From a virus (taxonomy: Duplodnaviria; Caudoviricetes): a stretch of 32,626 bases of DNA. Where the stretch lies: positions 1-32,626 of the IMG/VR virus record IMGVR_UViG_3300042898_002829. One strand, 5' to 3'. This document shows positions 1 through 32,626 of the stretch, piece after piece. The notes below the pieces were generated by a model. The model was not told the origin of the DNA, made no database searches, and saw nothing but the letters and a program-made list of their open reading frames with translations. The position numbers and the translations under genes are program-made. The first letter of the stretch is position 1. Each line of letters starts with the position of its first letter.

Positions 1-181
1 CTAGAGGGAATTAAGGCTCAAGTTGAAACAAAAGCTAACGAGCAATCAGCTGAAGTAAAAGGATTAATTGAAGCTGTAAAAGCTGAAAACAACGCTGTAA
101 TCGAAGGATTGAAATCAGATTTGAAATCAGTTCAAGAGCATTCAGACAAACTAGACTTGAAACTTCAAGAAAAATCAGCTG
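1..181. repeat. Terminal direct repeat copy 1 (assembly overlap of a circular or circularly permuted genome)
   Basis: 1-181 matches 32446-32626 except A54 vs G32499 (GAA/GAG, synonymous Glu). Confidence 0.97.
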
Positions 182-1101
182 AATTGAAAAAAGGTGAAGA
201 CACTTTGGTAAAATCAATTTCTGAAAACTTTACTCAAATTGGTAACGTTCGTAAAGGTGCAGCAGTACAAGTAAAAGCGGTTGGAGACATGACCCTTCCT
301 GTAAACTTGTCAGGAGCTCAACCAAAAGATTATAACTTTGATGTTGTAATGATACCTGGTCAAGCAGTAAACGTTTCAGACTTAGTTGGTTCTGTTACTA
401 TTTCAGGAGGCACTTATACATTCCCACGTGAGGGAGCTGGTGAAGGTTCTGTCGGAGCACAAACCGAGGGAGCTACTAAAAATCAAAGAGATTACGATTT
501 TACAATGGTTGACGTTAATACTGACTTTATTGCAGGATTTACACGTTACTCTAAAAAAATGGCTAACAACTTGCCTTTCTTGACTTCATTTATTCCTAAA
601 GCTCTACGTAGAGACTACGCAATTGCAGAAAACGCTTCTTTCAATGCTGTATTGGCTGCTGCCGCAACTGCATCAACTGAGGTTATCACAGGGAAAAATA
701 GAATTGAAATGTTGATTAACGAGATTGCTAAACAACAAGATGCAAACTACGCAGTTACTGGTATTGTAGTTCGTCCTTCTGATTATTGGGGTATTTTAAA
801 AACTGAGAAATCAACAGGAGCAGGATACGGTTTACCAGGTGTTGTTACTTTTGAAGGAAGCCAATTGAGAATCAACGGTATCGCAATTTATCAAGCTACT
901 TGGTTAGCTGCTAATAAATATTTTGTTGGTGACTGGAATAGAGTTAACAAAATTGTTACAGAAGGTTTATCTTTAGAGTTTTCAGAGCAAGAAGGTACTA
1001 ACTTTGTTAAAAACAATATTACAGCACGTATCGAAGCTCAAGTAGCTCTAGCAGTTGAACAACCAGCAGCTTTAGTTTACGGAGATTTTACGTCCATCTA
1101 A
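1..1101 (+). CDS. HK97-fold major capsid protein, 3' part; true start is ATG 32419 across the junction (375 aa total)
   Basis: Frame is open from base 1 and joins MESLEIKNA from 32419. N-terminal coiled-coil delta domain; C-terminal 'FVGDW...FVKNNITARIEAQVALAVEQPAALVYGDF' is typical of HK97-family capsids; follows the prohead protease. Confidence 0.93.
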   Translation, partial: LEGIKAQVETKANEQSAEVKGLIEAVKAENNAVIEGLKSDLKSVQEHSDKLDLKLQEKSAELKKGEDTLVKSISENFTQIGNVRKGAAVQVKAVGDMTLPVNLSGAQPKDYNFDVVMIPGQAVNVSDLVGSVTISGGTYTFPREGAGEGSVGAQTEGATKNQRDYDFTMVDVNTDFIAGFTRYSKKMANNLPFLTSFIPKALRRDYAIAENASFNAVLAAAATASTEVITGKNRIEMLINEIAKQQDANYAVTGIVVRPSDYWGILKTEKSTGAGYGLPGVVTFEGSQLRINGIAIYQATWLAANKYFVGDWNRVNKIVTEGLSLEFSEQEGTNFVKNNITARIEAQVALAVEQPAALVYGDFTSI

Positions 1102-1132
1102 GGTAAATTCTTACAAATAATAACTTTATTTT

Positions 1133-1160
1133 AAAGCCCTCATTATTGGGGGCTTTTTTT
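1133..1160 (+). terminator. Rho-independent terminator after the capsid gene
   Basis: AAAGCCCTCA-TTAT-TGGGGGCTTT followed by a T tract. Confidence 0.85.
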
Positions 1161-1182
1161 GTATACATAAACTTTTTTTTAT

Positions 1183-1190
1183 TATATTTG
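1183..1190 (+). promoter_or_regulatory. Bacteroidota sigma-A -7 element (TAnnTTTG)
   Basis: TATATTTG between the terminator and ORF 1211. Confidence 0.7.
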
Positions 1191-1210
1191 TATAAATAAA
1201 TAAATTAAAT

Positions 1211-1396
1211 ATGAAAAAATATAAAATATTAACTGACTTATACAAGCTTTCAGAATCTAAACACTATAAGGCAGGAGAAGAGATTGAGCTTACAGAAGAA
1301 GAGGCTAAACCACTTATTGATAGTCATATTGTTAAAGGTTTAGTTATTGAAACTAAAGTTATTGAAGCTAAAGTAAAGCGTAACCCGAAAAGCTAA
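1211..1396 (+). CDS. Small hypothetical protein downstream of the capsid gene (possible head accessory)
   Basis: 61 aa with 'YKAGEEIELTEEEAKPLI', a pattern common in small post-capsid phage proteins; A-rich start context. Confidence 0.7.
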   Translation: MKKYKILTDLYKLSESKHYKAGEEIELTEEEAKPLIDSHIVKGLVIETKVIEAKVKRNPKS

Positions 1397-1430
1397 TAGA
1401 GTAGGGAATTAACCAAAAAAAATTAAAATT

Positions 1431-1589
1431 ATGTCGGTAACTTATTTTAACAAAACAGATTTAGTAATGTTCGGAGAGTATTTACTATCAGAAAAAAGAC
1501 AGCAAAGCGTAAGTGAACTCAACAAAAATGAAGTAACACACGCAGACGTAGAGAATTTTTTGGAAACAATAAATTTTTGGAATCAATAA
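1431..1589 (+). CDS. Hypothetical protein, 52 aa (absent from ORF track)
   Basis: MSVTYFNKTDLVMFGEYLLSEKRQQSVSELNKNEVTHADVENFLETINFWNQ; A-rich leader, fills the gap before a terminator. Confidence 0.75.
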   Translation: MSVTYFNKTDLVMFGEYLLSEKRQQSVSELNKNEVTHADVENFLETINFWNQ

Positions 1590-1622
1590 AAAAGTCGGAT
1601 TAATTTAAAAAGAAAGGGGATT

Positions 1623-1653
1623 AAAGGAGATATAGAAATGTATCTCTTTTTTT
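1623..1653 (+). terminator. Rho-independent terminator
   Basis: AAAGGAGATATA-GAAA-TGTATCTCTTTT plus TTT. Confidence 0.75.
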
Positions 1654-1655
1654 GT

Positions 1656-1663
1656 TATCTTTG
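1656..1663 (+). promoter_or_regulatory. -7 promoter element for the 1707-3697 block
   Basis: TATCTTTG immediately after the terminator. Confidence 0.65.
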
Positions 1664-1706
1664 TAAAAAGTATAGTTTTAAGCAATAAATAAAAAAATAA
1701 ATAATT

Positions 1707-2132
1707 ATGGCAAATGTAATTTACAATTCTTTTAAAAGAGATATTATAAATGGTTCAATTGATTTAGACAGTGACACGATAAAATTAATGTTGGTTACTT
1801 CTGCATACACTCCTGACCAAGACGCACACGCTAAAGTTAGCGACGTTACTAATGAGGTTACTGGAGTTGGATATACTGCTGGCGGTATTACTTTAGCAAA
1901 TAAAACGGTAACAGTTAATAATACTACTAATTTAGCGGTTTTTGATGCTGACAACATAGTTATACCAAACGTAAGTATTACGGCAAGGGGTGGTGTTTTG
2001 TATAAGTCAAGAGGTGGTGTATCTACAGCTGATGAGTTAATAGCTTATTTAGACTTTAATATAGACATTATTTCTAGTAATGGTGACTTCTCTATTTCCT
2101 TTGATTCTAACGGTATTTTAACAATTTCATAA
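1707..2132 (+). CDS. Putative virion structural or decoration protein
   Basis: 141 aa, beta-rich; 'DLDSDTIKLMLVTSAYTPD...NEVTGVGYTAGG...ARGGVLYK' resembles a widespread phage structural family; lies in the late region. Confidence 0.65.
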   Translation: MANVIYNSFKRDIINGSIDLDSDTIKLMLVTSAYTPDQDAHAKVSDVTNEVTGVGYTAGGITLANKTVTVNNTTNLAVFDADNIVIPNVSITARGGVLYKSRGGVSTADELIAYLDFNIDIISSNGDFSISFDSNGILTIS

Positions 2133-2133
2133 T

Positions 2134-2964
2134 ATGGCAATTACAACAGTAGACGGATTATTAAGTGCTTTAGGTAATAGTTTTGATGATTTTATTATCG
2201 ATAAGTCTTCTTTATCTAATCAGATAGGGCGAATGGTTTCATTATGGCGTGCTTCGGCTGGACTTCCATTACCGGCAACCGTTCCGTCAACAGCGGTACA
2301 ATTAGTTAATGGGGATCTTGGATGCATTCCTTTTACAAATCAAACCTTGCCATCAAAAGCGTATTTAGGGTTTACAGATTATTCTAACTCAACAGCTGGT
2401 AATGCGTTAGTTTTATGTGACAGACTAGTTAATTCAGGCGGACTTTCATTTAATATCACAACTTTACAAACTACTAATTTACCTCTTAATTTAGAAACTT
2501 TATCAGTTTCTGCAGAAAGGATTGGAACTTCTAATTATAGTGAAATACAATGGTATTTAGAAGTGTATACAGATAGTGGGGCGACTGCTTCGAATGCTAC
2601 GGTTTCGGTTGTTTATGACGACAATACAACTGGAAGTTTAGCCGTAGTTGCTGTAGGTGGTCAATTAAGAGGGGGACAATGTGTTCCTTTAAATGCTCTT
2701 AAACCGAATAACGGAAAATTTATAAAAGGAATTTCAAGCGTTCAATTAAGTGCAGGTACTGGTAGTATAGGTAATTTTGGGTTTACAGCCGTTAAAGAGT
2801 TAGCTAGCTGTAGTAATGATATATCTTATAAGAGAGAAAATTTTGATTGGGCAAAATTAGGACTTCCAGCTATTCCAACTAATTGTTGTTTATTTCCTAT
2901 GGTATTTCCTGTTGCTACATCATCAGGGATTATAAAATCTATTGGTAAAATAATATATGGGTAA
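2134..2964 (+). CDS. Putative minor structural protein
   Basis: 276 aa, Ser/Thr/Gly-rich and beta-rich, tightly coupled to neighbours in the late operon. Confidence 0.55.
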   Translation: MAITTVDGLLSALGNSFDDFIIDKSSLSNQIGRMVSLWRASAGLPLPATVPSTAVQLVNGDLGCIPFTNQTLPSKAYLGFTDYSNSTAGNALVLCDRLVNSGGLSFNITTLQTTNLPLNLETLSVSAERIGTSNYSEIQWYLEVYTDSGATASNATVSVVYDDNTTGSLAVVAVGGQLRGGQCVPLNALKPNNGKFIKGISSVQLSAGTGSIGNFGFTAVKELASCSNDISYKRENFDWAKLGLPAIPTNCCLFPMVFPVATSSGIIKSIGKIIYG

Positions 2965-3452
2965 TGGCTAGTTATACAAGAGCATTTAGTAGGTATCACG
3001 GAGGTGATTCTATTTGGGTTAATAAAACGAATGCTTCTGTTATTGTAGAAAAGGACTTTTTTGGACTATTAAATGTCAATTTAGCATCTTCTCAATTAAA
3101 TTTAGAGCTAAATAACGTTGTATTATCTGGGGGTGCTTCTTTATCAGACATACAAATAAATCTTCAATTAGATTTAAATAATGCAGTTACAAAAGGACAA
3201 GCAAACTTAGAGACAATTAGCGAAAACTTATTGTTAAATATTTTAAATGTTGATGCTTTTAGCGACTTATATAGAAGTGGGAATGCTTATACTAACAGCT
3301 CTAATTTAACTTTAGTTCAAAACAATGTAAGTGCAGCTATATTACCAGGCTTTAATTATGAATTAGTATCATTATACTCAAAAATAAATAATAAAATAGA
3401 ATGGGAAAAATCTATAAAGGTCAAACTGACCTTACAATCGAAGTTACGTTAA
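2964..3452 (+). CDS. Hypothetical (putative structural) protein
   Basis: 162 aa, TAATG-coupled to the upstream gene, Asn/Leu-rich. Confidence 0.55.
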   Translation: MASYTRAFSRYHGGDSIWVNKTNASVIVEKDFFGLLNVNLASSQLNLELNNVVLSGGASLSDIQINLQLDLNNAVTKGQANLETISENLLLNILNVDAFSDLYRSGNAYTNSSNLTLVQNNVSAAILPGFNYELVSLYSKINNKIEWEKSIKVKLTLQSKLR

Positions 3453-3697
3453 ACTTTAATATAACAGGTTTTAGTTCATCGTTGCTTATTTTTAGAAGCC
3501 CAAAAGGGGAGGAAAAAATAGCGACAACCACCAGCGTTTTAGACTCAGTCAATGGAGTTTTAAAATTCACACCAGATGACGATACCTTTTTTGACGAAAC
3601 AGGTATTTGGAGGTGTTGGGCAAAATGTATTAGCAGTAGAGGCTTAATATGTATAGGTGAGTCTAGCCAATTTATTATTTATGAAGAGGGTTATTAA
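3401..3697 (+). CDS. Hypothetical protein, possible Ig-like/BppU-N-like domain
   Basis: 98 aa; 'NGVLKFT...FFDETGIWRCWAK' pattern. Confidence 0.55.
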   Translation: MGKIYKGQTDLTIEVTLNFNITGFSSSLLIFRSPKGEEKIATTTSVLDSVNGVLKFTPDDDTFFDETGIWRCWAKCISSRGLICIGESSQFIIYEEGY

Positions 3698-3728
3698 TTC
3701 GTATATTTTAAAAAATAAATAAATAATT

Positions 3729-4175
3729 ATGACATATTTAAGCGTAATAACACTAGAACGTGCTAAAAACTATTTAAGAATAGACTTAGATAATACTGAC
3801 GATGACGTAGAAATAATTTATATGATTAATGCTGCATGTAGATATGTAGAGAAAAGAACAAATCATATTTTGTATGCTAGACCTATTGTTTATAATGGTA
3901 GTTGTCAAGTAAAGGTTTACGACTATCCAATAAACACTATTATTACAACGCCTTTGCCTTTTAAAGTTAATTTCTCAATGTTTACCGTATATCCAGACGT
4001 TAAAACTGTAGAATTAAATGTAGGTTATGCTCAGGACGAGGTTCCTGATGATATTATACAGGCTATGTTGCAAATAATTAAGGTTTTTTACTATGAGTCA
4101 GAAAAACAAGTTAATACAACTTTAATACCTGAGTCAGTAAAAGAAATATTAGATTTATATAAAAGATTCATATAA
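3729..4175 (+). CDS. Head-tail connector (HK97 gp6/SPP1 gp15-like)
   Basis: 'ITLERAKNYLRID...DDVEI...INAA' and 'VPDDIIQAMLQII..FYY' motifs; synteny. Confidence 0.88.
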   Translation: MTYLSVITLERAKNYLRIDLDNTDDDVEIIYMINAACRYVEKRTNHILYARPIVYNGSCQVKVYDYPINTIITTPLPFKVNFSMFTVYPDVKTVELNVGYAQDEVPDDIIQAMLQIIKVFYYESEKQVNTTLIPESVKEILDLYKRFI

Positions 4176-4498
4176 TGTTATCAAGACAGTACGATAAAAA
4201 GATACAGATTTACAGAATAGAAACTGTAGCGGATGGCTATGGAGGTTCAACTGTATCTGATGTCTTAATTGGTTCTTATTGGGCTGAGGTAAGTCAAAAT
4301 TCTGCATTTCGTGATACTCAGCAAGGAATGAGCACTATAAAAAACAATTGGTCGTTTAAAATACGTGCAAATGATTTTATTACACCTTATGTAAATAATC
4401 TATCAATATTGTATAGAGGAAATAAGTACGTAATAAACGATATTCGTTACAACGATGAGTTATTCAGAGAATTAAACATTACAGCAAATGGCATCTAA
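4175..4498 (+). CDS. Head closure/head-tail adaptor (SPP1 gp16-like)
   Basis: 'KIQIY...DGYGG...WAEV...FKIR...ILYRGNKYVI' pattern; synteny. Confidence 0.85.
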   Translation: MLSRQYDKKIQIYRIETVADGYGGSTVSDVLIGSYWAEVSQNSAFRDTQQGMSTIKNNWSFKIRANDFITPYVNNLSILYRGNKYVINDIRYNDELFRELNITANGI

Positions 4499-5003
4499 AG
4501 GACTTAATCAAACAATAGCTAAATTAAAAGCTTATGGTAAAGAAATGGAGAAATTAATAAATGCTGAGGTACAGGCTACTGCTATACAGATAGAAAATGA
4601 TGCAAAGAAATTAGCTCCTAAAAACTTTGGTAAATTAGCTCAGTCAATATCACATTCAAAAGTAGATGAATCAACATATAAAGTAACTGTAAATGAGTTA
4701 TACGGAGCTTATATGGAGTTTGGTACAGGTACAAAAGTAAAAGTTCCAGCCGAGTTTGCGGATATGGCAAAAACTTTTAAAGGCAAAAAAAGTAAGGGTA
4801 CATTTAAACAAGCCTTAGAAAGTATAAAATTGTGGTGTAAAGCAAAAGGAATAGACGAAAAGGCAGCTTATCCAATATTAGCAAAGATTTTAGGTGCTGG
4901 TGTAAATCCTCAACCCTTCTTATATCCTGCATACAAAAAAGGAGAAAAAACCTTTGAGGATAATTTGAAAAAGATATTAGAGGCAAAAGAAAAGAAAATT
5001 TAA
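4488..5003 (+). CDS. HK97 gp10-family tail completion protein
   Basis: 'AKKLAPKNFGKLAQSI', 'YGAYMEFGT' and 'PQPFLYPA' motifs. Confidence 0.88.
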   Translation: MASKGLNQTIAKLKAYGKEMEKLINAEVQATAIQIENDAKKLAPKNFGKLAQSISHSKVDESTYKVTVNELYGAYMEFGTGTKVKVPAEFADMAKTFKGKKSKGTFKQALESIKLWCKAKGIDEKAAYPILAKILGAGVNPQPFLYPAYKKGEKTFEDNLKKILEAKEKKI

Positions 5004-5004
5004 C

Positions 5005-5012
5005 TATCTTTG
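5005..5012 (+). promoter_or_regulatory. -7 promoter element ending 4 nt before ATG 5017
   Basis: TATCTTTG-TTAC-ATG. Confidence 0.6.
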
Positions 5013-5016
5013 TTAC

Positions 5017-5448
5017 ATGGCAGTAAATATAAACCCAGATAAATATATACGTAAAGCAGTTTTTGATGCTACTAATAATATTGTTGTAGGCTCAAAAATA
5101 ATAAAATGTTTTGATAGTCGTGTAACAGGTAGCTCAAATTTAAACGAGTATATTTTAATGACTACTCAGGATAAGTCAGTATTGAAAAATACTAAATGTA
5201 ATCATAATTGGGAGTGCTCTATGCTAATTGAAATTTATACAAAGTATTCAAGCGCTGGAAATACTGGAAGTAGAGTTTTGTTAAATGATATTGAACAAGC
5301 GGTTATAGACGTTTTGAATCCAAAATTAACAATAACAGGATTTACAAATGTTACTCAAAATATTACGTTCGATGCGTCTTTAGAAAGTATAACTGATGAT
5401 TCAATAATATACAGATCATTCCTTAGGTTAAACCTTGTTTTGGATTAA
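5017..5448 (+). CDS. Putative tail terminator
   Basis: 143 aa between the gp10-like gene and the tail tube; size and position fit. Confidence 0.65.
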   Translation: MAVNINPDKYIRKAVFDATNNIVVGSKIIKCFDSRVTGSSNLNEYILMTTQDKSVLKNTKCNHNWECSMLIEIYTKYSSAGNTGSRVLLNDIEQAVIDVLNPKLTITGFTNVTQNITFDASLESITDDSIIYRSFLRLNLVLD

Positions 5449-5518
5449 TTATTGATATATAAAAATAATTTAGTACATTTACAACAAATAAATTAATTAA
5501 CAATTTAAAAATAAAAAA

Positions 5519-5959
5519 ATGGCAGATAAAATTAAAGGCGAAGGACTGATTCTTTACATCCACGATGGTAGTATTTATAAACCTTTAGCTTGTCTTACAA
5601 GTAATAGTTTAGATAGTCAACTAGGTATGATTGAATCTAGAACTAAATGTGCTCCAGGGGTTGTAGAGAAGCAAGCGGGTGTATTTACTTATACTTTGTC
5701 AGCAGACGCAATTGCTATAGATACGACTAGTGTAGGCGGAGACAGTACAAAAGCATCTCACGATTTTATTTTAGCAGTTCAAAGGTCAAAAGAAATTATT
5801 AACTGGAAAATGGATTCTGGTACAACTTCGTTAACTTACTACGGAACTGGTTTAATAACTTCATTAGGATTTAGCGCACCTACAGGTGACGAGTTTGCAA
5901 CATTTTCACTTACCATTGATGGTTCTGGCGATATTGCTACTGCTGACCCACTAGACTAA
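5519..5959 (+). CDS. Major tail tube protein
   Basis: 'KGEGLILY...ACLTSNSL', 'YYGTGLITSL...DEFATFSLTIDGSG' resemble siphovirus tail tubes; precedes chaperones and tape measure. Confidence 0.85.
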   Translation: MADKIKGEGLILYIHDGSIYKPLACLTSNSLDSQLGMIESRTKCAPGVVEKQAGVFTYTLSADAIAIDTTSVGGDSTKASHDFILAVQRSKEIINWKMDSGTTSLTYYGTGLITSLGFSAPTGDEFATFSLTIDGSGDIATADPLD

Positions 5960-5963
5960 TTTT

Positions 5964-6314
5964 ATGGTACAAAACAAAATTATATTACTAGATAAAGAAT
6001 TTCACTTTGGTATTGGTTTTTTAACTGAGCTACTTGAAAATACAGGCTATACTTTGCAAGAAATTGGAGAAAAGATGGAGAGTGGAGATGTTTCTATTTA
6101 TCCAAAATTAATGTATTACTCTCATTTATATGCTATTCAAAGAAAAAAAGAACAGCCTGATTTTGATATTTATGATATAAACGACCTTATTGATGAAAAC
6201 GGAGGGATTGCTGGAACTTTAGTTGTTGATTTTACTAAAGCTTTTTTTGCTTCTTTGCAAAAAGGGGTTCCTGTAGATGAAAATAAAAAAAAAGTTACGA
6301 GGAGCACAAAATAG
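5964..6314 (+). CDS. Tail assembly chaperone (gpG-like)
   Basis: 116 aa between tube and tape measure, ending near an A9 slippery run. Confidence 0.8.
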   Translation: MVQNKIILLDKEFHFGIGFLTELLENTGYTLQEIGEKMESGDVSIYPKLMYYSHLYAIQRKKEQPDFDIYDINDLIDENGGIAGTLVVDFTKAFFASLQKGVPVDENKKKVTRSTK

Positions 6315-6637
6315 ATTGGAATAAAGACGTTATCTCTTTTGCTATAGGCGAACTTGGAATATCTACACTGGAGCTTGTTTACGACATGACCTTTGCAGAG
6401 TTTCAAATTCGCCTATTTGCTTGGACAAGAATGCAAAATAGAGATTGGGAAAAAGTTCGTATCTTAGCATGGTATTCTTATGTCGGCTCTCATGTTGATC
6501 CTAAAAAATTACCCAGCTCAATTACTAGTTTTATGCCAATAGATACAGATAAAAAACAAAATGTAATTTCAGAAGCACATATTAAAAGATTTAAAGAAGT
6601 TACTGCTGAATATGAAAAACAATTAAAATTAAAGTAA
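5964..6637 (+). CDS. Tail assembly chaperone gpGT-like fusion via -1 frameshift at 6285-6293
   Basis: The -1 frame is open from the A9 run (preceded by TAA at 6284) through 'KSYEEHKIDWNKDVISFAIGELG...MTFAEF' to the stop at 6637. Confidence 0.8.
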
Positions 6638-8485
6638 ATGGCATTAGAAGCAATAATTAGCGCAGACATAACGGACTTAAAAAAGAAGATTAAAGAAGCT
6701 GAACTTAATTTACAGGACTTTGCCAATGAAAAAGCATATAGCTTAAAATTAGGCTTAGATACTACAGAAGTTAATAAGAATATAAAGTCTACAAAGTCCG
6801 CATTAAATGAGTTTAAGAGTACTTTAAAAGACACTGGAGCTTCATTTCAAAAAGATTTAACTCCAAAGATTGCAAATGGGTCAAACGCTTTGACACAATT
6901 TGGTAGAATAGCACAAGATGCTCCATTTGGAATAATGGGAGTCGGTAATAACATTACAGCTACTGCCGAATCATTTGGTTATTTAGTAAAAGAAACTGGG
7001 TCTGCTGGTGGTGCATTAAAGGCGGTGGCTTCATCTATTATGGGAACTGGAGGTATATTACTAGCTGTGTCTTTAGTTACTTCCGCACTTACTTATATGA
7101 GTCAAAGTGGAGTAAGCGTTTCGGATGTATTTAGTAAGCTTTCTGGCACTTTTGACCAAAATAGAAAAGATATGCAGGATATGAATGCTGAGGTCGCTAA
7201 AAACGCACAGGCTCAGATTTCAAGTGTTGGGGCTTATGTTTCGGCTGCTAAAAATATTAATCTTTCTATGGATGAAAGGTTAATAGCAGTTAGAAAACTA
7301 CAAGAAGAATACCCTGCATATTTTGGTAATTTGTCAAAAGAACAAATTCTTAATGGTAATGTAGCTGGAGCAGTTAGGGAAGTTACAAAAGCTTTAATTG
7401 AGAAGGCTAAAGCTGCATCTTATGTTGACAAAATAGTAAAATTAGCTGAGGCAGAAGAAAATTTACAAAGTAGTTTAAAAAATGAAATAATTGATATTGC
7501 AAGAGCTTATAAGCTTACTAATAAAGAGGCTTCAATATATACCAAAGAAGTTCTTAATGGAGCAGACGCTTTTAAGTTATTAGAACCGTTTAAAAATAGA
7601 GCAGGTTTTTTCGATGTTGCAGGTGCGGTAGCTTCTTCTAATTCTATAATAAGTTTAAGAGATGAGCTTTTTTTAAATAGAAAGGAGCAAGAAAAATACA
7701 CAAATGATATTAATAAAAGCACTTCTGCCTACATTAAATTAGAGGCTGTAAAAGAAAAAGCAGACAAAAAAATAAAAGAAAAAAAATATAAAAACCCTAA
7801 TCCAAATTTTGATAGCGGTAATGGATTTATACCAGGCGGAATTGTTAACCCAAATTTAGGATTGCAAACTCCAGATTTAGGAGTAGACGAAGCGGCTATA
7901 AATGCAGCAGAAAAATTAAAGGCAGGTTTAGCTTTACAAAAACAGGCAATAATTGATTTTAACAAAGACGTAAACTCTTTAACAGAGGGGTCTTTAACAA
8001 GAACATTTGAAAATTTAGGAACAGCAATAGGAACTGCATTAGCACAAGGTAAAAATGTATTTGGAGCAATAGGACAATCTTTATTGGCTTCTTTGGGTGC
8101 GTTTTTATCTGAGATGGGGTCTTTACTTATAAAATACGGTACATTAGCTGTAGCAAAAGGAGTTATTGATAAAGCATTAACTTCTGGAAACCCGGCTTTA
8201 TCTATTGGAGCAGGTGTAGCCGCAATTGGAGTAGGTATAGCATTAAAGTCAGCTGGCGGAGCAATTGCTAATAAGGCAGGAGGCAGTAGTAGTTCTGCTA
8301 GTGGTAATTCTTATTCAAGTGGAGCGTCTTATAACTCCCCAGCTTCTTCTTCATCTATTAGTGGAGGTGGTTCATCATTTGGAAGCGGAACAGTAATATT
8401 TGAAATAGCAGGTGATAAATTAATAGGTGTTCTATCAAATACAATGGATAAAAATAAAAGGTTAGGGGGACTAGCACGTATATAA
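6638..8485 (+). CDS. Tape measure protein
   Basis: 615 aa, helical and Ala/Gly-rich, 'RIAQDAPFGIMGVGNNI' motif, hydrophobic segments; follows the chaperones. Confidence 0.88.
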   Translation: MALEAIISADITDLKKKIKEAELNLQDFANEKAYSLKLGLDTTEVNKNIKSTKSALNEFKSTLKDTGASFQKDLTPKIANGSNALTQFGRIAQDAPFGIMGVGNNITATAESFGYLVKETGSAGGALKAVASSIMGTGGILLAVSLVTSALTYMSQSGVSVSDVFSKLSGTFDQNRKDMQDMNAEVAKNAQAQISSVGAYVSAAKNINLSMDERLIAVRKLQEEYPAYFGNLSKEQILNGNVAGAVREVTKALIEKAKAASYVDKIVKLAEAEENLQSSLKNEIIDIARAYKLTNKEASIYTKEVLNGADAFKLLEPFKNRAGFFDVAGAVASSNSIISLRDELFLNRKEQEKYTNDINKSTSAYIKLEAVKEKADKKIKEKKYKNPNPNFDSGNGFIPGGIVNPNLGLQTPDLGVDEAAINAAEKLKAGLALQKQAIIDFNKDVNSLTEGSLTRTFENLGTAIGTALAQGKNVFGAIGQSLLASLGAFLSEMGSLLIKYGTLAVAKGVIDKALTSGNPALSIGAGVAAIGVGIALKSAGGAIANKAGGSSSSASGNSYSSGASYNSPASSSSISGGGSSFGSGTVIFEIAGDKLIGVLSNTMDKNKRLGGLARI

Positions 8486-10827
8486 TGGCAACAGAACAAG
8501 GATACATAGCGTTTTTTGGACCAGATTTATTAACCGAAAATCCAATAGAAGGTGATGGTTTAATTATTGACGCAAGGATAAACGGTTTACCTATTGTTTA
8601 TTTAAACGGTCTTAATGTTGTAGATTTTAAATTTACTAATAGTGATTCTGCAATAGCTTTAGACCCTTTTCACAAGGTTAAAATTGGTGCTACAATATTA
8701 GAATCTGCAACAAACTTAAAAACATTTTTAGAAACTAAAGGATATTTGTCTGCTTCTTTTCCAATATCTTATTTGGTATTATCAAACGAAAGCGGGGTTC
8801 AAGGAGTAAAATCTTTATACGGAGTAAGCTCAAATATTTTATTTGATTCAATTGCATATTCGGATAATATTGTATTCAATTCATTTAATTTCAATCCAAC
8901 ACCAACAAACGCAGCTAAATATTTTTTTCAATATAAAAATATAGCTAACGATACTTGGAAATGTGAAATATACGAGAAAGATTTTACGGGTACTACTACT
9001 GAAATAATAGGTAGAGCAACTATACAAAAATCATCTTCTGAAAATCATTTTACTTCAATAAGAGGGACAGGTGTTTCTTTATTATTAGAAGCAAATGAGT
9101 TTTTAGATTTTTCAGATTTATATTCAAAAGGAGAAACGGATTTCTCTGTAAAATTATATAGAGATAATATTCTACAATTTCAAGGATTTATTAAGCCAGA
9201 CGGTATTTTTCAATCATATTCAGAAGATATTTGGAATATAAATGTCGAGTGCGTAGATGGATTAGGACTTTTAGAAGGTCTATCTTTTAATTCAACAAGT
9301 GGTGTTGCTTTTTCTGGTAAAATGTCAGCTTTAGATATAATTTATAATTGTTTAAGAAGAACAGGTTTAGAATTAAGGATAAAGACTTCAATTGATATAC
9401 TATATTATGGAATACCCTTTAATACAGTTGAAACAGATGTTTTAGCAAAAATGTATGTTGATGTAAATCGCTATATAAAAAGTGACGATAATACTACAAT
9501 GGGATGTTTAGAAGTATTAAAATCTATATTAGAACTATTTAACGCGGTTATAACGCAAGAGTATGGGGAGTGGTATATTTATAGACCTTCTGACTTTTAC
9601 GATACGTATTATCCTGTATTTAAAACTTATGAAATAGATAAAACATATTTAGGTTTTAATCAATACAATTTAACAAGAGCAATAGGGTCTCAAGTAGATA
9701 ATTTTTATCCACATCATTGCAATTCAAATCAAAAAATAGAAATAAAAGGGGCAACATCTTCTTTTAGGCTTGGTTATAAATATGGCTTTGTAAATAGCAT
9801 ATTGCAAAACGGAAATTTAAAACATGAAGCAGGTAGTAACGTATACGAAGGTTGGACTAAAAATCCATCATGGGTTCAATCAATAAGAACTGGTTTTTTA
9901 TCTATAGATCCTAATTCAACTATAGGCATTTCATACTTAACCCCTACTCCAACTGTAGAATTTCCTGGGCAAAAAGTTATTACATATAGTAGTAATCAAT
10001 CTGATTTATTAGAAGCTGGATATACGTTTGATTTTAAAACTAGATTTGTTTCTTATGGTTCAGTTGCTGAGGTAATTTACCAAGTTAATTTAACTCCTGA
10101 TGATGGAAGCGCAGATTATGGACTTTTAGCAGACGGAACTTGGAGTTTAATAAGCACAGGTTTTAGGCTAAGAAATTATGACGAACCAATAAATTTAGGT
10201 GATATATCAGCTGATTCTAAATTTGAAAGAAGTTTTGTAATATCTGCAAATCCTTTACCTAAAGATGGAGTAATTACTGTTATAATTCAAAACCCTACGT
10301 CTGTACCAAATGGAAAAATAGTTTCTATAAAAAGTGTTGAAGTAATTAACACATTTGCAGGAGATAATGTAGTTGGGGAATTTCACACAGTAAATAGAAT
10401 TATTCCTATAAGCTCAATAGTTAAAGACAATGGTTCAGTAAATAATGGTGATAATAGCAATAAAGTTTATCAAGGAGCAATTTATAAAGAGAACCAAGAG
10501 GATTTAACTGATTTTTGGTATAGACGCAAATTTACGTCTTCGGAGGTTAAACCATTATTAAGAATATCTGCTGAGGATGAATTAAGAATAGCACAAAAGC
10601 CTATGAAGTTATTTAGTGGTGATATTTTTGGGTATAATTCATATATTTCTGTTTGTTCAATAAACAAAATAAGCGGTAAGTTTATGCCTATAGATTGGAA
10701 ATATGATACTTATAGCAATATATCGTCTTTAAAATTATTAGAGTTGTATTCTCCAGAGTTAAACGATATAGAGTATATTAAAACTCTTGACTACGGACAA
10801 ACGGTTAAACCTACTATAATAGGTTAA
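8485..10827 (+). CDS. Tail tip/hub structural protein
   Basis: 780 aa, beta-rich, directly after the tape measure gene. Confidence 0.7.
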   Translation: MATEQGYIAFFGPDLLTENPIEGDGLIIDARINGLPIVYLNGLNVVDFKFTNSDSAIALDPFHKVKIGATILESATNLKTFLETKGYLSASFPISYLVLSNESGVQGVKSLYGVSSNILFDSIAYSDNIVFNSFNFNPTPTNAAKYFFQYKNIANDTWKCEIYEKDFTGTTTEIIGRATIQKSSSENHFTSIRGTGVSLLLEANEFLDFSDLYSKGETDFSVKLYRDNILQFQGFIKPDGIFQSYSEDIWNINVECVDGLGLLEGLSFNSTSGVAFSGKMSALDIIYNCLRRTGLELRIKTSIDILYYGIPFNTVETDVLAKMYVDVNRYIKSDDNTTMGCLEVLKSILELFNAVITQEYGEWYIYRPSDFYDTYYPVFKTYEIDKTYLGFNQYNLTRAIGSQVDNFYPHHCNSNQKIEIKGATSSFRLGYKYGFVNSILQNGNLKHEAGSNVYEGWTKNPSWVQSIRTGFLSIDPNSTIGISYLTPTPTVEFPGQKVITYSSNQSDLLEAGYTFDFKTRFVSYGSVAEVIYQVNLTPDDGSADYGLLADGTWSLISTGFRLRNYDEPINLGDISADSKFERSFVISANPLPKDGVITVIIQNPTSVPNGKIVSIKSVEVINTFAGDNVVGEFHTVNRIIPISSIVKDNGSVNNGDNSNKVYQGAIYKENQEDLTDFWYRRKFTSSEVKPLLRISAEDELRIAQKPMKLFSGDIFGYNSYISVCSINKISGKFMPIDWKYDTYSNISSLKLLELYSPELNDIEYIKTLDYGQTVKPTIIG

Positions 10828-10839
10828 TTTTTTTTTTAT

Positions 10840-10847
10840 TATATTTG
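10840..10847 (+). promoter_or_regulatory. -7 promoter element ending 4 nt before ATG 10852
   Basis: TATATTTG-TATT-ATG. Confidence 0.6.
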
Positions 10848-10851
10848 TATT

Positions 10852-11361
10852 ATGAATTTTGTAAACGGAGAAGATAGAATATTATATTTAAAGCTAAATG
10901 GACTATATGTTCCTATGGCATGTCTTACTAGCAATGGTATTGATGAAAATAGCACTTTTATTGACACTACCACTAGAGATAATAAAGGGTGGAATACGTC
11001 AAAACCAATATCACAAAGCTATACAATACCTTTTTCTGGATTACAAATAAATACAACAGCATCAAAGGGTAGATTTGATTTAGCTTCTTATGACAGGATT
11101 AAGAAGTTAAAAAGAGATAGAATATTGTTAGAATGGAAAATACAAGGGTCTATTTATCCAATTGTAGACTATGGTAAAGGTTATATTTCCGATTTAAGTT
11201 CCTCGGAATCAGTAGGAGAGTTTTTAAGTTTTTCTGGTTCAATAACTGGTTTTGGAGAACCATTAGTTCAAGATTTAGGAGGGGTATTATTAAATAATGG
11301 TGACCCTAATGTATTGGTAAATACAGGCGATGTAAACGAATTAATAAAAATAACAAAATAA
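10852..11361 (+). CDS. Second tail-tube-like protein (paralog of 5519-5959)
   Basis: 'GEDRILY...PMACLTSN' vs 'GEGLILY...PLACLTSN'; 'YGKGYISDL...EFLSFSGSITGFG' vs 'YGTGLITSL...EFATFSLTIDGSG'. Confidence 0.75.
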   Translation: MNFVNGEDRILYLKLNGLYVPMACLTSNGIDENSTFIDTTTRDNKGWNTSKPISQSYTIPFSGLQINTTASKGRFDLASYDRIKKLKRDRILLEWKIQGSIYPIVDYGKGYISDLSSSESVGEFLSFSGSITGFGEPLVQDLGGVLLNNGDPNVLVNTGDVNELIKITK

Positions 11362-11364
11362 TAA

Positions 11365-11946
11365 ATGGCAATAGATCCAGCATTAATAACAACGGTTAGG
11401 GCAGACCAATTACCGGTATCTGCATTAACTAGCGAAAGTATAATAATGCACGCTATAGGCACAACTTTATATCGTGCTGAGGTTAGCGAAATAGAAGGTT
11501 TATTAAATATAGTTTCATATAGACCTTATGAAGTAAAATGGCTAAACGTTACAGACTTTTATGTAGATGAAAATTTTGAAAGTAATGGATTAGGTAAATC
11601 AACAGGTTTGTGGAATGGCTGGCAAATAATGAACGGTCTAAATGGTACTACTAATATGGATGGGGCTGTAGCACTGGGATATGGGGTTAATTATAATTCT
11701 ATGCGAGAGCAAGTTGGTGAAAATTCAAAAGTATTAGTAAAAAATAATATACCAGTTTTAGATTGTACTTTACCAGTATCTGATGCAGATAACGGAGGAG
11801 GTTCTAAAGATTATGTAATGGCTACAGATGTAGAAGCGTCAGGAACACATCAATATATAAATACAGTAAATGTTGGCTCTACAAATGTAGCAGTAGATAT
11901 TATGCAAAATTCAATTGTTCAATTATTTATAATGAAATTACCTTAA
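11365..11946 (+). CDS. Tail fibre/collar-like protein
   Basis: 193 aa; 'GWQIMNGLNGTTNMDGAVALGY...GENSKVL..NNIP' resembles a tail collar; N-terminus is shared with the next gene. Confidence 0.65.
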   Translation: MAIDPALITTVRADQLPVSALTSESIIMHAIGTTLYRAEVSEIEGLLNIVSYRPYEVKWLNVTDFYVDENFESNGLGKSTGLWNGWQIMNGLNGTTNMDGAVALGYGVNYNSMREQVGENSKVLVKNNIPVLDCTLPVSDADNGGGSKDYVMATDVEASGTHQYINTVNVGSTNVAVDIMQNSIVQLFIMKLP

Positions 11947-11948
11947 AA

Positions 11949-14057
11949 ATGGCTATAAATCCAGCAAATATTACTACAATAAGCGTAGGAGAGTTACCCT
12001 CTTCTATTTGGAATTTAACAGATAAACTACCTCATGAAGTAGCTGGGGCTTTGAAAAGCGGTGACGTTCAAGGCTTAGCTGACCTAATAAGTGATTTTAT
12101 AGGAACAGCTTCTAGTTTAGCATTTAATCCAACTACTGTGTTAGACGGTGAGACTTTACCAGCAACTTCTTCAAATGAATGGGTATTAGTTGGAAAAGGA
12201 ACTTTTGGTAATGTTGGTGGAGCGCTTAGCATTACAACAACTGAGGAATTAAATGCAATTACATCAAATGGAACTTATTGGACTTTATCAGTTCAAATAC
12301 CTATAAATGTAGAATTAGCAGGAATTGTTCAAACTATTAGGTCAAGTTTTACCACTACTACTCCAAGTGAAAATGCAGTGTTTAATGCGCTAGCTTTAAA
12401 ATTAGATTCTGGAGGGTATGGTGGAACAGGTCAAGATTTAGCAAATGATTTAACTGACGTTTTAAGTTCTATAAATGAATTACCGGGTATATTTAATACT
12501 GTAGTTTATGAAGGTGATAGTATAACAGCTTACACTACAGGCGTAAGCTACGGAACTACTAACTACCCTACACAAATAGTAAATTATAATTCTGAAATAG
12601 CTAAAGCACAACAGGTAAATGTAGCTACCTCAGGACAAAGATTAGCTACTTTTATTTCTAATGGTGATTACGTTACGCAAATACAACCATATAAACCAAC
12701 ATCAAACAAAGAAAAAGTACTTTTATGTTTAATGATTGGGTGCAATGATGTAGGTGACGGTACGGCGGTTGCAACTGTTTATGCTAATTTAAAAACTGTT
12801 TGGGCTCAAGCAAAGGCAGACGGATTCACTGTTATAGCTTTTGGAATAACACGCTCTACTATAGCCTTAAGAGATTCAGGTGCTTTAGCTTTAAATGCTT
12901 TGATTTATTCTGACCCTACATTGTACGATTATGCTATAAAAACTGAGGTTATTTTACCAAATCCAGCAGACTTAACTTATTTTAATGCCGATGGAATTCA
13001 TTTAAACGAAAACGGAAGTAAAAAACTAGCTAAAGAGTTAAACAATGTTTTGATAAATCAGGTTAACGGATATAATTCTAACGAAGTAGCTTTATCAGTT
13101 ATTAACGGAAAAACTGATTTTGGAATAACTTCCGCAACTTCATTTATAAAAAAAGGAGCAACTTCAACAGATGCTTTGTTAGCTGGAGGGGGCACTTTGC
13201 CTTTTCCAATTGGTGCAGGAGGTACAGGGGTTGCTAATTACATACCAATGTATAACGCTCCTGGATTTATTGGATTAAGTAAATTAGCTCACAGCGGAGA
13301 CCTTAGTATTTTATATATTGATAGTAAGGCAACTGTAGGTTTATCACCATCTTACGCCAATCCAGTAGGTCAATTTAATATTAAAACAGGTGCTACTTTA
13401 TCTTATAATTTAGCGGGTCAAGATATGGGTAGTTTTTCTTTTGGTAATGCATCTGGATCAGCAAACATACCGACAATGATTGGTAAATCAACTGATAATA
13501 GAGGTTTATTTTTAATTGCTGCTTCTCCTGATACAAATGCTGCTTCTGATTTTGAATTTAACATAAGAAGAAACACAGACGCTGATTATACTACATTAAC
13601 GGGTGGTGGTTTTAGATTTGCTAGACAAAACAATCAACTAATGTTTTTGTCAAGAGCTGGGGTATTAAATTTAACAAATTTAGCAGGAACAGGAATAAGA
13701 CAAATTGTAGCGGATGCAAGTGGTAATTTGTCTGCCGGTTCGGTTCAACCACTTAAATATGTAGCCTTAGTCTCTCAGGGAGGTACAAGCGCACCAACAG
13801 CAACAGTACTAGAAAACTCATTACATGGAATAGTTGTTTGGACTAGACAAAGTACAGGAATTTATTTAGCTACTTTGTCAGGTGCTTTTACAGCTTCTAA
13901 AACAATAGTAACCTACGGAAACTCAGTTATTGACACTATGATTACAGGATATAGCAATACAGTAAACACAGTAGCTATTAGCACTTCAACGGCTCTTAAT
14001 GTTTTAAAAGATGGCGCTTTATCTTCAGCAACAATTAAAATAGAAGTATACCCATAA
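11949..14057 (+). CDS. Tail fibre/receptor-binding protein with an SGNH/GDSL hydrolase domain
   Basis: SGNH blocks 'EGDSIT', 'NVATSG', 'IGCND' and 'DGIHLN'; last gene before the lysis cassette. Confidence 0.82.
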   Translation: MAINPANITTISVGELPSSIWNLTDKLPHEVAGALKSGDVQGLADLISDFIGTASSLAFNPTTVLDGETLPATSSNEWVLVGKGTFGNVGGALSITTTEELNAITSNGTYWTLSVQIPINVELAGIVQTIRSSFTTTTPSENAVFNALALKLDSGGYGGTGQDLANDLTDVLSSINELPGIFNTVVYEGDSITAYTTGVSYGTTNYPTQIVNYNSEIAKAQQVNVATSGQRLATFISNGDYVTQIQPYKPTSNKEKVLLCLMIGCNDVGDGTAVATVYANLKTVWAQAKADGFTVIAFGITRSTIALRDSGALALNALIYSDPTLYDYAIKTEVILPNPADLTYFNADGIHLNENGSKKLAKELNNVLINQVNGYNSNEVALSVINGKTDFGITSATSFIKKGATSTDALLAGGGTLPFPIGAGGTGVANYIPMYNAPGFIGLSKLAHSGDLSILYIDSKATVGLSPSYANPVGQFNIKTGATLSYNLAGQDMGSFSFGNASGSANIPTMIGKSTDNRGLFLIAASPDTNAASDFEFNIRRNTDADYTTLTGGGFRFARQNNQLMFLSRAGVLNLTNLAGTGIRQIVADASGNLSAGSVQPLKYVALVSQGGTSAPTATVLENSLHGIVVWTRQSTGIYLATLSGAFTASKTIVTYGNSVIDTMITGYSNTVNTVAISTSTALNVLKDGALSSATIKIEVYP

Positions 14058-14087
14058 TTAATTAATAATTTAAATAATAAAAATATT

Positions 14088-14339
14088 ATGTTTTTACAAA
14101 TACCTGCAAATGCAGAATTAGCACACGGATTTATAGATTTAACAACAGGTAGTATTGCTGTTGTAGTTGCTCTGTCTGGAGTTGTTGTGTATTTATACAA
14201 ACGTCTTGAGTCAAAGAACGATTTATTTATAAAAGAGCTAAGAGATTCAAATGAAAAACTTTCAGGACTTGTGACAGGATATAATAAGTTTTTAGATAAA
14301 ATGGACAAAATATTCGAAGCCATGGAGGATAAAAAATAA
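14088..14339 (+). CDS. Putative holin
   Basis: 83 aa, one TM segment (SIAVVVALSGVVVYLY) plus a charged coiled coil; upstream of the endolysin. Confidence 0.55.
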   Translation: MFLQIPANAELAHGFIDLTTGSIAVVVALSGVVVYLYKRLESKNDLFIKELRDSNEKLSGLVTGYNKFLDKMDKIFEAMEDKK

Positions 14340-14343
14340 AAAC

Positions 14344-14466
14344 ATGATTCGCACTCTTTTTAACACACATAAAAATGAATTGGAATGCAGAAAATTAATC
14401 ATGCAATCAATTGAGTGTGCTATAAAAAGAGGTAATGAAGTTTTTGAAAAGCTTATGTCAAAATAA
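14344..14466 (+). CDS. Hypothetical 40-aa protein in the lysis cassette (absent from ORF track)
   Basis: MIRTLFNTHKNELECRKLIMQSIECAIKRGNEVFEKLMSK; fills the gap between holin and endolysin. Confidence 0.55.
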   Translation: MIRTLFNTHKNELECRKLIMQSIECAIKRGNEVFEKLMSK

Positions 14467-14475
14467 AAAATAAAA

Positions 14476-15033
14476 ATGAATATACACGAAAAATACAAGA
14501 CATTACTTTTAAATAATGGTATTAATACGCCTTTAAGACAGGCTCATTTTCTAGCACAATTAGAACATGAGTCTGGATTTAAAGCCATTAGCGAGAATTT
14601 AAATTACAGTGCTAAAGGATTGATGACAACGTTTAAAAAGTATTTTCCAACTTTAGAAATAGCAAACGCTTATCAAAGACAACCTAAAAAAATTGCTAAT
14701 AGAGTTTACGCAAATAGAATGGGCAACGGTAGCGAAGCTAGCGGGGATGGTTTTTTATTCAGAGGTAGAGGGTTTATTCAAATTACAGGAAAAGACAATT
14801 ACGCTGCGTTATCAAAAGATACAAAAATAGATTTCTTGAAAAATCCGGATTTCCTTTTAGATGAAACAAACGCAATGATTTCAGCTTTATGGTTTTGGAA
14901 TAAGAACAAATTAAATAGTTTTGCTGATTTAGATAACATCGAAACAATTACAAAAAGGATAAATGGAGGTTTTATAGGATTGGAGCACAGAAAAGAATGT
15001 TTAAAAAAATGGAAAAAAATATTAGGAATATGA
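14476..15033 (+). CDS. Endolysin, glycoside hydrolase family 19
   Basis: 'AHFLAQLEHES', 'ENLNYS', 'FRGRGFIQITGKDNY' and 'TKRINGG' motifs. Confidence 0.93.
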   Translation: MNIHEKYKTLLLNNGINTPLRQAHFLAQLEHESGFKAISENLNYSAKGLMTTFKKYFPTLEIANAYQRQPKKIANRVYANRMGNGSEASGDGFLFRGRGFIQITGKDNYAALSKDTKIDFLKNPDFLLDETNAMISALWFWNKNKLNSFADLDNIETITKRINGGFIGLEHRKECLKKWKKILGI

Positions 15034-15572
15034 AAAAAATAATAGCAATACTTTTTATAATATTATTGACTTCATGCGGAGCAAGAAAAGTTAATAAAGA
15101 AAAATCTAAAGAACAAGCTAAAACTGAAACTGTAGACAAATCTACAATTGAAAGTAAAGTAGATATAAATGTAAAAACAACTACTACTGTTAAGGTTGAT
15201 GATAAAAACGAAACTATAATAGAAGAAACCATAACTGAGCCAGTAGACGCTTCAAAAGAAAGCTTTGTAATAGATAAAGATGGGTCAAAGGTAGTGTTGG
15301 GTAACGTAAAAAAAATAGTTCGTAAAACTATTAAAAAAAATAATACTAAATCAGAAGTTGTTAGTGATATTAATGAAGTTAAAAAAGAAGCTTCTAAAGA
15401 ACAAAAAAATATAAATACTAATACAGTATCAAAAAAGGAAAACAGTTTAAAGGAGGTAGACAAAAAACAGTATAATCCGTTTATGTTGATTATTATAGGT
15501 TTAGTTTGTTTGGTTATTTTATATTGCTTATACAGGTTTTATAAAAAAATGCCTTTAATTCCAAAAATTTAA
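15030..15572 (+). CDS. Putative unimolecular spanin (lipoprotein with C-terminal TM); start revised to 15030
   Basis: MKKIIAILFIILLTSC lipobox, polar middle region, C-terminal TM 'PFMLIIIGLVCLVILYCLY'; ATGA-coupled to the endolysin. Confidence 0.75.
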   Translation: MKKIIAILFIILLTSCGARKVNKEKSKEQAKTETVDKSTIESKVDINVKTTTTVKVDDKNETIIEETITEPVDASKESFVIDKDGSKVVLGNVKKIVRKTIKKNNTKSEVVSDINEVKKEASKEQKNINTNTVSKKENSLKEVDKKQYNPFMLIIIGLVCLVILYCLYRFYKKMPLIPKI

Positions 15573-15573
15573 T

Positions 15574-15684
15574 TATATTTGTATATCAAATCTAAGTCAG
15601 TAGCCTAACGGAAATTAAGAGTGTATATAGGTTCATTAGATTTTGAATAAAAATAATCCCAGTAGTAATTTATTGGGATTTTTT
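15574..15684 (+). ncRNA. Candidate small RNA 1 (promoter 15574-15581, terminator 15655-15684)
   Basis: TATATTTG, then stem AAATCTAA/TTAGATTT enclosing GCCTA/TAGGT, then hairpin AATCCCAGTA/TATTGGGATT plus TTTT; no ORF. Confidence 0.45.
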
Positions 15685-15687
15685 CTT

Positions 15688-15800
15688 TATATTTGTGTAT
15701 TCATAGTAATTTTAGGTTTTTTTTCATTAGGGAGTGGTTACCCGATTGTTTTTTTTGGTTGGTTCTTTTAAAAGCACTTATTAATTTAAGTGCTTTTTTT
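15688..15800 (+). ncRNA. Candidate U-rich small RNA 2 (promoter 15688-15695, terminator 15770-15800)
   Basis: TATATTTG, U-rich body, AAAAGCACTTA/TAAGTGCTTTT plus T tract; no ORF. Confidence 0.45.
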
Positions 15801-15808
15801 ATTTAAAG

Positions 15809-15838
15809 AAAAAAAACCGCTAAATTTCTCTAGCGGTT
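15809..15838 (-). terminator. Terminator of the leftward early arm
   Basis: AACCGCTA/TAGCGGTT stem with an A tract on its left (U tract on the - strand). Confidence 0.8.
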
Positions 15839-15851
15839 GTAAAAATATTTA

Positions 15852-17069
15852 TTATAACAACATATTATTTATGTTCGGCAGTCCTTTACCATTATTTGTA
15901 ATTATAGAAAACCCAGCGTTGGAGCTATATCCTAAATCTTCACTAAAACCATTTCCAGTAAATAAACTTCTTGCGTTCATACGAATATGGTCTACACTAT
16001 CGTCTTTTATTATATTAAATTTACCCTTCATATTAATACTTAATTTTTGGATAATTGAGTGTAAATGACCTTCAAGAATAACATTGTAAACGCCTTTTTT
16101 ACCAAAGTCCCAGCAAATATCTTTTGTTGCACGTCTTGAAATTCCTTTATGACCATGTAATAAAATATAATTTATTCCATCAATTTCACACGATATAACA
16201 GTAGGGTGAAACTCAACATTATATCCTCTTAATTCCAAACCGAACGCTATTAAGTCACAAGCACCTCCGTCTGTGTCTTCATCTTTGTCAGAAGTTAAGC
16301 GATCGTGATTACCCGCTACTAATTTAACAAGTACTAAATTATTTAGTTTAGACAAAAGTTTTTCGTGTAAAATATTAACTGAAAACTTAATAACCTCAGC
16401 TCCTATCATTCCTTTTTGCAAGCCTTTCCATGAATTTTTGTGATTTAATCCAGTGAAACTTTCAATCATATCACCAAGGAATAAAACATTTACTTTTTCA
16501 TACTGAAAACCGTTTACAGTATTTACAATACTTTCTAAATATTCAATTAAAATAGGGATAGAATAATCTTTAGTGTTTACTAGTCCGTTAATGTAAGCGC
16601 CTAAATGTAAATCAGCTATTACAATATTTGCTTCATGCTTTCCGTTTACAATTTTAGATTCAACTTTTATCAAAGAATTAAACTCGTTTGTTAAAATTTC
16701 TTTTATCTCTTCAAATGTTATTTCTTCAATTTTATTTGTTACCTCTTCTTTTTTCTCTTCACTAATAATCCATTGTTGTCCCGTGCTAACATTCGTACTT
16801 ACACGTTTAATTTGATGATTTTCAGGGATTGATATTAGCTCTTTAGGTGCAAGCTTCTCTATTTTAGATATAATCTCTCCGTCTTTATTTAATGTTCTTT
16901 TAACCTCTTTAAATTCAGTTGCATGTAGGTTACGTATTTTTTCTAATTGAAGTAGTTGCTCTTCGTTTAGTGAGTATTTTCCATTCCCTGTTCCGTTTCC
17001 TGGTTTTATTTCTAATCCAAGAGCTAAAATTTCGTAATTTTTTAGTCTTAATCTTTTTATTGTTTTCAT
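15852..17069 (-). CDS. Calcineurin-like metallophosphoesterase with N-terminal extension
   Basis: Motifs 'IADLHLG', 'LGDMIE', 'AGNHDR', 'LLHGH' and 'EGHLH'. Confidence 0.88.
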   Translation of the reverse strand: MKTIKRLRLKNYEILALGLEIKPGNGTGNGKYSLNEEQLLQLEKIRNLHATEFKEVKRTLNKDGEIISKIEKLAPKELISIPENHQIKRVSTNVSTGQQWIISEEKKEEVTNKIEEITFEEIKEILTNEFNSLIKVESKIVNGKHEANIVIADLHLGAYINGLVNTKDYSIPILIEYLESIVNTVNGFQYEKVNVLFLGDMIESFTGLNHKNSWKGLQKGMIGAEVIKFSVNILHEKLLSKLNNLVLVKLVAGNHDRLTSDKDEDTDGGACDLIAFGLELRGYNVEFHPTVISCEIDGINYILLHGHKGISRRATKDICWDFGKKGVYNVILEGHLHSIIQKLSINMKGKFNIIKDDSVDHIRMNARSLFTGNGFSEDLGYSSNAGFSIITNNGKGLPNINNMLL

Positions 17070-17073
17070 GGTT

Positions 17074-17265
17074 TTATTTGTTAAGTTCGTTTTTTAAGCG
17101 TTGTATGTAAATGGTTGCGTCTTGTAATTCTTCTTGAAGGTGGTTTAACCAACCTATTAGGTCTATATCTGTTCGTTCGGTGTTAGTATTATATTTTTTA
17201 AATCCTATCTCTGAACGCTGTCTAAATGATGCTATAACCTCTTCTACGTTTTTATCTGTTTTCAT
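17074..17265 (-). CDS. Small all-alpha protein, possibly related to MazG-like NTP pyrophosphatases
   Basis: 'RSEIGFKKY...WLNHLQEELQDATIY' (EExxD). Confidence 0.55.
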   Translation of the reverse strand: MKTDKNVEEVIASFRQRSEIGFKKYNTNTERTDIDLIGWLNHLQEELQDATIYIQRLKNELNK

Positions 17266-17467
17266 AATTTAGTTTTGATTCATAAGTTAAGTATTTTACT
17301 TTTGGTGCGGTTAAATAATCTCTCATTAATTCTATTTGATATTTATCGTAAAACCATTTTTTTTTAGGCTCTATGCCTAGAAGTTTAATTCTAAATGCCA
17401 CAGCATCTCTGTGTATTTCTAGTATCTCTGCAATATCTATTACTCTAAATAATTCTTCTTTTTTCAT
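17252..17467 (-). CDS. Putative HTH DNA-binding protein
   Basis: 'VIDIAEILEIHRDAVAFRIKLLGI' HTH-like pattern. Confidence 0.6.
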   Translation of the reverse strand: MKKEELFRVIDIAEILEIHRDAVAFRIKLLGIEPKKKWFYDKYQIELMRDYLTAPKVKYLTYESKLNYENR

Positions 17468-17476
17468 AATATTTTT

Positions 17477-17507
17477 AAAAATTAGCCGCCTAAATTAATA
17501 GACGGCT
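17477..17507 (-). terminator. Terminator-like hairpin after the SSB gene
   Basis: On the - strand AGCCGUCUA/UAGGCGGCU (fully paired with G-U only on this strand), then AAUUUUU. Confidence 0.6.
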
Positions 17508-17521
17508 TTTTGGTTTTTAAA

Positions 17522-17872
17522 TTAGAAAGGCATATCGTCCGATTCTGTAGCGGTTTCTGCTGGAGCTTCTGTAGCGGTTTCTGTTTGAGCTTTAAATATT
17601 TTCCAAGCGTCTAAACTATTAAACCAACGTCTGCTAGCTTCTGGTTCCCCATCTTTTAAATAAGAACGACCTCTTAAATTGTATTCAATATCAACAAAAT
17701 TACCTACTTTATTGTATTGTAGAAATTTATCAGCTTTTTCTCCAGAAGTTTCAAAAAGAACCTCTTGTGGGTATTGGCTTTCAATTCTTACAACGAATTC
17801 TACTTTTTTGTAAGTTGCTGTAATTTGTTTCAATTCTCCGATGTGTACGATTTCAACGTTTCTTAATTCCAT
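17522..17872 (-). CDS. DUF3127-type single-stranded DNA-binding protein
   Basis: 'YKKVEFVV...QYPQEVLFE...YNLRGR...WFNSLDAWKI' plus acidic tail ending DDMPF; near the Sak4-like gene. Confidence 0.85.
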   Translation of the reverse strand: MELRNVEIVHIGELKQITATYKKVEFVVRIESQYPQEVLFETSGEKADKFLQYNKVGNFVDIEYNLRGRSYLKDGEPEASRRWFNSLDAWKIFKAQTETATEAPAETATESDDMPF

Positions 17873-17898
17873 AGTGTTTAAATTTAATTTGTTATTTG

Positions 17899-18135
17899 TT
17901 ATTTATTTGTTCTTTTATTTTCTCTTAATTGGTATTCTCTTTCTGCAAGGTCTTTTTTGCATTCCTTAATGGTCTTGTAAATATTACTAAACGTTTCGTC
18001 TTTCATATTTTCAGACCAATCCGACTTCTCTTCGTCAACTCTTTTTGCAGATAAAAAAGCCATTCGTATATTCTCTGGAATACTCATATAATGTTGCTCT
18101 GACATTCTCAAGAAGACCTCTCTATTACTCTCCAC
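17899..18135 (-). CDS. Hypothetical protein
   Basis: 78-aa ORF coupled in the early operon. Confidence 0.65.
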   Translation of the reverse strand: MESNREVFLRMSEQHYMSIPENIRMAFLSAKRVDEEKSDWSENMKDETFSNIYKTIKECKKDLAEREYQLRENKRTNK

Positions 18136-18952
18136 TTAATTCCTCTTTTCGTTTGTCTTTTGCGTCAATGAAAGTTTTGTTTGTTTGAAGGTTTTTATAT
18201 TTGGTCCAAACATTTTTTAAATCATCTATTGTAGCTACTATAGTCATCTCATCAACAGCTATTTTAATTTCGCTTTCTCCAGAGTTACACCAATTAGCAA
18301 TTAGTTCTCCTGTCTCTTCTGTAATTAAAAAAGGTTGTTTACCTTCAAATAAATTTGTTCGATCTTTTGATGGGTGAGCTAAGTGAGTATCTCTATCGAT
18401 GTTTAATGATACTGTTAATTCGTATTCCCATCCTTCTCTCTGTACATCTTTCATACCTATTTTTTTCACCTTACCATTCTCTTGAACTGTTTCGGTTTTA
18501 GAACGTGTACAAGTTATAACGTGTAGCGGAGCGTGTAATACAGCATTTATAAATTTATCGTGTCTTGGTGTTGTTTTACTCCATGCTGACCAAGTGTTTC
18601 CTTTGAAGTAAGATTGTGCTAGTAACTCATTCTCTTCGATTAAACAAGACCATTCGTGTGTTGAACTATCGATGATTACTACTTCCATTCCTGCAGCCGC
18701 ACAAGCGTTTAATGCTTCAATGTATTTTTCTGGTTGGAAAGGTGGCTGTAAATCAATTACGTTAAACTCTCCTAGATTTGAGTATAAACTTGCTGAACCA
18801 TTTTCTGTATCAATTACAGCTATCTTGCTCCAGTCTCCACACAATCCTTTTGCCATTCTTAATGCTGAGTAAGTTTTACCCGCTCCACTTGGTGCAGAAA
18901 TATTAAGTCTTAGTTTTACTTGCTTTCTGGTTGCTTTTTTTAATTGTATCAT
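18125..18952 (-). CDS. AAA_24/Sak4-like ATPase (single-strand annealing recombinase)
   Basis: Walker A 'APSGAGKT', 'VIDTENGS', Walker B 'VIIDSSTHEW'; SSB lies downstream. Confidence 0.85.
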   Translation of the reverse strand: MIQLKKATRKQVKLRLNISAPSGAGKTYSALRMAKGLCGDWSKIAVIDTENGSASLYSNLGEFNVIDLQPPFQPEKYIEALNACAAAGMEVVIIDSSTHEWSCLIEENELLAQSYFKGNTWSAWSKTTPRHDKFINAVLHAPLHVITCTRSKTETVQENGKVKKIGMKDVQREGWEYELTVSLNIDRDTHLAHPSKDRTNLFEGKQPFLITEETGELIANWCNSGESEIKIAVDEMTIVATIDDLKNVWTKYKNLQTNKTFIDAKDKRKEELSGE

Positions 18953-18970
18953 TTTTTTTTGTTTAATTGG

Positions 18971-19279
18971 TTATTTTACTAATTCGTATTTTACGTTTAT
19001 ATACTCAGGTTTTGTATCTGTATAAAGATTATAAACTTTCGTAACCTCAGGTTTCCACTTTTCGTTAACTGATTTGCAAAATGCTGCTTGTTTAATTTCT
19101 TTTTTACGCATTTCAGTTTTAAATACTTCTTCTAGCGCTTTAATTAATTCTAGAGTACGTACATCATCTTTATTATCTATTAGTCCGTTAAAGATTTCCT
19201 GTGCAAGTTCTTTTGCATCTATTTTCTCGTTTGTTATTTTACGAAATAGTATCGTAATATAAAGTGATATTTTTTTCAT
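18971..19279 (-). CDS. Hypothetical protein
   Basis: 102-aa ORF in the tightly packed - strand operon. Confidence 0.65.
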   Translation of the reverse strand: MKKISLYITILFRKITNEKIDAKELAQEIFNGLIDNKDDVRTLELIKALEEVFKTEMRKKEIKQAAFCKSVNEKWKPEVTKVYNLYTDTKPEYINVKYELVK

Positions 19280-19281
19280 GA

Positions 19282-19509
19282 TTATTTAAATTTTGAGAAG
19301 CGATTTGCTTCTGATTTGTTAATGTCTTTTTCGTGTGCTATCATTGCATCTAATATCTCTTCAGTAATTTCAAGATATTTTTTTGGAACATTACAGAATA
19401 ATTTGGTAAACCAGTGACATTCTATAGATTTTGGGTTTTTATAAGTGGCTCTCCCTAGCCAGAAATACAGTTTTTGTCTGTTCTGTATTTTTTTAAATTT
19501 TGTTATCAT
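19282..19509 (-). CDS. Hypothetical protein
   Basis: 75-aa basic ORF, 2-nt spacing to the neighbour. Confidence 0.65.
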   Translation of the reverse strand: MITKFKKIQNRQKLYFWLGRATYKNPKSIECHWFTKLFCNVPKKYLEITEEILDAMIAHEKDINKSEANRFSKFK

Positions 19510-19510
19510 A

Positions 19511-19729
19511 TTAATTAGGTCTTGTTAGTTTAAACATTATTTCTTTTGTCATTGTTTGAATTTCTTCTACTTCAATTTTGTAAGGTCTATATTTTGAACC
19601 GTACATTTCCGTAACCAGCACTTCCGCGTGCTTTTTTGTGATAGCTTGCAAATAATGAATGTCAAAATCTTTTTCCATTTCATCCTCCCAAACAAATCGA
19701 TACCATACAGTTAATTTAAAGTTTTTCAT
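19511..19729 (-). CDS. Hypothetical protein
   Basis: 72-aa ORF, first gene after tandem promoters. Confidence 0.65.
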   Translation of the reverse strand: MKNFKLTVWYRFVWEDEMEKDFDIHYLQAITKKHAEVLVTEMYGSKYRPYKIEVEEIQTMTKEIMFKLTRPN

Positions 19730-19764
19730 GATTTCTTTTTTTTAGTTTGTTATTATTTCTTTAT

Positions 19765-19804
19765 CAAATGTAGTAATAAATTACATAAATACAATACAAA
19801 TATA
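19765..19804 (-). promoter_or_regulatory. Tandem leftward -7 elements
   Basis: On the - strand, TACATTTG (19765-19772) and TATATTTG (19797-19804). Confidence 0.6.
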
Positions 19805-19826
19805 TGTTAAATTTTTGTTAAATTAT

Positions 19827-20330
19827 TTACATTAAATTTTTTACAGCGTATTTAAGGGAAAATTCTAATCTATACGCTTCTTCTTCAAACGGACGTGAAA
19901 AGTATGGGTATTTAAACGTGTAGGTTAGTCCCTCAAACCAAAATCCATAGCTTAATGTTTTTAGCCTTCCTGAGTAACTTTGTTGTACATGTACCATCTC
20001 GTGCACGATAGATTCTATTAATAAATCGTCAGTTAATTTTGGATTAATATTTATCAAGTAATAACCATCTTTATCTTCTACGTACGCAAAATAATTTATA
20101 GCTTCTTCTTCTGACATAGCAACACAAACAATTAGAGCTTTTTTAATTTGCAGTATTTGAGCAGTAATATTTACTATACTATCTAGATTTTTATAAGGCG
20201 TAAAGTTTATAATTTTTATTGTAGGGTCTAAAGAAATTTTCTTTTCTATTTTTTTTTCAGGCGCAAAATAAACTGAAAAAACAGCCAGTACAAGAACGGC
20301 TGTTAAAGTTTTTAAAATTGTGTTTTTCAT
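19827..20330 (-). CDS. Membrane-anchored or secreted HEXXH zinc metallopeptidase-like protein; start revised to 20330
   Basis: N-terminal hydrophobic segment, 'SIVHEMVHVQQ' and 'RPFEEEAY'; ATGA-coupled to the upstream peptide. Confidence 0.78.
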   Translation of the reverse strand: MKNTILKTLTAVLVLAVFSVYFAPEKKIEKKISLDPTIKIINFTPYKNLDSIVNITAQILQIKKALIVCVAMSEEEAINYFAYVEDKDGYYLININPKLTDDLLIESIVHEMVHVQQSYSGRLKTLSYGFWFEGLTYTFKYPYFSRPFEEEAYRLEFSLKYAVKNLM

Positions 20331-20410
20331 AATGTTAAAATAAAAGTTGTTAAAGCCATTGCAGCTACTGCAATACAAAAAACTATGCTGTATTTTTCAA
20401 ATTCTTTCAT
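20327..20410 (-). CDS. 27-aa single-TM peptide (absent from ORF track)
   Basis: MKEFEKYSIVFCIAVAAMALTTFILTL; ATGA overlaps at both ends. Confidence 0.65.
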   Translation of the reverse strand: MKEFEKYSIVFCIAVAAMALTTFILTL

Positions 20411-20517
20411 AATTCTAAGAATGTTTTTATTGCTACAAATACTCTAAACAAAAATACCGCTACAATTGATGATATAAAAAATAAAATTCCGCCGTGGTTA
20501 TATAAAAATTTTTTCAT
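20407..20517 (-). CDS. 36-aa single-TM peptide (absent from ORF track)
   Basis: MKKFLYNHGGILFFISSIVAVFLFRVFVAIKTFLEL; ATGA overlaps at both ends; paralog of 21485-21589. Confidence 0.7.
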   Translation of the reverse strand: MKKFLYNHGGILFFISSIVAVFLFRVFVAIKTFLEL

Positions 20518-21068
20518 GATTTTTTAGTTTTTTTTTCAGAATGCAAGTTAGCAATAATTTTTATATTTACGGTCTTTGCAATTCTATTTTCTAAATTAAA
20601 AGGTATTTCAATATCAAAATCTGCAATCATAATTGTAAAATCTGCCACAATTTCAATGCCTCCTTTTACTTTTTTGAGAAAGGAATTGACTATAATTTCT
20701 TTTGATTTTCCGTGCAGAGTTATTTTTCCTGCTATCTGATATTCTTTTTCTACCTCATTAATATCAAAGTTAATAATTTTACCTTTAAAAACAGCTCTTG
20801 GATATTTTTTGCTTTCTATGTAATTGTCATTAAATTGTCGTTTCATAATATCCATTGGAAAAACAAAGTCTTTCATTACAAGCACGCATACTAGTGCGCT
20901 TGTTTTAGGATCGAGCATGATTGTTCCTGATTTACTAACCGCTTTTATATCTTTAAAAAAGGGAACAGAAACATCAAAATTTACAATTGCTTTTGTGGTT
21001 TTATATTTATTCTGAGCCATCATGCTTATTGATATAAAAAACATAATAAATAATGTGGTAGTTTTCAT
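20514..21068 (-). CDS. YceI-like (polyisoprenoid/lipid-binding) exported protein
   Basis: Signal peptide; 'FNDNYIESKKYPRAVFKG', 'IAGKITLHGKSKEI' and 'ADFDIEIP' resemble Bacteroidota YceI. Confidence 0.8.
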   Translation of the reverse strand: MKTTTLFIMFFISISMMAQNKYKTTKAIVNFDVSVPFFKDIKAVSKSGTIMLDPKTSALVCVLVMKDFVFPMDIMKRQFNDNYIESKKYPRAVFKGKIINFDINEVEKEYQIAGKITLHGKSKEIIVNSFLKKVKGGIEIVADFTIMIADFDIEIPFNLENRIAKTVNIKIIANLHSEKKTKKS

Positions 21069-21424
21069 AGATCTAATTGTTTTTTTGCGTATTCTGTCAG
21101 TTTTAGTGGATTTCGACTACTCACCAAAGATTCTACTGTATTATTGTGTTTGAAAGAATAAAGACGTATCGATAATTTTGCTTTTAAAAATATTGAATCA
21201 TAAGCATAAACGAACCCCTCAAAAATACAATTATCATTATTTGGTTGCTTTAAAGGATTACCTTTTTCATCGCAAGAAACAAACATTTCTATCGTTAGTT
21301 TAGTTTTCAAGAACTCTGAATATTTTACAATTCTTTTTATGTAAACGTCTTGTGTTATTTTTTCATCGTACAATAACTCGAATTGTTGTAAAACGAACTC
21401 TGTGTTTGATATTAATGTTGCCAT
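21065..21424 (-). CDS. Hypothetical phage protein
   Basis: 119-aa ORF, ATGA-coupled to YceI. Confidence 0.7.
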   Translation of the reverse strand: MATLISNTEFVLQQFELLYDEKITQDVYIKRIVKYSEFLKTKLTIEMFVSCDEKGNPLKQPNNDNCIFEGFVYAYDSIFLKAKLSIRLYSFKHNNTVESLVSSRNPLKLTEYAKKQLDL

Positions 21425-21440
21425 GGTTTCTTTAGTTTTT

Positions 21441-21474
21441 AAATTGTTTCCCTCATTGATGAAGGAAACAATTT
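21441..21474. promoter_or_regulatory. Near-perfect intergenic inverted repeat
   Basis: AAATTGTTTCC-C-TCAT-TG-ATGA-A-GGAAACAATTT. Confidence 0.55.
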
Positions 21475-21484
21475 TGTTAATTAA

Positions 21485-21589
21485 TTATTTCCAATTTAAG
21501 TTAGGAAAAAATACTCTGAATAAAATAACTGTTACTATTGCTGATGCGAATAATAAATAACCTCCGTTTTTGTTGATAAATGTTCTCAT
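21485..21589 (-). CDS. 34-aa single-TM peptide (absent from ORF track)
   Basis: MRTFINKNGGYLLFASAIVTVILFRVFFPNLNWK; leader ending AGAAATCATG is shared with neighbours. Confidence 0.7.
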   Translation of the reverse strand: MRTFINKNGGYLLFASAIVTVILFRVFFPNLNWK

Positions 21590-21615
21590 GATTTCTAATT
21601 TTTAGGTGTTTTTGA

Positions 21616-21738
21616 TTATTTTAAATTTCCCCATTTTGCAATTGCTAAAAATACGATTGCAATTATTGAGATGATAATTAAAGCTGATTTTAAGTTGCTT
21701 TCTCTTTTTACGTTTTTGTTGTTTGATATGTATAACAT
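21616..21738 (-). CDS. 40-aa single-TM peptide (absent from ORF track)
   Basis: MLYISNNKNVKRESNLKSALIIISIIAIVFLAIAKWGNLK; leader ending AGAAATCATG. Confidence 0.65.
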   Translation of the reverse strand: MLYISNNKNVKRESNLKSALIIISIIAIVFLAIAKWGNLK

Positions 21739-21769
21739 GATTTCTATTTTTTAGTTGTTGTTTTTTTTT

Positions 21770-21967
21770 TTAATTGTTGCTAATTTCTAGCGATAAATCA
21801 TCCCAGAATTTAAATCCTTCTGGTGACTTTTCCCAAAGAAAAGCGGATAATAAAGCTTCCAATAGTGATTCCTTTTCTTGTATTAAAGCTTCGTAAGATG
21901 TGTTTCTTAAAGCTTGTTCTCTGTAAGGATATTCTAATGTTTCGAAATGCTGTTTAATTGTTTTCAT
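21770..21967 (-). CDS. Hypothetical early protein, paralog A
   Basis: About 35 of 58 aligned residues identical to 21954-22169 (hand count). Confidence 0.8.
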   Translation of the reverse strand: MKTIKQHFETLEYPYREQALRNTSYEALIQEKESLLEALLSAFLWEKSPEGFKFWDDLSLEISNN

Positions 21968-22169
21968 AATTTCTATTTGTTATTAATTTATAAAATAATT
22001 TATTCCAAAATTTAAATCCCTCTTTTGATTTTTGCCAAGGGAAGGCACATGCTAAAGATTCTTTTAAAGATTCTTTTTTTATTTCTAATCTTTCTTTAGG
22101 AGTATTTTTTAAAGCTTTTTCTCTGTAAGGAGTAGCTAATAATTCTAAATGTTCTCTAATAGTTTTCAT
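21954..22169 (-). CDS. Hypothetical early protein, paralog B
   Basis: Shares PYRE.AL.NT, KESL and AF.W.KS.EGFKFW with 21770-21967. Confidence 0.8.
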   Translation of the reverse strand: MKTIREHLELLATPYREKALKNTPKERLEIKKESLKESLACAFPWQKSKEGFKFWNKLFYKLITNRNYENN

Positions 22170-22290
22170 TTTTTTGTGTTTGTGTTAAATACTCTTCGCT
22201 TTTTTCTTTTGCATATTTCCTAATGTCTTGAATTACTTTAGGATGGCATCTGACTTGATACCTTTCGTTAGTTAATTTTTTTCTTCCCAT
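22156..22290 (-). CDS. 44-aa basic protein, possible ribbon-helix-helix DNA binder (absent from ORF track)
   Basis: MGRKKLTNERYQVRCHPKVIQDIRKYAKEKSEEYLTQTQKNENY; first gene of the early arm. Confidence 0.6.
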   Translation of the reverse strand: MGRKKLTNERYQVRCHPKVIQDIRKYAKEKSEEYLTQTQKNENY

Positions 22291-22415
22291 AATATTTTTT
22301 ATTTAGTTTGTTATTTGTTATGTAAAGATATAACATGTTTTTATATAAACAACACCTTTTTATAAATTATTTTAAAACTTTAACATTTGGAACGTATTCC
22401 TTGACTTTATGGCAT

Positions 22416-22497
22416 AAAAAAAACGTTGATTACTGGTTCAACGTTCAAAAACCTTTTTAGATTCCAGACCATTAAGTAAGGAACATATACAAATATA
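22416..22497 (-). ncRNA. Candidate small RNA 3 (about 70 nt)
   Basis: - strand TATATTTG at 22490-22497; terminator AACGTTGA/TCAACGTT (22422-22445) with U tract; only a 4-codon ORF inside. Confidence 0.4.
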
Positions 22498-22569
22498 AAC
22501 ATTTTATTTTGGTTTATATTAAAAAGTGTAACATTTTTTTGAAAAGTAAACAGTAAAAAAAACAAATTG

Positions 22570-22900
<331 letters not shown>

Positions 22901-22931
22901 AAAATCATAAGATAAAACTTATAAAATATAG

Positions 22932-22999
22932 TATTTTAAAAATAATTTAAATACTGTTTTATAGCATTAAAAAAAAATATTTTAAAAATAATTTAAATA
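22932..22999. repeat. 22-bp direct repeat upstream of the replication promoter
   Basis: TATTTTAAAAATAATTTAAATA at 22932-22953 and 22978-22999. Confidence 0.6.
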
Positions 23000-23003
23000 A
23001 TTT

Positions 23004-23135
23004 TTTGTTATTAAAAAATAAGTTATATCTTTGTTCTGTTGTTGGCTCTCAAACTACCCCAACTAAAAAGACTATAATTAATCCTTATAGATGATAAAGC
23101 GGTGAGAGGCTTTTGATTTTATAGGGATTTTTTAA
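23004..23135 (+). promoter_or_regulatory. Promoter plus structured two-hairpin leader A
   Basis: TTTG (23004) and TATCTTTG (23026-23033); GTTGG/CCAAC hairpin with loop CTCTCA; long hairpin with loop GGTGAGAG followed by a U tract. Confidence 0.65.
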
Positions 23136-23147
23136 TTTAATAATATT

Positions 23148-23324
23148 ATGACACAATTTGAAATTAAAATGTTAGATGCTCAAGAGAGATTAATCAACAT
23201 TCAAGAAAAAAGAAACAAAATTCTAAAAGAAGCATTCGGAATCTATTTTGGTTCAGTGCCTAATTTAGAACAGTTGGTAAAAGAAATTATAAACATTAAA
23301 AAAACTTTAGAAGATGGAATTTAA
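23148..23324 (+). CDS. Hypothetical 58-aa protein (absent from ORF track)
   Basis: MTQFEIKMLDAQERLINIQEKRNKILKEAFGIYFGSVPNLEQLVKEIINIKKTLEDGI; overlaps the primase start. Confidence 0.7.
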   Translation: MTQFEIKMLDAQERLINIQEKRNKILKEAFGIYFGSVPNLEQLVKEIINIKKTLEDGI

Positions 23325-25593
23325 TTTAAAAAACCTTTGTGAAAATTTTTCTCTAATTACAGTTGGTCCAAACAAAATACCAAACTTTCCTTGGAAAAAA
23401 TCACAAACTGAAAAACTTTCATTTCCAGAGTTTTCTAAGAACTTCAACTACAAAGGTGGTATTATTAGAAAAGATGGAACTGAAATACCAGCAACTACTA
23501 ATTTTGGTATCGTAACAGGTTATGATAACTTACAATGCATTGATGTTGATTTAAAAGTATTAAAATCAGCTAAAGAACGAAAAGAGTTCTGGGATGAGTA
23601 TATTAATTTTCTTGATGATAATATATTTGATTTTTATAACAAAGTAGTTATTTATAAAACCCAATCTGACGGGTATCATATTTTTTTTAAATGTGAAGAG
23701 ATAGAAGGTAATAAAAAATTAGCGGTTTTAGAAGGTTATACAGAAGCTATTATTGAAACTAGAGCAACAGGCGGGTATTGTTTTGTTTATCCAAACAATC
23801 AATATAATAAGCGTTCATATTTAGATATAGAATATATTTCTATAGAGGATAGAGATATTATATTATCTTGTTCTAGAGTATATAATTTTGTAAAAGAAGT
23901 AGAGCCTATAGAAGTATCTAAAAATGATTATGTAGAATCTAATTTAACCCCTTGGGACGATTATAATCAAAAGCACAATATTTTCGATGTTATTAGTTCT
24001 GATTTTACAATCGTAGCTAGTTTAGCAAAAAAACAAGTTATCAAAAGACACGGAGCGACAAGTCCTCATTCTGGTTATGTTTTTAAAGACACTGGATTTA
24101 TGTATCTTTTTAGTACTGGAACATGTTATCCACACGAAAAACTAATAACTCCTTTTACTGCTTATGCTTATAAAAATCATAATGGTGATTATTCAGCAGC
24201 TTCAAAAGATTTATATTCAAACGGTTATGGTTCTCGTTTAGTTAAAGAATTTCCAAAAGAAATTCCAAAAGAAATAGTAGAAAAAATAGAAACTAAAGAA
24301 TTTCCTCTTGATATATTCCCTCGTGAAATTCAATTGTATATTTTAGAATCAAAAACAAAACTAATGTTAAATGAAGATTTTATGGCATCTTCTTTTCTTT
24401 GGATGATTTCTGTTATTATTGGTAACTCTTTAAAAATTGAAGCTAAAAAAGGATGGGTAGAATCTTGTACATTATTTTTATCACTAGTAGGTCAGGCTGG
24501 TCTTGGTAAGACACCAAGTATTAATAATATTATTTTCCCATTAAAAAAAATTAATAAAAAAAGAATTGAGGATTATTTCCAAAAATTTGAGGAATATCAA
24601 GATTATATTTTATTATCTAAAAAGGACCAAAAAAACACTATTCCAATTGATAAACCAAAAAGAAAACAACTACTTGCAAGTGATACAACAATAGAAGCTT
24701 TAATATCTCTTCACAACGAATCTAAAAATGCTATTGGGGTCTTTAAGGATGAGCTGGACGGATGGTTCAAGGATATGAACAAGTATAGAGAGGGTTCTGA
24801 TAAACAACAATGGTTATCTATTTGGTCAAACGAAAGTATTATTGTTAATAGGTTATCTAGAGACGATTTGTATATTAGCTCCCCATTTATTCCTGTTCTT
24901 GGAGGTATACAACCCGAAATTCTAGATAGTCATTTTACAAATGAAAATATTAGTTCTGGTTTTATAGACAGATTTCTTTTTTCTTATCCAAGTAATTTAA
25001 AAGCCGAACAGTTTAATAACGATGAGTTGCCAGAAAAACTGACAGAATGGTATGAAAATACTATTTTAAAAATGAATGATACTATTTCTCATACTATTAA
25101 AAAAGATGACAATAACGAAATAATCCCTTTCATTTGTAGATTAGATCCAGAAGCTAATATCGAATGGATAAGAGTTTTTAACAAATATGTTGATTTGCAA
25201 AATTCAGAAAATGAGCCTGAGATGTTTAAAAGTATGATAGCAAAAATAAAAACTTATATTCCTAGGCTGGCACTTATAATTCATTTTATTGACTGTTATT
25301 TTAATGATGTGAATATTAAAGAAGTAAAAGTAAGTGCTGACACAATTAAAAAAGCTGAAAAATTAGTTGAATATTTTGTACTACAGTTTAAAAAAATTAA
25401 AACAGAAGGATTAGAAAACAAAGATTTTTCTGATATTAAAAGTGGTAAAACAATAGAAGATGTATTTGAAACTTTAAAAAAATTAATAGCTGCTAAGGGA
25501 GTAGATAATATTAATAAAAGTAAATTAGCTAAAGATTTTAATGTAAGTAGAGTTACTATAAATAATTGGGTTAAAAAAATAGAAAATAAATAA
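23314..25593 (+). CDS. Prim-Pol (AEP) primase fused to a DUF3987/YfjI-like P-loop helicase with C-terminal HTH
   Basis: 'NFGIVTG...CIDVD', 'TQSDGYHIFF', 'IETRATGGY'; 'GQAGLGKT', 'FKDELDGW', 'SGFIDRFL'; 'LAKDFNVSRVTINNWV'. Confidence 0.87.
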   Translation: MEFNLKNLCENFSLITVGPNKIPNFPWKKSQTEKLSFPEFSKNFNYKGGIIRKDGTEIPATTNFGIVTGYDNLQCIDVDLKVLKSAKERKEFWDEYINFLDDNIFDFYNKVVIYKTQSDGYHIFFKCEEIEGNKKLAVLEGYTEAIIETRATGGYCFVYPNNQYNKRSYLDIEYISIEDRDIILSCSRVYNFVKEVEPIEVSKNDYVESNLTPWDDYNQKHNIFDVISSDFTIVASLAKKQVIKRHGATSPHSGYVFKDTGFMYLFSTGTCYPHEKLITPFTAYAYKNHNGDYSAASKDLYSNGYGSRLVKEFPKEIPKEIVEKIETKEFPLDIFPREIQLYILESKTKLMLNEDFMASSFLWMISVIIGNSLKIEAKKGWVESCTLFLSLVGQAGLGKTPSINNIIFPLKKINKKRIEDYFQKFEEYQDYILLSKKDQKNTIPIDKPKRKQLLASDTTIEALISLHNESKNAIGVFKDELDGWFKDMNKYREGSDKQQWLSIWSNESIIVNRLSRDDLYISSPFIPVLGGIQPEILDSHFTNENISSGFIDRFLFSYPSNLKAEQFNNDELPEKLTEWYENTILKMNDTISHTIKKDDNNEIIPFICRLDPEANIEWIRVFNKYVDLQNSENEPEMFKSMIAKIKTYIPRLALIIHFIDCYFNDVNIKEVKVSADTIKKAEKLVEYFVLQFKKIKTEGLENKDFSDIKSGKTIEDVFETLKKLIAAKGVDNINKSKLAKDFNVSRVTINNWVKKIENK

Positions 25594-25597
25594 TTGT

Positions 25598-25712
25598 TTA
25601 TTAAAAAATAAATTATATATTTGTGCAATAGGAGTGGACGCCTAGTAAAAACATTATTAAATCCCTGCAATGATAGAAACGTCCACTTCTTGATTTGCGG
25701 GGTTTTTATTTT
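25598..25712 (+). promoter_or_regulatory. Promoter plus structured two-hairpin leader B
   Basis: TATATTTG (25616-25623); TAGG/CCTA hairpin with loop AGTGGACG; long hairpin with loop ACGTCCAC followed by a U tract. Confidence 0.7.
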
Positions 25713-25721
25713 AATAAAATT

Positions 25722-26945
25722 ATGGGACAATTAAGAGATTATCAAATTGACATAGCCGAAAAGGCTAATGTTGTCTTAAAAGAAAAAGGACTAGTTTATT
25801 TATGCTGTGAAGTTAGAACTGGTAAAACACTAATGGCTTTAGAAACAGCTAGATTATACGGAGCTAAAAATGTTCTATTTTTAACAAAGAAAAAAGCAAT
25901 ACAATCAATCTTAAGCGATTTTAATGACTTTAATTTTAATTATGAACTGACAGTTATAAATAATGAAAGCCTGCATTTAAACAAAGGAAAATACGATTTA
26001 ATCATATCAGATGAACATCATAGAAACGGAGCATTTCCTAAACCTAATAAGTGTACAAAATTAATTAAAGAAAAGTTTTTTAATTCACCTATGATTTTTT
26101 TAAGTGGTACACCAACTCCTGAGAGTTATTCACAAATTTATCATCAATTTTGGCTAAGTAATAAAACACCTTTTCAAGACTATACTAATTTTTATGCCTG
26201 GGCAAAATTTTTTGTTAACGTTAAAAAGAAATATCTAGGGTATGCTGAAGTAAATGATTACTCAGACGCAAATCAAGAGAAAATAAAAAAAATAATTGAT
26301 AAATATATTATTACTTTTACTCAAAAACAAGCCGGATTTGAAACAAGCGTAAAAGAAACAATTGTTTATATTGATATGCTTTCAATTACTTATAAAATAA
26401 CGAATAGGCTAAAAAAAGATAAAGTGTTTGAAGGTCATAATGATTTAATTATTGCGGATACTGGCGCTAAAATGATGAGTAAATTACATCAACTTTATAG
26501 TGGGACCGTTATACTTGAAAGTGGTAATTCTCAGATAATAGACACAAGTAAACTTATTTATATTCAAGATAATTTTAAAAATAATAAAATAGCTATTTTC
26601 TATAAGTTCCAGGCAGAAAAAGAAATGATTCAAAAGTTTTATGGCGATAGTATTTGTTTTGATTTAGAAACATTTGACAATACAGATAAAAATATAGCCT
26701 TACAAATTGTTTCTGGCAGAGAAGGAATAAGTTTAAAAAATGCAGAGTATTTATTTTATTTAACTCCTGACTTTTCAGCTACATCATATTGGCAAAGCAG
26801 AGACAGACTAACAACGATGGAAAGAAAAGAAAATAATATTTTTTGGTTATTTGCTAAAGGAGGGATTGAGAGTTATATTTACAAATCAATTATGAATAAA
26901 AAGAATTATACATTATCACAATTTAAAAAAGACATATCATGTTAG
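25722..26945 (+). CDS. SF2 (SNF2-like) helicase; start revised to ATG 25722
   Basis: Q motif 'LRDYQ', 'EVRTGKT', 'ISDEHH', 'LSGTP', 'GREGISL' and 'QSRDR'. Confidence 0.88.
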   Translation: MGQLRDYQIDIAEKANVVLKEKGLVYLCCEVRTGKTLMALETARLYGAKNVLFLTKKKAIQSILSDFNDFNFNYELTVINNESLHLNKGKYDLIISDEHHRNGAFPKPNKCTKLIKEKFFNSPMIFLSGTPTPESYSQIYHQFWLSNKTPFQDYTNFYAWAKFFVNVKKKYLGYAEVNDYSDANQEKIKKIIDKYIITFTQKQAGFETSVKETIVYIDMLSITYKITNRLKKDKVFEGHNDLIIADTGAKMMSKLHQLYSGTVILESGNSQIIDTSKLIYIQDNFKNNKIAIFYKFQAEKEMIQKFYGDSICFDLETFDNTDKNIALQIVSGREGISLKNAEYLFYLTPDFSATSYWQSRDRLTTMERKENNIFWLFAKGGIESYIYKSIMNKKNYTLSQFKKDISC

Positions 26946-27205
26946 AAAGTGCAATTCAAACAAAAATTAAAAATAGGCTAGAAAAAGAAGGCTGGATAGT
27001 AGTAAAGCTTATTAAGACTTCTATGAACGGAATTCCGGACCTTATGGCTTTAAAAGACGGCACTGTGAAATTTATTGAAGTAAAGCAAACAGTAGGCATA
27101 CTGAGTGAACTACAAAAAATTAGAATTAAACAATTAAAGCATCGAGGTTTTGAGGTTTTGGTATGGAACGATTATGAATCTGAATTTAAATATAAACTTA
27201 TATAA
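26939..27205 (+). CDS. VRR-NUC domain nuclease
   Basis: 'LESAIQ...GIPDL...FIEVK...LSELQ' PD-(D/E)xK pattern. Confidence 0.9.
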   Translation: MLESAIQTKIKNRLEKEGWIVVKLIKTSMNGIPDLMALKDGTVKFIEVKQTVGILSELQKIRIKQLKHRGFEVLVWNDYESEFKYKLI

Positions 27206-27215
27206 ATAAATAATC

Positions 27216-27356
27216 ATGGAACATAATTTGCTTGAAGAGTGGTACGACTACAATTGTCAGCTATTCATAGATGGAGAAATATCACACAAGAAATTTAAGA
27301 AAATTGAAAAACAGTATAAAAAAAGATATTATTTTTATATCATAAACCTAAATTAA
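27216..27356 (+). CDS. 46-aa hypothetical protein, paralog C (absent from ORF track)
   Basis: MEHNLLEEWYDYNCQLFIDGEISHKKFKKIEKQYKKRYYFYIINLN. Confidence 0.75.
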   Translation: MEHNLLEEWYDYNCQLFIDGEISHKKFKKIEKQYKKRYYFYIINLN

Positions 27357-27358
27357 CC

Positions 27359-27499
27359 ATGCAACATAACCTGCTACTAAAGGATTACGAAAAAAACGTA
27401 AAGATGTTTTTAAGTTTAGAGATATCACTTGAAAATTTTATAAAAATTGAGAATGACTATGCAAAACGATTCAAACTTTTTATAATTGAATTGAATTAG
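27359..27499 (+). CDS. 46-aa hypothetical protein, paralog D (absent from ORF track)
   Basis: MQHNLLLKDYEKNVKMFLSLEISLENFIKIENDYAKRFKLFIIELN; 22/46 identical to C without gaps. Confidence 0.75.
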   Translation: MQHNLLLKDYEKNVKMFLSLEISLENFIKIENDYAKRFKLFIIELN

Positions 27500-27504
27500 A
27501 AAAA

Positions 27505-27630
27505 ATGGAAAGAGATATTGAGAGTCCACTCAAAAGAATTGAAGCTGTAATGGAGCATCTTTTAATGAGAGGTAATAATAGTGAAAGGGTAAATATTTTA
27601 TACAGAAAAATAATAAATTATGAAAACTAA
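27505..27630 (+). CDS. 41-aa hypothetical protein (absent from ORF track)
   Basis: MERDIESPLKRIEAVMEHLLMRGNNSERVNILYRKIINYEN; tight packing. Confidence 0.6.
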   Translation: MERDIESPLKRIEAVMEHLLMRGNNSERVNILYRKIINYEN

Positions 27631-27763
27631 ACTAAAAAAAACTAACGAGTCATTTGCTGACATGGAAAAAAAGAAAAATAAATTTTACTCTACGGGTAAA
27701 ATAACTGAAGCGAGAGAGGTTCAAAGTAAATTGGATTTTCTTTACTTTGGTATAAAAATTTAG
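27620..27763 (+). CDS. 47-aa hypothetical protein (absent from ORF track)
   Basis: MKTKLKKTNESFADMEKKKNKFYSTGKITEAREVQSKLDFLYFGIKI; ends at the terS promoter. Confidence 0.6.
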   Translation: MKTKLKKTNESFADMEKKKNKFYSTGKITEAREVQSKLDFLYFGIKI

Positions 27764-27771
27764 TATATTTG
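27764..27771 (+). promoter_or_regulatory. -7 promoter element for the terminase operon
   Basis: TATATTTG ending 21 nt before the terS ATG. Confidence 0.65.
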
Positions 27772-27792
27772 TAGAAATTAAACAATTAAATA

Positions 27793-28227
27793 ATGGGAAA
27801 AAATAAGTATATTGAAACTCCAGAAATAATGTGGGATTATTTTTTACAGTATAAAGAACATGTGAAAAGTAGTCCTATTTTAATTAAGGATTGGGTAGGT
27901 AAAGATGCAGAGGAAGTTTATAAAGAAAAAGAAAAACCACTAACCTTTATAGGGTTTCAGAATTGGTTAGATGATCAGAATATAATATCAGATGTGACTG
28001 ATTATTTTGAGAATAAAGGTGACAGATATACAGAATATGTCCGCATCTGTTCGCGTATTAAAAGAAACATTCAAGATGACCAGATTTGCGGAGGTATGGT
28101 TGGTATCTACAATCAAAGCATTACTCAACGATTAAACGCATTAATTGAGAATGTTAAAACAGAACACTCTGGAGAGGTTACAACTAATATCATCTCATTG
28201 GGTTCGGGTACTAAGCCAAATGAATAA
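27793..28227 (+). CDS. terS: Terminase small subunit (P22 gp3-like)
   Basis: 'IETPEIMWDYF..Y...KPLTFIGF...GGMVGIYNQSITQRL'; directly upstream of terL. Confidence 0.85.
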   Translation: MGKNKYIETPEIMWDYFLQYKEHVKSSPILIKDWVGKDAEEVYKEKEKPLTFIGFQNWLDDQNIISDVTDYFENKGDRYTEYVRICSRIKRNIQDDQICGGMVGIYNQSITQRLNALIENVKTEHSGEVTTNIISLGSGTKPNE

Positions 28228-28233
28228 AACTAT

Positions 28234-29575
28234 ATGAAATTAATAAGTAAACAAGAAAATGCGGTGTACTACCTTAAGGACAGCTTAACAAAAGAGCTAG
28301 TCTATGGTGGCGCCGCTAGTTAACCCCCTCTTATCTAGTATTTGAGGGGGTGAAAATGCAGGAGGTGGTAAGTCAGCTTTAGGTGTTTTATGGATTATAG
28401 AACAATGTCAACTGTATCCAGGTACAAGATGGTTAGTAGGGCGTTCAAAGCTAAAAGCATTAAAAGAAACGACTTTAAATACTTTCTTTGAATTAACTAC
28501 TGATTTAAACATTACTTCACAATTCAATTATAATGCTCAATCGGGTATTATTTATTGGAAAAACGGTAGTGAAATATTATTAAAAGATTTATACTCCTAT
28601 CCGTCAGACCCAAACTTTGATAGCTTAGGTTCGTTAGAAATTACAGGGGCATTTATTGATGAGTGCAATCAGATAACTTATAAAGCGTGGCAAATTGTTA
28701 AATCTAGGATTAGATATAAACTAAAGAAATATGATTTATCGCCTAAGCTATTGGGCACTTGTAATCCGTCAAAAAATTGGGTTTATGCTCAGTTCTACCT
28801 AAAAGATAAAAATAACACTTTAGACAGGGATAAGAAGTTTATTCAGGCATTGCCAACAGACAATCCTCACTTGCCTAAATCTTATTTAGAATCTCTTTTA
28901 TCACTTGATGACAATAGCAAACAAAGGCTATACTACGGAAACTGGGAGTATGATAACGACCCAGCTAAATTAATTGACTACGAAAAAATACAAAATATAT
29001 TTACAAATGACTTTGTAGCTACTGGAGAACCTTTTATAAGTGCTGATATTGCGCGTTTTGGTAGCGATAAAATGGTTATAATGGTTTGGCAGGGATTTAG
29101 GGTAGTTGAAATATTTACGCTTGGTAAATCGAGTATTACAGAAACATCAAAAGCAATAAAAGATTTATCGGCTAAATGGAAAGTACCATTAAGTAATATT
29201 ATTGCTGATGAGGACGGAGTAGGCGGAGGTGTTGTCGATATATTAAGATGCAAAGGTTTTGTAAATAATTCAAGACCTTTACCTGTAGAAAATCAAATAG
29301 TACAATATCAAAACCTAAAGACACAATGTTACTTCAAATTAGCTGAAATGATACAAAATGGAGAAATATTTGTAAATTGCAACGATGGAAACGTTATTGA
29401 CGATATGTCAAAAGAACTGGAGCAGGTTAAAAGAGATAAGATTGATAGCGATGGAAAGCTGCAATTATTATCAAAAGAAAAGGTAAAAGAATCAATCGGA
29501 CGTTCTCCTGATTACTCAGATGCTCTAATGATGCGCATGTATTTCTGCTTTAAACCTGATTTCTTTATTTTATAA
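28234..29575 (+). CDS. terL: Terminase large subunit, interrupted: segment 1 is 28234-28317, 43-nt gap 28318-28360, segment 2 is 28361-29575 (432 aa if joined)
   Basis: Segment 1 reads MKLISKQENAVYYLKDSLTKELVYGGAA. Segment 2 (+1 frame) reads GGGKSALG, Walker B 'GAFIDEC', 'LGTCNP', nuclease 'SADIARFGSD' and 'RSPDYSDALMM'. The ORF track shows only 28751 onward. Confidence 0.9.
28318..28360 (+). other. 43-nt coding-gap element in the terL P-loop (candidate translational bypass element)
   Basis: AGT TAA, hairpin ACCCCCTC/GAGGGGGT (28323-28351), TGA in the downstream frame (28343); flanked by Ala codons GCT and GCA. Confidence 0.7.
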
Positions 29576-29586
29576 ATAAATTTATA

Positions 29587-29594
29587 TATCTTTG
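29587..29594 (+). promoter_or_regulatory. -7 promoter element ending 4 nt before the portal ATG
   Basis: TATCTTTG-TTCT-ATG. Confidence 0.6.
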
Positions 29595-29598
29595 TTCT

Positions 29599-30984
29599 AT
29601 GGCTAATAATAAAATACAAATGGCGTGGAAGGCGCTAACAGGTAATAATCAGGGTAATAATGCTTTTAATGAAGCTTTTTTACAGTTGATAGGTGGCGGT
29701 TATGCTAGATACGATTATAATAATAAAACCTATTTAGAAAGAGGTTATAATGAGAATCCTACTGTGTTTTCTATTATTAATAAGCAAACCGTTAAGACTG
29801 TTTCGGTTCCTTATTGCATAAAAGAAATAGAAAGCGAGAAATCGTATTTTAAACTTAAGCAATTAGATTTAGCTACAAAAGGTACGCTTTCTTTAATGCA
29901 ACAAATTAAACGTAACAGTCTATCTACTAAGGCTTATAAATCAGAGGAAAAGGACTTCCCTTTAATGCAGCCTAATCCTAACCAAACTTGGTCAGATGTT
30001 ATTGGATTGTATAAAACATATATGAAGATAACAGGGAACTATTATCAATATCATTTGTCAGCTAAAGATGGAATGAATAAAGGAGTTCCTAAAATGGTTT
30101 ATGTATTGCCTTCTCACTTAATGCAAATTGTATTGAAGCCTAACGCAAATATGTTATTTGATGAAAATCCAATTGATTACTACATGCTTGTTGATGGAAA
30201 TACTTATATTAAATTTATGGCTGATGAGGTTTTGCATGTAAAATATGTGAATCCTAACTATGATACGCAAGGTTCTCAATTATACGGTCAATCGCCATTA
30301 AGATCAGGTTTAAGAAACATAAACAGTCAGAACAGCGCAATTGATACTAATATTAAAATGCTGCAATCGGCTGGTGCTTATGGTTTTTTATATGGTAAAG
30401 GAACTCCATTAACTTCGGACCAGGCTAACTCATTAAAAGAACGTTTAGTTGAAATGGATAAAGATCCCGAAAGGTTAGGTAAGATAGGGGCATCATCTGC
30501 TGAGGTTGGCTTCCAAAGAATATCCTTGACTACTGATGAGTTAAAACCTTTTGATTATCTTAATTGGGACCAGAAAACAATATGTAATGTTCTTAACTTC
30601 CCTGATGAATTACTAAATGCTGATACTTCTGGAGCTATGGCGGGAAGTACTAATATTGATGCTAGAAAACAATTGATTACAGACGATATACAACCAGACT
30701 TAGTGTTGTTACAATCAGCTTGGAACAAATCATTTATACCGTTATTCAAAGGTTATGAAAAAAGCATAATCGAGTGGGACATAAGCGAACTTCCAGAAAT
30801 GCAAACGGATATGAGAGCTATGGCTGAGGCATTAAACTTACTTCCATTAAAACCAAACGAAATAAGAGAAGCGTTTAAATACGAAAGCTTAGATGACGAT
30901 GGTATGGATGTTGTATGGATTAACTCAGGTAAACAAAGAATAGATGATGTTTCGCCTGGAGTAATAGATAATGCTAATTTATAA
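29599..30984 (+). CDS. Portal protein (HK97-like)
   Basis: 461 aa after terL; 'PNPNQT...ITGNYY', 'EVLHVKY.NP', 'YGQSPL' and 'PNEIRE'. Confidence 0.92.
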   Translation: MANNKIQMAWKALTGNNQGNNAFNEAFLQLIGGGYARYDYNNKTYLERGYNENPTVFSIINKQTVKTVSVPYCIKEIESEKSYFKLKQLDLATKGTLSLMQQIKRNSLSTKAYKSEEKDFPLMQPNPNQTWSDVIGLYKTYMKITGNYYQYHLSAKDGMNKGVPKMVYVLPSHLMQIVLKPNANMLFDENPIDYYMLVDGNTYIKFMADEVLHVKYVNPNYDTQGSQLYGQSPLRSGLRNINSQNSAIDTNIKMLQSAGAYGFLYGKGTPLTSDQANSLKERLVEMDKDPERLGKIGASSAEVGFQRISLTTDELKPFDYLNWDQKTICNVLNFPDELLNADTSGAMAGSTNIDARKQLITDDIQPDLVLLQSAWNKSFIPLFKGYEKSIIEWDISELPEMQTDMRAMAEALNLLPLKPNEIREAFKYESLDDDGMDVVWINSGKQRIDDVSPGVIDNANL

Positions 30985-31757
30985 TGATGGACTGGGCTAA
31001 ACAGCATAGTATTTATGAGCGCAAAGCATATAGAATTATTCAGAGTCATATATCAAAGATTTTGAAGAACATTCCGTACAATAATGCTACGTTAGGTAAT
31101 TACGAACTACTAATAGAGTCTAATATATCTAAAGTGGATATCTTTAATATGTTTAAAGAGGTTTACTCTACAATAGGTATAAACTACGGAAATAAAGTAA
31201 ATATTACTCTAGAAAAGACTAAAAAGGCAAACGTTTTATTCAATGATAGGTTATTAAAAGAAATTTTACTATTTTTGTCTAATGAAGGAGGAGTAAAGAT
31301 TACTTCTGTTAGAGATACATTGCTAGCTGATATAATTAAAAGTATTCAGATATCAATTGGAGAAAACGGAACAATAGTAGATTTACGTAATGCAATACAA
31401 TCTATAGTTGAAAGGAATCAAACGTTTTACAAATGGCAGTCATTAAGAATAGCCAGAACTGAAACAACAAGCGCAAGTAATTTTGCAGCAATGAAAACAG
31501 CAGAACAAAGCGATTTAGTTTTAGATAAAGTTTGGATTAGTGTTCAAGATAACAGAACAAGAATAAAACCTTACGATCATTTGGATATGAATAACCAAAA
31601 GCAGGAATTTGAAAAACCTTTTTTTGTTGGAGGTGAAAATATACAATATCCAGGTGATACAAAAGCTAGTACGGGAAATGTAATAAACTGTAGATGTACA
31701 GTAGCATTTATTGCAAAACGTGATTCAAACGGAATGTTAATATTAAAAAATAATTAA
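30984..31757 (+). CDS. Head morphogenesis protein (SPP1 gp7/Mu gpF-like)
   Basis: 'RIARTET', 'KVWISVQDNRTR', 'YPGD' and 'INCRC'. Confidence 0.9.
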   Translation: MMDWAKQHSIYERKAYRIIQSHISKILKNIPYNNATLGNYELLIESNISKVDIFNMFKEVYSTIGINYGNKVNITLEKTKKANVLFNDRLLKEILLFLSNEGGVKITSVRDTLLADIIKSIQISIGENGTIVDLRNAIQSIVERNQTFYKWQSLRIARTETTSASNFAAMKTAEQSDLVLDKVWISVQDNRTRIKPYDHLDMNNQKQEFEKPFFVGGENIQYPGDTKASTGNVINCRCTVAFIAKRDSNGMLILKNN

Positions 31758-32402
31758 ATGAATTTAAAACAATTATCTGTAGATATTAAAGACATAGACA
31801 ACGCTAAAGGTGTTATTGTTGCTTATGCTAATACTTACAATTTCAAGGACTCAGACGGAGATATATCTGCTTATGGTTCTTTTGATAAGACAGTAAACGA
31901 AAACTTTAAACGTATTAGAGTATTAAAGGACCATAACCCTACAATGATGATAGGTGTACCTTTGGCTATTGATACTAAAGATTCTTATGGTTTGTTAACT
32001 ACTACTCAATTCAACATGAACAAACCGTTAGGTAAAGACATGTACGAAGATATAAAATTGATGACTGAGAATGGATTAAATGCTGAGCTATCAATTGGTT
32101 ATCAAGTATTACAAAGAGACCAAAAAAATAAAAGTATCATTAACGAATATAAGTTAATGGAATATTCTTTTTTATCTTCATGGGGGGCTAATGAGCTTAG
32201 TACAGTACAGGGTATTAAAGGTATCCAATCTTACTATGGTATTATGGAGTTAATACAAAAAGCTTACAATATGGATTATTCTGATGACAGATTAAAACAA
32301 TTTGAAACAATATTAAAATCACTTTCTAATGAGCCGTCAGATCCTGACACTTTGAACGAACAGCCGATTATCTTAGACACATTAAAATCATTTAAAATTT
32401 AA
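31758..32402 (+). CDS. HK97-family prohead protease
   Basis: 'DSDGDI...GSF', 'VLKDHN', 'ELSIGY' and 'LMEYSFL..GAN'. Confidence 0.92.
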   Translation: MNLKQLSVDIKDIDNAKGVIVAYANTYNFKDSDGDISAYGSFDKTVNENFKRIRVLKDHNPTMMIGVPLAIDTKDSYGLLTTTQFNMNKPLGKDMYEDIKLMTENGLNAELSIGYQVLQRDQKNKSIINEYKLMEYSFLSSWGANELSTVQGIKGIQSYYGIMELIQKAYNMDYSDDRLKQFETILKSLSNEPSDPDTLNEQPIILDTLKSFKI

Positions 32403-32418
32403 ACACACAAACACAAAA

Positions 32419-32626
32419 ATGGAATCATTAGAAATTAAAAACGCCCTAGAGGGAATTAAGGCTCAAGTTGAAACAAAAGCTAACGAGCAATCAGCTGAGG
32501 TAAAAGGATTAATTGAAGCTGTAAAAGCTGAAAACAACGCTGTAATCGAAGGATTGAAATCAGATTTGAAATCAGTTCAAGAGCATTCAGACAAACTAGA
32601 CTTGAAACTTCAAGAAAAATCAGCTG
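32419..32626 (+). CDS. Major capsid protein, 5' part (continues at window start)
   Basis: ATG 32419, MESLEIKNALEGIKAQ..., in frame with 1-1101. Confidence 0.92.
   Translation, partial: MESLEIKNALEGIKAQVETKANEQSAEVKGLIEAVKAENNAVIEGLKSDLKSVQEHSDKLDLKLQEKSA
32446..32626. repeat. Terminal direct repeat copy 2
   Basis: Matches 1-181 with one mismatch. Confidence 0.97.

Follow-up and report, generated by a model that had tools for sequence, protein, structure and literature searches.

Programmed ribosomal bypassing has been established in very few natural genes. In gene 60 of phage T4, as described in parts of two reports (10.1101/2022.08.31.505936; 10.1101/2024.12.09.627546), 50 nt are bypassed and the system is associated with a MobA cassette. 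In the terminase of Streptomyces phage Hau3, 10-nt UUA blocks were put forward as candidate bypassing in passages of PMC10732093. Here we describe a gap of 43 nt within the terL gene of a phage genome, hereafter the window (the whole analyzed stretch of 32,626 nt). Based on comparison with related sequences, we predict with good confidence that this gene is read by programmed ribosomal bypassing from GCU to GCA.

The gap in the terL gene of the window

The window represents the closed circular genome (181-nt terminal repeat) of a lake phage. Among 46 scanned proteins, many of which remained without assignment, a single terS, a single terL and portal, head, tail and lysis genes were found, and neither a second terL nor a homing endonuclease was recognized; tRNA genes were not found in the window either. 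The terminase small subunit gene (27793..28227, plus strand; phrog_606, E 1.8e-7) is followed by a terL 5' piece of 28 codons with YGGAA as last residues, as read from the frame (28234..28317, plus strand), and a 3' piece of 404 codons that begins with GGGKS (28361..29575, plus strand; Terminase_3 PF04466, phrog_2). Directly 3' lies the portal gene obtained by the gene scan (29599..30984, plus strand), with no nuclease gene in between. The protein is a Terminase_3-type TerL of the 11b-like Flavobacterium phages, with a PF04466 match above cut-off and 79% identity of its 3' piece to the TerL of phage 11b. Given this identity, the host is likely a flavobacterium.

Other parts of the window deserve mention as well. 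The motif TATATTTGTA is repeated upstream of genes (1177-1194, 10834-10851 and 15568-15585); it resembles the Bacteroidetes -7 promoter element, which fits a flavobacterial host. The region 22600-22830 is origin-like, with repeated GTGTAAA/TTTACAC motifs near a switch in GC skew and 58-nt imperfect inverted repeats that flank a poly-A tract of about 48 nt. A small gene is present in tandem duplicate at 21770-22174 (180 nt, 72% identical; phrog_25460). On the minus strand, an ORF of 184 aa (20514-21068) has a signal-peptide-like start and no PHROG match and, judged by eye, looks like a host-derived periplasmic protein.

From the ATG at 28234, terL can be read for 28 codons to YGGAA, the last codon being GCT (28315-17), before AGT and TAA follow. 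The +1 frame is then open for 404 codons from 28361. All coordinates that a first-pass annotation had given for this locus proved correct when rechecked on the sequence. Both pieces are separated by a coding gap of 43 nt (28318..28360, plus strand; from sequence and family comparison), which comprises AGT, the stop TAA (28321-23), a hairpin, a spacer and the landing codon. Removal of exactly 43 nt indeed restores YGGAAGGGKS, as had been stated, and this is the motif of the 70 intact relatives introduced below. Deletions of 34-49 nt open the frame too, while YGGAAGGGKS results from 43 nt only. Readthrough, a simple frameshift and re-initiation across the gap are all ruled out by the positions of frames, stops and starts: the frames differ, a TGA is located at 28343 and the first ATG, GTG or TTG occurs only at 28751. 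The first-pass annotation had excluded them on the same grounds. A P-loop that is cut mid-way cannot be assembled from two separate chains. As there is, in addition, no in-frame start before 28751, the gap must be skipped exactly.

A GC-rich stem of 8 bp had been noted within the gap and is present at 28323-30/28344-51. No other perfect hairpin of the window has a stem of 8 bp or more that contains 6 or more G/C and encloses a loop of 3-20 nt; its z-score against shuffles is -2.8. This predicted gap hairpin (28323..28351, plus strand; folding and covariation) has a loop of 13 nt and consists of a C run followed by a G run; it is similar to the terminator hairpins of phages, though lacking a U tract. 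An A/U-rich spacer of 6 nt (28352..28357, plus strand; 5-9 nt in all 33 regions of the family) leads to the likely landing codon GCA (Ala; 28358..28360, plus strand), assigned by the matched codons of the family. Sequence and the same matched codons point to GCT (Ala; 28315..28317, plus strand) as the likely take-off codon.

A public-run contig (X1), possibly of the same source as the window, comprises the whole stretch in one piece at a depth of 49. Another study provided a contig of 151 nt (X2, depth 2.5) that crosses the gap with no differences, and in two further cases (X3, X4) the gap is not covered. No gap-deleted joint was seen in the public-run contigs, which drop rare variants. As to whether the insert is fixed, a point raised in the first-pass annotation, the same insert thus occurs in another study and no joint was seen in the assembled contigs.

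A family of gapped terL genes

Relatives with inserts at the same site, whose existence had been considered in the first-pass annotation, were found. Protein similarity alone led to 80 loci; three truncated ones were left out, and of the remaining 77 readable close relatives, 70 were intact while 7 carried a gap of the same build. In all, 33 distinct gap regions were obtained, 30 including the window through pattern scans and 3 from distant TerL groups. The scan of metagenomes covered 9 of 64 parts and delivered 120 loci with one new carrier (L307). Among the 31 loci of the genome scan one carrier was detected (L435, the same region as L095), located in a MAG contig, and no cultured host. Two unclassified rows (L082, L222) were dropped from the pattern-scan set, and blastn revealed no carrier among GenBank phage records. 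Most carriers were found with a pattern that demands a C run and a G run, so this invariance is partly built in; the 7 carriers from the protein-only fetch and 5 others found without this demand show the same hairpin polarity. Gap lengths are 40-45 or 51 nt, all three frames occur (10, 20 and 3 regions), and the gap follows one of four residues within Walker A: the second Gly, either of the two Ala, or the first Gly of GGGK. Judged by this comparison, the 43-nt gap is a family trait and not an accident. Three loci (L121, L082, L204) form a subtype of 51 nt, in which a hairpin of 20-21 bp covers the take-off codon itself. The cultured phage 11b (L023, intact) is the tree sister of carrier L032 and offers a natural background for tests. 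In the open-access literature we found no published description of a gapped terL family, while bioRxiv supplements could list more cases.

Conserved GCN codons on both flanks were a further expectation of the first-pass annotation, and the codons on either side of the gap share bases 1-2 in 30 of 33 regions. The take-off codon was chosen by a script as the best match among 2-4 candidates per region, and a few of these matches may therefore be luck, but not 30. The matched codons track the site, with Ala/Ala at the two Ala positions (GCT/GCA in the window) and Gly/Gly at the two Gly positions, and in both repeat copies variation is confined to base 3. The remaining 3 regions comprise GCT/GTA, where GTA keeps a G-U pair with the Ala anticodon. 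Since none of 57 intact genes encodes Val at this position, the GTA landing codon is probably not decoded. The spacer on the 5' side is fixed (5 nt in 27 of 33 regions), while the one on the 3' side is A/U-rich and varies from 5 to 9 nt across the 33 regions. All three frames, a fixed 5' spacer and a variable 3' spacer are as expected if the tRNA finds the 3' end. Together with the 5' stem-loop and the minimal forms described below, these comparisons support well the Ala hop from GCU to GCA proposed in the first-pass annotation, which stands as a prediction on that basis.

At the second-Ala site, GCA serves as take-off codon in 0 of 26 regions, compared to 18 of 57 intact genes, and as landing codon in 16 of 26. 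Such a bias would correspond to weak pairing at departure and strong pairing at arrival, but is suggestive only, as the cassettes are related. Take-off is followed by a stop codon in only 8 of 33 regions and by various sense codons in the others, such as AGT in the window (rank 26 in its codon use). Hungry or rare A-site codons were not evident, as the sense codons after take-off are not significantly rare (P 0.10). With an A-site stop in so few regions and sense codons of ordinary frequency, the hop must compete with ordinary decoding. Several carriers contain a GCA or GCG decoy at the base of the stem, preceding the landing codon by 7-11 nt, and a perfect GCA decoy is present in two of the three GTA cases. 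Thus landing is not a plain first-match scan. Two further arrangements were considered and rejected: take-off from the first Ala, as the codon before take-off mismatches the landing codon in L081, L091 and L181, and an outer helix pairing the take-off and landing codons, which does not form at Gly sites and is interrupted at many Ala sites.

The hairpin within the gap shows the compensatory stem changes that the first-pass annotation had regarded as informative, since a stem of 7-12 bp covaries among carriers. In 18 regions its closing pair is G-C (9), A-U (4), U-A (4) or unpaired (1). Consequently, the 'stop' contributes its third base to the structure, and U-A leaves no stop at all. The stem begins 5 nt past the take-off codon, i.e., at +9, one codon short of the 11-12 nt at which A-site-blocking hairpins are reported to act in parts of PMC7282821.

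The hairpin core of the L015/L117 type had 21 viral matches, 14 outside terL and 7 in terL Walker A, the latter being all of its in-gene matches. Outside terL, 12 of 14 matches are followed by at least 5 T within 10 nt, while the 7 matches in terL have 1-3 T there; two of the former are located right after the stop of a capsid gene. The terL matches include L449 (minus strand, 901-922), which shows the same gap geometry in another TerL subfamily (QGGTSA before and GKT after the gap), with GCC to GCA as codon pair and GAT at the A-site position. Across L446-L466, one hairpin core serves both as a terminator-like intergenic element in diverse phages and as a terL gap. Given the U-rich 3' sides of the non-terL matches, the gap hairpin probably originated from a terminator whose U tract was lost; the window loop is unlike the pattern, so for the window this is an extension only. 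No terminator-like site was detected in the window between 27000 and 30000, where the gap stem is followed by GAAAAT without a U tract, and Rfam delivered no match at gathering score within 27900-28700.

The first-pass annotation had further seen a mini-SD in the 3' arm of this stem. A G run and an AU-rich spacer are present before the landing codon, with the G run being paired and terminator-like. Phage start sites, read by eye, mostly have A/T-rich leaders, and Bacteroidia ribosomes sequester their anti-SD according to parts of PMC10798248. The host is thus likely SD-blind. As a terminator origin already accounts for the G run, a mini-SD role is doubtful.

A second structure, missed by the first-pass annotation, lies upstream of the gap. 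We predict a 5' stem-loop of 20 pairs (28261..28316, plus strand; -25.1 kcal/mol) that is entirely coding and ends on the GC of the take-off codon, with z-scores of -3.6 against dinucleotide shuffles and -5.1 against synonymous controls. Among carriers, z-scores below -2 were obtained for 24 of 27 against dinucleotide shuffles (6 of 57 intact genes) and for 24 of 26 against random synonymous recoding (5 of 57 intact genes, P 6e-12); these counts and P values overstate independence, as carriers share cassettes. The carrier fold was the more stable one in 12 of 12 comparable carrier/intact pairs. Carriers show several different 5' folds. Within 10 carriers picked for sharing one fold type, pairing in the lower helix reaches 95.5%, and three two-sided changes occur, whereas in 10 intact genes 81.8% pairing follows from the amino-acid sequence alone and these genes do not beat their own shuffles. 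Four of five distant carriers have a 5' fold (z -3.2 to -4.6), and L204 lacks a separate one. The folding predictions therefore indicate that the 5' stem-loop is under selection in carriers. A downstream barrier structure was considered as well and rejected, as carriers and intact genes do not differ in folding over the 60 nt past landing (P 0.22). In 26 carrier compared to 50 intact nascent peptides, no carrier-specific residue was seen, while a shared signal is possible.

In a sister TerL clade the gap is reduced to a few bases. Stop-containing gaps within Walker A lie between Gly codons and measure only 5 nt (GGT TA GGT) in the identical L547 and L548 (about 885-900) and 8 nt in L553, L555 and L556 (about 885-900) and L554 (about 633-648), with the GGC/GGG pair of L554-L556 being a poor wobble match. 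These minimal forms, three sequence types only, have no gap hairpin. Their 3' pieces are open for 401-402 codons, and their 5' folds reach z-scores of -4.0 to -5.3, compared to -2.3 to +1.8 in 6 intact relatives. To our knowledge, 5 and 8 nt are too short for any intron. This is the best argument for a shared ribosome hop driven by the 5' stem-loop, and we infer that minimal and long gaps share one mechanism.

Mobility of the gap, proposed mechanism and alternatives

Relaxed selection downstream of the gap, which the first-pass annotation had named as a sign against a working gene, was not seen. Carrier genes are under purifying selection, with dN/dS values of 0.020-0.064 in 6 carrier-carrier pairs and 0.026-0.042 in three intact pairs (for tree and dN/dS, rows below 380 aa, with E above 1e-50 or exactly duplicated were excluded). 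The window's own branch comprises 57-68 synonymous compared to 14-24 non-synonymous changes, which may predate the insert. A quick tree was built from 83 TerL 3' pieces, 20 of them from carriers. On this tree, the gap label needs 15 changes, and at least 10 gains or losses of the gap are forced by well-supported branches. The nearest 5' piece was that of another carrier in 15 of 20 carriers, compared to 8 of 20 for the 3' piece; thus the 5' piece travels with the gap. For example, the window's 5' piece is nearest to carrier L015 (84%), while its 3' piece is nearest to the intact L001 (81%). Similarly, L021 and the intact L025 are 95% alike downstream and 76% upstream, and L547 and the intact L549 are 96% alike downstream and 67% in the 5' piece. 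The window insert is most like that of L081 (81%), though both TerL proteins are only 49% identical.

Where flanks of at least 200 nt were available, 11 of 28 carriers but none of 58 intact genes had an HNH gene directly upstream of terL; with flanks of at least 400 nt the counts were 6 of 21 and 0 of 56. The minimal form L547 has such a gene as well. This neighbor of the carriers encodes HNH_3 and is missing from the window. Two intact terL genes have a GIY-YIG gene directly upstream. Among 17 HNH-first loci with TerL, we found 1 hairpin gap, 2 gaps of 5 nt, 4 intein-like inserts, 2 small frame breaks, 7 intact motifs (6 of them divergent) and 1 case unrelated in position. In L474 (1091-2130; also L487-L489), an insert inside the terL Walker A encloses an HNH-type ORF of 204 codons in another frame. 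We take this insert to be intein-like by its Cys ... His-Asn motif. The small frame breaks lie in Walker A just 3' of the HNH gene, in L544 (about 2025-2050) as a run of 8 G and in L470 (about 2005-2030) as extra bases after Arg, plus a 5' hairpin; either a programmed shift or an assembly error could underlie them. In the window, 14 extra bases between the former terL ATG and the present start (28220..28233, plus strand) were revealed by junction comparison with relatives. The ATG at 28220, where intact relatives start terL, now opens an ORF of 5 codons, and in L042 a longer remnant survives whose end resembles that of the HNH gene in L092. It is possible that the 14 bases are the scar of a lost HNH gene.

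Taken together, the HNH link suggests a selfish cassette, and the following scenario could be envisioned. The gap hairpin, 5 nt past the take-off codon, would slow decoding of the next codon whatever its identity, while the 5' stem-loop would zip up as the mRNA exits the ribosome, strip GCU from the anticodon and push the ribosome forward. Peptidyl-tRNA-Ala would thereby leave GCU (28315-17) and, with decoy triplets hidden by the hairpin, land 5-9 nt beyond it by re-pairing at GCA (28358-60). Decoding would resume at GGA to yield a motor of 432 residues, with ELVYGGAAGGGK as junction peptide, whereas non-hopping ribosomes would decode AGU and terminate at UAA. The cassette of HNH gene, recoded 5' piece and gap would spread by homing. 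By analogy to the T4 case, the gap may block the nuclease and so shield the conserved Walker A DNA, and the window phage would have lost its HNH gene. A regulatory role of the gap, by which the first-pass annotation let it throttle the level or timing of TerL, is unsupported, as 70 of 77 relatives do without the insert.

Other explanations have to be weighed against this reading. An unknown cut-and-ligate route that reads two hairpins might remove the 43 nt from the RNA, with the matched codons being relics of a target duplication. It would explain that the codon after GCT is free and that no stop is needed, and both hairpins covary, as any structure-reading enzyme would require. We regard it as unlikely: the 5- and 8-nt gaps share the same kind of 5' stem-loop and are, as far as we know, below the size of introns, both repeat copies are free at the third base only, the distance to the 3' end is variable, and neither a known RNA family (see the Rfam search above) nor an RNA ligase or splicing gene was recognized, the latter among 46 window proteins of which many lack an assignment. 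A group I or II intron or another Rfam RNA was rejected given the 43 nt and the lack of a gathering-score match. The hop might alternatively start from the codon before the stop, AGU in the window, with T4-like geometry, an A-site stop and unmatched landing, resulting in a Ser-containing junction peptide. The first-pass annotation had kept this option, and it profits from a stop two codons past Ala/Gly in 16 of 33 regions and from the third base of such an A-site stop forming the first stem pair. It is nevertheless highly improbable, because a stop occupies the presumed take-off position in 8 of 33 regions, because the codon varies in the others, where residues of ten or more different codons would enter the P-loop, and because the conserved landing codon would be left unexplained.

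TerL could also be supplied from elsewhere, either by a genome subpopulation that precisely deletes the hairpin or by a co-infecting intact relative. Intact close relatives are common (70 of 77), and hairpins between short repeats favor slippage deletions. However, no joint or variant occurred in the contigs, albeit these drop rare variants, carrier clades diverged to dS >1 with the gap in place, and selection on the 5' stem-loop and the matched codons would be left unexplained, which renders this explanation very unlikely. Finally, terL, an essential gene yet interrupted by a stop and a frameshift and known from contigs, might be dead or misassembled, and the first-pass annotation had listed a defective genome among its alternatives. 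The identical insert in a second study, 29 related regions and dN/dS values of 0.02-0.06 among carriers contradict this, as do the mainly synonymous changes on the window branch, if they do not predate the insert; the explanation is largely refuted and hardly credible. Programmed bypassing from GCU to GCA is consequently the reading we prefer. On a more general level, we tentatively propose, as an idea that may well prove wrong, that a recoded stem-loop in coding sequence suffices to launch a hop without A-site stop, peptide signal or SD pairing, and that HNH homing cassettes used this repeatedly at the terminase Walker A, the gaps measuring 5 to 51 nt and the long ones being derived from captured terminator hairpins. 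If true, this would represent a second, simpler and portable bypassing design, in which natural forms range from stop-hop to long gap.

Comparison with described bypassing systems

Bypassing in terL would matter in several ways. A family comprising dozens of natural variants within one essential gene would make the RNA-driver model, in which pairing of the exiting mRNA pushes the ribosome, directly testable and free of the entangled stop, peptide and SD signals of T4 gene 60. Besides introns and inteins, the gap would offer a third way for a homing nuclease to protect a conserved site. In addition, some 'broken' metagenomic terL genes are probably functional and mis-annotated.

Hau3 terL and the Magnusiomyces byps are more distant from our case than T4 gene 60/MobA. 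Like the terL gap, Hau3 concerns a terminase large subunit gene as a candidate for bypassing, for which both a landing codon and local structure were proposed. It differs, according to the passages of PMC10732093, by a rare-codon UUA trigger, a proposed regulatory function, a length of 10 nt and another TerL family and host, and these passages do not mention an HNH cassette. The byps of Magnusiomyces mitochondria, as described in parts of PMC5009743, require an A-site codon that is unused as well as the relaxed decoding of mitochondria, and occur at 81 sites in many genes, whereas in the terL family common sense codons follow take-off and in-gene matches of the hairpin core (7 of 21) are confined to terL Walker A. 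A further parallel are the A-site-docking stem-loops of dnaX and HIV, downstream hairpins that can block tRNA binding regardless of the A-site codon. In the parts of PMC7282821 concerned, these act at a distance of 11-12 nt from the P-site codon and cause -1 frameshifting, while the terL stem is located at +9.

T4 gene 60, as far as described in the parts of both reports cited at the outset, shares with the terL gap matched codons, a 5' stem-loop, an AU-rich 3' part of the gap and an HNH cassette. A stem-loop at the start of the gap is found in both, beginning 5 nt after take-off in terL. The target of gene 60/MobA is a large topoisomerase gene, whereas here it is the terL Walker A with HNH_3 as neighbor, and there is no sign of shared sequence. 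The matched codons of the terL family are mostly Ala, unlike in gene 60. Take-off is followed by a stop or hungry codon in gene 60/MobA, in contrast to a stop in only 8 of 33 terL gaps and AGT in the window. The 5' stem-loop covers the take-off codon in terL carriers but lies 9 nt upstream in T4, and it is strongly selected in carriers while reported as not conserved among MobA clades. From stem end to landing, terL gaps comprise 5-9 nt compared to 26 nt for the extended stem-loop of T4. Unlike gene 60, the terL family has a terminator-like gap hairpin, includes forms of 5-8 nt, revealed no peptide signal and likely resides in an SD-blind host. In its predicted working the terL gap is like T4 gene 60/MobA, but it is not a member of that group, as it differs in gene, in the lack of an A-site stop and in 5' geometry.
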